This document shows, one piece after another, positions 1 through 64,000 of a DNA stretch of 64,000 nt. Origin of the DNA: Candidatus Zixiibacteriota bacterium (lineage in GTDB: Bacteria; Zixibacteria; MSB-5A5; RBG-16-43-9); NCBI GenBank assembly GCA_030692925.1, contig JAUYBY010000093.1, positions 11,258 through 75,257 on the forward strand. Direction: 5' to 3'. The notes under the pieces were generated by a model that did not search any database, was not told the origin of the DNA, and saw nothing but the letters and a program-made list of their open reading frames with translations. How positions within the stretch are numbered: position 1 is the first letter of the stretch; each line of letters starts with the position of its first letter. Both the position numbers and the translations under genes were made by a program.

Positions 1-1011
1 GGTAGAAAGCTGGCTTTCCCTGGCGATCAGGTCTATGTGAGCTGGTTCAGCAGAAAGTAAGTGGTAAACTTTTTGTTCCTGCTCAGAAAGTGAAAAACTT
101 ATGTCCTTCTTAGGTTCTTCTGTTTCATTGGAAAAAACATTCTTCAGCTCCTCTAAGACATCCTCAGCCCGGGTTACCAGTGTAGCTCCATTTTTGATCA
201 ACCAGTTGGTTCCCTGGCTCCCCTTGGAGCTTATGTTGCCTGGAATAGCGAAGACCTCCCTCCCTTGCTCTAAGGCAAGCTGAGCTGTGAGAAGTGCTCC
301 GCTTTTTATTCCAGCTTCGATGATTATCACCCCAAGGGAAAGACCGCTTATACACCTGTTCCTTTTAGGGAAATTGTTCCCTTCCGGCTCTGTGCCTAAC
401 AAGAATTCGGAGATCAAAGCGCCGTTTTTCTCGATCCTCTCAGCCAATTTCTTGTTCTCTGGCGGATAGATAACATCCAGCCCAGACCCGAAAACCGCAA
501 CCGTCCTTCCTTTTGACTCTAAGGCAAAGTGATGCGAGATCGAATCAACCCCCCGGGCAAACCCGCTGACTATGGTGATCCCTTTTTCTGCTAATTCACG
601 GGTGATTTTTTCAGCGATGAGCTTGCCGTAAGACGATGGCAGTCTTGTTCCGACGATGGCTAAAGCTTTAGAATCTTCATTTTTAATCTCCCCCTTTACG
701 AAAAGGAAAGGAGGAGGGTCATAGATATTTTTCAGGCCAGGAGGATATTCAGCACACTTAAAAGTGATGAATCTGATCCCATCTTTTCCCACTCTCAAGC
801 TTTGTTTTTCTGCCTCTTCCCAGGAGTTGAAGTTTTTTATGTTCTGAGCGGTCATTTCACCTATATCAGGTATCTGCTCAAGCTCCCTTAATCTGGCTGC
901 GAACACCTCCTTAGGTGAGCCAAAATGATTTAAAAGCGAGATAAACCTTTTTGGTCCAACTCCCGGGACTAAAGACAACCCGATCCAATCTCTTATTTCA
1001 GAAACCTCCAA
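1..1011 (-). CDS. dprA: DNA-processing protein DprA/Smf (C-terminal end runs off the window; probable TTG start at 1011)
   Basis: My own minus-strand translation: LEVSEIRDWIGLSLVPGVGPKRF...ALAIVGTRLPSSYGK...GFARGVDSISH...GSGLDVIYPPENKKLAE...FPKRNRCISGLSLGVIIIEAGIKSGALLTAQLALEQGREVFAIPG. This is the typical DprA Rossmann-like core. It is absent from the ORF track because no stop lies inside the window. Confidence 0.85.
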   Translation of the reverse strand, partial: MEVSEIRDWIGLSLVPGVGPKRFISLLNHFGSPKEVFAARLRELEQIPDIGEMTAQNIKNFNSWEEAEKQSLRVGKDGIRFITFKCAEYPPGLKNIYDPPPFLFVKGEIKNEDSKALAIVGTRLPSSYGKLIAEKITRELAEKGITIVSGFARGVDSISHHFALESKGRTVAVFGSGLDVIYPPENKKLAERIEKNGALISEFLLGTEPEGNNFPKRNRCISGLSLGVIIIEAGIKSGALLTAQLALEQGREVFAIPGNISSKGSQGTNWLIKNGATLVTRAEDVLEELKNVFSNETEEPKKDISFSLSEQEQKVYHLLSAEPAHIDLIARESQLST

Positions 1012-1075
1012 GTCTTAACTCCTCTCCTCTTCACGGCTTTTAGCTACCAGCTCCCTGCTGCAAGCTACGAGCTTT

Positions 1076-2104
1076 TTAGAATGCTCCAATCTTTACCTCT
1101 CCCTTTTCCTGCAGCTTACCTTTTTCCAGTTCCCGGCTGATGATATTTAAAAGCTCTTTAATCCCGACCCCTGTCAGGGCTGAGATCTTTACGCTTGGTA
1201 TATTCAGGTTAGCTTTAAGTTTTTTCTTCTCCTTATCAGTCAAATTATCAGTCAAAAGATCAATCTTGTTCAAAGCCAGAATCGCAGGTTTCTCCAGAAG
1301 CGAAAGATCATACAGCTTGAGTTCCTGTCTGAGCTTATTATACTCCAGAGGTATGTCAGGCATAGTCACATCTAAAAGAAAAAGCAAAAGCTTGGTTCTC
1401 TGGATATGTCTGAGGAAATCAAGCCCTAATCCTTTCCCCTTATGAGCACCCTCGATCAGCCCCGGAATATCTGCTAAGACGAAACTCTTATTACTTTTTA
1501 ATTTGACCACTCCTAAATTCGGTTTCAGCGTAGTGAAAGGATATGGTGCTACTTTAGGTCTGGCATCTGAAACCCTGGCCAAAAGGGTCGATTTGCCTGC
1601 ATTGGGTGGTCCAACTATACCGACATCTGCTAAGAGTTTTAGCTCCAGGACGATTTTTCTCATCTCCCCTTTTTCACCCGGCTGTGCAAATCTCGGCGCT
1701 TGGTTAGTGGAGGACTTGAAATGTGCATTCCCCTTTCCTCCCCTGCCTCCCTTAGCAACCACAAATAGGTCCCCGGGAGAGACCAGATCACCTAACAACT
1801 CTCCTGATTTTTTATCCTTCACGACTGTGCCGGGAGGAACTTTCACGACCAGATCTTTACCGCCTTCTCCTGTCCTATCTTTACCCTCTCCATGCTTGCC
1901 GTTTCCTGCCTTATAAATCCTCTTATAATGAAAATCCAGGAGGGTCGAAAGGTCTGGATCTACTTTTAGAATCAGATCTCCACCCTTTCCTCCATCACCT
2001 CCATTGGGACCTCCTTTGGGCAGGTATTTCTCCCTTCTGAAACTTATACACCCATTCCCTCCTTTACCTCCCCACATTTCTATCTCCGCATAATCTACGA
2101 ACAT
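1076..2104 (-). CDS. obg: GTPase Obg/CgtA
   Basis: N-terminal Gly-rich Obg fold (MFVDYAEIEMWGGKGGNGCISFRREKYLPKGGPNGGDGGKGGD) followed by G-domain motifs GPPNAGKST, DIPGLIEGA and NKID. Confidence 0.95.
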   Translation of the reverse strand: MFVDYAEIEMWGGKGGNGCISFRREKYLPKGGPNGGDGGKGGDLILKVDPDLSTLLDFHYKRIYKAGNGKHGEGKDRTGEGGKDLVVKVPPGTVVKDKKSGELLGDLVSPGDLFVVAKGGRGGKGNAHFKSSTNQAPRFAQPGEKGEMRKIVLELKLLADVGIVGPPNAGKSTLLARVSDARPKVAPYPFTTLKPNLGVVKLKSNKSFVLADIPGLIEGAHKGKGLGLDFLRHIQRTKLLLFLLDVTMPDIPLEYNKLRQELKLYDLSLLEKPAILALNKIDLLTDNLTDKEKKKLKANLNIPSVKISALTGVGIKELLNIISRELEKGKLQEKGEVKIGAF

Positions 2105-2112
2105 AAATTATC

Positions 2113-2880
2113 TTACTTTCTTGCTTCGATCATCTGAATTAAAATGTCCCTCAACCTGCCTTTTTCAACATCCTTTCTCAAATTGCCATTGAAAGCTATG
2201 GATATCTCCCCGGTCTCCTCAGATACGATCACAGCTAAAGCATCAGAATCCTCAGTCACCCCGATTCCAGCTTTATGTCTCATCCCGTACAGGTCAGCAT
2301 ATTCTCTTTTCTGGGTCAAAGGCAGAGTGCAGGCTGCTGCTACTACCATATCACCTCTAACGATCACGGCTCCATCGTGCAAAGGAGTGTAAGGCGTAAA
2401 CAAGGTTAAGATTAATTCGGAGGAGAGCTGGGCATTTAAAGATTTCCCGGTCTCTATGAAATTCTTCAGCCCTATCTCCCTTTCCAGGACTATCAAAGCT
2501 CCGTATCTGAGCTCTGAGAGCTTTATAAGTCCCTTGACCAGCTCATCTAAGACCTTCTGCTTTTCATATCGAATGAAAAGACGAAAGGGTCGGCTTTGCC
2601 CGAATTCAGCTAAAGCTTTTCTTACTTCCGGCTGGAATACGATTACCAGAACAATAACCCCGACAGTAGCTATATTGGTTATCAACCATTTCAACCCTTC
2701 TAATTGAAACCAGAACGCCACAAACGCGATCACGATCAGAGCAAAGATTCCAAACAAAATCTGGATAGACCTGGTCCCTTTGACCAGGATCAGAAAACGG
2801 TAGAAAAGGAATGCCACAATCGCCACATCGATTAAGTCGACTATGCCGAATTTCAAGAATCCTACGTGAAAGAGTGTCAT
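2113..2880 (-). CDS. cdaA: Membrane-anchored diadenylate cyclase (c-di-AMP synthase, CdaA/DacA type)
   Basis: Three N-terminal TM helices followed by a DisA_N-type domain with LHDGAVIV and GMRHKAGIG(V)TE motifs. Confidence 0.85.
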   Translation of the reverse strand: MTLFHVGFLKFGIVDLIDVAIVAFLFYRFLILVKGTRSIQILFGIFALIVIAFVAFWFQLEGLKWLITNIATVGVIVLVIVFQPEVRKALAEFGQSRPFRLFIRYEKQKVLDELVKGLIKLSELRYGALIVLEREIGLKNFIETGKSLNAQLSSELILTLFTPYTPLHDGAVIVRGDMVVAAACTLPLTQKREYADLYGMRHKAGIGVTEDSDALAVIVSEETGEISIAFNGNLRKDVEKGRLRDILIQMIEARK

Positions 2881-2886
2881 CTTTTG

Positions 2887-3771
2887 CTAACCTGACGTTA
2901 AGATTGCATCCACTAATTTTGCCACCCTTTTGCTTTCTTTGACATCGTGAACTCTTAAGATATTTGCGCCATTCATTATGGCAGCTGCCATCGAGGCTAA
3001 ACTACCCTCTAACCTCTCTTCAGTCGGCAGATTTAATATTTTTCCGATAAACGACTTACGCGAAACTCCAACCATAAGTGGTCTGCCTAACTCTGTGAAC
3101 TCATTAAGATTTTTCAATATCTTTAAGTTATCTTCCGGGGTTTTACCAAACCCTATTCCGGGATCGATAATTATTTTGTCTTCATCGATACCGGCTTCTT
3201 TGGCAATTTTTATAGATTCTATTAGATATGTTTTAATCTCTTCAATCAGGTTATCATAATGAGGATTTTCCTGCATATTCTTCGGTGTTCCCTTAATATG
3301 CATTAAGACTACCGGAACATCGTATTTAGCTATGACTTTCTTCATCTCAGGATCATACCTCAACCCGCTTATATCATTAACCATCGAGGCACCGGAATCT
3401 AACGCCTCCTTTGCTACTCTGGATTTATAGGTGTCTATCGAGATCGGGACCTGAATCATTTTAGTTAATTCCTCAATCACCGGTATAACTCTGCGCAGTT
3501 CTTCTTCGATAGTTACAGGCTCAGAACCAGGCCTGGTAGATTCACCTCCGACATCGATCATATCCGCACCTTCTTCTGCCAATTTAAGCCCCTGTTTTAT
3601 CGCTTCCTCTAATTTGAAAAATCTTCCTCCATCTGAAAAAGAATCTGGGGTGACGTTCAGTACACCCATAAGATGTGTGCGAGAGGAAAAATCAAGTACT
3701 CTCTGTCCAATTTCCAGTAAGTATCCTTTCTTCTGATTGAGCTCTTTTAGTCCTTGTCCTTTAAGGTTCAT
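2887..3771 (-). CDS. folP: Dihydropteroate synthase
   Basis: MGVLNVTPDSFSDGG, DVGGESTRPG and the pterin-binding TIM-barrel pattern. It sits in the classic tilS-hpt-ftsH-folP gene order. Confidence 0.9.
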   Translation of the reverse strand: MNLKGQGLKELNQKKGYLLEIGQRVLDFSSRTHLMGVLNVTPDSFSDGGRFFKLEEAIKQGLKLAEEGADMIDVGGESTRPGSEPVTIEEELRRVIPVIEELTKMIQVPISIDTYKSRVAKEALDSGASMVNDISGLRYDPEMKKVIAKYDVPVVLMHIKGTPKNMQENPHYDNLIEEIKTYLIESIKIAKEAGIDEDKIIIDPGIGFGKTPEDNLKILKNLNEFTELGRPLMVGVSRKSFIGKILNLPTEERLEGSLASMAAAIMNGANILRVHDVKESKRVAKLVDAILTSG

Positions 3772-3881
3772 ATTTCCCCTGATAAAACGAGTGTATAAGG
3801 ACGGCTACATTCCCCTTTGAAGATTTCTGTCACCCTTTTTAAGAAGGATCTTCTCTACCTTTTTCAGGTTCATCCTTACTT

Positions 3882-5882
3882 TTATTTTGATTCCTTTTTA
3901 TCTTCTACTTTGCTTTTCCGGTCACTGTTTTTATTCTCAAGTTTTTCCCCCCTTAGTATCCGGTCTATCTCCACTCCATCCAGGATCTCCTTCTCTAAAA
4001 GAGCCTCAGCTAAAAGATGAAGCTTATCTAAGTTGCCACTTAAAAGATGGAAAGCTTTCTTTTCCGCTTCCTCTACAATCCTTTTTACCTCCTCATCTAT
4101 TTCCTGAGCAGTCAGCTCACTGTAATCCCTGTGTTTGGCTATTTCCCGTCCTAAGAAGATCTCCTCCTCCTTTTTGCCAAAGGTCAGAGGACCTAACTTC
4201 TCGCTCATCCCCCATTCGCACACCATCTTTCTGGCAAGCTCAGTCGCTCTTTCGATATCATTCCCCGCTCCAGTGGTCAGCTCATTGAAAACCAACTTCT
4301 CTGCTACCCTACCACCTAAAAAATGCACTAATTTAGTCTCCAGATACCCCCTTGAATGGGTATGCTTTTCATCAATGGGAAGATAATGAGTTAAACCTAA
4401 GGATAAACCTCTGGGGATTATGGTCATCTTATGAACCGGATCAGAGCCCGGGGTGAGCTTGGCTACTAAGGCATGCCCGGATTCATGATAAGCGGTGAGC
4501 TTCTTTTCCTCTTCACTTATTACCAAGCTCCTCCTCTCAGTTCCCATCATCACCTTATCCTTCGCCTCCTCAAAATCTTCCATAGTCACCTTATCGCGAT
4601 TTTTCCTGGCAGCTAAAAGCGCGGCTTCATTCACCAGGTTAGCTAAATCTGCTCCTGAAAGTCCCGGAGTTCCCCGGGCTAAAATCGATAGATCCACATC
4701 CTCAGCCATCTTTATCTTACGAGTATGAACTTTCAAGATTCCTTCCCTGCCTTTCACATCCGGGATATCCACCACCACCTGACGATCAAACCTGCCCGGT
4801 CTTAACAAAGCCGGATCTAAAACATCCGGGCGGTTAGTTGCCGCCAAGAGGATCACCCCTTCGTTTGACTCAAAACCATCCATCTCCACTAAAAGTTGAT
4901 TCAAAGTCTGTTCTCTTTCATCGTGCCCCCCACCTAAACCTGCTCCACGATGACGACCCACTGCATCAATCTCATCGATAAAGATTATACAGGGGGCACT
5001 CTTTTTTCCCTGATCAAACAGATCTCTCACCCTGGAGGCTCCTACCCCCACAAACATCTCCACAAAACCTGACCCGCTCATGCTGAAAAAAGGAACCCCG
5101 GCTTCCCCGGCAACTGCCCTGGCTAAAAGGGTTTTACCAGTTCCAGGCGCCCCTAAAAGCAAGACGCCCTTGGGTATTTTACCTCCTAATCTCTGGAATT
5201 TAGAGGGGTCCTTTAAAAACTCTATGACCTCCTGCAACTCCTGTTTAGCCTCATCTGCTCCTGCCACGTCGTTGAAGGTGACCTTGGGAGTGTTCCCGGT
5301 CAAAAGCCTGGCCCGGCTTTTGCCAAAAGAGAATATCCCTTTGGTGCCCCCTTGCATCTGCCTGAAAAGAATAAACCAGAGGAAACCTAAGAGTAGAAGA
5401 TAAGGTAGCACCCCTAAGACAAGCCCTGACCAGTTGAATTTAGGCGGTTCAGCTTTTATCTGCACACCTTTTGCTACTAATTTCTGTAGAATTGAAGGGT
5501 CCTCAAAAGGGAGATGCAGTTTGTAATTCTGGTAAGATCTGGTAACATTACCTTCTGTCTTTTTGATTGGCTTAAGGAATTCTCCAGCCACGTCCTTCTC
5601 CACCAGGAGCGCGGTTTTGACATTATTGGAATCAAGCTGCTCCAAAAACTCAGTATAGTTTATCTCCACCTCTTTTTTTAAGCCGCGGTTATAATACTGA
5701 TACAAATAGAGTGAGAGGATGATCAGAACTGCCCAGATTAACAGTGTTCTTCCGGCTTTTCTCCAGGGGAATTCACCACCTGGTCTTTCACCTTCAGGGA
5801 CTCTTTTCAATCTATTCTTTTTCTCCGGTTTAGACCTGCGGCCTCGATTTAAATCATCTTTCTTTTCACTCATATATTTCAC
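3882..5882 (-). CDS. ftsH: ATP-dependent zinc metalloprotease FtsH
   Basis: Two TM helices, AAA Walker A GAPGTGKT, Walker [12 protein letters not shown] region, and HESGHA zinc motif. Confidence 0.97.
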
Positions 5883-5902
5883 CTTATCATCTGTTATTTA
5901 TC

Positions 5903-6457
5903 TCAAAGCTCAAATTTTCTCTGAGCCAATCTTGCTCCTTCAACTCTGGCTATGTATGGTAGATTGCGGTATCTTTCTGCAAGGTCTAATCCGTAACCTA
6001 CCACGAACTCGTTGGGTATTGCAAAACCTACATATCTAATGGGAACTTCGACTTTTCTCCTCTCCTTCCGGTCTAAAAGAGTGACTATCTCTATGCTTTT
6101 CGGACTACGCAGAAGTAAGTTTTTTCTTATGAAGTTCAGGGTTAAACCTGTATCTACGATATCCTCTATGATTATTACGTCTTTTCCCTCGATATTAACG
6201 CTTAGGTCCTTGATCAGTCTGACTGCCCCGCTACCGACTATCTCCTGACCATAGCTGGCAACTGCTATGAAGTCGATCTGATGCGGGATTTTCATCTGCC
6301 TTACCAGATCAGCTAAGAAAATGAAGCTTCCCTTAAGTATCCCGATTAATATCGGCTCTTTACCCGCATAGTCCCTGGAGATTTTACTCCCTAACTCTCT
6401 TATCCGTTTGTCAAGCTCCTTTTTTGGGATGATTATCTTAATCCCTTTTCTTTTCAT
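5903..6457 (-). CDS. hpt: Hypoxanthine phosphoribosyltransferase
   Basis: PRPP-binding motif VIIIEDIVDTGLT and length of about 180 aa. Located between tilS and ftsH. Confidence 0.92.
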   Translation of the reverse strand: MKRKGIKIIIPKKELDKRIRELGSKISRDYAGKEPILIGILKGSFIFLADLVRQMKIPHQIDFIAVASYGQEIVGSGAVRLIKDLSVNIEGKDVIIIEDIVDTGLTLNFIRKNLLLRSPKSIEIVTLLDRKERRKVEVPIRYVGFAIPNEFVVGYGLDLAERYRNLPYIARVEGARLAQRKFEL

Positions 6458-6464
6458 CTCCTGA

Positions 6465-7865
6465 CTATTCTTTTGGGGACATAGTTAGTTCAGCTTTTAT
6501 CCTCAATATCTCTTTGGTGTTCTTCTGGACCTTGAACTGGTCTGCAATTCTATATCCCAAGACCCAGACTATCCAATCATTGGAGGTTAAAACCAGAACT
6601 CTTTCCTTTTCATAACGAGGGACTTTAAGGTCTGTCAGGAAATCTTTCAGACTTTTGGTCCCCTTCATTCCCAGAGGACTGAACCGATCACCTGTCCTTG
6701 GATTTCTCAAGATGAACGGTGGTTTTAACTTATCCCAGCTTAGAAATGCAGTCATCTCGTCTTTTAAATAAGGCTTTTCTTTCAGATTTTTCCTTTTGAT
6801 TACCTCTGAATCTAACCTTATACCAAATCTTTCGGACTCTGCTGCTCCCGGAAAAACCAGCGACTGATCTTTTTCCTCCTTTTTTACCTTATAGAAATTT
6901 AAATGTCCGGCAGAGACTTCAGCCAAAACATCTTTCTTCAGGAAGATCCTTCTTCCTGCCTTTCTTTGCTGAGCTAAGTTCAGAACCAGCTCTACCTGAG
7001 CGAAACTTCCCTTAAATTCACCTTCTCCTAACCGTTCGAAAACCAGCCTGAGTATCTCTCTTTGCAAAAAAATATCATAATTAAATAACTTAGCTAAATC
7101 AAGCGAAATCTTCTCCTTTTGTGCTTTAGCAATTTTATCAAATGCCTTCAAGGTTTCTTTTTTAAGATAATCCTCCTGTGCGGATAAAATAGAGGCTGTT
7201 CGATTTAGCGTATCAACGATATTTGGGTTGTAATTCTTTTTCAAATAAGGCATAAGCTCCAATCTGACCTTGTTCCTGAGATAGACTTTTCTTAAATTTG
7301 AAGAATCAATCCGAAAACCAAGCTCATTTTCTTTTAAAAACTGCTCGATCTTTTCCCTTTTTATCTCTAAAAGAGGCCTGATTAGTTTGTCTTTTACAGG
7401 CGGCATACCAGATAAACCCAGACCACCCGCTCCTCGAATAAGCCGCATCAAAACCGTCTCAGCCTGGTCGTCTGCATTATGCCCAAGGGCGATTTTAGTC
7501 GCTTTTATCCGATTAGCCAATTTATTTAGATAATCATACCTCACCTCTCGGGCCGCCTCCTCAATCGAGAGCTTCTCTTTCTTGGCTATCTTTTTCACAT
7601 CAAAAGACTTAGAATAAAAATCCAAACCTAAATCTTTTGCCAGTCTTTTGACAAACCTCTCATCTTCATCTGACTCTTGTCCCCTGAGCTTATGATTTAT
7701 GTGAGCAACAAACAGCTTCAAATCGTATTTTTCCTTTATCTGATTTAGAAGATGAAGCAGTGCCACAGAATCCGGACCTCCGGAACAGGCAACAATTACC
7801 CTATCCCCCTTTTGAAGCATATTAAAACGTCTGATTGTCTGTTCAAATTTTCGCAGTATTTCCAT
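6465..7865 (-). CDS. tilS: tRNA(Ile)-lysidine synthetase
   Basis: N-type ATP pyrophosphatase PP-loop VACSGGPDS, plus the C-terminal TilS substrate-binding domain. Confidence 0.9.
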   Translation of the reverse strand: MEILRKFEQTIRRFNMLQKGDRVIVACSGGPDSVALLHLLNQIKEKYDLKLFVAHINHKLRGQESDEDERFVKRLAKDLGLDFYSKSFDVKKIAKKEKLSIEEAAREVRYDYLNKLANRIKATKIALGHNADDQAETVLMRLIRGAGGLGLSGMPPVKDKLIRPLLEIKREKIEQFLKENELGFRIDSSNLRKVYLRNKVRLELMPYLKKNYNPNIVDTLNRTASILSAQEDYLKKETLKAFDKIAKAQKEKISLDLAKLFNYDIFLQREILRLVFERLGEGEFKGSFAQVELVLNLAQQRKAGRRIFLKKDVLAEVSAGHLNFYKVKKEEKDQSLVFPGAAESERFGIRLDSEVIKRKNLKEKPYLKDEMTAFLSWDKLKPPFILRNPRTGDRFSPLGMKGTKSLKDFLTDLKVPRYEKERVLVLTSNDWIVWVLGYRIADQFKVQKNTKEILRIKAELTMSPKE

Positions 7866-8098
7866 AAGAATTCCTTATCCTTTTTGTAGGCTCCGTTTTC
7901 GTGGACTATCCAGCAAAAAGATATAGTTTTTAGAGGAATTGTCAAACCAAAAGGGGGAATTTGTTCTGTCAGGTCCCCAGATCTGACAGTGACTGCTGAA
8001 ACTTCAGTTGTCAGGAGTAGCTCCTGACATAATCAACAAAAGTTTTTTGGTAAGTAAGGGCGAGTCTGAAAGGCGTGCACTACGAAGTATCCCTTCCC

Positions 8099-8128
8099 TG
8101 TCTACTGTCTACTATCTACTGTTTACTT
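8099..8128. repeat. Heptanucleotide tandem repeat (plus strand TCTACTG TCTACTA TCTACTG TTTACTT; gene-sense CAGTAGA type)
   Basis: Read directly from the sequence. It overlaps the last codons and the stop of CDS 8112..8753. Confidence 0.8.
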
Positions 8129-8753
8129 CTTTCCCCTTCCACATCTCCTTAGTCATCCTCATCTCCTCAAACTGAACCAGGATATCATCCCCCTCTTTTT
8201 TAAAATATTTCCTTATATCTTTGAATCGCTCATCTCCAAAAATATCTATTTTGTTTCGAGGGTCGTGTTTCTGGAATTTAGTGCTGACGAATTCAAACCC
8301 GCACTTGAGATAACATTTAATAGCCCTCTGGTTCAAAGCGACAACGTCTAAATACAGCTGCTTAAATTTCATCTTCTCAAAAAAATATGGCAAAAGTGTC
8401 CTGATAGCCTCGGTTCCATAACCTTTGTCCGTAGATTCATATCCTAAATAGATACCCAGCTTCGCCTTTTTATTTCCCCAGTCAAGGTCATAGATATTTA
8501 AAAATCCTAAAAGCTCCTCTTTGAGATCATCTATGGCTAAATAGAGCATCCGTGGGTCTTTTTTTCTTTTCAAATACCATTCCTTTTTCTGAGTCTCAGT
8601 AATTTCCCCTAAATTGTAATGAGCATACAACGGATCAGGGTACGGTTTCCATTTTAGCCTTTTGTCAATATCGTCCTTTCTAAACGGACGGATGATTATC
8701 CTTTCCCCTTTGAGCCTGAAGCGCGTTATCTTGAGTAGTAAATCAGAGGTCAT
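8112..8753 (-). CDS. GNAT family N-acetyltransferase (RimJ/RimL-like)
   Basis: Acetyl-CoA-binding core ...YESTDKGYGTEAIRTLL... and the typical GNAT beta-alpha pattern. Confidence 0.75.
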   Translation of the reverse strand: MTSDLLLKITRFRLKGERIIIRPFRKDDIDKRLKWKPYPDPLYAHYNLGEITETQKKEWYLKRKKDPRMLYLAIDDLKEELLGFLNIYDLDWGNKKAKLGIYLGYESTDKGYGTEAIRTLLPYFFEKMKFKQLYLDVVALNQRAIKCYLKCGFEFVSTKFQKHDPRNKIDIFGDERFKDIRKYFKKEGDDILVQFEEMRMTKEMWKGKEVNSR

Positions 8754-8768
8754 CTATTTTTGAAAAAT

Positions 8769-8818
8769 GGAGTATAAAACTTTAGTTTTATTTTTGTAAA
8801 CCTGAAGGTTTACACTCC
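8769..8818. repeat. Two-hairpin palindromic element, copy 1 (GGAGT [ATAAAAC TTTA GTTTTAT] TTTT [GTAAACC TGAA GGTTTAC] ACTCC)
   Basis: Read directly from the sequence. An outer 5 bp stem encloses two 7 bp stem / 4 nt loop hairpins. Confidence 0.85.
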
Positions 8819-8917
8819 AGTGTCTTTTTCTCGCTCGGCGAGGATGTTATCATCCCCGCCAGCTTTTTTCTTGTGGATGATAACATCCACAAGGAGCCTG
8901 AGGTTTTTTTTGTTTTT

Positions 8918-8956
8918 CCCTGTCTATCCGCCTTTGGCGGACTGTCTACTCTCTAC
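8918..8956. repeat. Heptamer-type repeat (TGTCTAT ... ACTGTCT ACTCTCT AC) interrupted by a CCGCC-TTT-GGCGG hairpin
   Basis: Read directly from the sequence. It ends 1 nt from the stop codon of CDS 8957..9487. Confidence 0.7.
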
Positions 8957-9487
8957 TTATACCAGCCATTTAGACATAATCAAAAAATCTAATTTATGCC
9001 AATGCTTGCGCAAAAAGGCTTCCTGCACGAAACCCGATGACAAATACAGATTGACAGCAGTATTAAGATTCGGTGTGGTATAGGCGAAAAGTTTATGGCA
9101 TCCTTTTTCTTTAGAGTAGTTTTCAACTTTTTGAATGAGCTGTTTGCCAATTCCCTTTCCCTGTTCTTCTAAAGCCGTGCAGATCCAGGAAAGGTCAGAA
9201 ATCCCACCCTGGTCGAATCTCCCGATTGCCAAACCAACGATCTTGCCATTATCTTCAGCCACAAAACCATATCTGTTCTCATCTCCGATGAACCTCAAGA
9301 AAGTGTCATAGGAATAAAGCTGAAGCTCCTCATCCAGAAGCTTTCTGGGATAGACCTCCTTCTCATACTTCTCCCAGGTTTTCTCTCTAACAGTTCTGGA
9401 AAGCTCAATCGACTGCTCGATATCTTCTTTTTTCATTTCCCGAAGCAGCATTTGACCTCCAGACATAAACCGCAAGTTCTCTTTCAT
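8957..9487 (-). CDS. GNAT family N-acetyltransferase
   Basis: Motif A region ALEEQGKGIGKQLIQKVENYSKEKGC. Confidence 0.8.
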   Translation of the reverse strand: MKENLRFMSGGQMLLREMKKEDIEQSIELSRTVREKTWEKYEKEVYPRKLLDEELQLYSYDTFLRFIGDENRYGFVAEDNGKIVGLAIGRFDQGGISDLSWICTALEEQGKGIGKQLIQKVENYSKEKGCHKLFAYTTPNLNTAVNLYLSSGFVQEAFLRKHWHKLDFLIMSKWLV

Positions 9488-9489
9488 TT

Positions 9490-9564
9490 TCCCCTCCCTT
9501 GATGGGAGGGGTAGGGGAGGGTGTTCCCCTCTCCCTAACCCTCTCCCACAAGGGGAGAGGGAAC
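9490..9564. repeat. Cluster of CCCTCCC/GGGAGGG and CCCTCTCC/GGAGAGGG hairpins (REP-like)
   Basis: CCCCTCCC TTGA TGGGAGGGG and CCCTCTCC CACAA GGGGAGAGGG. The 32 nt at 9533-9564 are identical to 53479-53510. Confidence 0.85.
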
Positions 9565-9615
9565 TCTACTTTCTTCCAATTTTTCAGAATATTGTGGTGG
9601 TAATAATCTATCCCA

Positions 9616-10173
9616 TCAAACCAAACCTAATTGCTTCTCTAACTCTTCCACCAGATGCAGATATTCGTGATGTTTGCCTTCTCCAATCACTTCTTTTTCA
9701 ATCTTCTCGAATCTTTCCTCCAAGACCCTCTGCTCTTTTTCCGGGATATTTCTATCAGCCATTGCATAAAGGATATTATCTTCCTTAAAAATATGTGGGG
9801 CTAAAAGACCAGCATAACCCAGTGCATTTTCAACCAACTTTTTGATAGAAGATTTATCCCCTTTTTCATATTTTTCTAAAGCCTCTGCCATCCCTTTGAC
9901 ATAGTTTCTGCCCAGGGTATGTTCATACAACATAACCCCCAGAGGACCACCCTCCCTGGGTATCCCGTATTTCTCCATCATTGGAAAAAGGGTTTCCTCT
10001 TCTTTTCCGTGATGACACCTGTCTGCAAAATTGCGTATGAAATCTACTGCTTTTTTGAAGACTTCTGCAGGAACCTCTTTACCTTCATCTAAATTCTGTG
10101 AGGCTTTTTCCAAGACTTTAATCATCCTCAAAATGACCTTGTGCTCTTCTTTTAATTCTTCTGTAGGTTTCAT
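9616..10173 (-). CDS. Hemerythrin-like (HHE cation-binding) domain protein
   Basis: Paired His/Glu motifs (CHHGKEEETLFP, HIFKEDNILY) in an all-helical protein of about 185 aa. Confidence 0.7.
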   Translation of the reverse strand: MKPTEELKEEHKVILRMIKVLEKASQNLDEGKEVPAEVFKKAVDFIRNFADRCHHGKEEETLFPMMEKYGIPREGGPLGVMLYEHTLGRNYVKGMAEALEKYEKGDKSSIKKLVENALGYAGLLAPHIFKEDNILYAMADRNIPEKEQRVLEERFEKIEKEVIGEGKHHEYLHLVEELEKQLGLV

Positions 10174-10203
10174 GATTTAATCTCCTTTTTACTCGTTGAT
10201 ATT

Positions 10204-10254
10204 GGAGTATAAAGCTTCAGCTTTATTTTTGGTAAACCTGAAGGTTTACACTTC
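10204..10254. repeat. Two-hairpin palindromic element, copy 2 (GGAGT [ATAAAGC TTCA GCTTTAT] TTTTG [GTAAACC TGAA GGTTTAC] ACTTC)
   Basis: Read directly from the sequence. A degenerate third copy follows at 10262-10306. Confidence 0.85.
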
Positions 10255-10348
10255 AGAAATCAAATCTCTGAAGTATAAAGTTTTTTGTAAACCCAGGGTT
10301 TACTCTCTATGATTCGGGTGGAGTCAAGCTCCACCCCTACGCGTTTTT

Positions 10349-10382
10349 CCCCTGTCTACTGTATGCTGTCTACTGTCTACTT
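10349..10382. repeat. Heptanucleotide tandem repeat (CCCCTG TCTACTG TATGCTG TCTACTG TCTAC)
   Basis: Read directly from the sequence. It contains the TAG stop codon of glyQS (10377-10379). Confidence 0.8.
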
Positions 10383-11699
10383 TTCAAATCCCCAGATCTT
10401 CTTATTCAAAATGGCAACCAGATCATCGATCTTCACCCTCACCTGTTCCATCGAATCCCTTTCCCGCAAGGTCACAGTCTGATCTTGTAGAGTCTGGGAG
10501 TCAACTGTTATGCCAAAAGGAGTTCCCACCTCATCCTGTCTTCTGTACCTTCTGCCGATGGCGCCGCCTTCATCATAGAAGACCTTAAAATGAGGCCTTA
10601 ATAGATCTTCGATCTTCTTTGCTATCTCCGGCATATTTTCTCTTTTTACCAGGGGATACACTCCGGCTTTTATGGGTGCGATCTTGGGGTCTAATTTCAA
10701 AACGGTTCTTTCCTCATCCTTGACCACCTCTTCGTGATAAGCATCCAGCAGGCAGACCAGCAAAGAGCGGTCAACCCCGGCTGAGGTCTCGATGATATAT
10801 GGGATATACCTTTCCTTGGTCTGGTCATCATAATAGGAAAGGTCTTTCCCGGATGCCTGGGTATGCCGGGAAAGGTCGTAATCGGTGCGGTTATGAATTC
10901 CTTCGATCTCCTTCCAGCCAAAGGGAAAATTATATTCTACATCATATGCCATCTTGGCATAAAAAGCTAACTCCTTTTTATCGTGCTGGTGAAACCTCAA
11001 GTTTTCTTTTTTTATCCCCAGAGAATGATACCATTTCATTCTCTCCTCTTTCCAGTATTCGATCCATTTGTCGTCTTCTTTGGGGTTGATAAAAAACTGC
11101 ATCTCCATCTGCTCAAATTCTCTGGAGCGGAAGATGAAATTGCCCGGGGAGATCTCGTTTCTAAAAGCCTTACCGATCTGGGCTATTCCAAAGGGAGGTT
11201 TCTGTCTGGAAGGGGATAAGACGTTTAAGAAGTTGACATAGATACCCTGGGCAGTTTCCGGGCGAAGATAGACCATTGAAGCATCATCCTCCACTGGACC
11301 CATATGGGTTTTGAACATCAGATTGAACTGCCTGGCTTCTGTTAATTCTCCACCGCAATTAGGGCATTTCGTCCCCTGAACCTCCTCTGCCCTGAACCTC
11401 ATCTTGCAGTTCTTGCAGTCAACCATCGGGTCAGCAAAAGAAGCTACGTGACCTGAGGTCACCCACACCTGCGGATGCATTAGAATCGAGGCATCCAGCC
11501 CTTCGATATCATCCCGGAACTGGGTCATACTTTTCCACCAGCACTGTTTGATGTTATTCTTAAGCTCCACGCCTAAGGGCCCATAATCCCAGCAGCTATT
11601 TATCCCCCCGTAGATCTCGCTGGACTGGAAAATGAAACCTCTCCTTTTGCACAGGGAGACCAGTTTATCCATTAAATCCTGACTTTTCTTGTTTGCCAC
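10377..11699 (-). CDS. glyQS: Glycine--tRNA ligase (homodimeric class II type)
   Basis: N-terminal [17 protein letters not shown]...[14 protein letters not shown], class II motifs, and a C-terminal anticodon-binding domain. Confidence 0.95.
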
Positions 11700-11725
11700 C
11701 TTTCCTCCAAAAATGTTCCTTTTGA

Positions 11726-12484
11726 TTAACCCGATATCTTCCTCAAGAATTCCAAGGTTTTCAGCTCTTTTGCTCCGGTATGATAACTGATAAAACTCTT
11801 GACCAGCTCAGAGATCTCCTCCAGGCTTTCCTTATCTACGGGGAATTTATCCGCCTTATTAATGTCCAGGGATAGGAGCTTCCTGGCTATAAGATATGAT
11901 TCCCGGCTGAGCTTGAGGTAGTATTCATCCTCCTTTGCGCACTTTTTGCAGATCACCCCGCCTCTTTCCGGACTAAAGAAAACCTCTTCCTCTTTTATCT
12001 CCTTACCACAGTTTATGCAGGCATCTAATTTAGGCTTATATCCCAGGTGAGTGCTGAGCTTAAGTGCAAAGCTCCAGAAAAGCTTTTCCGGGTTCGACTC
12101 ATCAGTTAATTCCATCCTTGAGAGGGTCTTCAGACTCAAGTTGAAAATCCTCGGGTTTGACTCCTCGCCTTTTATCAACTGGTCCAGAAGCTCAGACACA
12201 GCCGCTGCCCAGGAAAAACGGTTCAAGCTTTTGCTTAATCCCGAAAAACTCTTCAAAGTCTCTGCAGAGGAAAGAAGATGGAGTTCACTTCTCTCCCTTT
12301 TATAAAAAACTACTTCGACCAGCGAAAACGTTCCAGGTGGAGCAGTCCTGCTTTTTGCCCTTTTTATCCCTTTGGCTAAGACCTTTACCTTCCCGAAATC
12401 TCTGGTGTAGAGGGAAAAGATGAGCGAGGAGTCACCATACTTGAAGCTCTTCAGGACGATCCCTTCGGTTTTGACCAAGCTCAT
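11726..12484 (-). CDS. recO: DNA repair protein RecO
   Basis: N-terminal OB fold ([34 protein letters not shown]) and zinc motif CINCGK...CKKC. Confidence 0.85.
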
Positions 12485-14181
<1,697 letters not shown>

Positions 14182-14317
14182 TTATACCTCTCTTTTAGAG
14201 TAAGCTTTTTTACTTGTCCTTAAATCTAAAGCTTAAAAAAACTTTTGCAATAGAAAAAATAGGGGGACGTGGGATTTTTTTGATATTTCCCTTATTAGGA
14301 ATTGGGTGAAAGAAGGT

Positions 14318-14389
14318 AAAAAAAATTTACCCCACCGCTCTACTCACTATATTTTCGGGTAAGATATAGTGAGTGAGACGGTAGGGTAA
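14318..14389 (-). terminator. Rho-independent terminator downstream of the FG-GAP gene
   Basis: Long imperfect hairpin TTACCCTACCGTCTCACTCACTATAT-loop-ATATAGTGAGTAGAGCGGTGGGGTAA (minus-strand sense), followed by a run of 8 T. Confidence 0.7.
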
Positions 14390-14419
14390 CTATTTTTTCC
14401 TTATATTGGAGAACAGTGA

Positions 14420-16012
14420 TCAGTTACAAGGTGGTGGCCCGCCTTTGAAAAGATAATTGACCAAGTAAACCACATCAGCCACAGTCACATAACCATCACA
14501 GTTTGAGTCCCCAGCTCCAAAAGGTCTGGGGGCAGGACCACCTTTAAATAAGAAATAAACCAAATACACCACATCTGAAATGGTAACCTTGATGTCTGCA
14601 TTGGCGTCCCCAGACAGATAGACATAAAAACTAAGTGTTTGGTCTGACCATCTTTCCGCCCCCCATTTGTCATATGCTTTCACTTTCCAATACCAATACT
14701 TAGGCCCAACATTATCTGTAAAGGCAGTATCCAGCAAGCTGTCATAGATTATAGTTGAGTCAGGGTTAAAAACAGTAGAACGGCTGAGGTATAAATCATA
14801 AAGAACAGTGTCATTATCAAGGTCAGGTGCATTGTGCCATTTAAATTGCACCCTTGCCTTGACAGAGTCAGCATCTGTAGGGGATATTAAGGCATAAGAA
14901 TTTGGGCGTGAATTGATTAAATTTAGAAGAATCGAGACATTGTCGCTGCCCTGATTTGATACAGCCAAGTCAAGATCAGAGTCATTATCTAAATCCGCAC
15001 AAAATACAGAAATAGGTACAATTCCTGCAGAATAATAACCTATGGTTTGGAAAATCCCATTTCCATCGTTTATTAGAATGGAAGCTCTATTGCTATTAGC
15101 ATTTGCTACGGCTAAGTCCATATTACCGTCCCGGTCTAAATCTGCACAAAAAACAGAAAAGGGTGTAGTTCCTACACTATAGTCAACTTTAGGCTGAAAA
15201 GTACCGTCCCCGTTATTTTTTAAGATGGAAACGGTATTAGCATTGCCGTTTGCCACAGCTAAATCTAAATCACCATCCCCATCCAAGTCTGCATCCCAAA
15301 CACAACGAGGTGACATACCTACTGCATAATCGACTTTAGTTTGAAATGTTCCATCTCCATTGTTTTTCAAGATAGAAACATTGTGGCCATAAAAATTTGC
15401 CACAGCTAAATCGAAATCATTATCACCGTCTAAGTCTGCACAAATAATAGAAGTGGGGGCATTGCTTGACCCGTAATCAACTTTAGTTTGAAATGTTCCA
15501 TCTCCATTGTTCTTTAGAATAGAGACATTATTGCTAAAAGCATTAGCAACTGCCAAGTCTTGGTCACCATCTCCATCCAAATCTGCACAAAAAACGCACT
15601 CCGGACCATCTCCAGCCGCATAGCTAACTCTAGCCTGAAAAGTACCATCGCCGTTGTTCTTTAAGATAGAGACGCTGTCATTATAATTTGTCGCAACTAA
15701 ATCCAAGTCTGAATCATCATCTAAATCCGCACTAAAAACGGACCAAGGATAATAGCCTGCATCATAATCAATTTTGGGTTGAAATACACCGTTTCCATTG
15801 TTCTTTAATATGGAAACATTGTTTGTAACCTGATTTGCCACAGCTAAATCTAAATCACCATCCCCGTCTAAGTCAGCACAAAAAACATGATAAGGAAAAT
15901 CCCCTACTCCGTAGTTAACCGCCGGGGCGAAGGGGATGGAGTCAGGATTTTGTGCCCAAGCAGAGATAGCCCAAAGCATAGAAAGAGCTAAGAGCAATAG
16001 CTTTTTTCTCAT
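14420..16012 (-). CDS. Secreted FG-GAP/VCBS repeat protein with a C-terminal dockerin-like double Ca-binding module
   Basis: Signal peptide ...AISAWA|QNP. About 7 repeats of FCADLDGDGDLDLAVAN..NVSILKNNGDGTFQ. C-terminus GDANADIKVTISDVVYLVYFLFKGGPAP / GDSNCDGYVTVADVVYLVNYLFKGGPPP. Confidence 0.8.
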   Translation of the reverse strand: MRKKLLLLALSMLWAISAWAQNPDSIPFAPAVNYGVGDFPYHVFCADLDGDGDLDLAVANQVTNNVSILKNNGNGVFQPKIDYDAGYYPWSVFSADLDDDSDLDLVATNYNDSVSILKNNGDGTFQARVSYAAGDGPECVFCADLDGDGDQDLAVANAFSNNVSILKNNGDGTFQTKVDYGSSNAPTSIICADLDGDNDFDLAVANFYGHNVSILKNNGDGTFQTKVDYAVGMSPRCVWDADLDGDGDLDLAVANGNANTVSILKNNGDGTFQPKVDYSVGTTPFSVFCADLDRDGNMDLAVANANSNRASILINDGNGIFQTIGYYSAGIVPISVFCADLDNDSDLDLAVSNQGSDNVSILLNLINSRPNSYALISPTDADSVKARVQFKWHNAPDLDNDTVLYDLYLSRSTVFNPDSTIIYDSLLDTAFTDNVGPKYWYWKVKAYDKWGAERWSDQTLSFYVYLSGDANADIKVTISDVVYLVYFLFKGGPAPRPFGAGDSNCDGYVTVADVVYLVNYLFKGGPPPCN

Positions 16013-16148
16013 AATACACCTCGTCTACTGGATTTTAGAATAAACATTTCCCCCTCACTAACTTCAAGTAGAGCGCATCTTTACATTTACTCAATATTTA
16101 AAATAGCTTTATTTTAAGCCTTGTCAAGGCAAATCACGTTAGAGTGGG

Positions 16149-16997
16149 CTAATTTCCACAGATTTTTTGCAATAGAAAAAATAAAATAATCCCGCAAATC
16201 GAGGATAAAAAATTGACCCAGTCATTATTCAACCAGGATATTCCTGAGACCCTGTTTGTGTCAAAATTACAGTGAGTTTTCCTCTCAGTCGACTTATTGC
16301 AGATGGGACAGAGATACTGCGCCTGCAAAAAGGCACCTAACAGACTATCTATAAACGAGCCTGAAAAACCGGCTATGACTATTATCAAAAAAAGCTCCGT
16401 CCTAAAGGGAACAGGAGAAATTCCCGGCAGGAACCCAACTAAGACCAGGAAAAAAGAGCCAAAAAGAGAGCTTGCAGTTCCGATCAGACTTATACCTCCT
16501 GAACTGCCCGGCGATACTCTTTTAAAACCTCTCAGAGAAATTGGTTGAGCTTTAGACAAAATACCTATTTCAGTTCCCCAGGTATCAGCATTAACTGTGG
16601 CTAAACAGGCTAAATAGGCGGAGTAGATAGAGGGGGAGGGGAATATAAAATAAATAAAAGAAAGTGCTCCTGCTAAAACACCATTTGCCAGAACCTGGTT
16701 TTTATCCCGTGCCCCGGTCTTCTCGAAAACATCTTTATATTTTATTTTTTGACCTGACTTATACCTGGAAAGAAAACTTGATGAAAAAAAGAAGAATAAA
16801 AGAGGTAAGGCAAAACCAATCCCGCCAGTTCCGAAGATTATGGCACCTAAGAGAAATGCAGCCGAAGCCCCGTCCGAGGTGAGGAGTTTGAATCTGTAAG
16901 CAAGGGTTGAGACCAGGGCACTTAAGACCGTTCCCAGGAAAAGCTGGAGTGCAAGTTTAAGGATCATAAAAGCTGGAATCTTTTCCTGAAAAACCAT
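16149..16997 (-). CDS. DUF92/TMEM19-family integral membrane protein
   Basis: Polytopic membrane protein with the pattern typical of DUF92 proteins and a Cys cluster CPICN...THC near the C-terminus. The family assignment is from memory. Confidence 0.6.
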   Translation of the reverse strand: MVFQEKIPAFMILKLALQLFLGTVLSALVSTLAYRFKLLTSDGASAAFLLGAIIFGTGGIGFALPLLFFFFSSSFLSRYKSGQKIKYKDVFEKTGARDKNQVLANGVLAGALSFIYFIFPSPSIYSAYLACLATVNADTWGTEIGILSKAQPISLRGFKRVSPGSSGGISLIGTASSLFGSFFLVLVGFLPGISPVPFRTELFLIIVIAGFSGSFIDSLLGAFLQAQYLCPICNKSTERKTHCNFDTNRVSGISWLNNDWVNFLSSICGIILFFLLQKICGN

Positions 16998-19123
16998 TCT
17001 GTGGCTAGAAACAGGATAAAGAGAATCAAAAGAAAAGGCTGGGTCCAGAGGGGTATCTCCCTGGTTTTTAATCTGACTCTTTTCTCTAAGTTCAAACCGT
17101 TTAGAAGCGATGGAAAATTCTCAGGCTCCGAGTATTCACCCCCGGAAAGTAAAGCGATCTGCTGCAGAAGCTCTTTATCCGGCTTTAAATCTTCATCCTC
17201 TAAACTGGTTTTTTCTATTTCAAAACTGCCGGAGGAAGTTCCCAGAATTATTCCGTTCTGCCTGGCATCCCCTTTAAAAAGATATCTGCCCGGAGGTAAA
17301 AAGGAAACGGTATAGGAATAATCCCCGTTTTCATCCGGAGTCAGGTTGAAAAGTGATGAATCTGCTTCCTTTTCTTTTGGGTAGAGTTTTATTTTTATCT
17401 CCGCTCCTTTGATTTTCTGATAGCTCTCATCGAAAAGCCTGGAGACAAATTTTATCTCTTCACCTCTTTTATAGACATTCTTATCCGTGAAGATTTTGAA
17501 CCTCTCTAAATCTTCTTTTGACAAAAGCCACCTGAACGAGTTCTCCCAGAGCTTTTTATAGGCTGAATTATCCTGCCCGATTCCCCAGAGGAGAAAATCC
17601 CATTTCCACAAAGGCGAGAAACTCAGGACCTCTATTTTTCCTTTCTCTTGCTCTTTGACAATAATTCCCGGAAGAACTTCCTGGTTACCGTTGAAAAGTG
17701 CCAGGATTTTTGCTCCAGTTTTTTCTTTTAATGGTATCATCTGCTCAAAAGGAGGAAGGTTTGCCCATAAAGAGAGATTTTCCTCCGGGTCATCTGAAAG
17801 GCGGGTTATCGGATGAACTTTTCCATCCTGGGTAAGGGTCAAATTGAAAGTCTGGTTTAAAGGCTTTTCTCCCTTTACGATCTCAAAAGGAAGAAAATCC
17901 AAAGAGCTTAAAAGCCCTCCTCTTTTATAAAACTCCTCCCCAACTACGAGTAGAATGGAAATCCCTTTTCCGTATATTAGCTCTCTAATTGCCTTTTGAT
18001 TCTGCTCTAAGAATTGAGGAGAATCCAGCAGGATCAAAAGGTCACAGGCTTTGAGCTTCTCACCTGCCGAAAGCTCACCCGAAACCGGCTGGTTTGATTT
18101 TGAGAAGACCAGGCTTTCGAAAGATATGTCCTTATTCCCGGATAAAAATCTTTTGAGGAAATTGTACTCCCAGTTCAGGCTCTGGCTTACCAGAAGCAGT
18201 TTGAATTTCCGGTCCAGGACTTTCTGGGTGAAGCTTTTGAAGTTATTCTGCAGGAAAGTTTCTCCTTCTATTTTAGGAATTATGACCTGGTATCTATGTA
18301 TCCCTTTTGTCTCCGGCTCAAATACCAGCTTGAGTTCCTGGATTTCACCTGAGAAATTGAAGACGATTTCTTTTTGAGTTAGGGTTTTCTTCTCCTCTTG
18401 CAGGTAAACCGGGATTTTTATTCCCTTATATCCCTGATTTTTCAGGGTAACTTTGACAGTATCCTTTTCCCCTGAATAAGCAATTTCATTATAGTCCAGC
18501 TTTTCTATGCTGAGGTCTTTAAACGGCACAAATTCTCCGATTCCTACAGAGTAGATAGGAAGATTATATTTTTTTGAAATGGCTAACGGGTCTGCTCCGG
18601 AGTTGTTAGCTCCATCGCTTAAGAGGATAATTGCGGAAAGCTCTTTGTCTTTCAAGCCCTCTTTGAGCTTTTCTAAACTACTCCCGATTGCAGTGGCTTC
18701 TCCGGCAAAAGGAGGCAATTGTCTGGTGAGGTCAAAAGAAACCAGACTATCTGAAAAAAGATAAGAATAGACTTCGGTTTTGGACAGGAGGTCTTTAAAA
18801 CTTTTCTCTCCTAAAAGTCCCTGTAGCACTTCTTTCCTGGAAAGAGAGTTATTTTTGATATTCATGCTTTTGGAGGAATCCAGAAGAAGGGCGATTTTTG
18901 GATTTTCCCAGGATTTTCTGGCTATTCCCAACAAAGGCTCAGACAGGGCTAAAAAAAGACAGAATAAAGCCAGCCATCTCAAGACTAAAAGAAAAACTCT
19001 CTTCTTAATCGAAAGGGGGGGTATGGTAAAACGATAGGAAAGAAAAGCTATGATAAAGGTACAAATGAAGATGAGCAGAAGCAGAATCAAATTGTGCGAT
19101 TGAAAATCTATCCACAGTTTCAA
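16964..19123 (-). CDS. Large membrane protein with a BatA-type N-terminal double-TM anchor and a vWA-like segment
   Basis: N-terminal two-TM pattern (LLLLIFICTFIIAFLSYRF...LRWLALFCLFLALSEPLLG), LLDSSKSMN (vWA-like), and a C-terminal TM. Overlaps the DUF92 gene by 34 nt. Confidence 0.5.
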   Translation of the reverse strand: MKLWIDFQSHNLILLLLIFICTFIIAFLSYRFTIPPLSIKKRVFLLVLRWLALFCLFLALSEPLLGIARKSWENPKIALLLDSSKSMNIKNNSLSRKEVLQGLLGEKSFKDLLSKTEVYSYLFSDSLVSFDLTRQLPPFAGEATAIGSSLEKLKEGLKDKELSAIILLSDGANNSGADPLAISKKYNLPIYSVGIGEFVPFKDLSIEKLDYNEIAYSGEKDTVKVTLKNQGYKGIKIPVYLQEEKKTLTQKEIVFNFSGEIQELKLVFEPETKGIHRYQVIIPKIEGETFLQNNFKSFTQKVLDRKFKLLLVSQSLNWEYNFLKRFLSGNKDISFESLVFSKSNQPVSGELSAGEKLKACDLLILLDSPQFLEQNQKAIRELIYGKGISILLVVGEEFYKRGGLLSSLDFLPFEIVKGEKPLNQTFNLTLTQDGKVHPITRLSDDPEENLSLWANLPPFEQMIPLKEKTGAKILALFNGNQEVLPGIIVKEQEKGKIEVLSFSPLWKWDFLLWGIGQDNSAYKKLWENSFRWLLSKEDLERFKIFTDKNVYKRGEEIKFVSRLFDESYQKIKGAEIKIKLYPKEKEADSSLFNLTPDENGDYSYTVSFLPPGRYLFKGDARQNGIILGTSSGSFEIEKTSLEDEDLKPDKELLQQIALLSGGEYSEPENFPSLLNGLNLEKRVRLKTREIPLWTQPFLLILFILFLATEWFFRKRFQLL

Positions 19124-19149
19124 GGGTATTTTCCCTTCTGTTTAAAGGA

Positions 19150-19183
19150 TAAAAAAACCACTGTCTTTAAAATCTACAGTGGT
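19150..19183 (-). terminator. Rho-independent terminator after the polyprenyl synthase gene
   Basis: Minus-strand sense ACCACTGT-11 nt loop-ACAGTGGT followed by TTTTTTT. Confidence 0.7.
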
Positions 19184-19209
19184 CGGTTATAGAATCTTTG
19201 AACAAAAAT

Positions 19210-20184
19210 CTATTTTTCCCGGGTCAGGATGAAATCCACTAATTGCGTCAGGGAATCTTTATACTCTGAAGCCTTTAATCCTGAGATAACCTCCAGGGCA
19301 GACCTGCCAAAGTCAAATGCCCTCCTGCGACTGTACTCCACCCCTCCTTCCTTCTCCACAAAAGCACGTATCTCGGTAAAATACTCAGGTATATAGCCTT
19401 CTTCAAAGATTTTCAGAATCTTCTCCCGCGTGCCATCCTCAGAGCTGGCTAAAGCATAAATCAGAGGTAAAGTAATCTTCCCTTCCTGCAGGTCATTTCC
19501 TAACTCCTTCCCGGTTTTCTCCTTCTCTCCTATTAAATCCAAAAGGTCGTCGATTATCTGAAAAGAGGTGCCGAAATCCTCGCCGAATCTCTGGTAGATT
19601 TTTTGAACCTTTTCCTCCTCCCCTCTGGCAATTGCCCCGGACTGGCAGGCAACTGAGAACAAGGAGGCAGTCTTATCGGAAATTATCTGGAGATATACAT
19701 CCTCTGACAGGTTATGGTTCCCGCGCTCCTGGATCTGCAGAAGCTCTCCTATGCTGACCCTTTCAGTCGCTCTCGAAATCGCATTAAGGAGGGGAGTGAT
19801 CTTCGTCTGGACCAGAATCTTAAAAGCCTTGGCTAAAAGATAATCGCCCATCAGGACCGAGACTAAGTTGCTCCAGCGATAATTTATAGAGGTTTTTCCC
19901 CTGCGGGTGGTAGACTGATCGATAACGTCGTCGTGCAGCAGGGTTGCAGTATGAATAAGCTCAATTGCTACAGCCGCATCCAGGGCTTGGTCTTTGCCGG
20001 AGTTGTTACTTCCTCCAAAGCTTAAAAGGACTAAAGCCGGTCTTAGCCTTTTGCCTTTTCTCTCCAGCAGATACTGGGCCACCTGATAGATTAAAGGAGA
20101 ATCAGAATAAAGGTATTCCTCTAATTTCTGTTCTACCTTATCTAAATCTGATTTTACCGGCGAAAGAATCGAATCTAATTCCAC
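19210..20184 (-). CDS. Polyprenyl diphosphate synthase (IspB/HepT-like; GTG start)
   Basis: Two Asp-rich motifs, LLHDDVIDQ and QIIDDLLD. The product chain length cannot be told from the sequence. Confidence 0.9.
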   Translation of the reverse strand: MELDSILSPVKSDLDKVEQKLEEYLYSDSPLIYQVAQYLLERKGKRLRPALVLLSFGGSNNSGKDQALDAAVAIELIHTATLLHDDVIDQSTTRRGKTSINYRWSNLVSVLMGDYLLAKAFKILVQTKITPLLNAISRATERVSIGELLQIQERGNHNLSEDVYLQIISDKTASLFSVACQSGAIARGEEEKVQKIYQRFGEDFGTSFQIIDDLLDLIGEKEKTGKELGNDLQEGKITLPLIYALASSEDGTREKILKIFEEGYIPEYFTEIRAFVEKEGGVEYSRRRAFDFGRSALEVISGLKASEYKDSLTQLVDFILTREK

Positions 20185-20385
20185 GTCAATATCCCTGAAG
20201 TTTTGATCTACCTTAATATTCAGTCAAGTCCCGCACCTTACTGCAGAAGGAGCGCCACAAATATCTGCCGTCGTTATCTAAACTCGCCTTAAGCTCCTTC
20301 CAGTTTGAATAAAATACCACTCCCTTTTCAGATTGTCAAACGAAAAGTAAAACTGCTTTTTAAATTTTTGGAGATCGATATCTTT

Positions 20386-20597
20386 GGAGTGTAAACCTTC
20401 AGGTTTACCAAACAGGTGATAGGACATAGGTAGTAGGTGATAGGTAAAACGTAAGAGCATGCCGGTTTTTAGAAACTGACCTTGTGGATTCTGTTCATGC
20501 GGGAATTGTCATCGAGACCCCGTCGCAGGCGGGGGAATTCCCGCACGGAATTACTTAGATAAAGCTGAAGTCTCAAGACCTTGAGGCTTTATACTCC
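20386..20597. repeat. Composite repeat mosaic: a reverse-oriented two-hairpin element whose linker carries other repeats
   Basis: GGAGT GTAAACC TTCA GGTTTAC (20386-20408) ... ATAAAGC(20559)...GCTTTAT ACTCC (to 20597). In between are the heptamer repeat GGTGATA GGACATA GGTAGTA GGTGATA GGTAAAA (20415-20449) and GCGGGAATT/GGGGGAATTCCCGC hairpins. Confidence 0.7.
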
Positions 20598-20606
20598 AGT
20601 ATTTGG

Positions 20607-21092
20607 CTATTTCCTTACTCCAAACTTCTTCCTCAATTTTGTAGCCACAATCTCCGGCACGAAGCTGCTTATTTCCCCTTTATTGCGGGCTATTTCTTTG
20701 ATCAAAGTGGAGCTTAGGTAAGTGTACTTCTCGCTGGGCATCAGAAAAACTGTTTCGATTCCAGGGGCTAATTTTCGGTTCATCAGCGCCATCTGGAACT
20801 CGTATTCAAAATCTGATACTGCCCTCAAACCCCGGATTATCGCCACTGCCTTGGTTTTGGAGACGAAATCAGCCAAAAGTCCGGAAAAGAGCTTCGCTTT
20901 GACCCCTTTTAGATCCCGGATGCTTTCTTGCACCATTTTCAGCCTGTCGCTGGCTGAAAAAAGTGTAGCCTTGTTAGGTCTGGAGGAAACCGCTACGAGT
21001 ATCTCGTCGAATAAATCCGCTGCTCTCTGAATTAGATCCAGGTGCCCATTGGTAATCGGATCAAAAGTTCCAGCATAGATAGCCTTTCTCAT
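20607..21092 (-). CDS. coaD: Phosphopantetheine adenylyltransferase
   Basis: AIYAGTFDPITNGHLDLIQRA (HxGH-type nucleotidyltransferase motif), about 160 aa. Confidence 0.95.
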   Translation of the reverse strand: MRKAIYAGTFDPITNGHLDLIQRAADLFDEILVAVSSRPNKATLFSASDRLKMVQESIRDLKGVKAKLFSGLLADFVSKTKAVAIIRGLRAVSDFEYEFQMALMNRKLAPGIETVFLMPSEKYTYLSSTLIKEIARNKGEISSFVPEIVATKLRKKFGVRK

Positions 21093-21106
21093 AAAAACTC
21101 CTTCTC

Positions 21107-21649
21107 TCAGGAAATTTTCCTAAAAAAGGATACCAGAGTATCCCCGTATTTTCTTTCCTGTAATAATATGAAATTTCCCACTTTTTCTATCTTTTCCTTT
21201 TTGTGATGCTCGATGACTAAAACCCCCTTTGCATTCAGAAATTCTTTCTCTGACAAAATTTCTAAGACTTTCTGGCAGAGCCCTTTTCCATAAGGAGGAT
21301 CAGCCAGGATAAGATCAAACCTTCCTTCAGACTCACTTTTAAGAAATCTGAGAACATTTTTTTTTATGAGCCTGCTTTTATCCCTGAATCCAAGCTTCTC
21401 CAGATTTTTACGGATAAGGCCTAAACTGGAAGAGGAATTATCCACGAAAACCACCTCTTTTGCACCCCTGGACAGAGCTTCAATCCCTAAAGCACCACTT
21501 CCTGCAAAAAGATCCAGGACTTTTTTGTCTTCCACCGATGAGAGGATATTAAAAATTGCCCCTTTAACTTTATCCGAAGTGGGTCTAATCTTCCTTTTTC
21601 TTAAGGAGAAAAGCTTTTCCCCTTTTTTCTCACCGGAGATAATCCTCAA
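21107..21649 (-). CDS. rsmD: 16S rRNA (guanine966-N2)-methyltransferase RsmD
   Basis: MRIISGEKKG..L....IRPTSDKVKGAIFNIL, DLFAGSGALGIEALSRGA and DPPY. Confidence 0.88.
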   Translation of the reverse strand: MRIISGEKKGEKLFSLRKRKIRPTSDKVKGAIFNILSSVEDKKVLDLFAGSGALGIEALSRGAKEVVFVDNSSSSLGLIRKNLEKLGFRDKSRLIKKNVLRFLKSESEGRFDLILADPPYGKGLCQKVLEILSEKEFLNAKGVLVIEHHKKEKIEKVGNFILLQERKYGDTLVSFFRKIS

Positions 21650-21665
21650 GTTTTCTCCTCAGAAA

Positions 21666-22091
21666 TTATTCTGTGCTTACCAAATCCTTTAACTTCTCGA
21701 AGGTTTTTTGCCCAATCCCCCTTACATTTTTAAGCTCATCAGTGGAAAGGAATCTGCCCTTACTTCCCCGGTAAGACAAAATCCTTTTACCCAATTCCTT
21801 ACCTATCCCTGGTAAGGATTCAAGCTCCTCCAAAGTAGCAGTATTGAGATCTATCTTCTTATTTGAGGTATTCGAGTCCAGGTTTTCCGGGGGAACTGAA
21901 CTCTTTGGCGGCTCGAAAACTTTCTTCTCTATATGACGGTTTTCCTTGAGCAATAGCTCCGGGGCAAAATCCGGATGATATTTTTTGTAAAGGGTAACTC
22001 CGCTGCCAATTAAAAGGATTACAATAAGAAAGATTATGGCTTTTGTTTCCTGGGGCGTGAAACTGAAAAAATCGATTCTCTTTTCAGTCAT
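21666..22091 (-). CDS. comEA: ComEA-family helix-hairpin-helix DNA-binding protein
   Basis: N-terminal TM, then IDLNTATLEELESLPGIGKELGKRILSYR...LKNVRGIGQKTFEKLK. Confidence 0.8.
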   Translation of the reverse strand: MTEKRIDFFSFTPQETKAIIFLIVILLIGSGVTLYKKYHPDFAPELLLKENRHIEKKVFEPPKSSVPPENLDSNTSNKKIDLNTATLEELESLPGIGKELGKRILSYRGSKGRFLSTDELKNVRGIGQKTFEKLKDLVSTE

Positions 22092-22992
22092 ATAAAACTT
22101 TTAGCAGAACCTTTCCCACCTTTTCCAGGCTTTCCGGACTGCACTTGTCCGGAGTATCCCCTAAGGTATGCCAGTAGGGATAATCGAAGTCGATAATGTC
22201 AATACAGGGAATGCCGGCTTTAATCAGAAAAAGATGATCATCAACCAAGCTGTATTTTACCTCTGGTTTGAAATTTGAAATCGAGAGCTTCTCAGCTTTT
22301 GACCAGACTAAGTCGACCACTTCTTTAGCATACTGGTTGGAGTAACCTTCCTTATAAATCTGCAAGTCCTTATCCCCTATCATATCCAGCAATATCCCGA
22401 AAGATGCTTTATACCCTCCTAAATTCCGCGAGAAATAACTCGAGCCCAGGCACCATCTTTCCGGGTGGTCGTCTGAGCCCAGATCCTCAGCATCAAAAAA
22501 GACCAGGTCAACTCCATATCTGGGCTTTTTCTTAGACAGTATAGGGGCTAATTCCATAAGAACCGCAACTCCGGAAGCTCCGTCATTTGCTCCTAAGATC
22601 GGGGTTGAGTGGTTTTCCGGGTTTGAATCTCTATCTGCCCAGGGCCTGGTATCCCAGTGGGCACACAAAAGAACTCTTTCTTTTTTTTCAGGATAGAAAG
22701 ATACAATTATGTTGCTCAATTCTAACCTTAAGTTCCCGGTTGTATCTTCCCACACAAAGTCCTGCGATTTAACTAAATTACTATATGTGGAGAAGAAGTC
22801 AAGCAGATATTTTTTTAAAGCCCGATGTCCGGGTGAACCGGGATTTCTGGGCCCAAACTGACATTCCTCTTTAAGATATTGATAAGCTCTTTCCCCCTTG
22901 AATTCCGATGAATGGTCAGAGCTGCAGCTCGCTCCGATGAAAAAAAAGAAAAATAAAGAAACCAGGCTCAATTTAGATTTTTTAATGTACAC
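22084..22992 (-). CDS. Lipoprotein glutaminyl-peptide cyclotransferase (M28-fold, type II QC-like)
   Basis: Lipobox IGASC. CAHWDTRPWAD, GANDGASGVAVLMELA, FFDAEDLG and DDHLFLIKAGIPCIDIID..YPYWHTLGDT parallel the metal and substrate motifs of animal-type and Porphyromonas-type QC. Confidence 0.7.
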   Translation of the reverse strand: MYIKKSKLSLVSLFFFFFIGASCSSDHSSEFKGERAYQYLKEECQFGPRNPGSPGHRALKKYLLDFFSTYSNLVKSQDFVWEDTTGNLRLELSNIIVSFYPEKKERVLLCAHWDTRPWADRDSNPENHSTPILGANDGASGVAVLMELAPILSKKKPRYGVDLVFFDAEDLGSDDHPERWCLGSSYFSRNLGGYKASFGILLDMIGDKDLQIYKEGYSNQYAKEVVDLVWSKAEKLSISNFKPEVKYSLVDDHLFLIKAGIPCIDIIDFDYPYWHTLGDTPDKCSPESLEKVGKVLLKVLYD

Positions 22993-23038
22993 CTTTCCAC
23001 TTCAGGTTAGAGTTAACCATTTTCAACTGATTTTAGAC

Positions 23039-26000
23039 TCAGAAGGTGACCTGAGCCCAGATGCTCAACTCCCTGGTATGATTCTTCTCCCCGCTTATTT
23101 TATTGGTTGTATCCAGCCAGCGCCCGGACAGCCCGCCTGTAACCTGGGAAGAAAAGCTGTATCCTGCGCTGGGCGTTAAAGAGAATTCCTTAGTATCTGC
23201 AGATATGTTGAACCCCTGTTCCCCTACTGAGATTTTGGTCTGGTTATGCTTTATGGAAATGCCCAACCCCAGGTTTAAATTGCTCTGGAATTTTATCTTC
23301 TTGAGAAAAGGAAGCTTCATCCCTTTTGGTGCGCTGAAGGAATAGGCAGCATTGACTCCATAAGCATCTGAAGTGCCGATGGTCTTGCCTCCTCCCCCAG
23401 ACACCCCGGATAAAGCTTGACTCTCTGCCACTAACCTATCCCAGGACCAATTAGTCTGGATTCTGTTATTGAAAGTTACCTTCAATGATAAAGGAGTAAG
23501 ACTCTTGGTGATATCCCTTTTGTTCAGCTTGCCGGTCAGACCGTCTTCTGCTGTATCAACTTTCCTTCTGTAATTAAAAGAGTAATCCACACTGGAGGCA
23601 AACCTCTTAAGAATTTTTATCTTCTCTAAGTTGCTCCAGGTTAAAACCATATCTGGGAAAGTCGTGCTCACATTCCTCACCGGGGTTCCAGAACTGGAGA
23701 CAATATTATCTACTTTAGAGTACCTTAAACTCGAGATATTTATATTTGAGGAAACCCTTAAGGCACTTCCCAGATCCAGGTTTTTCTGGGTACTCAGTCC
23801 GTCAGATCTTGCAGTCTGGGGGTCAGTGGAAAATGGAACATCGGCTTTGTCCGTGAATCCAAACTGATAGGAAAGGGAGGGCCTTTCTAAAAGCCCGCTT
23901 TTGGTGGAGGTCTTGGTTATCCGATAGTTTATGCTCAAAGCAGCCAGGTTCTGGCCTAAATTACCTACAAAGCTCCTTACCCAATTTAACGGACTTAGAC
24001 CTTTTTTAGCCTCTGCCTTGGGCTTTAGGATTCCAAATATCTTCTGCCAATAGAAGGTAAAGTTGGCTGATTTACCGGATTGATTTCCCACTGACTTGGT
24101 TCCGTGCAACTGCACCGGGTCGCCATTCTCTTTGTAGGAGGAGTTGAAACTGAAGTTTTGGTCTAAAATTCCTATCCACTTTGGACGGTAAGTGGCTGAG
24201 AAGGACTGTGATCTGCTTATTTCAATCCCCAGTTTAGCCTGTTTAGGTAAGAATGAGAATTTAAGGTTCTTATCATCTCTGATATCCCTTGAAGTCTCGA
24301 AAGTGTAACCCAGTGACACTGTTTTCAAGGGAGCCATAGAAGCACTGATTGTGCCGTTGAAATAACGGGCATATTGTGAGGTAATGTTCCCCGCACTGCT
24401 CTGGCTAAAAGACTTGATACTTCTGACTGAAGAAGAGAACATCAGGTTGGTGGGCAGGGGGTTAATAGTCTCAGAGGAGAGCTTTTTTAGGAGGAAAACC
24501 GATTTCAACCCCTTGAAAGGTGAGAAAGTTAGATTTTTCCTGGGGGTCATATCATACTGTAGTCCGAATCCATACCCCTGACTATTGGAGACTGGAGTCA
24601 CAGAACTCCTGAAATCCGTGCGCGTATAATAGATAGATTGGTTCAATTTAAGCCTCTTTAGAGTAAGCTTTAAAAGCCAGTTGTTTGTCTCCCGGTTAAA
24701 GCTGGGGAAAAAACTGAAACTCTTGGATGTGGATTCGGTCCTATCCAGGCTCCTTAGTCCCGCGGGCAGGATGATATCCGAGTCTGGCTTTAGCCTTGGC
24801 AGGTCAAGCGATTTTGTCAGGTTAAAGGAAAAAGGAAGGTTCAAGCCCCAGGAAGGAGGCAGGAATTTTTCAAAAGAAGTAGTTAAACTTATCCCTAAGC
24901 CGCTGGAGACAACCCCTAACCCTTTGCCCTCGGTCAGACTTCTGAACTCAGCATCTCTACGGGAAAATGTAATTCCCAGGCTGAAAAGATCAGCGAACTT
25001 GGTGGAGATGCTTCCGGAGTAATACCAGCCCGGCACCTTGCGCACATCTGTAACCCGGAGTTCGTCTACCCAGATTTCTCCCGACATCTCAGTTGAGTCC
25101 TTTTTTAAGGTATCGGTATATACTCCCATGTTAAACCACGCAATCTGATTGAGTCTTGGGTCTCCTTTCACCCGGTAATTCCCTGCTGTTGTATCACGAG
25201 CTGCTGTGGAATCCTTAGAAGCACTCATCAGCATGTAGTTTTTCAGAGCAGTTATCTGGCTAAAATCCATATTGACTTCACTTCTTGAATCCCATCCAGG
25301 ATAAAGGTCGCAGTGATATTCGTAGAAATTCAGGGAATCTGTGCCCATCCTGTAGAAAAATTTAACACCGGAATTGTCTGTGGGTCCGTGCACGAACATC
25401 TTCAGCCCCTGATAATTAGTATAATCCTCTGCTTTGTGTATTCGATATGCGGAGCCATAATGCCCGGGCTTAAGGTTCTGGTATTTTAAAACCAGGGACT
25501 GCTCCTTTTCCCGGATATTAGTACTTCTATCTAAAATCCCCGCGATTCCTGGAGGGGGATTGTAGTTATTATTATCAAAGGTGTTGATCACGAAGACCTC
25601 AAATGATTCGCGAGTCGAATCGACTGGGGCAAAAGTCGAATCGTTCATTGACTGAACGCCAATGCTCCTCCACCGGTTACTCACCAGTTGGATAGAGGCG
25701 ATCTGCACTGAAACCGTCTTGCCAGTGGTATCAGAGGAGGAAAGCCATATCCGGGCAAATTTTATGCTGGAGAAATCAGGAGCTCCCACGCTGATTCGGT
25801 TCTGTGTATTTTCCAGAGGAATGCGGTAAAGTCGCCAACCGTTATGATAGGTACCGGGCACCCAGAGAGAAGCGTCTTTTAAGTTTATCGGAAATTCGAA
25901 ATAGTTATCATCTTTATCTAACTCGTTAATCCCATTGATATCCTCAGTATCAGGCCTTCTCCCTCTGTCCGGATCACTGGCATTCCCTTGAGTGCCATTT

Positions 26001-28984
26001 ATGTGGCTATAATTGTTTTTATCTTTCTCTGGATCATAACCCCAGTTATCCCCGCTCAAATCAATTCCTGCAGAATCCTCAAATATCCCATCCAAACCAG
26101 TATCTTCATCAGGATCTTCATCTAAGATTCCGTTCCCTCTTTGACCATTGGAGGGCCTATCTTCTGTTTGCAGTAAACCATCACCGTTTATGTTTTCGCT
26201 TATTTCGCCTAAGTCAATGTTCAAAACGATACCTAAGGTAGCGCTTGCGTCTTCCTTAACCCAGACCTCCAGGAACTTGGTCCTGGTCTGGTCCCAGCTG
26301 CTCGGAGCGAATGCTCTCATAACCCCGTTGCAGGACTTATAAGAGGAATCAGAATAGAAGGCAGGATTAACGCCAACGCTATCTTTCGGCGCATGCGGAT
26401 GTTTGGGGTAAAGCTCTAAATTGAGCACATCCATCCAGGCTTCCCTTGCCTGAACCTGACGGTTAGGCCAGATATCTTGTATCTGCACCCGGTCATAAGG
26501 GTTATACCAGATCATCCTTGCTCTCTGCCAGTTCCCTTGAGGCATGCTGGAAAGGGACCAGGTTCCCCGGCGAATCCCCAGATCAGTATATTCTAAGGAG
26601 CTTTCAAAATCATCTATATAGGCTTTGTTTATCAGATTGGGATTAGGTATGCTCTGAGCCACTTTCAGGCTAATATCAACTTTGGAGGGCTCCTCGGTTC
26701 CGAAAAGGGGAAGAGCATCTGCCAACTTAGTCATAATCGAGGGGGTTAAGGAGAAGGAAAGGTCTGTGCCCCAGACGAAATTTTTTTTCTGCTCCTCGCC
26801 AACCCTGGGTCTATCATCGGTGGATTTCTCGCTTTTGTAAAGCGCCACGCTGTTGATTGTTAAACCGCTAGCGGCCTGATATTTCGCCTGAAGTCCGTAA
26901 AGCGATTTCTTCTCTGCCATAATAAACGGGGCATATTCATAATCAATTTTTAGCTCTGCGGTTGCGTTTGTAGCCTCCTGAGATAGAAAACTGATCTGCC
27001 CGTTATCGTAATCAATATTATAATCCTTGCCTTTGGCTAAATTCTTACCGTTCAAGGTCACTACTTCCGAGCCTTCGATTATCGGAGCATGACCTAAGGC
27101 AAACTCGGTCTTGCGGCTTTTGGTCTCAACGTAGATATAATATTTGGTCTTGTCCCCTAACTTTTGCACAAACTGGTTGTTTTCTGGGGTATTGTATATG
27201 TCAGGTATTTTTTCATTTAAGGTATCAGCACCATTTTGAGGAAATGGTCTGTAATTAAAAGGATGCCGGTCCGGGAAGAAGAGCAGACCCTTGTTAAAAT
27301 CTATCCGGTCTAAATCTACAACCCCATCCGGTGTATCCTTCTTCCCATATTGATCAATGTTATCCAGCCCCAATATCTGAATATACCTCACCCCATTCTG
27401 CTGGTCCGGATCAGTGTTATTGGTGTACTCTGATTCTAATCGGCTGACTCCTTTATAGATATTTATCTTCAGCCCATCCTTTTCGATATTCCTTGAGCCC
27501 AGTGAATAGACATTCCTCCACTCGTATTCCCAGGTAACCTGATCCGGACGGGAATCATACGGCTTGAGAAGTTTGAGCAGAAAGGTTGTATCCGACACCA
27601 GAATGCTGTCAGGATTAGAAGGAATGTAGTATCTTAGGGTTCCTATAGAATCTCGAGTTCCATCTTCATGCTTTACCACACCCCAGTAAGCTAATACATC
27701 ATTTTCTCCCGAGGAATAAGGTAACTCTATAAATGGCAAGGTTGCAGTATTACTGGCTATATCCCTGGTCATAGTGCGATAGACATAATAGTCTTCTTTA
27801 TCGATATGTTTAAATACCCTGTATTCAGACTCACTTGTATCTTGCTCTCGATTTATTGGGTCAACACAGGCAAAACCGTGAGCCGAAGTATTGTAAAGTG
27901 TATCCGAAAGAGTAATGCTCTTATAAAGTTCAAACTCTACTAAGCTATCCCCTGGCTGAAAATCATTGACCTGGTGATCCAACGCAGAACTTCTTCCCAG
28001 ATAGTAGAATCTCCTTTTCACAAAATCATAATCCCGGATATAACTTGTAGCGCTCTCTGAGCCGGCTTTGAATGTGGTTCTTTGAGTGGAGGATTTCTCC
28101 TGGCTGGTTATCATTGTCAGGCCCAGTCTGCCGACTCTGGCCGTGGCTTTAATCCCGAAAAGACCGCGTATTGCCTGGCTGTACCCGACCAGGCTGCTTC
28201 CCACAGTCAGGCTTGTATTCCCCAATTCTATGCTCTGCAGGATCTCGTCTTCCTCTCCCGCATACCGTAAGTGAATCCGGTTCGCCAGATCAGTTGTGGT
28301 TGCGCTATTCTGGTCAACGTCCACGGAGATTTTGCTTCCGATATTTCCATTGATCTTGAAACTGTATTTCTGCTCCATATTCAAAGAGGGCCATTTGGAG
28401 GGCTTGTAAGTCGCCGTCTTGACCAGCCCCTCTGTCCAGTTACTCCTTCCGGAAAAGGAGATCTTCCGGTTTCCGGTGATTTTCAGACTGGGACCTCCCT
28501 CGCCTATGAATTTGGATACGATGGAGGGAAATTTAACCGGGATGTCGAACTGGAAAAAGCTCCTGCGCTTTCCCTGCTGGGTCTGGATTAAGGAAAGGTT
28601 TATGTTCTTTCGCCAGTTATCCTGATATTGAGAGGAAAGAGTATAACTCATATAAGAATCCAGGCTCAGGGGGAAAACATTATCAACCGGGTAAGAGCCC
28701 AGCTTATCCTTAAGCTCGACTACTTTATCTTCGTAGTTTATTTTAACTGTCCGGGCAAAGAAGATTTTGTTTTTAAGGAGAGGAAGCTCTTTAAAAGCCA
28801 GGGAAAGACCCACATCTTGAGTGCCCGGCTTATGATAGGAGCAGCTACTATTTTTCGCGTCTAAATCTAATTTCAAGCCCTGGGCTGCGCCTAAAGCCGG
28901 CAAAAGTAAAAACAAAACCGCCAGTTTCAAAAAAGACTTTACGCCCTTGGCGGCAAAAAGAGGTACTTCTGATTTTCTTACCAT
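23039..28984 (-). CDS. sprA: T9SS translocon SprA (giant outer-membrane beta-barrel)
   Basis: 1981 aa with a signal peptide. Composition typical of the SprA family (long beta-strand-rich sequence, C-terminus ...SIWAQVTF), alongside T9SS CTD cargo genes in the same window. Recognised from memory, not by search. Confidence 0.8.
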   Translation of the reverse strand: MVRKSEVPLFAAKGVKSFLKLAVLFLLLPALGAAQGLKLDLDAKNSSCSYHKPGTQDVGLSLAFKELPLLKNKIFFARTVKINYEDKVVELKDKLGSYPVDNVFPLSLDSYMSYTLSSQYQDNWRKNINLSLIQTQQGKRRSFFQFDIPVKFPSIVSKFIGEGGPSLKITGNRKISFSGRSNWTEGLVKTATYKPSKWPSLNMEQKYSFKINGNIGSKISVDVDQNSATTTDLANRIHLRYAGEEDEILQSIELGNTSLTVGSSLVGYSQAIRGLFGIKATARVGRLGLTMITSQEKSSTQRTTFKAGSESATSYIRDYDFVKRRFYYLGRSSALDHQVNDFQPGDSLVEFELYKSITLSDTLYNTSAHGFACVDPINREQDTSESEYRVFKHIDKEDYYVYRTMTRDIASNTATLPFIELPYSSGENDVLAYWGVVKHEDGTRDSIGTLRYYIPSNPDSILVSDTTFLLKLLKPYDSRPDQVTWEYEWRNVYSLGSRNIEKDGLKINIYKGVSRLESEYTNNTDPDQQNGVRYIQILGLDNIDQYGKKDTPDGVVDLDRIDFNKGLLFFPDRHPFNYRPFPQNGADTLNEKIPDIYNTPENNQFVQKLGDKTKYYIYVETKSRKTEFALGHAPIIEGSEVVTLNGKNLAKGKDYNIDYDNGQISFLSQEATNATAELKIDYEYAPFIMAEKKSLYGLQAKYQAASGLTINSVALYKSEKSTDDRPRVGEEQKKNFVWGTDLSFSLTPSIMTKLADALPLFGTEEPSKVDISLKVAQSIPNPNLINKAYIDDFESSLEYTDLGIRRGTWSLSSMPQGNWQRARMIWYNPYDRVQIQDIWPNRQVQAREAWMDVLNLELYPKHPHAPKDSVGVNPAFYSDSSYKSCNGVMRAFAPSSWDQTRTKFLEVWVKEDASATLGIVLNIDLGEISENINGDGLLQTEDRPSNGQRGNGILDEDPDEDTGLDGIFEDSAGIDLSGDNWGYDPEKDKNNYSHINGTQGNASDPDRGRRPDTEDINGINELDKDDNYFEFPINLKDASLWVPGTYHNGWRLYRIPLENTQNRISVGAPDFSSIKFARIWLSSSDTTGKTVSVQIASIQLVSNRWRSIGVQSMNDSTFAPVDSTRESFEVFVINTFDNNNYNPPPGIAGILDRSTNIREKEQSLVLKYQNLKPGHYGSAYRIHKAEDYTNYQGLKMFVHGPTDNSGVKFFYRMGTDSLNFYEYHCDLYPGWDSRSEVNMDFSQITALKNYMLMSASKDSTAARDTTAGNYRVKGDPRLNQIAWFNMGVYTDTLKKDSTEMSGEIWVDELRVTDVRKVPGWYYSGSISTKFADLFSLGITFSRRDAEFRSLTEGKGLGVVSSGLGISLTTSFEKFLPPSWGLNLPFSFNLTKSLDLPRLKPDSDIILPAGLRSLDRTESTSKSFSFFPSFNRETNNWLLKLTLKRLKLNQSIYYTRTDFRSSVTPVSNSQGYGFGLQYDMTPRKNLTFSPFKGLKSVFLLKKLSSETINPLPTNLMFSSSVRSIKSFSQSSAGNITSQYARYFNGTISASMAPLKTVSLGYTFETSRDIRDDKNLKFSFLPKQAKLGIEISRSQSFSATYRPKWIGILDQNFSFNSSYKENGDPVQLHGTKSVGNQSGKSANFTFYWQKIFGILKPKAEAKKGLSPLNWVRSFVGNLGQNLAALSINYRITKTSTKSGLLERPSLSYQFGFTDKADVPFSTDPQTARSDGLSTQKNLDLGSALRVSSNINISSLRYSKVDNIVSSSGTPVRNVSTTFPDMVLTWSNLEKIKILKRFASSVDYSFNYRRKVDTAEDGLTGKLNKRDITKSLTPLSLKVTFNNRIQTNWSWDRLVAESQALSGVSGGGGKTIGTSDAYGVNAAYSFSAPKGMKLPFLKKIKFQSNLNLGLGISIKHNQTKISVGEQGFNISADTKEFSLTPSAGYSFSSQVTGGLSGRWLDTTNKISGEKNHTRELSIWAQVTF

Positions 28985-29041
28985 CGGGTCACCTTTAGAA
29001 ACCCTTAGATATTATCGATAATTACCTCCTTTCCTAAAGTT

Positions 29042-29998
29042 TTACTCTCCTAAATAGATTACTTCTTCTTCTAACTCTATGTTGAATTTTTCTTTTACTT
29101 TTTCTTTCAATGCCCTGGCTAAGGTTTTTACATCCTGTGAAGTGGCTTTGCCTGAATTTATTATTATGTTGGCATGTTTGGAGAAAACCGTGGCATCTCC
29201 TATTCTCATCTCTTTGGCACCAACCTGTTCTAAAAGATACCCTGCCGAGACTCCGGATGAGCAGTTCTTGGAGGATTTAATATTCTTGAAAAATGAGCCC
29301 GCAGAGCCCTCCTCTTCCGGAAGCCTAACCCTTCTCACCTTCAGGTTCTCCTCTATCTTCTTTCTTATCTTCTCCCTATCCTCCTTTTGCAAGATCAGGG
29401 TAGCTGAAAGCAAAATGTCCTTTGAGCTTTTTAATTTTGAATGACGGTAATCGAATTCAAAATAATCCCGATTGACTATCTCCAGCTTCCCTTTTGAGGT
29501 AAGGATTATACCTTCTTCCAGAACCTCGCAGATCGCCTTTCCGAAGGCGCCAGCATTACCGTAAACTGCACCACCCAGGGTGCCATAGATTCCTGCTGCA
29601 AACTCCAGACCCGACAATCCCAGTTCTTCTGAAAGGTCAACCAATTCCGAAAGCAAAGTGCCGGATTGAGCTGAGACCTTGTTCTCCTGAATCAGAACTT
29701 TTTTGCATAAGTTTTTTATCACCAGCCCGCGGAACCCGGAGTCGCTGACTAAAAGGTTACTCCCTCCTCCTAAGATGAAATACGGAAGATTAAACTCTTT
29801 TGCAGTATTTATTCCCTTGATCAGCTCTTCAGGAGTGAGGGCTTGATAGAAGAAATCAGCTGGACCGCCGATTCTGAAAGTCGTGTGAGAGGCTAAAAGC
29901 TCACCTGTTTTAAGATTCTCCCCTAAGATTTCAAAGAGCTTTTGCTTAATCCCTTCGGGATAAGCTTTTGGATTGCATCCTCTTCTATTTATCGACAT
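29042..29998 (-). CDS. murB: UDP-N-acetylenolpyruvoylglucosamine reductase
   Basis: FAD-binding TFRIGGPADFF...GGGSNLLVSD and the C-terminal MurB domain. Confidence 0.92.
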   Translation of the reverse strand: MSINRRGCNPKAYPEGIKQKLFEILGENLKTGELLASHTTFRIGGPADFFYQALTPEELIKGINTAKEFNLPYFILGGGSNLLVSDSGFRGLVIKNLCKKVLIQENKVSAQSGTLLSELVDLSEELGLSGLEFAAGIYGTLGGAVYGNAGAFGKAICEVLEEGIILTSKGKLEIVNRDYFEFDYRHSKLKSSKDILLSATLILQKEDREKIRKKIEENLKVRRVRLPEEEGSAGSFFKNIKSSKNCSSGVSAGYLLEQVGAKEMRIGDATVFSKHANIIINSGKATSQDVKTLARALKEKVKEKFNIELEEEVIYLGE

Positions 29999-30092
29999 CC
30001 AGTAAGCAGATTTAACCTGTAAATAATTTAACTGTTATTATTAAAAAAGCAAGGGAAAAATGAAGAAAAACCGGTGAAATTCATCTTTTTAC

Positions 30093-30123
30093 TTGACAAA
30101 AAGACGATGGGGGGGGGTATATT
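30093..30123 (+). promoter_or_regulatory. Sigma70-like promoter with a G9 tract in the spacer (TTGACA-19 nt-TATATT)
   Basis: TTTTTACTTGACAAAAAGACGATGGGGGGGGGTATATT. The upstream context TTTTTACTTGACAA is identical to the promoter at 46107-46120. The spacer is 2 nt longer than optimal and contains 9 consecutive G (30109-30117). Confidence 0.5.
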
Positions 30124-30198
30124 ATACCAGGAAACGGGTATAACCGCCCTAAAACAAAAATTTGAAAAAATAGAAATGGGAATTTTAAGGGAGGGAAG

Positions 30199-30939
30199 AT
30201 GTTAAAAAGGCTAGGTTATTTGATGTTATTAACCATGTTAACCATTTTTGGGCTTGCCCTGAAGTGTGAGGAAGGGCAGGTGGGTCCCAATCCCTGTGAT
30301 GATTACAAATCTGGAAGAATGAGAATAGAGCATGACCAACAAGCAGGGTGGAGTATTTACCAGCATGAATTTAACGGAGACGTTTGGGTCTCTGCGTTTA
30401 AGGAAGTAGGAACCGAGGTAGCTTTCTGCGAGGACGATGACGAGTATTTCACTGGGACTGATACAACTTATTTCGACTCGGATAGTTTAATGAAATACGA
30501 AGATTTTGAACACTTGAATCGTTTTTTTCAATCCCGAAAAACTTTGGCTGCTGAGTATTTTTTAGGGTCACTAAAAGGTTCAGTGCAAAATAAAACCCGC
30601 ACCGCAAAAGTCTGGGGATTAACGGCGGCGGGTTCGCCCAATGTCCCTCCTTCCACAAGATGGTCCTTTGTGTTCGTTCGAGATGTGCTATCAGAACCGA
30701 GTTATGGAAGGAAAAGAACCCTTACCTACGCTGTGGTCCATGAGTTGGGTCATCAGAGGGCGGGATTAACACATCCTGAAGAACATCCAGAATATCATTT
30801 TCCAGAACCAAACGAGGACTGTATTATGCATTCTAGTGTTGGTTTGAGCGAGACGGTTTTAACAAATATGGGATTTTGTGCTCATGACGATGCCACGCCA
30901 GATAATTGTAGATATTTTCTAAAACAACGTAATAGATGA
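30199..30939 (+). CDS. Secreted putative zinc metallopeptidase (zincin, metzincin/archaemetzincin-like motif)
   Basis: N-terminal hydrophobic signal. VVHELGHQRAGLTH...DCIMHSS...C(9)C. Strong SD (GGGAGGG) upstream. Confidence 0.5.
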   Translation: MLKRLGYLMLLTMLTIFGLALKCEEGQVGPNPCDDYKSGRMRIEHDQQAGWSIYQHEFNGDVWVSAFKEVGTEVAFCEDDDEYFTGTDTTYFDSDSLMKYEDFEHLNRFFQSRKTLAAEYFLGSLKGSVQNKTRTAKVWGLTAAGSPNVPPSTRWSFVFVRDVLSEPSYGRKRTLTYAVVHELGHQRAGLTHPEEHPEYHFPEPNEDCIMHSSVGLSETVLTNMGFCAHDDATPDNCRYFLKQRNR

Positions 30940-31871
30940 TGGAGGAAAAGATGAATTCTTTAAGATTAATTTCAAGGTTCGTTTTTATTCTTGGGATTAT
31001 GGCTATACTTACACAAGGCACAGCTTCACAGACTTTTGATCCCAATGCTTTGACGTTCACTATTCATTTAGATAAAAACACCTATTTGGAAAATGAAGCC
31101 ATCTGGGTTACGGTGAGTTTAAAAAACACAAGTAAGGTACAAGTGTATGCTGGAAGTTTAGAACCGTTATGCGGCTTTCTGAAGTTTTACATACTTTCCT
31201 CTAAAGGAGATACTTTGCCAGGACCGCTTGTACAGGGAGACTGCTGGTTTCCAGAAGGCAAATATCCTTCCTTAGAATCTGGAGAGAAAGACATGGAAAT
31301 TATGAACATTCTGTCACATTACGGAATTTATAACAAAGATTGTGATTGTATTTGGGGAGGTGTTATCACAGAAGGCAAATATACTATTCAAGCTAAATTA
31401 AAAGATCTTTATCACAAGAAAAAAAGCGAAAAAATGGATATTTTTTCCAATAAGCTCTCACTTGAAGTAAAAAAGTCAACTAGTAAAGAAAAAGAAGTCT
31501 TAGACCTTTTAGTTAGTGCGAAAAGGGAACAAATAAAAGGCAATTCCTCAAGTGCGATAGACATCTACAAAAAGGTAATAAAAGAATACCCTCAAAGTGT
31601 CTATGCAGATAATGCCTATTTTTTTCTCCCTACTACTTATTTCAGTAATAATGAGCTTGCTTACGATTTCTTACAAAAATATCCTAACTCAGGCTTAGCT
31701 CCGGAGGTCATTGAAGACCTAACAATAAGAAGAGAGGGTAGAGAAAAAGCACAGAAAAGTCTTGAAAAACTCATAAGCCAATATCCGAACACCAAGATTT
31801 CAGAGTATTCGCGGGTCTTAATAGAAAAATTAAAGAGAGGGAAAGTCATAGCTTCTGAAGAAACTAAATAA
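30936..31871 (+). CDS. Secreted protein with an N-terminal Ig-like region and C-terminal TPR/YbgF-like repeats
   Basis: Signal ...QGTAS|QTF. Repeats YPQSVYADNAYFFL, KYPNSGLAPEV and QYPNTKISEYS. The ATGA overlap with the upstream gene indicates translational coupling. Confidence 0.45.
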   Translation: MMEEKMNSLRLISRFVFILGIMAILTQGTASQTFDPNALTFTIHLDKNTYLENEAIWVTVSLKNTSKVQVYAGSLEPLCGFLKFYILSSKGDTLPGPLVQGDCWFPEGKYPSLESGEKDMEIMNILSHYGIYNKDCDCIWGGVITEGKYTIQAKLKDLYHKKKSEKMDIFSNKLSLEVKKSTSKEKEVLDLLVSAKREQIKGNSSSAIDIYKKVIKEYPQSVYADNAYFFLPTTYFSNNELAYDFLQKYPNSGLAPEVIEDLTIRREGREKAQKSLEKLISQYPNTKISEYSRVLIEKLKRGKVIASEETK

Positions 31872-31901
31872 TCTAGAATTTTAGGGAAAGAGGTGAGCAG
31901 C

Positions 31902-34900
31902 ATGAGTCAAAGGTACTTATTTTCTATTATGTTGATCTTTTGCTTCCTTACGCTTTATAACTTAGTAACTCCGCGCACAGCTTTCGGGCAAGAGCCAGTT
32001 GCTTCTCACATGTTTATTCCTAAGGATCTTTATAACCAAAACGGCTTCTACGCTCCTCGTATGAATAAGACCATAAGCAATCAACATAGGGACTTCTTTG
32101 GTAGCGGTCTGTTCAATACGCCGCACGGTGTGATAGCTTACAAGATACTGGGTGGAAATATTGACACCCATGAATATTTGATGGTCTCTGACCCACGATT
32201 CAACAGAGTAATAGCCAGCGACCAGCTTAATTCCTGGGTAGCAAGTTATGGTAGTTTTGGTGATGGGGCAGGCAACTTCGTCAGTCCTCACGGCATAGCC
32301 AACTGGGATGCGCATTACTATTATATAGCTGACACTTACAACAATCGGATTGTCCACATTGAGGCTACTTGCAACCCCAATCAGCCGGATGAGTGTAGCG
32401 TGATTTGGAGAGGTACTTACACTGCAGTAGCTGACCCCTATCCTCCGAGTTTAAGTATGCCCATGGATGTGGATGTGAGAGAGATGGAGAACGATCCTAC
32501 GAATTACTATACTCTGATGGCAGTGGCAGATACAAAAAATCACCGAATCGTTTTTTACCCGATAGGTCGTGGTAGCGGATATGGCATAGGTAAAACCCAA
32601 TCCGACTACGGAAGCGGTCAACTTTATTCCCCAACCTCTCTTTGCTTCGGAAGGAATACCAACGGGTGGCAGAATAGCAATCTGTTTGTGGTAGACAACG
32701 TAGATCGGAAGCTCAAAATCTATAGCGTCGGAGGCCCTGATGCAAGCGGCTTTATCAGCTTTTCTTTCTGGGGTGAGTATCCATTTCCCACAGGCTCTTA
32801 TCTCAGCAGTGTAGAAGTAGACAACAAGGGATTGATCTATGTTGTCGAAAGAAATTCAGGGAAAGTATTCAAGTTTAAGTGGTGCTCTAACTGCAATAGC
32901 AGGTTAACTCTCCTGGGAGTATATGGTGGACTGGGGGTCGAGGATGGGAAGCTCCAATATCCAAACGGAATTGCAGTCGCTCATGGGATAGATTATACGG
33001 GCTATCCTAACACTCCGCGGCATCCTATATACGATTTAGCCGATGTCTTTATCACTGAATCTTGGGGAGATCAGACCGGGGTGAGAAGATTCATCCTTGG
33101 GGTGGATGTTCTGAATCTCATCTCAATATATTATCCTTACAATTATTCGACTGGCGGTGGCAACTGTATCCAATATGAGTATAACACAACAGACTATGCA
33201 AATGTCACAGAGAAAATCTTCAACCCATCCGGCGCATCTGTTTCGACCAGGATTCTAAATTCTCTTGTTCCTGGTTCACATGGTTTTATCTGGACAGTGG
33301 GAAACAATCCCAATGGAAATTACAAAATTCAGATTACGGCAACGTCTATTTATGCTGGCTCGAATACTGATGTGAAAGAGGTTTTTGTTGCAGTTAACAA
33401 ATCAGATTCAATTGGTAATCCTATAATAACAGAAGGACCAGGCTTGCAAGGAATAAGCCCAGGTGCCTGCATTGTGAGTGGCAATACCTACAAAGCCTAT
33501 GTAAAAGCCTTCGACCCTCGCGATTTACCGCTCACATATTACTGGGATGCTGAGATAGGTATTTTTCGAAATGGTTCGCACCAGTACACCACTTCTACTG
33601 ATACCACAACCCTCACAGCTACTATGCCCTACGGCGGAGATCTTAATTCAGAGCTGAATAGACCCCACTATTTAAAAGTCACCATTCATAACTCTCAAGG
33701 TGGAGAAACGATTAAATCCACCGACTACCTGGTGGCGAATACCCCGGAAGAGTGCTGTGCTGCCTGCCCGTATGTCTATACCTGGTCTGGTTCAGAATTC
33801 AAGAAGGAGAATACCATCCTGGCAAAATCGGAAGATACACAATATTTCAAAAAGAAAGCGATGGATTTCTATCTTTTGAGCCAGCCTTTGGCTTTATCTG
33901 ACAGCGGTTACAAGCTTCAAATCAAGGAATTCGAAAACGAACATTCATTCATTGATTACCTGGCATTGGTTTCCATAGACTATCCTGCGAGTAGCAAATT
34001 GGGTATTGGTTCAACTGGCAAATTCTATCTTTATTCCAATCCTCGTTTGCCTATTTCCTGTGTAGATAATTTGGGGCAGGATTGCCTGTCAAAGATAATC
34101 GAGGAGGATACTCTTTATTTAGAGAGCAATAGTAGTAAAGGGCATCTCATTCTGAATTACGGCACATTCGGAACCCTGGAGGCTCTGGCAAAGTCTTTGG
34201 CTACTGCACCTGGCGGTGACCCGGTCCCGGACCCTCCTAAGGAACCTTGTATGTCGAGTAAACCTGTCCCGGTGCCGGTCATTTCTCAGGGTAACATACT
34301 CACGGTTGAGGTATTTTCGGATACTGGCTGGATTTTAGCGGGGAAGGTATATCCCCGTGCTTATCCGGGCAAGACCCTGGTCGAATTCACTCCTTATGTG
34401 AAACCTGGCAAGGAATTGAAAGTCAAGCTGAACTGGGAGAAAAGGTATAGGGCAAACCAGCTGGCATATTATGATTTCGACACCACCGGCTTTAACATAA
34501 ATAGAATCTCTCTTTCCTCAGCCTATCATTCAGTTGCGGGAGACGTGACTTCTAAGCTAAATCAAGAAGATAACGCTTTTGCAGAACTGCTACCCGGCGA
34601 AAAAATTGACCTGTATTTCCCCTATGTGTCATTGAGTCCGGAAAAAAGAAGAGATTTCGTCTTAATCTCTAAAGGTTACTACATCAACCAGGACACGGGA
34701 TTCACCAGCTCTGTCAGCTTAGTTGAGTTACCTTCAGATTTTTCTGTTTCTCAAAATTATCCTAACCCTTTCAATCCGTTGACCGAAATCAAATTCAGCT
34801 TGCCGGAAAATTCACCTGTCAAGCTGGTGATTTTCAATGTCCTGGGCCAAAAGGTGAAAACCTTGCTAGACCAGGATATGCCGGCAGGCAACCACTCTGT

Positions 34901-35012
34901 GATCTGGGATGGCAAAAATCAGGAAGGAAAGGATGTAGGAAGCGGCATTTACTTTTACAGAATTGAGGCAGGGCAATACAAAGTATCCCGGAAGATGTTG
35001 ATAATCAAGTGA
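31902..35012 (+). CDS. Large NHL-repeat surface protein with a T9SS type-A C-terminal sorting domain
   Basis: Signal ...RTAFG|QEP. NHL-like repeats (YNNRIVHIE, KNHRIVFYP, DRKLKIYS, SGKVFKFK), Ig-like middle modules, and the CTD. I prefer the ATG at 31902 (GAGGTG 7 nt upstream) over the track GTG at 31893. Confidence 0.75.
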   Translation: MSQRYLFSIMLIFCFLTLYNLVTPRTAFGQEPVASHMFIPKDLYNQNGFYAPRMNKTISNQHRDFFGSGLFNTPHGVIAYKILGGNIDTHEYLMVSDPRFNRVIASDQLNSWVASYGSFGDGAGNFVSPHGIANWDAHYYYIADTYNNRIVHIEATCNPNQPDECSVIWRGTYTAVADPYPPSLSMPMDVDVREMENDPTNYYTLMAVADTKNHRIVFYPIGRGSGYGIGKTQSDYGSGQLYSPTSLCFGRNTNGWQNSNLFVVDNVDRKLKIYSVGGPDASGFISFSFWGEYPFPTGSYLSSVEVDNKGLIYVVERNSGKVFKFKWCSNCNSRLTLLGVYGGLGVEDGKLQYPNGIAVAHGIDYTGYPNTPRHPIYDLADVFITESWGDQTGVRRFILGVDVLNLISIYYPYNYSTGGGNCIQYEYNTTDYANVTEKIFNPSGASVSTRILNSLVPGSHGFIWTVGNNPNGNYKIQITATSIYAGSNTDVKEVFVAVNKSDSIGNPIITEGPGLQGISPGACIVSGNTYKAYVKAFDPRDLPLTYYWDAEIGIFRNGSHQYTTSTDTTTLTATMPYGGDLNSELNRPHYLKVTIHNSQGGETIKSTDYLVANTPEECCAACPYVYTWSGSEFKKENTILAKSEDTQYFKKKAMDFYLLSQPLALSDSGYKLQIKEFENEHSFIDYLALVSIDYPASSKLGIGSTGKFYLYSNPRLPISCVDNLGQDCLSKIIEEDTLYLESNSSKGHLILNYGTFGTLEALAKSLATAPGGDPVPDPPKEPCMSSKPVPVPVISQGNILTVEVFSDTGWILAGKVYPRAYPGKTLVEFTPYVKPGKELKVKLNWEKRYRANQLAYYDFDTTGFNINRISLSSAYHSVAGDVTSKLNQEDNAFAELLPGEKIDLYFPYVSLSPEKRRDFVLISKGYYINQDTGFTSSVSLVELPSDFSVSQNYPNPFNPLTEIKFSLPENSPVKLVIFNVLGQKVKTLLDQDMPAGNHSVIWDGKNQEGKDVGSGIYFYRIEAGQYKVSRKMLIIK
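34740..35009 (+). other. T9SS type-A C-terminal sorting domain (Por secretion tail / FlgD-Ig-like)
   Basis: FSVSQNYPNPFNPLTEIKFSLP...VIFNVLGQKVKTL...GNHSVIWDGKNQEGKDVGSGIYFYRIEAG. Confidence 0.85.
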
Positions 35013-35108
35013 GTTTCTACATAAAGTAATTGGATACTTTCGATCAATGGGTCACCCAGTTCATTGGGCATCTTTTGCTCGATAAATCGAGCACCTACTC
35101 CGCCTCTG

Positions 35109-35136
35109 GCCACTGATCACTCGCCACTGACCACTG
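35109..35136. repeat. Heptanucleotide tandem repeat (plus strand GCCACTG ATCACTC GCCACTG ACCACTG; gene-sense CAGTGGT type)
   Basis: Read directly from the sequence. It ends 2 nt from the stop codon of the TolC-family gene. Confidence 0.8.
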
Positions 35137-35138
35137 TT

Positions 35139-36452
35139 TTATTCTTCCCCCACTGCCTTATTATACTGTGCCTGAGCCCTCAGATAATCAGCCAAGGCTT
35201 GAAGGTAATTGATCTGGGCAAAAGTCAGGGCTAATTCAGCATCCATCTCCTCCAAGCTGGTTATTATCCCCTGGGCATACTGGACCTTGGCAATGCGCAG
35301 GCTTTCCTTTGCCTGATTGACATTTTCTTGCTGGGAAAGGATCGTCTCTTTGGCTAAATCCAGGCTGGTTACTGCCTCTTTTACCTCCAATTTTATACCT
35401 TCTTTTAAATCCTGTTCTCCCAGGTCTAATTGTTTCAAATCTGACCTGGCTTGATTAACCTTAGAGCGTGTGGCAAAACCATCAAATAAAGGGAAACTCA
35501 AAGCAACGGTAAAATTCCAGTCAGTATCCCATCTTTTCTCACTGTAAAAGGGGTTTTTATAATCGTAATTAGCTATCCCCATTAAGGAAGGTTTGTTCCC
35601 GGCTTTGGCAATGGCTAAGCCCTTTTGTGCTATCCTTTTCTGAAAGTCTAAGGATTTCAATTCCGGCCTTTGTAAAAGAGCTTGCTGGGTTGCATCTTCC
35701 AGTTCTACCTCAATCGGCTTGAAAAAAAGCTCACCTTCTAACTCGATCTGAGCCTCCTGAGGAAGACCTAAGATATTTTTAAAAGAGCTCAAAGCTAAAT
35801 CGTAGGTCTGTCTTGCCTGAAGCAGAGGAGGTTTAGCATTAGCTAACTGGACTTTTGTCCTTAAAAGGTCGAACTCTGATGCCTGTCCGGCTTTGTATCT
35901 TAACTCCACAGTTTTCAGATGTTCCTCAATGTTTTTTAAAGCCTCCTCCCTTACCCGGATAAGCTCCCAGGCTAAAAGAATCGAATAAAAAGAATTGGTT
36001 ACATCGAAAGTTATTCTCTGCTTATTTTTATTATAATTTTCCTCCTCCAATTTAAGATTTAGCTGGGAGATGGAATAACTATTCTGGAGCCTTCCCCAGG
36101 TAAAGATAGATTGCTGTAAGGAAAGCTTGAAATCGAAATTATCATGAAAACCTACTGTGACTTTTCTTTCAAAAACGCCTGGTATGGAGACAACGAAACT
36201 GGGAGTCACCCCCAAATAGGTATAGGTGCCTTGAAAGGAAAGATTCGGGTAGAAAACTGCTTTGGACTCTGAGATTTTAAACTTTGAAGAGCTGATCTTT
36301 TCCTTCTGGCTCAAAAGGGTTCTGTTGTTCTGGTAAGCGGTTTCAAGGCTTTTCTCCAGCGTGAGGACGGTCTTCTCCTGGGAAAAGGAGTTAGGGTTGA
36401 TCAAGAAGAAAAAGGAGAAGAGAAAAAATAATTTTAAATAGAACTTCAACAT
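35139..36452 (-). CDS. TolC-family outer-membrane efflux protein
   Basis: Signal ...NSFS|QEK and duplicated OEP repeats (L.LA..NY..G..S..E). Confidence 0.88.
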   Translation of the reverse strand: MLKFYLKLFFLFSFFFLINPNSFSQEKTVLTLEKSLETAYQNNRTLLSQKEKISSSKFKISESKAVFYPNLSFQGTYTYLGVTPSFVVSIPGVFERKVTVGFHDNFDFKLSLQQSIFTWGRLQNSYSISQLNLKLEEENYNKNKQRITFDVTNSFYSILLAWELIRVREEALKNIEEHLKTVELRYKAGQASEFDLLRTKVQLANAKPPLLQARQTYDLALSSFKNILGLPQEAQIELEGELFFKPIEVELEDATQQALLQRPELKSLDFQKRIAQKGLAIAKAGNKPSLMGIANYDYKNPFYSEKRWDTDWNFTVALSFPLFDGFATRSKVNQARSDLKQLDLGEQDLKEGIKLEVKEAVTSLDLAKETILSQQENVNQAKESLRIAKVQYAQGIITSLEEMDAELALTFAQINYLQALADYLRAQAQYNKAVGEE

Positions 36453-36467
36453 ACTCCCTCCGAAATT

Positions 36468-39400
36468 TTATCCGCCGATTTTTATATGCCGTTTCAAAAA
36501 CTCTCCAAAATTATCCACCACCACATAGGTTACCGGCACCACCAGCAAAGTCAAAAGGGTTGAGGTAATCAAACCACCGATGACCACAATTCCCATTGCC
36601 TGTCTCCATTCTGCTCCCTCTCCGATTCCTAAAGCGGCTGGCAGCATCCCCATGATCATAGCCACAGAGGTCATTAGGATTGGACGCAGACGAACAGGGC
36701 CAGCTTGCAATAACGCTTCTTCTCTTTTCACTCCTCTTTTTCTCAAGGTGATAGTATAATCTATAAGCAAAATAGAGTTTTTGGTAACAAGCCCCATTAA
36801 AAGGATTAATCCCACCATAGCCATCATATTAATCCTCTGCCCGGTTAAAAAGATGGCTAAAAGTGCTCCCACCACTGCCAGGGGCAAAGCTAACATAATG
36901 GTGAAAGGATGCAGAAAGGAGTTAAACTGAGAGCCTAAAACTATATAGATGAAGATAACCCCTATGACTAAAGCTAAAATCATATTCTTAAACATATCAC
37001 CCATCATTTCTACATCACCCCGGAATTCGATTTTATATCCCGGAGGAAGAGGAAAATCGGCTAACTTCTTATTTAAATCATCCGCCACATCCCCTAAAGG
37101 GCGATCCACCACATTGGCAGTGATTATTGCTACCCTTTCTCTATTCTGTCTGGAGATCTGGGTAGGACCGCTTCCCTCATAAAGATCAGTGATACTCCTT
37201 AGGGGAACAGTTACTCCCGAGGGAGTCAAAATATCTATTGAGGAGATATCTTGAAAATTATTCTTCTGCTCCGGGGATAAAATCACCCTTATATCTATCT
37301 CCTTCTCGCCCTGCCTTAACTTGGTAGCCACATTTCCATCCACCAAAGAGCGCAAGGTTGAGGCAATCTGGGCAGTAGAAATGCCTAAACGGCTAGCTTT
37401 TTCCCGATCCACCACCACCCTCATTTCTGGCTTCCCTCCTCTAATCGAACGGTCGGCATCTGCTGTCCCCGGAATTTCTTCCACCATAGCTAATATTTTT
37501 TCTGAAACCTCCTCTAAAACCGAGATCTCCGGACCTTTGACATAGAGCTGAAGAGGAAAATCCTCTTCACCCTCCATCATCCCGATCATTGAGACTCTGG
37601 CTTTTAAACCCGGTACTTCCGCCAGCCTTTTTCTTACCTCCTTTTCAACCTCATCTGTTTTTTTCCTTCTCTCTTTCAAAGGGACCAGTTCAACCCGGAT
37701 ATTACCTTTGTTAGAAGCCCCCGCCTCCAGTCCAATAGTGGTGAAGATAGATTGAACCTCAGGGTAGGCGAAAAGGATTTTCTCAACCTCAGTTGCCACT
37801 TTTTCTGTAGCCTGGATTGAGGTGCCAACCGGGGTTTCCAGGATCACCCTGAACTCTCCTCGATCTCCCTGAGTCATAAACTCCTTGCCGATGAAAAAAG
37901 TTAAGCTCAGGCTCAAGAGGAAAATTATTATGGAAGCTGAGATTATTAAAAACTTGTGGGTCAATGACCAGGCTAAAACCCCTCCGTAGGTCTGATTGAG
38001 TTTAGAATAGCCCCGGTTAAAAGGGGCAAATAATCTCTTCAACAGGCTTTCCTTATCTTTTCTCTCTTTTACTAAAACCTTAGCGGAAAGCATTGGAGCC
38101 ATTGTAAAAGAATCCCATAAGGAATAAAGTATTGCAAAGACAACTGTGAAGGCAAAAGCTCTGAAAAACTTTCCCACAATGTCACTCATATAGGCAACTG
38201 GCACAAAGACTGCGATGATGGTGAACGTGCAAGCCATAACTGCCAGACCGACCTCAGAGGTGCCGAACCTTGAAGCCTCCTCTGGCTCCATACCTTCCTC
38301 CACATGTCTGAAGATATTCTCCCGCACCACAATGGCATCATCTATCAGTATACCAACGCACAAGGATAAGCCCATTAAGGTCATCATATTTATGGTATAG
38401 CCGAAAAGGTTCATCATTATAAAGGTGGCTAAAATCGAGGTGGGGATGGCTAAAGCCGCAATTATAGTGCTTCTGAAATTACCTAAGAAAATAAATATGA
38501 CTAAGGTGGCAAAGATAGCCCCTAAATATAAAGTTCGCATGGTCTCATCTACTGACCTGCGGATAAATTTGGACTGATCCGATGCTATCTCAATTGAGGT
38601 GCCGGAAGGAAGCTCCTTTTTCAATCCCTCTATGGTTTTCTTAACCCTGTCACAAACTTTTACTGTATTTCCACCTGATTGTTTATATACTATGAAGGAG
38701 ACCGAGGGCCTGCCATTAAGCTGGGCAATTTCTCTTAGCTCTTTAAAGGTATCTTTTATTTTAGCCACATCTTTTAAGTAGACCGGAGTCCCCTGATAAT
38801 TCGCTACAGGTATTTTTCCAATATCTGAAACTTCCTGAAACTCTCCAGTAGACCTTAACACGAACTCCTGAGGTTCTATCTCCACCCTGCCTCCCGGCAC
38901 ATTCAGGTTTTCACGAGCTAAGGCACCGATCAACTGTTCAACTGATAAGTTATAGGCTTGAAGCTTTTTTCTGTCTACCTCCACTTTGATCTCTCTTTCC
39001 AGTCCTCCTACTAAGTCAACTTGGGCCACCTGTTCTGTCTGCTGGATCCGATTTTTGACTTTGTCCTCTGCTAAGGTTCTCAGTTCGTCTAAAGGGAGAT
39101 TACTTGCCAGGGAGAAGATCATCACCGGCGTAGCAGAGACATCAAAACGGGCTATGATCGGCTCATCAACATCTTCAGGTAGTTCTGAGCGGATCTGGGC
39201 AAGCTTTGCCCTTACATCTGAATCTGCATCCCGAACCTTTACCTCAAGTACGAATTCCAGAAAGATCTGGGAAAAACCTTCGGCTGAGGTCGAGTAGATA
39301 TTCTTTAGCCCGTTGATAGCGCTCATAGCTTCTTCGATCGGCTTGGTTACCTGGTTTTCTATCTCTTGAGCCCCGGCTCCTGGATAAATTGTGGTGACCG

Positions 39401-39536
39401 AGATATAGGGGAATTCGACATTTGGCATCAAGTCGATTCCTATTCGGGTATAGGAAACCACCCCTAAGACTAAAACCGCTAAGACCTGCATCACTATGAA
39501 AACAGGCCGGCGAATGGATAAATTAGGCAGAAACAT
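36468..39536 (-). CDS. RND family efflux transporter permease (AcrB/HAE1-like)
   Basis: 1022 aa with a 12-TM architecture, two large periplasmic loops, and the N-terminal RRPV(F)I motif. Confidence 0.95.
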   Translation of the reverse strand: MFLPNLSIRRPVFIVMQVLAVLVLGVVSYTRIGIDLMPNVEFPYISVTTIYPGAGAQEIENQVTKPIEEAMSAINGLKNIYSTSAEGFSQIFLEFVLEVKVRDADSDVRAKLAQIRSELPEDVDEPIIARFDVSATPVMIFSLASNLPLDELRTLAEDKVKNRIQQTEQVAQVDLVGGLEREIKVEVDRKKLQAYNLSVEQLIGALARENLNVPGGRVEIEPQEFVLRSTGEFQEVSDIGKIPVANYQGTPVYLKDVAKIKDTFKELREIAQLNGRPSVSFIVYKQSGGNTVKVCDRVKKTIEGLKKELPSGTSIEIASDQSKFIRRSVDETMRTLYLGAIFATLVIFIFLGNFRSTIIAALAIPTSILATFIMMNLFGYTINMMTLMGLSLCVGILIDDAIVVRENIFRHVEEGMEPEEASRFGTSEVGLAVMACTFTIIAVFVPVAYMSDIVGKFFRAFAFTVVFAILYSLWDSFTMAPMLSAKVLVKERKDKESLLKRLFAPFNRGYSKLNQTYGGVLAWSLTHKFLIISASIIIFLLSLSLTFFIGKEFMTQGDRGEFRVILETPVGTSIQATEKVATEVEKILFAYPEVQSIFTTIGLEAGASNKGNIRVELVPLKERRKKTDEVEKEVRKRLAEVPGLKARVSMIGMMEGEEDFPLQLYVKGPEISVLEEVSEKILAMVEEIPGTADADRSIRGGKPEMRVVVDREKASRLGISTAQIASTLRSLVDGNVATKLRQGEKEIDIRVILSPEQKNNFQDISSIDILTPSGVTVPLRSITDLYEGSGPTQISRQNRERVAIITANVVDRPLGDVADDLNKKLADFPLPPGYKIEFRGDVEMMGDMFKNMILALVIGVIFIYIVLGSQFNSFLHPFTIMLALPLAVVGALLAIFLTGQRINMMAMVGLILLMGLVTKNSILLIDYTITLRKRGVKREEALLQAGPVRLRPILMTSVAMIMGMLPAALGIGEGAEWRQAMGIVVIGGLITSTLLTLLVVPVTYVVVDNFGEFLKRHIKIGG

Positions 39537-40459
39537 TATCTTTCTTCTCCTTTAACTATCCTTACTTTATCTCCAGCTTGCAGTTGACTTTGACCTGAAG
39601 TCACTAAACTATCTAAAGGGGCAAGTCCGCTCTTTATATAAGTCAAACCTTTGTCACTGAATCCGGTTTCAACCCATCTTTTCTCAGCCATCCCTTCTCT
39701 TATCACAAAGACCTTCTTCTTTCCAGCTTCAACCAAGATAGTATGCCTGGGGATAAGAACCAGGTTCTCGGTTTTACCTGTGACCAGGTCAACCTCGGCG
39801 AACATTCCGGGTTTTAAAAGATGATTCGGGTTGGGTATGGTTATTTCTACACTGGCGGTCCGGGCTAAGCTGTTCAAGGTAGGGCTGATCAGGGTAATTA
39901 CCCCATAAAACTCCCTGTCGGGGTATGCATCAACTCGGATCTTCGCCTTCTGGTCTAATCTGACCTTGGGCAAATCCTCTTCTGTAACCTGGATTACTAT
40001 CTTAACTGAATCCAAGTTCAATATTTGAGCCAGGGGAGTGCCTCCCCCACCTCCAGAAGGTTCGCTTACCTGTGCCCCTTTATCCAGATATACTTTTCCT
40101 ACAACCCCCTCGACCGGAGAGATCGTTTCAGCCAGCTTAAAATCCAGTCCGGTGATATCCCGGTCGATTAATGCCACCACCTGATCTTTTTTTACCCGGT
40201 CTCCCTCTTTGACTTTCATCTCCACTAACTTGCCTGAGGCTTTGGGGTAAATCTGTATTTCCTCGACTCCCTTGACTTCTCCAGTGTAATTAAGGATAGG
40301 AGTATAAGGGGTTGCCTTCACCATTTCCACTTCAACCGGCACGATCCTTTCCTGAACCTCTGTTGTCTGAGCATTCCTCTGTTTCAGGAAAACCATTATC
40401 CTGAATAAAACAAAAAACAGGATCAAAAGGACAATCAGAATTCCGATTAATTTTTTCAT
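39536..40459 (-). CDS. RND efflux periplasmic adaptor (membrane fusion protein)
   Basis: N-terminal TM, lipoyl/barrel-sandwich hybrid pattern, and a start overlapping the RND gene stop. Confidence 0.9.
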   Translation of the reverse strand: MKKLIGILIVLLILFFVLFRIMVFLKQRNAQTTEVQERIVPVEVEMVKATPYTPILNYTGEVKGVEEIQIYPKASGKLVEMKVKEGDRVKKDQVVALIDRDITGLDFKLAETISPVEGVVGKVYLDKGAQVSEPSGGGGGTPLAQILNLDSVKIVIQVTEEDLPKVRLDQKAKIRVDAYPDREFYGVITLISPTLNSLARTASVEITIPNPNHLLKPGMFAEVDLVTGKTENLVLIPRHTILVEAGKKKVFVIREGMAEKRWVETGFSDKGLTYIKSGLAPLDSLVTSGQSQLQAGDKVRIVKGEER

Positions 40460-40477
40460 CTTCTCTCCTTAATTTTC

Positions 40478-41011
40478 TTAAGCTTTTTGTCTTTTCACCA
40501 GTCTGGCTAATTCATCTAAATGCTTCATTTCCACCTTCAGATGGTAAATCCCTTTTTCCAGTATGAATTTCCAGTTGTAGGGCATTTTACAGCATCCTTC
40601 TTGGTAGATTTTTTCGATTCTTTCTATTACTTTACGGAGTTGCCCTTTCTTTTTGGAAAGCGCATCTAAAATCTTTTCTTTAGATAGCCCTTGCAGAAAA
40701 GCGACTCCTACTATGAAGCTATCCTCTGGCATCTTTTGCTCATTCAGCGCCATTTCTACTAACTCCCCCAGCCTTTTTTTACCCCTGGCGGTAATATGAT
40801 AGACCTTTCTTTCTGGCATCTTCCCCGGCCTTTCACCTTTGCCTTCGATCAATTTGTCTTTCTGAAGTATGTTAAGAGTATTGTAGATCGAGGCTAAATT
40901 TACCTGCGCCCAGTGCTCCATCTCCCTTCTTTCGATCTCCTGGTAGAGCTGATAACCATACATTGGCTTTTCGCCCAATAACCCCAAAACTACCAGTTCA
41001 TTTTTAGTCAT
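40478..41011 (-). CDS. PadR family transcriptional regulator
   Basis: Winged-helix N-terminus VLGLLGEKPMYGYQLYQEIERR...SIYNTLNILQKDKLIEG. Confidence 0.85.
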   Translation of the reverse strand: MTKNELVVLGLLGEKPMYGYQLYQEIERREMEHWAQVNLASIYNTLNILQKDKLIEGKGERPGKMPERKVYHITARGKKRLGELVEMALNEQKMPEDSFIVGVAFLQGLSKEKILDALSKKKGQLRKVIERIEKIYQEGCCKMPYNWKFILEKGIYHLKVEMKHLDELARLVKRQKA

Positions 41012-41025
41012 CCCTACTCCAGTTG

Positions 41026-41048
41026 TAATTATTCTAAGTTAGAATAAT
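41026..41048. promoter_or_regulatory. Candidate PadR operator: 11 bp perfect inverted repeat AATTATTCTAA-G-TTAGAATAATT
   Basis: Palindrome read directly from the sequence, 15-37 nt upstream of the padR start codon at the head of the padR-MFP-RND-TolC operon. Confidence 0.5.
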
Positions 41049-41180
41049 TTAATATGTAATACGGAGGGAAATCAAGGTTTGTTTCAATTTTTTTTGGAAA
41101 AATTTGCTAAAATTTCTTAATAAACAGATAAGCATCGAGCAGTTTTAATACTCTATTGAGGTTGAGGGGAAAATATTGAT

Positions 41181-41233
41181 GGAGTATAAAGTTTTAGCTT
41201 TATCCTATTTGTAAACCTGAAGGGTTACATTCC
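41181..41233. repeat. Two-hairpin palindromic element, copy 4 (degenerate)
   Basis: GGAGT ATAAAGT TTTA GCTTTAT CCTATTT GTAAACC TGAA GGGTTAC ATTCC. Confidence 0.75.
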
Positions 41234-41249
41234 AATGCCTTAGCCTCTT

Positions 41250-42428
41250 TTATTTACAAACCTCCCCGAACACCCTCAAGAAATTCCCGCCTAAAATCTT
41301 TTTGATGTCTTCGTCTTTATACCCCCTATTTAAAAGCTCCTGGGTTATTTGAGGCAAGCCAGAGGCATCTTTTATCTCAAGAGGTATAGCCGGGATCCCG
41401 TCGAAATCTGAGCCCAAGCCTACATAACCAGGTCCCACTAATCTGACTATATAATCTATATGGTCAACTAATTTAGCAAGGGTGGTAGGAGGTGGAAAAT
41501 TAGCGTTATGGTAAAGCAAGGAAGTCTCCTCTTCTATCTTTTTATCATCCCCTTTGAACTTCTCCTTGATCTCCTCTTTCTTGACCTGTATTTCCTTATA
41601 GATGCTATCAGAAGCTTTTCTGAAATCATCGTCCAGATAACCGGAGAAAAAATTAATCCCGATAACACCGCCCGATTTGGCAATCGCTTTTATCTGCTCG
41701 TCTGTGAGGTTGCGGTGATGATTACAGATTGCCTTAACGCAGGAATGAGAGGCTATTACCGGAGCTGTGGAGAGCTGCATCACATCCCAGAAAGCTTGCT
41801 CTGAAAGGTGAGAGACATCCACTATCATACCCAGTCTGTTCATCTCTTTTACTGTTTCTTTACCCAAATCGGTCAGACCACCTTTCTGCGAAGAGGTATC
41901 AGCCGCGGAGCTGGCTAAGGGGTTGGAATTCTCCCAGGTCAAAGTCATATACCTTACCCCCAGGCGATAAAAGGTTCGCAGCAACGACAAATCCCCTTCG
42001 ATTGCATGCCCTCCCTCCAGACCCAGGAAACAGGCAATCTTACCTTTTTTATTGATCCTTTTGAAATCTTTAATATTGGTAGCCAACTCCAGATCCTGTG
42101 GATATTTTTCAAGCTGTTGGTAGAAAAGGTCTATTAAATCTAAAGCCTGTTTGGCTGCGCTATCAGGCAGATATTTTGGCTCCACCCAGATGGCAAAAAT
42201 CTGAAGATCAACCCCTCCCTCTTTTAAACGGGGGATGTCGATATGACCGCTGGAGTGCCTCTCGCCAAAGACAAAATCCCCTTTTTTCAACTTGAGAACG
42301 GTATCAGAATGAAGATCGCAGACTAAAGCTTTAGAGTGAAGTTTTTTTGCTCTCATAGAAATATCGTTGGCTCCAAAAGATATTTGGAATAAAAAAAACA
42401 GGACAAAGCCTGTGAGTATTTTATACAT
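41250..42428 (-). CDS. Membrane dipeptidase (peptidase family M19)
   Basis: DLHSDT, GLEGGHAIE, YMTLTWENSN, VDVSHLSE, ASHS and GSDFDG, the metal-binding pattern of renal-type dipeptidases. Signal peptide present. Confidence 0.88.
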   Translation of the reverse strand: MYKILTGFVLFFLFQISFGANDISMRAKKLHSKALVCDLHSDTVLKLKKGDFVFGERHSSGHIDIPRLKEGGVDLQIFAIWVEPKYLPDSAAKQALDLIDLFYQQLEKYPQDLELATNIKDFKRINKKGKIACFLGLEGGHAIEGDLSLLRTFYRLGVRYMTLTWENSNPLASSAADTSSQKGGLTDLGKETVKEMNRLGMIVDVSHLSEQAFWDVMQLSTAPVIASHSCVKAICNHHRNLTDEQIKAIAKSGGVIGINFFSGYLDDDFRKASDSIYKEIQVKKEEIKEKFKGDDKKIEEETSLLYHNANFPPPTTLAKLVDHIDYIVRLVGPGYVGLGSDFDGIPAIPLEIKDASGLPQITQELLNRGYKDEDIKKILGGNFLRVFGEVCK

Positions 42429-42451
42429 AGATACATCAGGATGGTTGAGAT

Positions 42452-42811
42452 CTATTCTTTTTTCTCTCCCTCGGATTCAGAGGATTTACCTTCATCTTTT
42501 TTCGACTCTTCTTTCTTCAACTCGTCCAGATAATTCATCCTCAACTCAAATAGTACGTTTTCTAAGTATTTGTTTTCTTCTTCCTTCAGGTTCCCTTTAG
42601 TTTTCTTCTGCAGGACCTCCAGGATGTCGATCGAGTATTTCGCCTGTTCTAAGTTTTTTTCTATCTTTTGGGTTACCGGGTTGATTAGCTTGCCCATCTG
42701 CTGCAAAGCTGCATTTTGAAACATAAAGACCAGATGTAAGAGAAGCTCATCTTTGGCCTGGCTCTTTTCTTCTTTGGTATCCATACGATCTTGTTCCTTT
42801 AGCCCCATCAA
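42452..42811 (-). CDS. DUF1844 domain protein
   Basis: LLLHLVFMFQNAALQQMGKLINPVTQKIEKNLEQAKYSIDILEVLQKKTKGNL..EE...L.N.LFELRMNY matches my recollection of the DUF1844 core. Confidence 0.7.
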   Translation of the reverse strand: MMGLKEQDRMDTKEEKSQAKDELLLHLVFMFQNAALQQMGKLINPVTQKIEKNLEQAKYSIDILEVLQKKTKGNLKEEENKYLENVLFELRMNYLDELKKEESKKDEGKSSESEGEKKE

Positions 42812-42830
42812 GATGCTACCGGCTAAAAGC

Positions 42831-43025
42831 TCAATCTTTTTCTTCCTCTTCCAGAAATTTAAATGCGATATCCAGATTATGCTGTAGGTCCATCATCTCC
42901 GCATCGATCTTCTTTAAAAGACGCGACAGGTCATAGTCTTTTGATTCAGATACCAGCCTTTTGATCTTCCTCTCTAACTTAGCTGCATCTTGTATCAGCT
43001 CTTCTATTTTCTCCTGTATGTTCAT
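42831..43025 (-). CDS. Small coiled-coil hypothetical protein (64 aa)
   Basis: ORF only. Charged heptad-like composition. Packed tightly between neighbouring genes on the same strand. Confidence 0.35.
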   Translation of the reverse strand: MNIQEKIEELIQDAAKLERKIKRLVSESKDYDLSRLLKKIDAEMMDLQHNLDIAFKFLEEEEKD

Positions 43026-43067
43026 TTTTCATCCCTTCCTTTAAAAGGATTTAAACTATCTCACCTA

Positions 43068-43625
43068 TCACTCGATACTCCTGGTCTTGACCAATCTTTC
43101 AGAGACCCTCCTCATATCCAGGCGATACTGGTTCATCACCACCTGAGCAAGGTCCAGTGGATCTAAGCCGTAATCCTCCAGACCTTTGGTTTTCACCGGA
43201 GTATTCTTACTGGAGATATTAACCCCCAGATGGATTTTGGTGGAGACTTTTGTGCGGGTGACTGTGGAGATGGTCAGCTTGGCGTCCCCGTCGAAGATAT
43301 CGTTCCCCCACCTCTGCAGGATGTCCCCTTTGAGCCGGTGATTTAATTTGTCCTTTAAGATTGACACCAAAAGCTTCTGTTTCAAGATCGCCTTTTCCAG
43401 ATCCAGATCGAAATGCTCAAGGACGAAATGCAGCATCCTCTCACTTCTTACCTGGATTTTCTTCTTGTAGTGGTCGACTCCCACCAGATACTTTTCCTCT
43501 ATCTCGCACGGACCGATGAAGCTGACGATGCTGTCTCCTAAAAGGTCAAATTTAGTATACGCCCAATGAGAGATAAGTTGTTCTCCGGTAAATTTTATTT
43601 CCTCAGACACAAAAAGCGATTTCAT
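43068..43625 (-). CDS. Conserved hypothetical protein (possibly DUF366-like)
   Basis: 185 aa soluble protein. The family assignment is a weak recollection only (…MLHFVLEHFD…). Confidence 0.4.
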   Translation of the reverse strand: MKSLFVSEEIKFTGEQLISHWAYTKFDLLGDSIVSFIGPCEIEEKYLVGVDHYKKKIQVRSERMLHFVLEHFDLDLEKAILKQKLLVSILKDKLNHRLKGDILQRWGNDIFDGDAKLTISTVTRTKVSTKIHLGVNISSKNTPVKTKGLEDYGLDPLDLAQVVMNQYRLDMRRVSERLVKTRSIE

Positions 43626-43673
43626 AATTCCTCACTTTTCCTTGGGTCCATTTTTTGTAAAAATATATGAAAT

Positions 43674-45896
43674 TTATCCAATATCCGCCAGCTTGAATTT
43701 ATCTTTGTAGTTTCGTATAAACTTACTCCTCAGGCAAAGATTCTCCTTCGAGCTCAAATTCCCATCCTCCTGCACGATCTTGAAAGCCCAGTCGCGAGCC
43801 TTAAAAAGAAGCTCCAGATCCTCGGTCAAATCCGCTATTTTGAAATCCGGCAGCCCGTGCTGTCTGGTACCGAAAAACTCCCCAGGACCTCTCAATTTTA
43901 AATCTGCCTCTGAGATTTTGAAGCCGTCCGTAGTGGAGGATAAAATCTGGAGCCTTCTCCTTGCCTCTTCTGAAACCAACTTGGAAAATTTCAGGATGCA
44001 GTAAGATTGTTCTTCGCCTCTGCCGATCCTGCCCCTGAGCTGGTGAAGCTGGGAAAGCCCGAACCTCTCCGCATGCTCGATTAGCATAAGGGTTGCATTT
44101 GGTACGTCTAAACCGACTTCGATTACTGTGGTGCAGACTAAGATATCGTAATCCCTGGAACGAAAAGCTTTCATTACTCTTTCCCTCTCTTCCCTTTTTA
44201 TCCTGCCGTGAAGTAAAGCTATTTTTCTATGGGGGAATATTTTCCCCTGGAGAAACTGATACCCTTCTGTTGCTGCTTTTAAATCAGCCTTTTCTGACTC
44301 CTCGATCAGGGGATAAACGATATATGCCTGCCTGCCTTTTTTAAGCTCCTCTTCTAAGAAAATATACCCCTTCTCAGAGGAGCTTTCATCCAGAAGCCGG
44401 GTTTCAACCTTTTTCCTGCCCGGCGGCATCTGGTTAATCACCGAGATATCTAAGTCTCCATATACTGTCAGGGCTAAGGTGCGGGGAATAGGGGTTGCGG
44501 TCATAACCAGTAGGTGCGGCGACTCGCCTTTGAGCTTCAGACTCAGCCTCTGCATCACTCCGAAACGATGCTGTTCATCTATCACTGCCAGGCCCAATCT
44601 GTTGAAATTCACCTCTTTCTGAATCAGGGCGTGTGTGCCGACTATAATCTTTCCCTTTCCTGAGGAGATCTTTTCCAGAATCTCCTTTCTTTCCCCGGAT
44701 TTGACTGAACTGGTTAAAAGGATCGGTTCAATCCTTAACGGCTCCAACAAGGAGGAAAGACTCAGATAATGTTGCTCTGCCAAAACCTCTGTTGGTGCCA
44801 TAATAGCTGTCTGGTAACCGTTTTCTATTGCCATTAGCATAGCTATGAGTGCAACCACAGTCTTCCCTGAGCCAACATCCCCCTGCAAAAGCCGGTGCAT
44901 AGCCTTACCTGAAGAGACGTCCTGATAGATCTCATTTAAAACCTTCCTTTGATCTTGAGTTAGCTCAAAAGGGAGACTCTCTAAAAATCTTTTCACTATC
45001 TCTCCAGGCCTTGAAAAGATCGAGCCTTTCTCCTTTAACTCCGAATGTCTTTTCCTCAAGGCTAAAAGGAGCTCTAAATAGAAAAGCTCCTCAAAGGCTA
45101 ATCTTTTCCTGGCCTTTTCAGCCTCCTCTGAGGAATCCGGAAAATGGATAGTTTTTAAAGACCAGTCCAATGCCGGAAGCTCAAGCTCTTCCCTTAACTT
45201 ATCTGGAAGCGTCTCCTGAATCTGGGGAAAAAGGTTTTCCAGAAGATAGCTGATGATCCTGCGGAATCCCCGACTATCCAGGTAAACAGATTTAAGCTCT
45301 GAAGTTGAGGGATACAGGGGGATAACCCTCCCGGTATGGATTAACTTTTCCCCCTTTTCCGAGTTCGGGTCCACATGACCGGAGATTATCTCAAACTCCG
45401 GGTGAGGCATCTGTAAACCGTAGAAAGTTCGCACCTCTCCAGAAGCCACAACTGTATCCCCCTCCTTGAACTTGTTCTGAATATATTTGATCCCGGAAAA
45501 CCAGACCAATTTCAGAAAGCTTTTCTCATCTCTTAGGATAACCCAGTATTGAGGGGTTCTCCATCTTTTTATCCCGTAGGACTCAACTGTTCCCATCACT
45601 GTTGCCCTGGAGTTTACCTGAAGCTCGTCCATTGGCGTTATGGTGCTGCGGTCTAAATATCTGCGCGGGATGTGATACAGAAGGTCTTCAACACTGTTTA
45701 TTCCAATAGTGGCTAAAGCCTCTGCTTTAACCGGACCGATCCCTTTCAAGTACTGAACCGGGCTTTGAAGGTCTAATTTTCTCGGCCTGCCTGCTAAAGA
45801 CTGAGCGTCAACCGTTGAAGCCGCTCTCAAAATGTGCTCCTGAATGAAAAAATTATTAATCCAGGATATATTAATCTTTTTCCCAAAGCCTGTCAA
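43674..45896 (-). CDS. recG: ATP-dependent DNA helicase RecG
   Basis: Wedge domain followed by SF2 helicase motifs GDVGSGKT, DEQHRFG and MTATPIPRT, plus the C-terminal TRG motif region. The true start may be downstream of the first ATG. Confidence 0.93.
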   Translation of the reverse strand: MTGFGKKINISWINNFFIQEHILRAASTVDAQSLAGRPRKLDLQSPVQYLKGIGPVKAEALATIGINSVEDLLYHIPRRYLDRSTITPMDELQVNSRATVMGTVESYGIKRWRTPQYWVILRDEKSFLKLVWFSGIKYIQNKFKEGDTVVASGEVRTFYGLQMPHPEFEIISGHVDPNSEKGEKLIHTGRVIPLYPSTSELKSVYLDSRGFRRIISYLLENLFPQIQETLPDKLREELELPALDWSLKTIHFPDSSEEAEKARKRLAFEELFYLELLLALRKRHSELKEKGSIFSRPGEIVKRFLESLPFELTQDQRKVLNEIYQDVSSGKAMHRLLQGDVGSGKTVVALIAMLMAIENGYQTAIMAPTEVLAEQHYLSLSSLLEPLRIEPILLTSSVKSGERKEILEKISSGKGKIIVGTHALIQKEVNFNRLGLAVIDEQHRFGVMQRLSLKLKGESPHLLVMTATPIPRTLALTVYGDLDISVINQMPPGRKKVETRLLDESSSEKGYIFLEEELKKGRQAYIVYPLIEESEKADLKAATEGYQFLQGKIFPHRKIALLHGRIKREERERVMKAFRSRDYDILVCTTVIEVGLDVPNATLMLIEHAERFGLSQLHQLRGRIGRGEEQSYCILKFSKLVSEEARRRLQILSSTTDGFKISEADLKLRGPGEFFGTRQHGLPDFKIADLTEDLELLFKARDWAFKIVQEDGNLSSKENLCLRSKFIRNYKDKFKLADIG

Positions 45897-46113
45897 GGAG
45901 TTTTAGGCAGGAGTCTGAAAAGTCAAACCGTTTCAGGCTAAAGGTTGGCCATATACCCTGAACACATCAAAAACCTTTCGGTTGTATGCTGTCTTCTCTT
46001 CTTTTTTGAGAATGTTATCGGAGAGGTAACCTGCTCTGGCTTAAATTCTTAGGCTGAGTCTATTCTAAAATTCGGATTGTCTGGAAAAATTTTTAGAAAA
46101 ACCCATTTTTTAC

Positions 46114-46142
46114 TTGACAATATTTATCTTTTACTTTATAAT
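46114..46142 (+). promoter_or_regulatory. Consensus sigma70 promoter TTGACA-17 nt-TATAAT
   Basis: TTTTTACTTGACAATATTTATCTTTTACTTTATAAT read directly from the sequence, about 240 nt upstream of the CDS at 46385. Confidence 0.7.
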
Positions 46143-46384
46143 AATTTCAGAATTCTACGTAAAAATAGATGGTAGTCCCTGTAGGGGATGACAGGTGGGT
46201 TTGAAAATATTTTTTACCAAAAGGAAAGGGTAAATTATTTTAAGTTGAAAGTTGGCTCTTAACTTTTATCAAAACCCCATTTAAAGGAGGTGAAGGAAGT
46301 TCTGAGGGGGAACAGACCTGGAGGTAAAAGAAGGAGATACCAACCAGATCAACACCTTTAAATCTTTCAAGAAAGGAGTTATTT

Positions 46385-47161
46385 ATGCTCAAAAAAGTTT
46401 CCTTGATTGTTGTCTTGATATTGATTCTGGGAAGCGCCTCCTGGGCAGCTAATAAGATGGTTGCCACCAGTGATGCCAATAAGGTTGCACTGAATCTTTC
46501 CGCAGATGAGCCCCTGGGTGGGGTGGTGGTGGCGCTGAAGTTCGCTGAGCCTGGGACAAACGTCATCTGCACTAAGGCGGATTTCTCAGGTGGAATGGCA
46601 GACTATATCGCCGATGACGGCCAGAGCGGAGCCAAATTCACCATCATCGATAACGAGAAGAAAACCGTCCTGGCTGTGGCTATACCTTTCACCGCTAAGG
46701 CTATTCCGCAGGGTGAAGGGACTTTTTTAAACCTGGAATTCAAGGGCGAGGGAAAGGTCAAATTGGAGCAGACCACCATCTCTCATCAGACCGGCATCTC
46801 CCTGGTGAATACCAAGGCACAGGAGCTCAAATTTGATTTCAACCCGATTGAGCTCACTGCACCGAAGGTCCAGGCTCTTCCAAAAGATTTCTCTTTGGCT
46901 CAGAATTATCCTAACCCCTTCAACCCTTCAACCACCATTAGCTATGCTCTTCCTACCAATGCTTATGTAAAGCTTGTGGTTTACAACATCCTGGGACAAA
47001 AGGTGAAGACCCTGGTAGATGAAGAGCAGACTGCTGGATACAGGCAGGTAGTCTGGAATGGCCAGAACGACAAGGGCTCAGCGGTCGGAAGCGGAATCTA
47101 TTTCTACCGCATCCAGGCAGGTGATTTCACCAAGACCGCCAAGATGAGTTTGCTGAAATAA
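46385..47161 (+). CDS. Secreted cohesin-like beta-sandwich protein with a T9SS type-A C-terminal sorting domain
   Basis: Signal ...GSASWA|ANK. An N-terminal module of about 140 aa (LGGVVVALKFAEPG...GEGTFLNLEFKGEG) resembles cohesin-type folds (weak). The CTD is FSLAQNYPNPFNPSTTISYALP...VVYNILGQKVKTL...GSGIYFYRIQAG. Confidence 0.7.
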   Translation: MLKKVSLIVVLILILGSASWAANKMVATSDANKVALNLSADEPLGGVVVALKFAEPGTNVICTKADFSGGMADYIADDGQSGAKFTIIDNEKKTVLAVAIPFTAKAIPQGEGTFLNLEFKGEGKVKLEQTTISHQTGISLVNTKAQELKFDFNPIELTAPKVQALPKDFSLAQNYPNPFNPSTTISYALPTNAYVKLVVYNILGQKVKTLVDEEQTAGYRQVVWNGQNDKGSAVGSGIYFYRIQAGDFTKTAKMSLLK

Positions 47162-47214
47162 GATATTACTTCCTCATTTTCTTTCCTGCGGATCCGAATC
47201 AGGACCTGCAAAAA

Positions 47215-47241
47215 GCCTTCCCTACGGGGGAGGCTTTTTTT
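47215..47241 (+). terminator. Rho-independent terminator
   Basis: GCCTTCCC-TACG-GGGGAGGC (8 bp stem with one G.U pair) followed by TTTTTTT. Confidence 0.85.
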
Positions 47242-47595
47242 CTGTCAAACTGATGCTGAACCCATGTTGGGGGCAACGTGGGTCTACCAGCTGATTGGGA
47301 AAAGAAGGTTTTTGGTAGGTCGGACATTCCTGTCTGACATAACAGACAAAAATGTCTGTTCTACCAATCGTTAACCCCATTTTGCCCTCAAGATGGAGTT
47401 GATAATTTATTCTCATCCACTTTAGTGGCGTAACCTCACCCTTTCCCTCTCCTTGAAAAGGAGAGGGAATACCCGCCTCACTCTCAAAGTAGGTGTATCT
47501 GTTTTTTGACCTTGTATTTGAATATTCCGCTTGTTTTTTCGTATAAAAACATTAAATTAACCACTCGATCGAATATCGAACAAACTGGAGGAGAA

Positions 47596-47787
47596 ATGTC
47601 AAGAGCTTGTGAGGTCTGCGGAAAAAAACCACAATACGGTCATACGGTCAGTCATGCGCACAATCTGACCAAAAGACGCTGGCTGCCAAATTTGCAAAAA
47701 GTCCATGCCTTAGTCAATGGTGAAAGAGTTACCATAAGGGTCTGCACCAGTTGCCTAAAAGCCGGCAAGGTACAGAAAGTAAAATAA
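47596..47787 (+). CDS. rpmB: 50S ribosomal protein L28
   Basis: [36 protein letters not shown]... with GGAGGAG 5 nt upstream. The longer track ORF (47506) is an artefactual N-terminal extension. Confidence 0.93.
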
Positions 47788-47792
47788 AAATA

Positions 47793-47871
47793 CAGTGGCG
47801 AGTGGTCGGTGGTCAGACCCAACACCACCCTGTGGAAATTACTGACCACTGGCCACTGATCACTGACCACT
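47793..47871. repeat. Inverted pair of heptamer-repeat blocks (CAGTGGC GAGTGGT CGGTGGT CAG ... ACTGACC ACTGGCC ACTGATC ACTGACC ACT)
   Basis: Read directly from the sequence. It starts 6 nt after the rpmB stop and ends 4 nt before the next start codon, and can fold into a long hairpin. Confidence 0.8.
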
Positions 47872-47875
47872 ATTC

Positions 47876-48589
47876 ATGGCCCAACTGAGAATTTCCGCCA
47901 AGGACTTAGGAGTATTCGCCCTGCCGGGGTTTTGCCCTCGCTGCGCCTGGCTAAAACTTCACGTTGCCAACAAATTACCCTACCAAATCTTTCCGGGAAT
48001 TTTCAGCTCCATAGATTCATATACCAAGAAATTCATCAGCTCTTTTTTTGAAAAGTATGGTCATTTCCCTGAATGGCTGGGATCAGAGGATAAGTTTGTC
48101 AGCCTCGTAAAAAAACTCCATCATTCTAACTTCAATATTTTAGATCAGACTAACGACATACTTCTGACTGGCGTTCCGGATGAGATTTTTAAGCTAAAAG
48201 ACGGCTCCTATTTTGTCCTGGATTACAAAACTGCCAAATATACTGAGACCCAGGATAGTCTTTTACCCTTGTATGAAGTCCAGCTAAACGCCTATGCTTA
48301 CATTGCGGAGAGGACCGGCCTCTCGCCGGTGAAAAAGATTGCTTTAGCTTATCTGGAGCCGCAGACTGGTTTGACACATGAGAATGTAGAACAGTTCAAA
48401 ACAGGTGACGGCTTTGTTCTCCCCTTCGCAGGAAAAATCCTGGAGCTCGACTTGAAACCTAATAAAATCCCGGATTATCTAAAGAAAGTCCGAGAACTGT
48501 ATGACCAACCTTCCCCTCCTCAAAGTAAAACAGAGTGCAAGGATTGCCAGCTTCTTGAAAATCTCTTTAAAATCCTTTTCCAGAAATAA
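47876..48589 (+). CDS. PD-(D/E)XK nuclease, RecB/Cas4-like, with CxxC...CxxC
   Basis: GVPDEI (motif II Asp), VLDYKT (D-x-K), EVQLNAYAY (QxxxY of RecB-family nucleases), N-terminal CPRC and C-terminal CKDC. Confidence 0.65.
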   Translation: MAQLRISAKDLGVFALPGFCPRCAWLKLHVANKLPYQIFPGIFSSIDSYTKKFISSFFEKYGHFPEWLGSEDKFVSLVKKLHHSNFNILDQTNDILLTGVPDEIFKLKDGSYFVLDYKTAKYTETQDSLLPLYEVQLNAYAYIAERTGLSPVKKIALAYLEPQTGLTHENVEQFKTGDGFVLPFAGKILELDLKPNKIPDYLKKVRELYDQPSPPQSKTECKDCQLLENLFKILFQK

Positions 48590-48595
48590 AAAGTA

Positions 48596-49447
48596 ATGCC
48601 CCAGAACTCTAAGGCAAAATATATCTGGATAATCTCGGACGGCTCTGGAGCGACTGCTGAAAGGGTTTTACAGGCATCTTTAGTTCAGTTTAAGGATAAG
48701 GATATAATTATCGAGAGTTTCCCCAATGTTCTAAAAAAAGAGCAGATCAAGGGAATTGTTCAGAAGGCCTCAAAGAATAAAGTCCTTATTGCCTATACCC
48801 TGGTCAGCCCTGAGTTAAGAAATGAGATTGTCATCCAGACTAATCAATACAATCTACCAACTGTTGACCTCTTGGGGCAACTCCTTACAAGTTTGAGCAA
48901 TTTTTTATCTTCACCCCCTGAGGCCAGACCAGGTTTACTTGCACAGATGGACCACAGTTATTTCAAAAGGATCGACGCAGTTGGTTTTGCTGTGAAACAC
49001 GATGATGGCCACAGAGTGCGGAACTTAAACCAGGCAGATTTGGTAATCACTGGAGTATCCAGAACCTCCAAGACCCCTTTAAGCATTTATTTAGCTTACA
49101 ATAAAGGACTGCTGGTAGCCAATATCCCTTTGATTCTTGGAATAACCCCACCTGAAGAGCTTTTTCAGATAGACCAATCCAAAATCGTGGGCTTGACCAT
49201 AAACCCTGAGCTTTTGATAAAACTCCGCCAGAGCAGATTAGCCCAGCTTTCCCACCCGGACATAAACTATGCAGAGCCAAAACACGTGGTAGATGAGCTG
49301 AATTATAGCCATAGAATCTATCAAGAAAACCCCAAATGGCCCATAATCAACATCACCGGCAAAGCCATAGAGGAAATAGCCAACCAGATCTGCAGACTGA
49401 CCATAGACCGGGTAAAATGTATTGACTCAGAGGAAAAAATGGGTTAG
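48596..49447 (+). CDS. Pyruvate,phosphate dikinase / PEP synthase regulatory protein (DUF299 kinase/pyrophosphorylase)
   Basis: IWIISDGSGATAERVLQASLVQF and the P-loop-like GVSRTSKTPLSIYLA. Confidence 0.85.
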   Translation: MPQNSKAKYIWIISDGSGATAERVLQASLVQFKDKDIIIESFPNVLKKEQIKGIVQKASKNKVLIAYTLVSPELRNEIVIQTNQYNLPTVDLLGQLLTSLSNFLSSPPEARPGLLAQMDHSYFKRIDAVGFAVKHDDGHRVRNLNQADLVITGVSRTSKTPLSIYLAYNKGLLVANIPLILGITPPEELFQIDQSKIVGLTINPELLIKLRQSRLAQLSHPDINYAEPKHVVDELNYSHRIYQENPKWPIINITGKAIEEIANQICRLTIDRVKCIDSEEKMG

Positions 49448-49452
49448 TTTTT

Positions 49453-49506
49453 GGAGTGCGAACCTTTAGGTTTGCCAAAAAAAGTAAAGCTAAAGCTTTG
49501 CACTTC
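49453..49506. repeat. Two-hairpin palindromic element, copy 5
   Basis: GGAGT GCGAACC TTTA GGTTTGC CAAAAAAA GTAAAGC TAAA GCTTTGC ACTTC. All non-Watson-Crick positions are G.T. Confidence 0.8.
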
Positions 49507-49536
49507 AGCAGTTCATTCAATGTTGATTGTTCTCTA

Positions 49537-49890
49537 ATGAAAAACTTAGAAGCCATTCGCACTAGATATTTGCAACAGGACTCAGCCAGGCGCATAGGAG
49601 GGCTGGCAGCCAATTTAGCCCGTATTGCCTCTTTCGCAGATAATCCAAATAATTTCAAAGCAGTAGAAACCACAATAGAAGAGAGTAAATTTTTAATTGA
49701 ATGGATAGCCCCTGGTCTACCCTTAGAAATCCAGTCTAAACTGGTTGAACTCCAGATCCAGCTCTCTTTATGGCATCTAAAGTTTCCTGAAATATGCAAA
49801 GACCCAGAGTCGATTAAGAAAATGATTACCCAAGCTACCGCCTGGTCAAAAGAGCTTTTGAAATTATCGGGATTGATTGAGGATAGTTAA
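49537..49890 (+). CDS. Hypothetical all-helical protein (117 aa from the ATG at 49537)
   Basis: ORF with protein-like composition. The first 27 codons of the track ORF (49456) are encoded by the repeat element, so I trimmed the start. Confidence 0.4.
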   Translation: MKNLEAIRTRYLQQDSARRIGGLAANLARIASFADNPNNFKAVETTIEESKFLIEWIAPGLPLEIQSKLVELQIQLSLWHLKFPEICKDPESIKKMITQATAWSKELLKLSGLIEDS

Positions 49891-50007
49891 ATTTCAGTTA
49901 TCTAGCAAAATCTAAACTATCGGCTTGAGAACATAAATAATAGTAGATTAATTGAATTAGTTTCTACTCTCAAGAAATTCAAGATATATATTTTTGGAGG
50001 ATGAAAA

Positions 50008-50622
50008 ATGATTTTAAGAATATTTTCTTTAATGGGTTCATTTGCTTCTTTAGTCGGACTTATTTTAATGATTTTTACTCAAAAACAGTCTTTGACCACT
50101 ATACAAGTTATATTGCTATTGGCTTCGCTCGCTCTTTTAGTCCTTGCGATCATATTGGTGATTGTGGATTATTACAGAAAAAAACCAAAATCTCTATCTA
50201 AGGATTCCCAAATCAGAGACTATATGTTTAAATGGATTTCGCACAGTGGAAGAGTTGCCATTTTTAGTCATGACATGAGCTGGGTTTGCGATGATGAGAT
50301 GAGAGAACTTCTCAGTTCTAAGGCGGGAAAAGATGAGTTGTACCTATTTTTGCCACAACAAATTGCATTGATTGACCAATTGCCGGGAGCTCACGTATAC
50401 ATTTACCCTGAGCTGGAATATGTGCCTGAGTCTAGATTCACAATTATTCGTAAAGGACGTATGGATGCTCAAGTGGCAGTGGGAAGAAAAATCGGAAGTA
50501 AACATGTAATTGAAGAGTTCTCAGCAGGGCAACATCCGGTCTTTTCAATTGCAAATGATCTAACGGAGATCTTAATGCAATTTAACCGTTGGAAACGGAT
50601 AGATAAGAAGGAGAAAGAATGA
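50008..50622 (+). CDS. Hypothetical protein: two N-terminal TM helices plus a cytoplasmic domain of about 140 aa with unknown fold
   Basis: GGAGG 7 nt upstream. TM1 FSLMGSFASLVGLILMIF, TM2 VILLLASLALLVLAIILVIV. AT-rich gene. Confidence 0.5.
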   Translation: MILRIFSLMGSFASLVGLILMIFTQKQSLTTIQVILLLASLALLVLAIILVIVDYYRKKPKSLSKDSQIRDYMFKWISHSGRVAIFSHDMSWVCDDEMRELLSSKAGKDELYLFLPQQIALIDQLPGAHVYIYPELEYVPESRFTIIRKGRMDAQVAVGRKIGSKHVIEEFSAGQHPVFSIANDLTEILMQFNRWKRIDKKEKE

Positions 50623-51371
50623 GGCCTGTGAAAGGCAAGAGCCAAGATGAAATAACTTTAGAGTGGGAAAGAATTGCTAAATTGAGAGCTGCGCAAATCG
50701 AAAAAGGCAGGGACTTGAGTTTCTCTTTAGTCTTGCTCCCATCTATCCTAGAACTTACTATGGAAAGCGATTTTACGGATGTCATTGACATAGGTTGCGG
50801 AAGCGGTTTTCTGACGAAGGAATTAGCAAGGAAAGCTACACGGGTTGTCGGTATCGATTTGAGTCAAGAGAATATTGATATTGCACAAGCACGGAATATA
50901 GAAAGCGCTAATATCAAATTTATAAATACATCAGTTGAAGACTATTCGCTTAGCGTTGCATCACCACGCTTTACATTGGCAATTGCAAATATGTCATTGA
51001 TGACGACACTCCATTTAGATGGACTTCTTGAATCTATAGCTCGTGTACTTAAAACGGGGGCCCATTTTGTTTTTACTATTACTCACCCTTGTTTCTGGCC
51101 TTTCTATTGGGAATATGCTCTGGAAGATTGGTTTGTGTATGAAGAAGAAATCCCGATTGAAGCTCCTTTCAGAATTTCATTGGAAACTTGCAATGGATTA
51201 CTCACGACCCATGTACATCGTCCATTAGAACAATATGTATCTAGTTTACTAAAAACAGGCTTTATTATACATAAAATACTGGAACCTATGCCCAATAAGG
51301 ATATTGAAGCAAAATATCCGAGTCGTTGGAAATATCCTCGCTTTTTAGGTATGAATTGTATTCGAAGATAG
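50619..51371 (+). CDS. Class I SAM-dependent methyltransferase
   Basis: Motif I VIDIGCGSGFLTKELA and post-I VVGIDLS. ATGA start/stop overlap with the upstream gene. Confidence 0.8.
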   Translation: MRPVKGKSQDEITLEWERIAKLRAAQIEKGRDLSFSLVLLPSILELTMESDFTDVIDIGCGSGFLTKELARKATRVVGIDLSQENIDIAQARNIESANIKFINTSVEDYSLSVASPRFTLAIANMSLMTTLHLDGLLESIARVLKTGAHFVFTITHPCFWPFYWEYALEDWFVYEEEIPIEAPFRISLETCNGLLTTHVHRPLEQYVSSLLKTGFIIHKILEPMPNKDIEAKYPSRWKYPRFLGMNCIRR

Positions 51372-51544
51372 AATCTTAAAGTAAGTGTTGAATGACTGAA
51401 GAAAAGAAAACATTTAACATCATGCATACTATATTAGCTTACTAAATTCTTTTGATTATCAGCTTAAAAAATTTTTTAGCAAAAAGATAGATATCCTCTC
51501 AATTGGCTTCCATACGCTATTCTATTCTCTTTTTAACATTCTTT

Positions 51545-53200
51545 TCACGGACTCTCTGCTTTAATCCCCATCTCAATAATCTCCCACGGAAACAAATAAT
51601 CTTTTGGTTTTTCTTTGAAGGCTAAGAATCCCGTATCCACTTCTGCTTTCTTAAACGCCTGCGTTAGAGGCAGGTTTTCTTTGATATGATAATAAAGCCC
51701 CATACCTACTTTTCTATTCCCCTGGGATAAAACCCCTTGCAGGATTGCTTCTTTTATGCTTTTTTTCTCAAATTTGACACCTTTCAGGCTTCTTACCCCA
51801 TCCGAGATTATTTTCAGTTTTTCCCGTAGCGATTTTTCAGAGTCCATAGGTGCCCATTGGAAAGGGGTGTGTGCTTTGGGAACGAAGGGATTTACGGAGA
51901 GAATGATTTGTTTTTTTTCGTAGACTCTGAGCGAAGTCGAAGAGCGGGCCTCCCCACGGTTCGACAAGCTCACCGTCGTTCCGACAAAAATATTATGAAT
52001 CTCTTTGACTAAATCCACAATCCCCTCAATATCTTCAGTTTTCTCAAAAGGAAGCCCGATGATAAAATAAAGTTTCAGCTTCTCTAAATTCTTTTCCCTC
52101 GCCAGACGCGCAGCATAGAGGACATCCTCACGGTCAATCCTTTTATCGATAATCTTCCACATCCTTTCAGTCCCGGCCTCAGGGGCTAAGGTCAAGGTTT
52201 TAAGACCAGATTTAATTAAAATATCTAAAAGCCCTGGAGTAACCTTGTCCACCCGCAGGGATGAAACCCCTATCTGGTAACCTTTTTGGTATAAATCACA
52301 GCAAAGCTCTTCCAAAAAAGGCAGGTCCGAGACCATTGAGCCTAAAAGCCCGACAGACTTCGAACCACCTGCATACTTTTCAATCTCATAAATAATCTTC
52401 TCTTTTTTATGAGGCCTGAAGGGCTTGTATAAATGCCCCACCGCACAGAACCTGCATTTCCAGGCACATCCTCTTTCGGTTTCGACAATGAACATATCCT
52501 TAAAATGAGAAAGTGGAGTGACAATCGAAGAATAAGTCTCAATCTTTTCTAGATCAGCTTTTCGATTTTCGATTTTAGAGGGGAACCCTTGCTCAATATT
52601 ATATTCTTTCAAAAAACCTTTTTCATCATAGATCGGCTTATAAGATTCTGGAACATAAACACCTTTGACTTTTGCCAATTCCTGGAGAGTTCTTTTTCTA
52701 TCATGACCTTTCTTAAAAATCTCAGCGACTTCGACGATGCCCTCCTCAGCCTCACCGATAAAGATAGCATCAAAAAAGGATGCCATAACCTCTGGATTCA
52801 AAGTTACAGCCACCCCACCAGCTAAAAGGAAGGGATGGTTTTCATCTCTTTCTTTTGAGAGTAGAGGAATCTTCGCCTGTTTTAAAATCTTAAGGACATT
52901 CAAGTAATCTAACTCAAACGGAACCGAGAAAGAAATAATCTGGAAAAAATTCAAAGGGTCACCAGATTCCAGTGTCCTGACCTTATCCTGAGGCTTATAA
53001 TCAAAAAGGAAGAACCTCTCGCAGGAAACTCCTTCAATTTGATTTAATATCCTGTAAATCGTCTGAAAACCTAAATTAGCAATCCCCACCTCATATCTAT
53101 TGGGAAAACCCGAAGCTACCCTGAGCTGGTATGAGCTTTTTATTATGGTCCCTTTTTCCTGGGATAAAATATTTTTTCTTATTTTGTCGAATTCTCGCAT
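51545..53200 (-). CDS. B12-binding-domain radical SAM protein (TIGR03960-like, function unknown)
   Basis: CAWKCRFC (CxxxCxxC) and N-terminal ...FPNRYEVGIANLGFQTIYRILN. The track start (53251) lies inside a repeat hairpin (AGCTCGATAAATCGAGCA), so I prefer the ATG at 53200 (MREFDK...). Confidence 0.85.
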   Translation of the reverse strand: MREFDKIRKNILSQEKGTIIKSSYQLRVASGFPNRYEVGIANLGFQTIYRILNQIEGVSCERFFLFDYKPQDKVRTLESGDPLNFFQIISFSVPFELDYLNVLKILKQAKIPLLSKERDENHPFLLAGGVAVTLNPEVMASFFDAIFIGEAEEGIVEVAEIFKKGHDRKRTLQELAKVKGVYVPESYKPIYDEKGFLKEYNIEQGFPSKIENRKADLEKIETYSSIVTPLSHFKDMFIVETERGCAWKCRFCAVGHLYKPFRPHKKEKIIYEIEKYAGGSKSVGLLGSMVSDLPFLEELCCDLYQKGYQIGVSSLRVDKVTPGLLDILIKSGLKTLTLAPEAGTERMWKIIDKRIDREDVLYAARLAREKNLEKLKLYFIIGLPFEKTEDIEGIVDLVKEIHNIFVGTTVSLSNRGEARSSTSLRVYEKKQIILSVNPFVPKAHTPFQWAPMDSEKSLREKLKIISDGVRSLKGVKFEKKSIKEAILQGVLSQGNRKVGMGLYYHIKENLPLTQAFKKAEVDTGFLAFKEKPKDYLFPWEIIEMGIKAESP

Positions 53201-53264
53201 ATTCTTTGATGAAAAGATCATCCACGTTGAGAAGCTCGATAAATCGAGCAACTACAATATATGC

Positions 53265-53345
53265 CCTCTCCCATAAAGGGAGAGGGAACTTCAAACCTCT
53301 CCTCAGTCAGATTTCCCTCCCTTAACGGGAGGGAATTAAAGGGAG
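53265..53345. repeat. CCCTCTCCC-ATAAA-GGGAGAGGG and TTCCCTCCC-TTAAC-GGGAGGGAA hairpins (REP-like)
   Basis: Read directly from the sequence. Confidence 0.85.
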
Positions 53346-53478
53346 GGTGAAATAAACATCACCATTATAAAAAATAAAGAGTCTTTCTACAACAAAAATT
53401 GTAGGGGCACGTTGTTACGTGCCCCTACCTTAAAAATCGACGTCCGAGATAAACCCGGACGCTACGAACTTCCCCTCA

Positions 53479-53510
53479 CCCTAACCCTCTCCCACAAGGG
53501 GAGAGGGAAC
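53479..53510. repeat. 32 nt exact copy of 9533-9564 (CCCTAACCCTCTCCCACAAGGGGAGAGGGAAC)
   Basis: Direct comparison of the two loci. Confidence 0.9.
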
Positions 53511-53528
53511 ACAATCCTCTTTTTTTAA

Positions 53529-53779
53529 TTATAACGTCACCGAGACTACGTACATTCCGCCTTCTCTTTCGATCACCATCACCAGTCTTCTTTGATTCCC
53601 GACGTTGGCAATCAGCTTCTTATAATCATCCATATTTTTTATCTTTTGATTATTGATCTCCCGGATCACATCGCCTTCTCTTAAACCTAAACTTTTCCCT
53701 TTACTATTTTCTTCAACTGGCTTTTGGCTATAGCTTTTTTCTCATCAACCTTCATTCCGCAGACTGGGTCTATTGCCAC
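53529..53779 (-). pseudogene. Gene remnant: YHS/TRASH-type N-terminal fragment out of frame with a PDZ-domain C-terminal fragment
   Basis: My translation: GGAGGAATC-GTG AIDPVCGMKVDEKKAIAKSQLKKIVKGKV* (53779..53687). In another frame: GLREGDVIREINNQKIKNMDDYKKLIANVGNQRRLVMVIEREGGMYVVSVTL* (to 53529). Confidence 0.45.
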
Positions 53780-53805
53780 GATTCCTCCTCTGGGAATTAT
53801 TTATT

Positions 53806-53880
53806 GGAGTATAAACCTTCAGGTTTATTAGCTTTCTTGTCTTTGTCCGTTAATCTGGTAAAGCTGAAGCTTTACACTCC
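53806..53880. repeat. Two-hairpin palindromic element, copy 6 (29 nt linker)
   Basis: GGAGT ATAAACC TTCA GGTTTAT -29 nt- GTAAAGC TGAA GCTTTAC ACTCC. All stems are perfect. Confidence 0.85.
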
Positions 53881-53891
53881 AGCATCATGCA

Positions 53892-55043
53892 CTATACGAA
53901 ACTTAAAGCTCTTCTCAAATCCTCAATCAAATCCTCTTCATTCTCTATCCCCACGCTCAAGCGAATTAGCGTATCGCTGATCCCTAATTTTCTCCTCAGG
54001 GCAGGAGGGATAGAGGAATGGGTCATTATTCCCGGATGGTCAGCCAAAGATTCCACTCCACCCAGGCTTTCAGCTAAGGAAAACAATTTCAATTTTCGTA
54101 AGAGCCTTTTAGCCCCGGCTAAATTGCTTTTCAGCTCAAAAGAGACTATCCCTCCAAAACCGCTCATCTGCTTTTGGACTAATTTATAATCGGGATGAGA
54201 TTTTAGTCCGGGAAAGATAACCCTCTTCACTTTCTTGTGGGCTGACAAAAAGTTTGCAACCTGAATAGCATTAGCCTCATGCTCTCGCATACGCAAAGAC
54301 AAAGTCTTAAGCCCTCTTAAGACCAAGAAACAATCAAAAGGTCCTGGAACACCACCAACTGCATTCTGGCAGAATTTCATCCTGTCATAACATGCCTGGT
54401 TTGAAGTTAGAATCGCGCCCCCGACTAAGTCGCTGTGCCCTCCTAAATATTTTGTGCTGCTGTGCACTACTATATCAATTCCCAAGGAAAGGGGCTTCTG
54501 GAAGTAAGGGGTGGCAAAAGTATTATCCACCACTGAAATAAGATTATGTTTCTTAGCAAACTCTGAAACTTTTTTCAAATCGATGATCTTCAAAAGCGGA
54601 TTAGTCGGAGTCTCGACCCAGACCATTTTACTATTTTTCTTGAAAACCTTTAAGAGGTTTTCTGGAGAAGTTAAATCTACATAAGAAAATTCAAGCCCAT
54701 AATCTCTATAAACCTTTTCAAATATCCTGTAGGTACCCCCATACAGGTCATCGCAGGATATTATATGGTCTCCGGCTTTTAAGAGATTCATTACCGTGGA
54801 GATGGCTGCCATTCCGGAAGAGAAAGCCAGCCCGAATCTTGCCTCCTCTAAAGATGCCAGGCATTTCTCTAAAGCAAGTCGGGTCGGGTTGGCTGTGCGG
54901 GAATATTCATAACCTTTATGTTTTCCCGGAGATTCCTGCACATAGGTTGAGGTCTGGTAGATCGGCACGATGATGGCTCCTGTGGTTTTATCTGGCTCCT
55001 GTCCTATATGGATAGCTTTGGTCTCAAACTTCATCTTGGACAA
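53892..55043 (-). CDS. Cystathionine gamma-lyase/gamma-synthase family PLP enzyme (MccB/MetB-like)
   Basis: Cys/Met metabolism PLP fold with VVHSSTKYLGGHSD (PLP lysine). Confidence 0.9.
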   Translation of the reverse strand: MSKMKFETKAIHIGQEPDKTTGAIIVPIYQTSTYVQESPGKHKGYEYSRTANPTRLALEKCLASLEEARFGLAFSSGMAAISTVMNLLKAGDHIISCDDLYGGTYRIFEKVYRDYGLEFSYVDLTSPENLLKVFKKNSKMVWVETPTNPLLKIIDLKKVSEFAKKHNLISVVDNTFATPYFQKPLSLGIDIVVHSSTKYLGGHSDLVGGAILTSNQACYDRMKFCQNAVGGVPGPFDCFLVLRGLKTLSLRMREHEANAIQVANFLSAHKKVKRVIFPGLKSHPDYKLVQKQMSGFGGIVSFELKSNLAGAKRLLRKLKLFSLAESLGGVESLADHPGIMTHSSIPPALRRKLGISDTLIRLSVGIENEEDLIEDLRRALSFV

Positions 55044-55092
55044 ATTGGTCCTTCTCCTTTTTTTGAATTAATCTATTTTTTTTGCTGAAGAT

Positions 55093-56067
55093 TTAATCTA
55101 AAAATCCGTTATCCTTCATCCATTGATCCGAATAGATCTTGCTCAGATAACGGGTGCCTGAATCTGGCAGGATGGTTACAATTATTTTGTCTTTCCCCAC
55201 CTTTTTGGCTAAATCTGCTGCTACCTTTACTGCAGAGCCGCTCGAACCGCCCACGAAAAGCCCTTCTTCTTTGGTCAACCTTCGAGCCATTAAAAAAGAT
55301 TCCTTATCATTCACCTGAACGACATCGTCTATGATGGAAAAATCGACATTCTGTGCCAGCATATCCTCTCCAATCCCCTCCACCTTATAGATTTTGGGCT
55401 CGATTAGTTTCTTATGCTTGAAATAGTCATAATAGACTGAGCCGATTGGATCAACTGCGATGATCTTTAAATCAGTTTTTTTCTCTTTTAGAAATCTCCC
55501 TGCGCCGGATAAAGTTCCCCCTGTTCCAATTCCTACTACAAAGTAATCCATCTTCCCTTCAGTCTGTTCCCAGATCTCAGGTCCAGTTGTATAATAATGA
55601 GATTCGGTATTCTTAGGGTTATGATATTGATTTAAGTAAAAGGAATTCGGAGTCTCCCGGGCAATCCTTTTTGCGGTTTCATGGTAGCTCAAGGGGGAAT
55701 CTGCCGGGACGTCTGTGGGCGTCACGACTACCTCTGCGCCAAAACCTTTTAAAAGATTTATTTTCTCCAGGCTCATCTTGTCCGGAATGGTGAAGATTGC
55801 TTTATACCCTTTAATAGCTGCCACAATCACCACCCCGATCCCCGTATTCCCAGAGGTATTTTCTACTATAGTCCCCCCGGGTTTGAGCAGTCCTCTTCTT
55901 TCAGCGTCTTCGATCATATAGAGTGCCATCCGGTCCTTGATGCTCCCCCCGGGATTCATAAACTCCGCTTTGGCTAAAACCGTGGCGGAGTTTTCCCCCA
56001 CTATCCTTTTTAACTTGACCAGGGGGGTGTTGCCGATCGCTTTTAATATGTCGGGAACTATGTGCAT
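55093..56067 (-). CDS. Cystathionine beta-synthase / cysteine synthase family PLP enzyme (no CBS regulatory domains)
   Basis: IGNTPLV...NPGGSIKDR...GNTGIG...GTGGT. I prefer the start at MHIVPDIL (56067), which removes the overlap with the upstream gene. Confidence 0.9.
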   Translation of the reverse strand: MHIVPDILKAIGNTPLVKLKRIVGENSATVLAKAEFMNPGGSIKDRMALYMIEDAERRGLLKPGGTIVENTSGNTGIGVVIVAAIKGYKAIFTIPDKMSLEKINLLKGFGAEVVVTPTDVPADSPLSYHETAKRIARETPNSFYLNQYHNPKNTESHYYTTGPEIWEQTEGKMDYFVVGIGTGGTLSGAGRFLKEKKTDLKIIAVDPIGSVYYDYFKHKKLIEPKIYKVEGIGEDMLAQNVDFSIIDDVVQVNDKESFLMARRLTKEEGLFVGGSSGSAVKVAADLAKKVGKDKIIVTILPDSGTRYLSKIYSDQWMKDNGFLD

Positions 56068-56084
56068 TCTGAAAGCTAACGATT

Positions 56085-57116
56085 CTAAATACAACGGTTG
56101 GGGCATCTTCTGAAAACAGGCATATTCTTAGAGGTTTCGACCTTAACCAGTTTCTCCATCTTCTGACCATCCCGTGACAGGAGAAGTCTAACCTCTGAAC
56201 CTATGGGGGCTTTGGAGATCATCTTTCTGAACTCCGCTTCACCTTTTATCTTTTTCCCATCACAGCCTATAATCAGATCTCCCACCTTGACCCCCTGTTT
56301 GAAAGCAGGACCATCTTTATCTACCTCTGACACCTTCACCCCTTCTCCCTCTGAGCGATTCTGTTTAAGCTTGCTGCGGCCTGTGTTAGAGTAAATTCCT
56401 ATCCAGCCTCTTTTGATCTGTCCATCCTGCTTGAGGATTCTTCCTACCACCTCGCAGGTGGATGCAGGTAAGACTAAGATTACATTATCCTTACCCTCTA
56501 ATTTCCCTTCTGCCAGACCTAAAAGCTCACCCTGATAGTTGAAAATCGGTGTGCCTGCCTGATAGGAGCAAAAATTAGCGGACACAACTAATAGCTCCTG
56601 GTCATAAGGGTCGATTCCCCCGATCCAGGAAGACCCGACCGTCCCCAGAGCCACCTGCAGGCCCTTGGAGTAATTGGTGTTTCCTATTATCAGACCCAAG
56701 GTGCCGTTTCTGATCTGCTCCTTTTTTGCCAGGCGCACCGGTTTCAAATTCCCTTTTTTCAACTTGATCAAGCTGACATTGGTTTCAAAATCGCAGTAGA
56801 CGTCCGCAATTTCTGAATCCCCTATGGTAGTTCCATCCTGGAGTTTAATTTTGAGCTCATCTGAATTCTGCAGGAGGTTTTCAGTGGTGAGGATAAAATC
56901 CTTGTCCAGTACCACTCCGGAGCCGATCTTCATACTTCCGTCCACCCGGTTAACTGCTGAGATCGAGACCACCGAAGGGCCGACCTTATCCATAACCTCA
57001 TATATCTCGGACTGCATCCTTTCCAGATGGCTACCCCGGCTACATCCGCTGAGGATAAAAACAGGCAGGATAAGACAAGCTGTCTTGATAAAGGTAGAAT
57101 TTAGAGAGAACTTCAT
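56085..57116 (-). CDS. HtrA/DegS-like lipoprotein with a PDZ domain and all three catalytic residues substituted (pseudoprotease)
   Basis: Lipobox LSGC. Chymotrypsin-fold blocks align to DegP: GSGVVLDKDFILTTENLL (His to Asn), TNVSLIKL (Asp to Asn), SYQAGTPIFNYQGELLGL (GNSGG Ser to Ala). C-terminal PDZ: GVKVSEVDKDGPAFKQGVKVGDLIIGCDGKKI. Confidence 0.75.
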   Translation of the reverse strand: MKFSLNSTFIKTACLILPVFILSGCSRGSHLERMQSEIYEVMDKVGPSVVSISAVNRVDGSMKIGSGVVLDKDFILTTENLLQNSDELKIKLQDGTTIGDSEIADVYCDFETNVSLIKLKKGNLKPVRLAKKEQIRNGTLGLIIGNTNYSKGLQVALGTVGSSWIGGIDPYDQELLVVSANFCSYQAGTPIFNYQGELLGLAEGKLEGKDNVILVLPASTCEVVGRILKQDGQIKRGWIGIYSNTGRSKLKQNRSEGEGVKVSEVDKDGPAFKQGVKVGDLIIGCDGKKIKGEAEFRKMISKAPIGSEVRLLLSRDGQKMEKLVKVETSKNMPVFRRCPNRCI

Positions 57117-57146
57117 AGAAACTTTAGCGATTGGTTATGCTTTACC

Positions 57147-57626
57147 TCACTTCTGGCTGACAGTGTAGATTGTCAAGAGTCCATCGTCTTTAGCTGAGAG
57201 AAGCTGGCCCTCGTAGATGATCAGGTTATTGACCAGGCCGCCTGAACTGTAACCTCCGGATCTGAACACAGAGGAAAGGCTTATTGCTGCACCTATCAAA
57301 ATTAAAACTGAGAAGACGTAAGCCGGAACCGGACCCAAAAGAGGCGTCCGGAGTAAAGCTAAAAGCTTATCCAGTTTTTCTCGTAAATAACTTTTGAAAT
57401 CGAACAAGGGGAAAGCTGAGTTTTTTTTCGGGCTGAACCCTTCCCAGTAATTAGCTGGTGGCTTAAAATCGAGCGCCTTCTGCAGCAGGCCTAAAGCAGC
57501 GTTATATTCTTCAAACTCTTTGAAACACTCAGGACAAATCTTGAAATGCTCCTTTAAAAAACCCTTTTTCCCCTCACTCAGATCTTTATAGTCTATGAAA
57601 AAATCTTTACCTTTTTTGCACCTCAT
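57147..57626 (-). CDS. Anti-sigma factor (zf-HC2 type, single TM)
   Basis: EHFKICPEC (H-x3-C-x2-C) and a TM helix PAYVFSVLILIGAAISL. Overlaps the sigma gene by 20 nt. Confidence 0.7.
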   Translation of the reverse strand: MRCKKGKDFFIDYKDLSEGKKGFLKEHFKICPECFKEFEEYNAALGLLQKALDFKPPANYWEGFSPKKNSAFPLFDFKSYLREKLDKLLALLRTPLLGPVPAYVFSVLILIGAAISLSSVFRSGGYSSGGLVNNLIIYEGQLLSAKDDGLLTIYTVSQK

Positions 57627-58266
57627 ATTTTATCCCTGCCTTCTCCAAAATGCTGGGATGATGCTTGACCAGTTCATCCCTGAGTTTAGCCCTGGCTCGG
57701 TGCAGATACCATCTCACCGTGGCCTGGGGCATTCCGGTTACCTGAGAAACCTCCTTTATATCCAATCCTTCCAGATCCCTTAGAACGAAAACCGATCTCT
57801 GCTTAGGATTCAGGCTCTCCAGCGCTTCATCCACTGCCAGGCGAATTAACCCTCTCTGATAGACTCCTTCGACATCATTTTTCTTTTCCTTTAGCTCGCC
57901 GATGATGTTATCCAGCACTTCCAGTTTGTGTTTCCGGAATTTTCGAATAAAGTCTATCGAGGCATTGATGGTGATGCGGTAAAGCCAGGTGGATAGTTTT
58001 TTGGTAGTATCGAATCTATGCAGGTTCTGATAGATTTTTACGAAGACCATCTGGGATATATCTTTGGCATCCTCGTAATCACCCACCATCCGATAAGCTA
58101 TCCCAGCTACCTGAACTTTATACCTCTGCACTATCTCCTGGAAAGCCTCCTGGTCACCTCCTTGAGCTTTTTTGATTATTTCTAAAAGCTCCTCCTCCTT
58201 TTTTTCAGATGAATTACTTAGTCTTTCCTTGGCTAATTTTTCATCCTTTAAATTATCAAAGGCCAT
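57607..58266 (-). CDS. ECF (group 4) RNA polymerase sigma factor
   Basis: Region 2 (…DAKDISQMVFVKIYQNLHRFD…STWLYRITINASIDFIRK) and region 4 (…RSVFVLRDLEGLDIKEVSQVTGMPQATVRWYLHRARAKLR). Confidence 0.9.
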   Translation of the reverse strand: MAFDNLKDEKLAKERLSNSSEKKEEELLEIIKKAQGGDQEAFQEIVQRYKVQVAGIAYRMVGDYEDAKDISQMVFVKIYQNLHRFDTTKKLSTWLYRITINASIDFIRKFRKHKLEVLDNIIGELKEKKNDVEGVYQRGLIRLAVDEALESLNPKQRSVFVLRDLEGLDIKEVSQVTGMPQATVRWYLHRARAKLRDELVKHHPSILEKAGIKYEVQKR

Positions 58267-58336
58267 ACAATCTCTTCGTTATAAAATACGCTTGGTTTTA
58301 GGTTGTCGTTTGGTTACTTCTTTTTTTACAAAAAAT

Positions 58337-58747
58337 CTACCTCGGGTAAATCTTTATTCCCTTTTTGTCAAAGAGAGCTGAGGTCACTCCTGGGATTTTG
58401 TTTTCTCGATCATTCAGACCGAAGCCGCAGGAGGGGCTTCCCCTCTTCAGATAAGCAGAGTCTATTTTAAATCTTTTCCCGATGCGAAAAGATAAATTGG
58501 CTCCTCTTAGGAAGAACCTGGTCAGATCCTCACCCGAAGAAGAGACCATTGATTTCCGTCCCTGCTTGATTTTTATCTGCGAGGCTTTTCTGGGAGTGGG
58601 CAGGCCGGCCAACTGTTCCGGACACAAGAATAGACCCTTTCCTCTTTTGACTTGCAGATAGATATTTTTATCCTTTTTGTCTTCTCCATCATACCTGCAT
58701 TTAACCCCAGCCAGGCAGGCTGAAGCAATGAATTTTATCGCTGCCAT
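58337..58747 (-). CDS. DUF523 family protein (TudS-like)
   Basis: ASACLAGVKCRYDG and C-terminal SPSCG. Confidence 0.7.
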   Translation of the reverse strand: MAAIKFIASACLAGVKCRYDGEDKKDKNIYLQVKRGKGLFLCPEQLAGLPTPRKASQIKIKQGRKSMVSSSGEDLTRFFLRGANLSFRIGKRFKIDSAYLKRGSPSCGFGLNDRENKIPGVTSALFDKKGIKIYPR

Positions 58748-58812
58748 TTTTTAGATATGTAAGTTTTCGGGAAGGTAAATCTTCTTTTGGATTTATTCCA
58801 CCTGTGATTATT

Positions 58813-59697
58813 TTAAAATCTCCCGCCCCAGAGATATGGTTGTGGATTTACCAGCCTCCCCTTTAAATGGACCTCATAATGCAGGTGAGGACCAGTTGAA
58901 TAACCGGTATTCCCCACCCTGCCGATTACCTCTCCTCGTTCAACCTCCTGGTGGTCTTGAACCAGGATAACCGAAAGATGTCCGTACGAGCTTTGGTAAC
59001 CATTTCCATGATCAAGCGTCACCAGTTTGCCCAGACCTTTTCGCCAGCCTACGAAACTCACCCTCCCTTTAGCTGCGGCTATTACCGGTGTGCCAATATC
59101 TGCCACTATATCCAGGCCCTGGTGCAGGCCCATCTCTCCGCTAAAAGGATCTGGCTCAATCCCGAATCCCCGGCTGATATAGCCGTTAACTGGATAGACC
59201 GAAGGTGTATGGTCTAAGAAATCTTTTTTCTGGATGAGCTTCTGATATATATGTTCAAACCCTTCTTTCTCCCCCTTAATCTCATCGATCAGCCGGTCGA
59301 GGTCTGTCATCTTAACCTCTGGATAAAGCCCATTATTCTCTATGAGAAACTGGTTTTCATCTTCAAGCTCCCTAATCCTTTCAGTTTTCAAACCTAAGAA
59401 GCTACGGATATTCTGTTCCATCTGACTTAACTCTTTTATCTCTTTATCCAGTTCACTCTGAAAGAACTCCAGATCTAAAAGTTTACCAGCCAGAATCCTG
59501 TTTTCCAACTCCAGGCTGGTGGCTTTAACCTGGTCTATCCTCTGCCCAAAAAAGCCTAAGAAACTGAAGCTAATCGAACTGATGAAAAGAAAGAGACTGA
59601 AGACCAAAAAGTAATTCAATCCCTTGGGCAGAGACCTCTTCAGGAGCCGAAACGTGACCTTGAGTTCAGAATATAGAAGATCTAATGGCTTTCTCAT
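58813..59697 (-). CDS. M23 family (LytM-type) metallopeptidase with an N-terminal TM and coiled coil
   Basis: HQGLDI and GNTGYSTGPHLHYEV. Confidence 0.88.
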   Translation of the reverse strand: MRKPLDLLYSELKVTFRLLKRSLPKGLNYFLVFSLFLFISSISFSFLGFFGQRIDQVKATSLELENRILAGKLLDLEFFQSELDKEIKELSQMEQNIRSFLGLKTERIRELEDENQFLIENNGLYPEVKMTDLDRLIDEIKGEKEGFEHIYQKLIQKKDFLDHTPSVYPVNGYISRGFGIEPDPFSGEMGLHQGLDIVADIGTPVIAAAKGRVSFVGWRKGLGKLVTLDHGNGYQSSYGHLSVILVQDHQEVERGEVIGRVGNTGYSTGPHLHYEVHLKGRLVNPQPYLWGGRF

Positions 59698-59723
59698 CTT
59701 TAAAGAAAGAAGCTTTCGGAAAT

Positions 59724-59752
59724 AACTTACAGAAAGGGAAAGGGATTGTCAA
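59724..59752 (-). promoter_or_regulatory. Candidate sigma70 promoter for the M23 peptidase gene (TTGACA-17 nt-TAAGTT)
   Basis: Minus-strand reading: CGCTTGACAATCCCTTTCCCTTTCTGTAAGTT, about 27 nt upstream of the ATG. Confidence 0.4.
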
Positions 59753-60221
59753 GCGTTATTTTATTAGAATATATTCCCTTTTTAGAATTTTATTCACCAC
59801 CCGGACAAATTTATCCGAGTTTAAGGCTTGAAGGGTATATATATGCCAGCAGGTCTTCTCTGGCAATTTAGAATTGAGTTTTCTTCTCTTAGTGTTATTG
59901 CTCACCTTTTTTCTCCCTTAAGTCTAACCTTTTTTTCCTCTGCTCGAGATTAAGAGCAATCTTTGTGCCTAAGTGCAGAGAGTTTTCACCGCAACTTTTG
60001 CTTTTTTAATTCACTCCCTTGCATTGAATTAAAATGAATTGGATTCAAAGAATCTACAGACAGGTCAAATTTTGTGGAAAAAAAAGATTGACCATTGGCA
60101 ATATTCTATTGGCTTTCCCCCATACTCAAATCCGATTTTTTGTTTTTTACGGGAAATTTTTGTTTGTAATCAAAAGGAAGTTTTGCTATCTTTTCCGAAA
60201 CCTGTATCCTTAGATTAACGT

Positions 60222-60809
60222 ATGCAGAAAAAGAAGACATGGGTGACTCAGGACGACCAGACTCTGGTGAAGGAGGCGCTGGAAGGGAAACAGAAGGCTT
60301 TCAAGCTTCTGATGGAGAGGCATAAAAATGCGGTTCAGCACGTCATCTTGAAGCTGGTTCATAATTACGATGAGTCCCTGGACTTAGTACAGGAAACCTT
60401 TGTCAAGGCTTTTAGCTCCTTGGCAACCTATAAGACAAAATTCCGTTTTACTACCTGGCTTTACCGGATTGCGGCTAACAGCTCAATAGACTATCTGCGC
60501 CGGAAAAAAATCGAGGCTTTCTCCCTGGATCAACCCCGGAAAACGGAGAAAGGTGAATTCGAAATCGAGATCCCGGACCGAACATTTGACCCGGAAAAAG
60601 ATTTTGATCTAAAGCAACGAGAGCTATCAGTGGAAGAGGCAATAGCCTCTCTTCCCAAAAGGTACCAAGAGGTTATCCTGTACCGTCACAAAGAGGACAA
60701 ATCGTATGAGGAGATAGCTTCGATCCTGCATCTCTCCTTGGGCACGGTTAAAGCCAGAATTTTCAGAGCCAGGGTCCTGCTAAAAAAGAAACTCAAACAT
60801 ATGAGGTAA
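60222..60809 (+). CDS. ECF (group 4) RNA polymerase sigma factor
   Basis: Region 2 (…ESLDLVQETFVKAFSSL…FTTWLYRIAANSSIDYLRR) and region 4 (…YQEVILYRHKEDKSYEEIASILHLSLGTVKARIFRARVLL). Confidence 0.9.
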   Translation: MQKKKTWVTQDDQTLVKEALEGKQKAFKLLMERHKNAVQHVILKLVHNYDESLDLVQETFVKAFSSLATYKTKFRFTTWLYRIAANSSIDYLRRKKIEAFSLDQPRKTEKGEFEIEIPDRTFDPEKDFDLKQRELSVEEAIASLPKRYQEVILYRHKEDKSYEEIASILHLSLGTVKARIFRARVLLKKKLKHMR

Positions 60810-60816
60810 TAAAGAC

Positions 60817-61896
60817 ATGAAAAGACATAAAAAAGATTATTTTAAGATCTTTATCTGCGGAGTGATGTTTCTCTTTTTCCCCGCGCTCCTGAAGGCGAAG
60901 GAATTCAACTTCCCGCTGCAGAAGGAATTTACTTTGGAGGAACCTCTATCCCTGGAAGTTGAAGACCCCAGAGGGGAGATCATTTTGGAATCACATAATC
61001 TAAACAAGATCATAATCCAAACCTCCAAGATAGTTGAGGCTAAGGACAGCAGGGAAGCAGAGGAGCTCGCCCAGAGAATCAGAATAGATATCGAGAAAGC
61101 TGGGGCTTTAGTTCGCATCAAGACGAAATACCAGGGGACTGACAGAGGTGGTTTCTGGGAAAGACTCTTCTCAGGTAAAAAATCAGTAGAAGGATATGTG
61201 AGTTATCATATCTTCGTTCCCAAAGATATTCGCGAAGCAGATATCTCGGTAACCAGCGGAGAGATAAGGGCTTTCTACCTTAAGGGGAAGTTGAATCTGA
61301 GTGCAACCTCCGGGGATATTGAGTTAGAAGGGGTTGAAGGAGAAATCTTTTCCTCTGCTACCAGTGGCAATATTCAGGCCAGGGATTTAAAAGGCAAAAT
61401 CAGCCTGGAGGGGACCAGTTCTGATATGCAGGTGAAAAATCTGGTGGGAGATCTGAGCGTAGATTGCACCAGTGGCACAGTGAATATCGAAGACTTTAAA
61501 GGCTCTCTTAAGTCCTCCCAGACCTCAGGAGATTTAGAAGGCAGAGGACTCAAAGGAGACGTAAGCGTTACCACCACCTCTGGGGATGTCTCAGTAGAGC
61601 AGACAGACGGGGGCCTGGATTTAAATTCCACCAGCGGAGATCTTGAAGCTAAAACTCAGATTGTGCCTCCAAGAAACTATTACCTTAAAACTACCAGTGG
61701 AGAAGTTTATCTTTCCATTTCCAAAGGAGCACAGTCGGATTTAAAAATAGAGACCACCAGCGGAGAGATCAGCATGAATGTACCGATGGTCTTAAAAAAT
61801 GCGTCTCGCTATTTACTTTCCGGAAAGCTGGGTTCTGGAGGCGCGAAAATAGAAATAGAAACAGTAAGTGGAGATATAGGCATAGAGGAGTATTAA
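60817..61896 (+). CDS. DUF4097-type beta-strand repeat protein (putative extracytoplasmic, N-terminal anchor or signal)
   Basis: At least 8 repeats of the T(S/T)SG(D/E/N/T)(I/V/L) unit with about 20 aa period (TSGEIRA, TSGDIEL, TSGNIQA, TSSDMQV, TSGTVNI, TSGDLEG, TSGDVSV, TSGEVYL...). Confidence 0.8.
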   Translation: MKRHKKDYFKIFICGVMFLFFPALLKAKEFNFPLQKEFTLEEPLSLEVEDPRGEIILESHNLNKIIIQTSKIVEAKDSREAEELAQRIRIDIEKAGALVRIKTKYQGTDRGGFWERLFSGKKSVEGYVSYHIFVPKDIREADISVTSGEIRAFYLKGKLNLSATSGDIELEGVEGEIFSSATSGNIQARDLKGKISLEGTSSDMQVKNLVGDLSVDCTSGTVNIEDFKGSLKSSQTSGDLEGRGLKGDVSVTTTSGDVSVEQTDGGLDLNSTSGDLEAKTQIVPPRNYYLKTTSGEVYLSISKGAQSDLKIETTSGEISMNVPMVLKNASRYLLSGKLGSGGAKIEIETVSGDIGIEEY

Positions 61897-61900
61897 AAAA

Positions 61901-63025
61901 ATGAAAAAAATCAGCAAATCATCAACCATCTTGATTTTATACCTTTTCTTATTCTTTTTTTCCAGTGCAAACTTGTACGCTCAGGGAAAAAAGAAGACTT
62001 CTCCTGATACCACCGGTCAGAAGATCACCGAGATAAAAATAGGGGATCAGGGGATAACTATCAAGACCCAGGAAGGAAAGGAGATTAAGGAAAAACCAGG
62101 CGAGGTGGTTGTAGGCAAGGAAGGAATCAAGGTAACAACCACAGTCGAGCTGAACGAAGGTGACATCGTTAAGTTCGGGAAGGATATAACTGTGGAGGAA
62201 GGGGAAAAAGTCTCAGGGGATATTGTGGCTATAGGTGGAGATGTGCACGTGAAGGGTACAGTTGAAGGAGATGTAGTATCCATCGGTGGTAATATTTACG
62301 TTACCTCAACTGGTGTCATAGAAAAGGATGCCACCAGTGTAGGTGGGGACGTAAAAAAAGAACCCGGAGCTGTTATTAAAGGACAGACTCAGGGCTTGGG
62401 TTTTCTTCCCGGCAGTTTTTTTGGATTTCACCCCGGCGCTTTTTGGAATCGGGGGATCGGATTTATCTTCACCTTCTTTAAGATACTCTTCCTCTTTTTC
62501 CTGAGTATAATCGCCCTGGCTTTGGTACCCGGAAATATTCAAAAGATAAAAGATGAGGTCTCTCGCAATGCCTGGAAATCCGCTTTAATCGGATTCTTAG
62601 GTGAGATTTTGATTCTGCCGGTATTCATACTTTTACTCATTACCATAATCGGTATACCAGTGGCGATCTTAATTCTTCCTCTTTTTATCCTTATAGCTAT
62701 GATCCTCGGATATGCCAGCGTCTCTCTTATAGTCGGTGAGAAGTTAAAACAGAACACCAATTTAAAACCCCAGACCCAGATGCTGACTTTGGCTTTAGGT
62801 ATCCTGGCAGTCGAATTTATGTCATTATTTGCCAGCTTTTTAAGGATTTTCTGCGGCATATTTTCTCCATTATGTCTGATTTTTGCCATCCTCGGCTTTA
62901 TGATTACCTATGTGGTCTTCACCATCGGCTTTGGCGGTGCCATTTTAACACTTTTAGGCACTAGACCAAAAGAGAAGCCAGTTCCGGTCACCCCTGCTTC
63001 TGAGCCCGTGCCTCCTCAAGTCTAA
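61901..63025 (+). CDS. Membrane protein: signal peptide, bactofilin-like beta-helix repeats, then about 5 TM helices and a Pro-rich tail
   Basis: GDIVAIGGDVHVKGTVEGDVVSIGGNIYVTSTGVIEKDATSVGGDV repeats, followed by a hydrophobic polytopic region. Confidence 0.55.
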   Translation: MKKISKSSTILILYLFLFFFSSANLYAQGKKKTSPDTTGQKITEIKIGDQGITIKTQEGKEIKEKPGEVVVGKEGIKVTTTVELNEGDIVKFGKDITVEEGEKVSGDIVAIGGDVHVKGTVEGDVVSIGGNIYVTSTGVIEKDATSVGGDVKKEPGAVIKGQTQGLGFLPGSFFGFHPGAFWNRGIGFIFTFFKILFLFFLSIIALALVPGNIQKIKDEVSRNAWKSALIGFLGEILILPVFILLLITIIGIPVAILILPLFILIAMILGYASVSLIVGEKLKQNTNLKPQTQMLTLALGILAVEFMSLFASFLRIFCGIFSPLCLIFAILGFMITYVVFTIGFGGAILTLLGTRPKEKPVPVTPASEPVPPQV

Positions 63026-63065
63026 ATCGCTTATCAAGTAAGAAAAAATTTTTCTGTAAATTTTA

Positions 63066-63094
63066 CTTGCTTTTTACCGACTAATAAATTATAA
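63066..63094 (+). promoter_or_regulatory. Sigma70-like promoter TTGCTT-17 nt-TATAAT
   Basis: TTTTACTTGCTTTTTACCGACTAATAAATTATAAT read directly from the sequence, about 58 nt upstream of the GTG at 63152. Confidence 0.55.
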
Positions 63095-63151
63095 TATATG
63101 AGAGGCGGGGGTTCATTTAAACATTGTTATTCGGCCTGAAAGTGAGGCGGT

Positions 63152-64000
63152 GTGAATTTTAGGCTTACGGTTGGGTTTTTCCTTTTTTTACTTCTTTTCT
63201 TTCTTTTCCATTTCCAGCTCGAAGCTACAATCGTCAATCAGTTAGCTTTTGACGTCACCCATATACAGTCCCGCACTTCAGCCGATTTGAACTTAGAATC
63301 AGTTGAGACCATTGCTCAGACCCTCAGGCCAAATTCTAATCGATTAGATGGGGTAGCGGTCTTCTTAGATAGAGTAGGTTACAGCAGTTCCTCAGATTCA
63401 ATCAGATTGCAATTGAGAACCACAGATTTATCCGGTCTTCCCACAGATGTGGTTTTAGCCACCGCCTGGGTTAAGATGACTGATATCCCGGATGGAAACG
63501 CAGACCGGGGTGATTGGCAGCCGGATAATCTTACCCGGGGTTATCAGGTCTGGTTTATATTTGACCAGCCTGTGAATTTATATCCTGATTCAACTTATGC
63601 TTTCACCCTCAATGCTAGAAGGCTTGACTCTTCTAATCGAATAGCCTGTTTTTATGGAGTTAATGGTTATCTTCAAGGAAATGCATATTACAGAAGTTCT
63701 ACTGGTAGATGGATAAGCTTTGGAAGTGATCTGAATTTTATGACCATTAAAGATAAATATTCCTTAGTTGGGATTAGAAGACTCCCCTGGAATTATAAAG
63801 GGGTGATGACTATAGAAAGCGACATAGATCATACCTCAGCCCCCAGCTATGTTGATAGTCTGGGAAGATTTCTGCTAACGGACCAGGATGTAGGAGGGAA
63901 ATGGGGAAAAGGGGTAAAGGGTAAAATACCAGTGGGCAATCTCTGGTTCTGGAATGCGGGAAACGGCGTAAAAGACTCCCTGGGCACTTTTGGTGAAAAA
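63152..64000 (+). CDS. Hypothetical secreted protein (5' partial view; runs off the window; GTG start)
   Basis: My translation: VNFRLTVGFFLFLLLFFLFHFQLEATIVNQ...AVFLDRVGYSSSSDSIRLQLRTTDLSGLP... The frame is open for 283 codons to the window end. No recognisable family. Confidence 0.5.
   Translation, partial: MNFRLTVGFFLFLLLFFLFHFQLEATIVNQLAFDVTHIQSRTSADLNLESVETIAQTLRPNSNRLDGVAVFLDRVGYSSSSDSIRLQLRTTDLSGLPTDVVLATAWVKMTDIPDGNADRGDWQPDNLTRGYQVWFIFDQPVNLYPDSTYAFTLNARRLDSSNRIACFYGVNGYLQGNAYYRSSTGRWISFGSDLNFMTIKDKYSLVGIRRLPWNYKGVMTIESDIDHTSAPSYVDSLGRFLLTDQDVGGKWGKGVKGKIPVGNLWFWNAGNGVKDSLGTFGEK

Follow-up and report, generated by a model that had tools for sequence, protein, structure and literature searches.

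The 64,000-nucleotide stretch of Candidatus Zixiibacteriota DNA that we analysed (hereafter referred to as the window) contains a run of nine G in the -35/-10 spacer of a conserved promoter, and we regard this run, with some reserve, as probably a slippage-prone tract which acts as a phase-variation or 'volume knob' switch of promoter spacing, of the porA/opc type. The anatomy of the promoter, its conservation in related genomes, the recurrence of tracts across the operon family and a length polymorphism in a homologous promoter were observed directly. Phase variation had been proposed in an earlier note on this DNA. The proposal gained from the conservation of the promoter in relatives, from the predicted secreted or surface nature of the operon products, from the presence of tracts in at least seven lineages and from the length polymorphism of L016-type promoters, but it lost ground to the tract-free closest relatives and to a 19-nt spacing that is ancestral.

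Promoter Anatomy and Sequence Context

The promoter is situated in the 200-nt divergent intergenic region which separates murB, on the minus strand, from a plus-strand operon (Table 1). Its hexamers, its 19-nt spacing and the place of the nine G within positions 30093-30123 were exactly those given in the earlier note, both in coordinates and in sequence. The upstream context was said there to be common to a promoter at 46107, and the string TTTTTACTTGACAA indeed matched exactly between the G9 promoter and the TTGACA-17-TATAAT promoter at 46107-46142. The latter is a perfect promoter that carries the same TTTTTAC upstream context, and the product under it is a 258-aa T9SS cargo protein (gene 46385-47161; FlgD_ig / Por_Secre_tail). 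A T-rich context before TTGACA was also present at other promoters of the window and in related loci: the window promoters examined for comparison (46114, 20339, 16127 and 7945) and the family loci have a T-rich stretch followed by TTGACAa, with spacers of 16-18 nt. A generic promoter scan, in which spacers of 16-18 nt were allowed, missed the G9 promoter for the sole reason that its 19-nt spacer falls outside that range.

Table 1. Features of the G9 promoter region in the window, and promoter tracts and tract alleles in homologous loci of the operon family.
Feature	Position or locus	Strand	Remark
-35 hexamer TTGACA	30093..30098	+	Read from the sequence; invariant in L001, L002 and L027
19-nt spacer AAAAGACGATGGGGGGGGG	30099..30117	+	Same length, other sequence in L001 and L027; 16 nt in L002
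G9 homopolymer adjoining the -10 hexamer, candidate slippage tract	30109..30117	+	G/C run-length scan
-10 hexamer TATATT	30118..30123	+	Aligns with TATATT (L027), TATGGT (L001) and TATAAT (L002)
T-rich upstream element ttcatctttttac, UP-element-like	30080..30092	+	Invariant in L001, L002 and L027
Shine-Dalgarno AGGGAGGGA	30188..30196	+	GGAGGGAAGATG unchanged in L001 and L002
Gene 1, 246-aa lipoprotein-like protein	30199..30939	+	Invariant HELGHQRxGLTH motif; no Pfam family
Gene 2, 311-aa TPR (BamD/YbgF-like) protein	30936..31871	+	4-nt overlap with gene 1
Gene 3, 1039-aa NHL-repeat protein, FlgD_ig / Por_Secre_tail	31893..35012	+	GTG start
Terminator-like hairpin and T run, operon end	35055..35078	+	Terminator scan
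murB, divergent neighbour	29042..29998	-	sprA downstream of murB at 23039-28984
Conserved murB-proximal intergenic segment	29999..30063	-	Kept even in operon-less L026
Candidate murB promoter, TTGCTT, 16 nt, TAAATT	30052-30047 and 30030-30025	-	Predicted from sequence
Strain-variable island, promoter and operon	~30064..35050	.	Missing in RBG_16_43_9 (L026)
TTGACA-aaatcttgc-G11-TAGATT	L006		Spacer 20 nt
TTGACA-aaacgggaat-C10-TATATT	L096		Spacer 20 nt
TTGACA-gcaatagagt-C6-t-TAAATT	L021		Spacer 17 nt
TTGACA-gaagtgtaa-C7	L024		No clear -10 hexamer
Interrupted tract CCCTCCCC	L095		Spacer 18 nt
TTGACA-aaga-G7-tagg-GATATT	L118		Spacer 15 nt
TTGACT-atga-Gn-C	L016-type		No clear -10 hexamer
L016-type allele G7C	L007/L090; one contig in X32		
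L016-type allele G8	L016		
L016-type allele G8C	Six runs: X33-35, X37-39		
L016-type allele G9C	L105		Protein 74% identical
L016-type allele, probably ~G12-13	One contig in X40		

Given their TTGACA/TAnnnT architecture, the promoters of the window are of the classical sigma-70 type and not of the Bacteroidota type, and the G9 promoter is one of them. A Bacteroidota-type promoter (-33 TTTG / -7 TAnnTTTG) was accordingly discarded, window and family promoters having the form TTGACA-16..18-TAnnnT. A MerR-type activator-dependent promoter, in which the spacer has 19-20 bp, was also discarded, as no dyad was visible in the spacer. Among the window, L001, L027 and L002 the spacer is conserved only in AAAA, and the promoter is flanked by murB on one side and by its own operon on the other. 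The same applied to an invertible promoter (inverton), since no inverted-repeat pair flanks the promoter around 30000-30200. An exact search of GTDB genomes with the conserved -35 context AAATTCATCTTTTTACTTGACAAAAA returned no matches.

In a run scan of the whole window (GC content, 43%), G9 was the only G/C run of at least 8 nt, followed by one G7 (19015-19021) and seven C6, which bears out the previous description of the tract as the sole long G/C homopolymer in 64 kb. According to the window's own run-length distribution, with a decay of 0.215 per extra base, 0.14 G/C runs of at least 9 nt are expected in 64 kb. A G9 anywhere in the window is mildly unusual only; one that falls within the spacer of a promoter is far rarer. 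The G7 at 19015-19021 corresponds to a coding-strand C7 about 34 codons into the minus-strand ORF 16964-19123, which encodes a 719-aa membrane protein with a weak MG2 domain match; this C7, which encodes ..IPPL.., could be a frameshift-prone site or nothing.

Products of the Downstream Operon

The products of the operon are predicted to be secreted or surface-located, as judged by the lipoprotein-type signal of the gene 1 protein and by the T9SS type A sorting domain of the gene 3 protein (TIGR04183, 35 bits with a cutoff of 23; PF18962, 27.7 with a cutoff of 27). HELGH in the gene 1 protein was invariant in 23 homologues. Searches of PDB profiles and NCBIfam with this protein gave sub-threshold matches only, to archaemetzincin (E 0.009) and to a snake-venom metalloproteinase (E 0.77), and its AlphaFold2 model, with a pLDDT of 52, was too poor for a fold search. 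The earlier note had described an operon for a zincin-like protein, a TPR protein and a 1036-aa NHL-repeat T9SS cargo protein. The TPR, NHL and T9SS assignments held, the size of the third product was corrected to 1039 aa owing to its GTG start, and 'zincin-like' should be taken as a putative designation that comes only from the HExxH motif and the sub-threshold matches. The sprA gene lies about 1 kb from the operon.

The Promoter in the Closest Relatives

Three relatives carry this intergenic region, namely L001 (gene 1 product 82% identical), L002 (gene 1 product 65% identical) and L027 (MurB 89% identical). In all of them the stretch that runs from the start of murB as far as TTGACAAAAA, including the T-rich TTCATCTTTTTAC, is almost invariant, and alignment with the window also extends to the -10 position and to the Shine-Dalgarno sequence. 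Because the -35 hexamer, the T-rich element, the -10 position and the Shine-Dalgarno sequence are kept while the downstream protein is 65-82% identical, TTGACA-19-TATATT is, on the strength of this conservation, taken to be a genuine promoter of the secreted-protein operon.

A G/C homopolymer was present in the spacer of none of the three relatives. L027 has the 19-nt spacer AAAAAGCAGTAAGGAGGTG followed by TATATT and L001 the 19-nt spacer AAAACTAAATAGAGTATTT followed by TATGGT, both free of repeats, and L002 has a near-perfect promoter, TTGACA-16-TATAAT. The spacers end in GGAGGTG in L027 and in GGACGCT in L002, and about four substitutions lead from the L027 spacer end to G9. The absence of the tract from these relatives, together with the same 19 nt in L001 and L027, indicates that G9 is lineage-specific and was born by substitution at a constant, ancestral length; a spacer end already rich in G would have needed only a few substitutions to become G9, with no slippage event fixed in the spacer of the window.

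Since L001 and L027 are repeat-free at 19 nt, this length is the ancestral and apparently tolerated spacing, and it is not demonstrably OFF; the promoter may normally work at this spacing, perhaps helped by an activator that binds upstream of it. The earlier claim that the loss of two G would lead to the optimal 17-nt spacer agrees with the 16-18 nt of other promoters, but is weakened by the repeat-free 19 nt that L001 and L027 keep. To judge from a spacer that exceeds those of the other promoters examined by 1-3 nt, the promoter of the window is probably weak, and a mutable tract would now stand where length matters.

Tracts Across the Operon Family

Comparison of the tract with related genomes, which had been suggested as a check, gave a divided outcome: the three closest relatives lack it, whereas distant homologues of the operon carry G/C tracts at the same spot (Table 1). 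A G/C run of at least 6 nt was present in the promoter spacer of at least seven lineages of the HExxH/TPR/NHL operon family, although for the L016-type promoters and L024 the term 'spacer' is less certain because no convincing -10 hexamer could be assigned. In the family loci with tracts the operon is built alike, combining an HExxH lipoprotein, a TPR protein and a large NHL/dockerin/FlgD_ig protein.

The 691 kb scanned (both strands, with C runs as reverse complement) contained 25 distinct G runs of at least 7 nt. Six of these 25, from four independent lineages, lay at most 20 nt after TTGAC[AT], a position expected for about 0.8% per run, and all six were upstream of the HExxH/TPR/NHL operon family. 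A long tract that adjoins the -10 hexamer was found in three promoters, all of them over-long (window, G9 and 19 nt; L006, G11 and 20 nt; L096, C10 and 20 nt); the other promoters of the window and the family mostly have spacers of 16-18 nt, apart from L118 (15 nt) and the tract-free L001 and L027 (19 nt). With respect to the direction of transcription, both poly-G and poly-C tracts occur in the family, and a strand-symmetric property such as slippage therefore fits better than a sequence-specific contact.

Runs of A were also observed. L119 and L120 have an A9/A8-type run in the spacer (TTGACA-aatgAAAAAAAAAcagc-TAAATT), as does L017 (TTGACA-aatcgtAAAAAAAAggg-), so that spacer homopolymers in the family are not restricted to G/C. 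In L003, L004, L008-L015, L091, L092 and L114-L117, the gene for the HExxH lipoprotein lacks a separate promoter and stands right behind another gene, whose product ends in ...GLAGFTF, like outer-membrane beta-barrel proteins. This placement brings the family to at least three operon contexts.

Length Polymorphism in Homologous Promoters

The tract of the L016-type promoter was found in several lengths (Table 1). Its flanks are identical between metagenomes, and the tract was the only indel in 400 nt (X33-35) or in 221 nt (X37-39). Two contigs of X32 overlap and then diverge exactly at the L016-type tract, and for a 98% relative of L006 the contigs in X24 end on both sides of G11. The L016-type promoter and L118, at 57% protein identity, have in common the core GCTTGACWAWGA-G7-YAGG, with diverged intergenic DNA around it. 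No contig of runs X41 and X44-X46 extended over the L016-type tract, and the L006 protein, used as a homologue query for more alleles of the G11 promoter, retrieved itself only. Neutral slippage, too, is expected to make tract lengths differ from one population to another.

Contigs of X40, X42 and X47, followed from L016 position 433, keep the upstream region and TTGACT and then continue with a different sequence, CCAAGGGGGCGGGGACCGG..., so that in these runs the -35 half of the L016-type promoter is joined to alternative downstream DNA. This variant, which is G-rich again and has an interrupted G run, occurs in some sediment populations.

Interpretation of the G9 Tract

As a switch, the tract would work through promoter spacing. 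With G9 the spacer has 19 nt, two above the optimal 17 (other promoters of this organism and its relatives, 16-18), which would probably result in low transcription; loss of one or two G during replication would shorten it to 18 or 17 nt and increase expression, and G10 or more would lower expression still further. The tract would thereby provide a heritable and reversible volume or on/off control, in the style of a contingency locus. That the tract of the window slips, that its length affects transcription and that this brings an adaptive benefit is what we infer.

It is rather unlikely, but deserves to be weighed, that G9 is instead an incidental, neutral homopolymer in a constitutively weak promoter, which drifted from a G-rich end and may slip without being used as a switch. 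The three closest promoters, all free of the tract, and the equal spacing of the repeat-free L001 and L027 accord with such an origin, as do the small number of substitutions (about four) that separate the L027 spacer end from G9 and the mere mild improbability of a single G9 when 0.14 are expected per 64 kb. Drift, however, predicts no concentration of tracts like that found here, where seven or more lineages of the operon family have them at one and the same position, far above background, and the tract shared by the L016-type promoter and L118 was kept across 57% protein identity while its flanks diverged. We also considered that the run might be a static element and not a mutable one, either a rigid or GC-rich spacer that confers supercoiling sensitivity or the site of a regulator, with expression set by physiology. 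Its position beside the -10 hexamer, identical in the window, L006 and L096, would suit such an element, as would the strong conservation of the 30 nt upstream, to which an activator could bind and make up for the spacing of 19-20 nt. We nevertheless consider it improbable: the run has any length from 6 to 11 or more, it is found in G as well as in C orientation, close relatives function without a tract, and a fixed binding site would not be expected to show length polymorphism between near-identical alleles.

We considered, finally, an artefact of sequencing or assembly, for instance the poly-G of two-colour Illumina chemistry. The G9 is known from one run, the groundwater metagenome X1 from which the window comes, at a low coverage of about 9x and as assembled contig, and no contigs of runs X2-X4 covered 30076-30143. 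In X1, however, the tract is internal to a single 9355-nt Logan contig, unbroken across it and with no differences from the window over 29600-30600. Both flanks align base for base with the relatives, with the same total spacer length, and equivalent tracts are present in independent JGI, ENA, NCBI and Logan assemblies. On account of these aligned flanks and independent assemblies, an artefact is essentially excluded, and we give it very little credence.

Extending the slippage switch from the window to the family, we suggest tentatively that Zixibacteria and neighbouring FCB lineages might keep HExxH-lipoprotein/TPR/NHL operons under simple-sequence contingency promoters, in which tracts are repeatedly born, kept and resized. 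The outcome would be a stochastic phase variation of the surface in free-living subsurface bacteria, presumably driven by phages or grazers and not by host immunity.

Comparison with Known Systems

In Neisseria meningitidis, porA (poly-G) and opc (poly-C) reportedly undergo phase variation through their promoter spacers, in work of van der Ende (1995) and of Sarkari (1994) that is cited in PMC5084427. The promoters described here resemble them in being sigma-70-type promoters of surface-protein genes whose -35/-10 spacer includes a homopolymer of G or C, where tract length sets the spacing, and in that the tracts of 9-11 nt are in the same range. They differ in the organism, which is an uncultured, free-living subsurface Zixibacterium and not a host-adapted pathogen, in the nearest relatives, which have no tract, and in the target, an operon of three genes, one of them for a T9SS cargo protein; switching and its effect on expression would here be deduced from sequence.

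Simple-sequence contingency loci have been described in Haemophilus, in Campylobacter (poly-G) and in Neisseria (PMC5084427, PMC8437040). Common to them and to the present case are a homopolymer of the hypermutable type at genes for surface structures and, in the L016-type promoter, a length polymorphism between strains with conserved flanks. In contrast, Campylobacter tracts are mostly intragenic and act by frameshift, whereas those reported here are in promoters, and no genome-wide excess of tracts was visible here, with one G/C run of at least 8 nt in 64 kb. In the fim promoters of Bordetella pertussis a stretch of poly-C separates the activator site from the -10 box, and they are similar in placing a C/G tract upstream of the -10 hexamer in an over-long promoter; the dependence of fim on an upstream activator could explain how 19-20 nt are tolerated here. 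Unlike in fim, no activator is known for the present promoter, and no BvgA-like site was identified in it. The invertons of Bacteroidota share with it the FCB superphylum and the kind of target (surface or secreted operons), but the G9 promoter has no inverted repeats, and the process proposed is slippage and not site-specific inversion.

To our knowledge, nearly all documented cases of homopolymer-driven phase variation come from host-adapted pathogens and commensals, and reports of simple-sequence phase variation from free-living uncultured phyla appear scarce; a search of the literature found no meaningful link between Zixibacteria and phase variation. The mechanism itself, of the porA/opc kind, is already known, and what would be new is its setting in an uncultured, free-living phylum and at a T9SS-linked operon. 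If confirmed, an uncultured phylum of sediment and groundwater would control a strain-variable surface operon linked to T9SS in this same way, and phages or predators would be indicated as the source of the driving pressure. Because the pattern extends through the family, the idea can be tested directly on metagenomic reads, and it offers a signature (TTGACA, ~10 nt, G/C run, TAnnnT) for the search of contingency loci in metagenomes. On the practical side, assemblies break or are mis-called at such tracts.

Strain Variability of the Locus

In RBG_16_43_9 (L026), the closest genome, in which MurB is 95% identical, murB stands directly beside an efflux OEP gene (L026 2730-3000), and in L027 (1765-2990) the equivalent promoter drives a different, 356-aa secreted protein. 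Around the island we found no mobile-element signatures in the form of direct or inverted flanking repeats of note. The presence or absence of the operon and the other protein in L027, without flanking repeats, indicate that the locus is a slot whose secreted-protein content varies between strains, as would suit products on which selection fluctuates.

The murB-proximal intergenic segment was nearly invariant in the four closest relatives and diverged in the more distant L028 and L029. An Rfam scan of the whole window matched no family, and the conserved segment is therefore not a known RNA. The L027 contig (DATKKH010000178.1) is labelled Terriglobales, yet it carries a Zixibacteria-like murB (89%) and the same intergenic promoter, and it is probably mis-binned or mislabelled.

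Follow-up and report, generated by a model that had tools for sequence, protein, structure and literature searches.

Organization of the locus

The window analyzed here is a 64,000-nt stretch of Candidatus Zixiibacteriota contig JAUYBY010000093.1, and the ORF coordinates are those of an earlier note on this DNA. The three packed minus-strand genes reported in that note, encoding a sigma factor, an anti-sigma factor, and an HtrA-like lipoprotein (here called pseudo-HtrA), were recovered as ORFs at exactly those positions. The features of the locus, from 5′ to 3′ on the minus strand, are as follows.

58287 to 58312, minus strand: putative ECF-type promoter CAAACGACAACCTAAAACCAAGCGTA (CAAAC-N17-CGTA), ~20 nt 5′ of the sigma start codon
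57607 to 58266, minus strand: ECF (group 4) sigma factor, 219 aa, assigned by Sigma70_r2, Sigma70_r4_2, and Sigma70_ECF
57147 to 57626, minus strand: single-pass ZAS-type anti-sigma factor, 159 aa, assigned by HxxxCxxC motif, transmembrane segment, and BLASTP homology
56085 to 57116, minus strand: pseudo-HtrA lipoprotein, 343 aa, assigned by Trypsin_2, PDZ_2, phmmer, and AlphaFold2/Foldseek
55093 to 56106, minus strand: PLP-dependent PALP enzyme, CysK/CBS-like (PALP, 5.2e-77)
53892 to 55043, minus strand: Cys/Met-metabolism PLP enzyme, cystathionine gamma-lyase/synthase type (Cys_Met_Meta_PP, 2.7e-156)
53687 to 53779, minus strand: truncated YHS-domain gene with 31 codons left, starting MAIDPVCGMKVDEKK..., at the position of intact YHS genes in relatives
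53532 to 53717, minus strand: 3′ remnant of HtrA2 (last ~62 codons, second PDZ domain), located by tblastn with the L003 HtrA2
53401 to 53428, minus strand: terminator-like hairpin with a 12-bp stem, 8 G-C pairs, and a T-rich tail, from a consensus scan

The anti-sigma and sigma genes overlap by 20 nt, and the pseudo-HtrA gene begins 30 nt downstream of the anti-sigma gene. The trio is present as first described, but the operon does not stop at three genes: the longest PALP ORF overlaps the pseudo-HtrA stop codon by 22 nt (a start at Met14 would leave a 17-nt gap), and the Cys/Met-PLP gene follows. Both additions are peculiar to a few genomes. A PALP gene separates pseudo-HtrA from YHS in the lineage of the window alone (L001 to L006) and is a lineage-specific insertion into the operon; the Cys/Met-PLP gene, found in L001 to L004, is a lineage-specific passenger. 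From the promoter motif to the hairpin, the consensus scan returned a single minus-strand terminator-like match, which is weak (54324 to 54303, 3 G-C pairs) and lies within the Cys/Met-PLP gene. The transcription unit probably ends at the hairpin past the HtrA2 remnant.

The sigma factor and its putative promoter

The first gene product is identified by its domains as an ECF (group 4) sigma factor, with Pfam matches to Sigma70_r2 (1.5e-18), Sigma70_r4_2 (1.1e-17), and Sigma70_ECF (2.2e-8) and no region-3 match in the same search. It passes the TIGR02937 cut-off (110.7 versus 42.9 bits), and the best specific NCBIfam models are SigW-like, the SigW score of 127 bits falling under its cut-off. 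The protein carries a Lys/Glu-rich N-terminal extension of ~35 aa. A two-block promoter-like motif is kept 5′ of the sigma gene in 22 loci, with one copy per operon, and its copy in the window, CAAAC-N17-CGTA, is the sole strict match in the 64 kb. Promoters of the sigma-W type read TGAAAC-N16-CGTA, and the ECF promoter core is AAC/CGT. The motif resembles this core and is a putative autoregulatory promoter.

The anti-sigma factor

The second gene product has the features of a class I (ZAS-type) anti-sigma factor and is predicted to hold its cognate sigma factor. It combines an N-terminal H27-x3-C31-x2-C34 motif (HFKICPEC), a hydrophobic 19-mer at residues 103 to 121 (mean Kyte-Doolittle hydropathy, 2.2) predicted to be the single transmembrane segment, and an outer tail of ~37 residues, NNLIIYEGQLLSAKDDGLLTIYTVSQK. 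The HxxxCxxC motif occurs in 24 of 25 orthologues, that of L023 reading HxxxCxxRC, and is also kept in the anti-sigma factors of distant operons. The protein had been called a zf-HC2 single-pass anti-sigma factor; the motif and the single transmembrane segment agree with that description, but Pfam zf-HC2 (PF13490) did not match the window protein at E≤0.1, and one orthologue gave E = 0.015. The zf-HC2 label is based instead on the motif, on a weak NCBIfam anti-sigma match (0.0085), and on homology (BLASTP, 2e-11) to the anti-sigma factor of the distant L028 operon, which has a recorded zf-HC2 match.

The outer tail is the best-conserved segment of the anti-sigma factor across the 25 orthologues, which are ~35% identical overall, and its motif can be traced, in relaxed form, in distant systems. 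Such unusually strong constraint on a short outer tail suggests a dedicated partner for it.

The third gene product is a predicted pseudoprotease

Pseudo-HtrA is predicted to be lipidated at Cys25 of an L-S-G-C lipobox. Pfam detected Trypsin_2 (9.3e-11), PDZ_2 (7.8e-14), and PDZ_6 (2.3e-8), and the NCBIfam models TIGR02037 (1e-31, 110 bits, cut-off 416) and DegS (2e-28, 100 bits, cut-off 423) matched below their curated cut-offs. The AlphaFold2 model (pLDDT, 85.8; pTM, 0.82) superposes on DegS-type structures: Foldseek matched it to DegS, MucD, DegP, and DegQ at E values of ~1e-24, and to AlgW as well, with target-normalized TM-scores up to 0.89, MucD being among the best fold matches. The chymotrypsin fold plus PDZ domain proposed from the letters alone is thereby borne out.

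Alignment by phmmer to DegP structures placed the query segments ilttENll, fetNvslikl, and syqAgtp opposite vvtnNHvv, prsDialiqi, and rgn[S/A]gga, respectively, so that His, Asp, and Ser of the triad are replaced by Asn80, Asn113, and Ala187, exactly the residues that had been read by eye. The Gly of the oxyanion hole (chymotrypsin position 193) is Tyr185, in a loop in which SYQAGTP replaces GNSGGA/P. The sole His of the protein, H30, lies in an N-terminal helix before the protease fold, so that no alternative His/Asp/Ser triad can be formed elsewhere in the fold. We conclude from these comparisons that the protein is a non-peptidase homologue of HtrA, DegP, and DegS (MEROPS S1C). Public records label members of this family as serine protease Do/DegS, an annotation that is misleading.

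The peptide-binding loop of the single PDZ domain is intact. It reads RGWIGI, closely similar to the RGYIGI loop of DegS; R236, G237, and G240 vary little or not at all in a set of 27 diverse members. The whole family shares the PDZ carboxylate-binding loop RGW-G- and a motif of the L3 region, W-GG-D. The hallmark of the family is a C-terminal RRCxxRS-hydrophobic tail with an invariant hydrophobic last residue; in the window, this basic tail ends in FRRCPNRCI.

Catalytic loss is conserved and linked to the sigma/anti-sigma pair

In a close set of 120 pseudo-HtrA homologues (43 to 100% identity), the His column contained Asn in 117 proteins, Ser in 3, and His in none, and the Asp column contained Asn in 110. 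His was likewise never found in the triad column among ~25 clusters formed at 50% identity, whose identities reach down to 26%. The nucleophile column is unconstrained, with Ser in 15 proteins of the close set of 120 and in many distant members as well, while its flanking motifs are invariant. Conservation of the Asn/Asn/Ala state was one check proposed in the earlier note: the loss of His and Asp is kept, but the third position varies and Asn/Asn/Ala is not the state of the family. The longer DegP/Q-type neighbors (~400 to 680 aa) had H/D/S in nearly all of the matches listed. Estimates of dN/dS were ~0.12 for pseudo-HtrA, 0.07 for the sigma factor, and 0.15 for the anti-sigma factor.

The family, whose identities span 26 to 100%, has thus, by its sequences, undergone a catalytic loss that is ancient and under selection. 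The other reading, recent decay or a protease still active through other residues, could draw on the occurrences of Ser in the nucleophile column; it is effectively refuted by the absence of the triad-column His from every member examined and of any His from the fold in the window, by the replaced oxyanion-hole Gly, by the dN/dS of 0.12, and by the range of identities, and we regard it as highly improbable.

Synteny with the sigma pair, the other check on decay, held throughout, so that no refuting outcome named in the earlier note, a triad elsewhere in the fold included, was encountered. The order sigma, anti-sigma, pseudo-HtrA was observed in every genome locus with sequence upstream (24 of 24) and in each of the 8 distant members (26 to 44% identity) on contigs that extend upstream; nine distant members were sampled, the ninth (P0124) lying on a 1.9-kb contig without upstream DNA. 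The genes downstream of pseudo-HtrA differ between branches.

An active HtrA follows in relatives and has been deleted from the window

Zixibacteria loci normally continue past pseudo-HtrA with a small YHS metal-binding gene and then a gene for a second HtrA (HtrA2), which is active, anchored in the membrane, and equipped with two PDZ domains. Intact YHS genes of 50 to 54 aa (PF04945, 2e-15 to 3e-18) occupy the corresponding position in >20 loci, and HtrA2 lies a few hundred bases downstream of pseudo-HtrA on the same strand in >20 Zixibacteria loci. Intact HtrA2 paralogues have TNxHV, SDLAV, and GNSGGP motifs, a Trypsin_2 match of 8.6e-34, and two PDZ domains, and these motifs predict an active transmembrane-anchored protease. 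In L012, the only locus scanned for this feature, there was no same-strand terminator-like site between the two HtrA genes.

In the window, a deletion of ~1.5 kb, with its junction at ~53719/53720 by blastn against L003 and L001, removed YHS and HtrA2 down to remnants, that of HtrA2 being 71% identical to residues 456 to 517 of the L003 protein; the copy in L001 is complete except for a scaffold gap. The sequence comparison indicates that YHS and HtrA2 are an ancestral part of the Zixibacteria module that was lost here. An active HtrA gene is next to pseudo-HtrA in none of the nine distant family members sampled. HtrA2 gives concrete form, in the relatives, to the suggestion in the earlier note of an adaptor for another protease, while being absent here and in all distant branches sampled.

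Metal-related neighbors

Some branches tie the module to heavy-metal efflux genes of the CDF or RND type. A CDF transporter gene lies directly 5′ of the sigma gene, intact in seven Zixibacteria loci, truncated at the end of the contig in one further locus (L018), and as remnants in four more. In the P0127 branch, the order sigma, CDF, anti-sigma, pseudo-HtrA is followed by genes for an OEP, a CusB/CzcB protein with a heavy-metal-binding domain, and an RND pump. Such neighbors are absent from the window and from several branches, where LVIVD or unrelated genes are found in their stead. Zixibacteria copies of pseudo-HtrA invariably have C108 and C338, and at least 90% have C221; in the broad family, C108 and C221 both vary and no His is kept.

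Comparison with known systems

Like rpoE-rseA-rseB-rseC of E. coli, the operon encodes an ECF sigma factor, a cotranscribed single-pass anti-sigma factor, and a third, periplasmic product in the operon position of RseB. The fold of pseudo-HtrA is unrelated to that of RseB and is that of DegS, with one PDZ domain (TM-scores, 0.84 to 0.89), but DegS is active, is anchored by a transmembrane segment instead of a lipid, and has its gene at another site. The periplasmic part of RseA includes a folded domain, whereas the ZAS-type anti-sigma factor found here exposes ~37 periplasmic residues. RseB and DegS set a precedent for accessory periplasmic regulators of an anti-sigma factor in the sigma-E pathway (PMC8103513). 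By analogy, we propose for pseudo-HtrA a DegS-like scaffold with an RseB-like job.

In algU-mucABCD of Pseudomonas and in rpoE-rseA-mucD of Xanthomonas and Stenotrophomonas, too, an autoregulated operon has an HtrA-family gene right behind sigma and anti-sigma (PMC4229105). MucD is a catalytically active DegP-type protein with two PDZ domains, in contrast to the dead, single-PDZ pseudo-HtrA, which is a lipoprotein with a distinctive basic tail. In B. subtilis SigW-RsiW (PrsW/RasP), the closest sigma model, a single-pass anti-sigma factor, and a similar promoter motif recur, but an HtrA-like third gene is lacking from the SigW operon. The site-1 protease of that pathway, PrsW, is unrelated (PMC3498285).

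Degenerate HtrAs kept under selection, with a residue other than Gly at position 193 and encoded near an active PDZ-containing HtrA, are known from MamO/MamE, and MamO has noncatalytic roles in partner activation and metal binding (PMC4794232). Both criteria applied to MamO, a degenerate triad and a non-Gly residue 193 (PMC4794232), describe pseudo-HtrA as well. The NCBIfam MamO match is weak (1.1e-6, 27 bits against a cut-off of 800); pseudo-HtrA (343 aa) lacks the TauE transporter domain and the conserved di-His site, and no magnetosome genes lie nearby. MamO keeps His and Asp, with Thr as the nucleophile, whereas both residues are gone from pseudo-HtrA, and the conserved partnership here is with a sigma/anti-sigma pair rather than with an active HtrA.

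In CnrYXH-CnrCBA of Cupriavidus metallidurans, a three-component ECF system, the periplasmic sensor CnrX docks the short C-terminal part of the small anti-sigma factor CnrY (PMC6851896), a docking that is only proposed for pseudo-HtrA. The likeness extends to the one pseudo-HtrA branch in which OEP, CzcB-like, and RND efflux genes follow directly. CnrX, however, is a membrane-anchored four-helix-bundle dimer unrelated to HtrA, and CnrY belongs to another anti-sigma class. The putative metal link of the pseudo-HtrA module is confined to certain lineages. No homology of sequence or fold to RseB/MucB or CnrX was detected for pseudo-HtrA: profile searches gave only trypsin and PDZ families, and the fold is that of HtrA.

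The earlier note knew of no described module like this one. Its two elements are not new, since HtrA genes in sigma/anti-sigma operons (for example, rpoE-rseA-mucD [PMC4229105]) and HtrA-family pseudoproteases (for example, MamO [PMC4794232]) are each established, but their combination, a dead HtrA inside a sigma/anti-sigma operon, was not found described in the literature searched.

Proposed role and alternatives

For a nonproteolytic role, a sensor, a decoy, or an adaptor had been offered, and the choice made among them here is an inference. The reading that we favor, at about an even chance (roughly 0.5), is that pseudo-HtrA is a dedicated extracytoplasmic partner of the anti-sigma factor, on the analogy of RseB or CnrX. 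The SigW-like ECF sigma factor would be held at the membrane by the single-pass ZAS-type anti-sigma factor, and pseudo-HtrA would bind the short, conserved, hairpin-like outer tail of the latter. As to the direction of regulation, bound pseudo-HtrA may, like RseB/MucB, protect the tail against site-1 cleavage or may, like CnrX, relay a signal from the periplasm. A peptide C-terminus held by the PDZ domain could serve as that signal, as could metal ions in some lineages. Release of the sigma factor would then lead to autoactivation of the operon from the CAAAC-N17-CGTA promoter. HtrA2, where present in Zixibacteria, is a plausible site-1 protease or a quality-control output.

Several observations count against such a partnership. 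The anti-sigma factor ends in Lys or Arg, an atypical ligand for an HtrA PDZ domain, and the ligand may be other than the anti-sigma factor, given the invariant hydrophobic end of the tail of pseudo-HtrA itself. In three loci with a diverged anti-sigma tail, the compensating change in pseudo-HtrA amounts to one column only. Ser or Gly at lipoprotein position +2 predicts outer membrane localization by the E. coli sorting rules, which may not be those of the host phylum; if they apply, pseudo-HtrA would be far from the 37-residue tail at the inner membrane. The third place in an autoregulated operon is equally expected of a simple regulon output, such as MucD. Pseudo-HtrA could indeed be a pure output of its operon, a nonproteolytic periplasmic holdase or chaperone that behaves like protease-dead DegP and has no part in sigma control: active HtrAs hold the corresponding position in rpoE-rseA-mucD operons (PMC4229105), and the conserved PDZ groove would suit unfolded clients. 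Output genes are usually exchangeable, however, while this linkage is exceptionless down to 26% identity as every other neighbor changes, and the constraint on the anti-sigma tail also points to a dedicated partner, making a pure output unlikely.

Pairing of the dead HtrA with a downstream, same-strand HtrA2 in >20 Zixibacteria loci raises the possibility of a MamO-like activator or adaptor, which would switch on or direct HtrA2 through hetero-oligomers or by offering its tail to the HtrA2 PDZ domains, HtrA2 then cutting the anti-sigma factor or other clients. The uninterrupted stretch between the two genes in L012, the hydrophobic-ended tail, and the activation by MamO of MamE-dependent proteolysis without a triad of its own (PMC4794232) fit this proposal. 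We nevertheless hold it to be unlikely, since none of the nine distant members has an adjacent active HtrA while all eight with upstream sequence keep the sigma/anti-sigma link, the window retains an intact, selected pseudo-HtrA despite the deletion of HtrA2 from the locus, and the ECF promoter motif was not found ahead of YHS/HtrA2. A CnrYXH-like switch, in which the dead protease domain would bind transition metals and report periplasmic Zn, Cu, or Cd to the anti-sigma factor, would account for the CDF and YHS genes flanking many Zixibacteria operons, for the efflux genes adjoining the P0127 branch, and for the Cys residues conserved within Zixibacteria, and in MamO a dead HtrA domain is known to bind metal. 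The metal-related neighbors are missing from the window and several branches, though, and the family as a whole conserves neither C108 and C221 nor any His; a specific metal sensor seems improbable.

Implications

The dedicated-partner reading can be carried further, tentatively and with somewhat less confidence than doubt, to a new class of ECF module in Zixibacteria and related uncultured lineages, in which a DegS-like protease, long since turned into a dead lipoprotein, would be indispensable to a ZAS-type anti-sigma factor as its periplasmic sensor or gatekeeper, reading signals through its PDZ domain and basic tail and wired to heavy-metal efflux (CDF, YHS, CzcCBA-like) in some branches. 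Site-1 proteolysis of anti-sigma factors by HtrA-family enzymes is a textbook signaling mechanism. Here, the HtrA scaffold has apparently been recycled as a noncutting switch component and has stayed with its sigma/anti-sigma pair through deep divergence. If borne out, the module would join MamO as a second, independent example of a dead HtrA retained in a regulatory function; it would provide a compact, portable three-gene switch (a sigma factor, an anti-sigma factor with a 37-residue tail, and a soluble sensor) with a predictable promoter motif, and it would add a pseudoenzyme-based sensor to the known modes of ECF sigma factor control.

Conserved operon with an inactive HtrA-like lipoprotein

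Three minus-strand ORFs were found at exactly the coordinates of the earlier note. They encode an ECF sigma factor, a putative anti-sigma factor and pseudo-HtrA, a catalytically dead lipoprotein of the HtrA/DegS type. The features of the locus are as follows (window coordinates).

58312-58287, minus strand: putative ECF promoter motif, the only strict match within the 64-kb window
57607-58266, minus strand: ECF sigma factor, 219 aa (Sigma70_r2, 1.5e-18; r4_2, 1.1e-17)
57147-57626, minus strand: putative ZAS-type anti-sigma factor, 159 aa, overlapping the sigma ORF by 20 nt, with the HxxxCxxC motif HFKICPEC
56085-57116, minus strand: pseudo-HtrA, 343 aa, 30 nt after the anti-sigma ORF, with lipobox LSGC (Cys25), Trypsin_2 (9.3e-11) and PDZ (7.8e-14)
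53892-56106, minus strand: PALP (CysK/CBS-like) and Cys/Met-PLP (cystathionine gamma-lyase/synthase-like) genes, inside the sigma operon, an arrangement confined to the window's own lineage (loci L001-L006)
53687-53779, minus strand: truncated YHS ORF, a deletion fusion
53532-53717, minus strand: remnant (last ~62 codons) of the gene for HtrA2, an active HtrA paralogue
53428-53401, minus strand: strong terminator-like hairpin after the HtrA2 remnant

The sigma factor scored 110.7 bits against the general ECF model TIGR02937 (cut-off, 42.9); the closest specific models are SigW-like, and the scores fall under the cut-offs of those models. A Lys/Glu-rich N-terminal extension precedes region 2 in all orthologues, comprising 35 aa in the window (residues 1-35) and ~45 aa in distant loci. 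The second protein, previously described as a zf-HC2 single-pass anti-sigma factor, contains a single strongly hydrophobic segment (residues 103-121) followed by only ~37 residues, but the Pfam zf-HC2 model gave no score with the window protein. Since this model was silent, the ZAS-type identity was deduced from the motif, the gene position, a weak NCBIfam match and a BLASTP match (2e-11) to the anti-sigma factor of a distant operon, for which a zf-HC2 match is recorded.

Alignment of pseudo-HtrA to solved DegP structures by phmmer placed Asn80, Asn113 and Ala187 at the positions of His105, Asp135 and Ser210, respectively, in agreement with the triad reading previously made by eye. Tyr185 replaces the oxyanion-hole glycine, two residues ahead of the nucleophile position, and the sole histidine, His30, is located in an N-terminal helix preceding the protease fold. 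Thus, no His/Asp/Ser triad is recoverable by re-alignment, and a triad formed by other residues of the fold was rejected since the fold contains no histidine. Pseudo-HtrA matched the DegP, DegS and DegQ models with E values of 1e-31 to 1e-24, yet reached only about one-quarter of the curated cut-off scores. Structure prediction with AlphaFold2 from 110 homologues gave a confident model (pLDDT, 85.8; pTM, 0.82), which superposed on DegS, AlgW, MucD and DegP with target-normalised TM-scores of up to 0.89. Together with the lipobox and the domain matches, this supports the initial description of a lipoprotein with a complete chymotrypsin fold and a PDZ domain; as modelled, the whole fold is present and only the chemistry is missing.

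Antiquity of the catalytic loss

A word-indexed search with pseudo-HtrA returned 175 clusters at E ≤ 1e-10; those with names came from Zixibacteria, and "serine protease Do/DegS" or the like was a common public label. In the 120 clusters used for column counts (43 to 100% identity), the triad His column was occupied by Asn (117/120) or Ser (3/120) and the Asp column by Asn in 110, whereas the Ser column varied freely (G, S, P, C, A, T). The Asn/Asn/Ala substitutions were therefore conserved at the first two positions and had drifted at the third. The flanking motifs TTEN, DFETN, GNTNYSKGL, SWIGG and GTP[IV]FN were invariant or nearly so. When 1.84 billion representatives were searched exhaustively with HMMER, the family showed a sharp boundary: some 25 clusters defined at 50% identity, 26 to 44% identical, comprised lipobox-containing proteins of 320 to 365 aa that never displayed His in the triad column and nearly all kept ETN, and the next matches were longer (~400 to 680 aa) DegP/Q-type proteins, nearly all with H/D/S. 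The TT, D-ETN and W-GG-D motifs, the PDZ carboxylate-binding loop RGW-G- and a basic tail were universal in 27 diverse members.

The only unsaturated comparison, between the window and L002 (dS = 0.47), gave dN/dS ratios of 0.12 for pseudo-HtrA, 0.07 for the sigma gene and 0.15 for the anti-sigma gene. Recent decay to a pseudogene was rejected on the basis of the triad-column conservation and the ratio of 0.12; the catalytic loss is ancient and selected.

The distant clusters also share a C-terminal sequence, RxR[RL]CxxR[ST] and then a hydrophobic residue. No other feature marks the family as distinctively as this tail (residues 334-343), which ends the protein and persists in members of only 26% identity. 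The tail was modelled with moderate confidence (pLDDT, ~71 to 82) and without a strand, and could be a PDZ ligand in cis, in trans or for an active HtrA. Within Zixibacteria pseudo-HtrAs, Cys108 is invariant and Cys221 at least 90% conserved; neither is conserved across the broad family. Pairing of these residues in a disulfide or a metal site, close to where MamO and kallikrein bind metal, is speculation and would be lineage specific.

Linkage to the sigma/anti-sigma pair

A genome scan with pseudo-HtrA retrieved 27 MAG-derived loci, of which that of Zixibacteria RBG_16_43_9 is the closest (99% identity). The order sigma, anti-sigma, pseudo-HtrA was found in all 24 loci extending upstream. 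Nine distant representatives were looked up, one of which (P0124) lies on a 1.9-kb contig devoid of upstream DNA; the other eight all displayed an ECF sigma gene, a gene for a ZAS-motif protein of 155 to 195 aa, and pseudo-HtrA. The ZAS-motif gene of distant locus L034 was uncalled in the annotation and was recovered by translating the gap. The synteny that the earlier note had proposed to survey was thus complete in both sets. In one distant branch, a CDF transporter gene is inserted after the sigma gene; all other neighbours of the trio differ from branch to branch. MAG labels such as "Terriglobales" and "Ignavibacteria" clash with 45 to 89% protein identity and full synteny to Zixibacteria (L002, L005-L008, L012-L017 and L026), and these assemblies are probably mis-binned or mislabelled.

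In 22 loci, the sigma start codon is preceded at a distance of ~20 to 35 nt by the two-block motif CAAAC-N17-CGTA(T), present once per operon. In its AAC/CGT character the motif is like ECF promoters, and it resembles the sigma-W consensus. Additional strict matches occurred far downstream in two loci (L009 at 8585 and L017 at 9518), and L016 contained one strict match on the opposite strand; no motif was found upstream of the YHS and HtrA2 genes. A relaxed match at 60198, overlapping the start codon of a second sigma gene, is probably meaningless. Judged from sequence, the placement of the motif would fit an autoregulated operon.

Variable neighbours of the operon

In more than 20 Zixibacteria loci, pseudo-HtrA is followed by two more genes on the same strand, encoding a YHS-domain protein of 50 to 54 aa (PF04945, 2e-15 to 3e-18) and HtrA2 (~512 aa), which has an N-terminal membrane anchor, two PDZ domains and an intact triad (TNxHV, SDLAV, GNSGGP). 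HtrA2 occupies this position in nearly all related Zixibacteria loci. In L001-L006, a PALP enzyme gene lies between pseudo-HtrA and the YHS gene, with the Cys/Met-PLP gene next in most; the longest PALP ORF of the window overlaps the pseudo-HtrA stop codon by 22 nt. The two genes resemble a transsulfuration pair, or a cysteine-H2S pair, brought under a sigma factor for envelope or metal stress.

Relative to L003 and L001, a deletion of ~1.5 kb in the window joined the first 21 YHS codons to the final ~62 HtrA2 codons in a different reading frame (53532-53779), leaving this genome or assembly without an active HtrA partner at this site. A loss common to the closest relative was rejected because L001 keeps HtrA2, interrupted by a scaffold gap of Ns only; the loss is thus private to the window genome or assembly and is possibly an assembly artefact. 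Two copies of a palindromic element of 23 to 26 nt, CCCTCTCCC-N5-GGGAGAGGG, lie in intergenic DNA past the HtrA2 remnant (53264-53289 and 53485-53510), and L003 and L005 give short matches in the equivalent regions. The element may be REP-like or may serve to stop transcription.

Directly upstream of the sigma gene, 7 loci contain an intact CDF transporter gene (Cation_efflux, 5.3e-43; ZT_dimer); in an eighth (L018) the gene runs off the contig, and 4 more retain remnants of it. The window lacks this gene. CDF genes precede the sigma gene in L009-L013 and L018-L024 and sit inside the operon in distant locus L028 (3491-4384). In the branch of distant representative P0127, the order is sigma, CDF, anti-sigma, pseudo-HtrA, OEP, CusB/CzcB with a heavy-metal-binding domain, and RND pump, a layout resembling cnrYXH-cnrCBA (PMC6851896). 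Continuation of the operon into OEP, CusB/CzcB(HMBD) and RND efflux genes was recorded for L028 and L029, where divergent ArsR-type HTH_5 and OsmC genes were also observed. In other branches, an LVIVD-repeat gene or unrelated genes replace these neighbours, indicating that the metal link is real for some lineages but is not what the branches have in common.

Divergent from the first operon are a second ECF sigma gene (195 aa) and, immediately after it, a gene for a DUF4097 "toastrack" membrane protein (60222-61896, plus strand). This arrangement, which may be another sigma/anti-sigma-like pair, is syntenic with the first operon in L001, L003, L004, L006, L008 and distant locus L038.

Role of pseudo-HtrA

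The ~30 extracytoplasmic residues of the anti-sigma factor, NNLVVYEGELLSAVDDGGVTIYT, are under stronger constraint than any other part of the protein: they are near-identical in 25 orthologues that are ~35% identical overall, and a relaxed form, N-L-I...DDG...-Y, persists in operons whose pseudo-HtrA is only ~34% identical. A tail so short and so constrained suggests, at the level of sequence, a dedicated binding partner, and pseudo-HtrA is the one protein that always accompanies it. In three loci with a diverged tail (L015, L017 and L026), pseudo-HtrA differs at one otherwise conserved column (A54G); co-variation over these three loci, which represent few evolutionary events, gave no support for a co-evolving interface.

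HtrA genes within sigma/anti-sigma operons are already known from rpoE-rseA-mucD, in which the HtrA is active, unlike pseudo-HtrA (PMC4229105). HtrA-family pseudoproteases kept for noncatalytic work are also known, as exemplified by MamO, which is paired with the active MamE and, unlike pseudo-HtrA, has no tie to sigma factors (PMC4794232). RseB and CnrX are accessory periplasmic regulators of anti-sigma factors with folds that differ from that of HtrA. The combination of an inactive HtrA with an anti-sigma factor was not found described in the literature searched on these proteins or in a review of metal-responsive ECF sigma factors, and trypsin, PDZ and DegP go unmentioned in the main text of the paper that reclassified ECF sigma factors. 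In the literature covered, the earlier suggestion of an undescribed module therefore holds for the combination and not for its two components.

Among the alternatives, the least unlikely is that pseudo-HtrA is a plain output of the regulon, acting as a holdase. Activation of a neighbouring active HtrA, as by MamO, has HtrA2 as its candidate target in Zixibacteria; this explanation is doubtful, being weakened by the lack of an active HtrA neighbour in all distant branches sampled and by the deletion of HtrA2 in the window. A function as a dedicated metal sensor, for which the CDF and efflux genes of some branches may be considered, is improbable. Residual or alternative catalysis, or recent decay, is highly improbable for a protease fold devoid of histidine and conserved as described above.

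The conserved pseudo-HtrA family and its sigma/anti-sigma module are well supported, and the mechanism is putative. The elements common to all branches are the sigma factor, a ZAS anti-sigma factor with a short conserved outer tail, and a dead HtrA with a live PDZ groove. We therefore favour pseudo-HtrA as a putative extracytoplasmic partner of the anti-sigma factor, with a probability of about 0.5. Pseudo-HtrA would hold the anti-sigma tail and either protect it from site-1 cleavage, in the manner of RseB, or relay a periplasmic cue, in the manner of CnrX; the sigma factor would next be freed by regulated proteolysis or by a conformational change.
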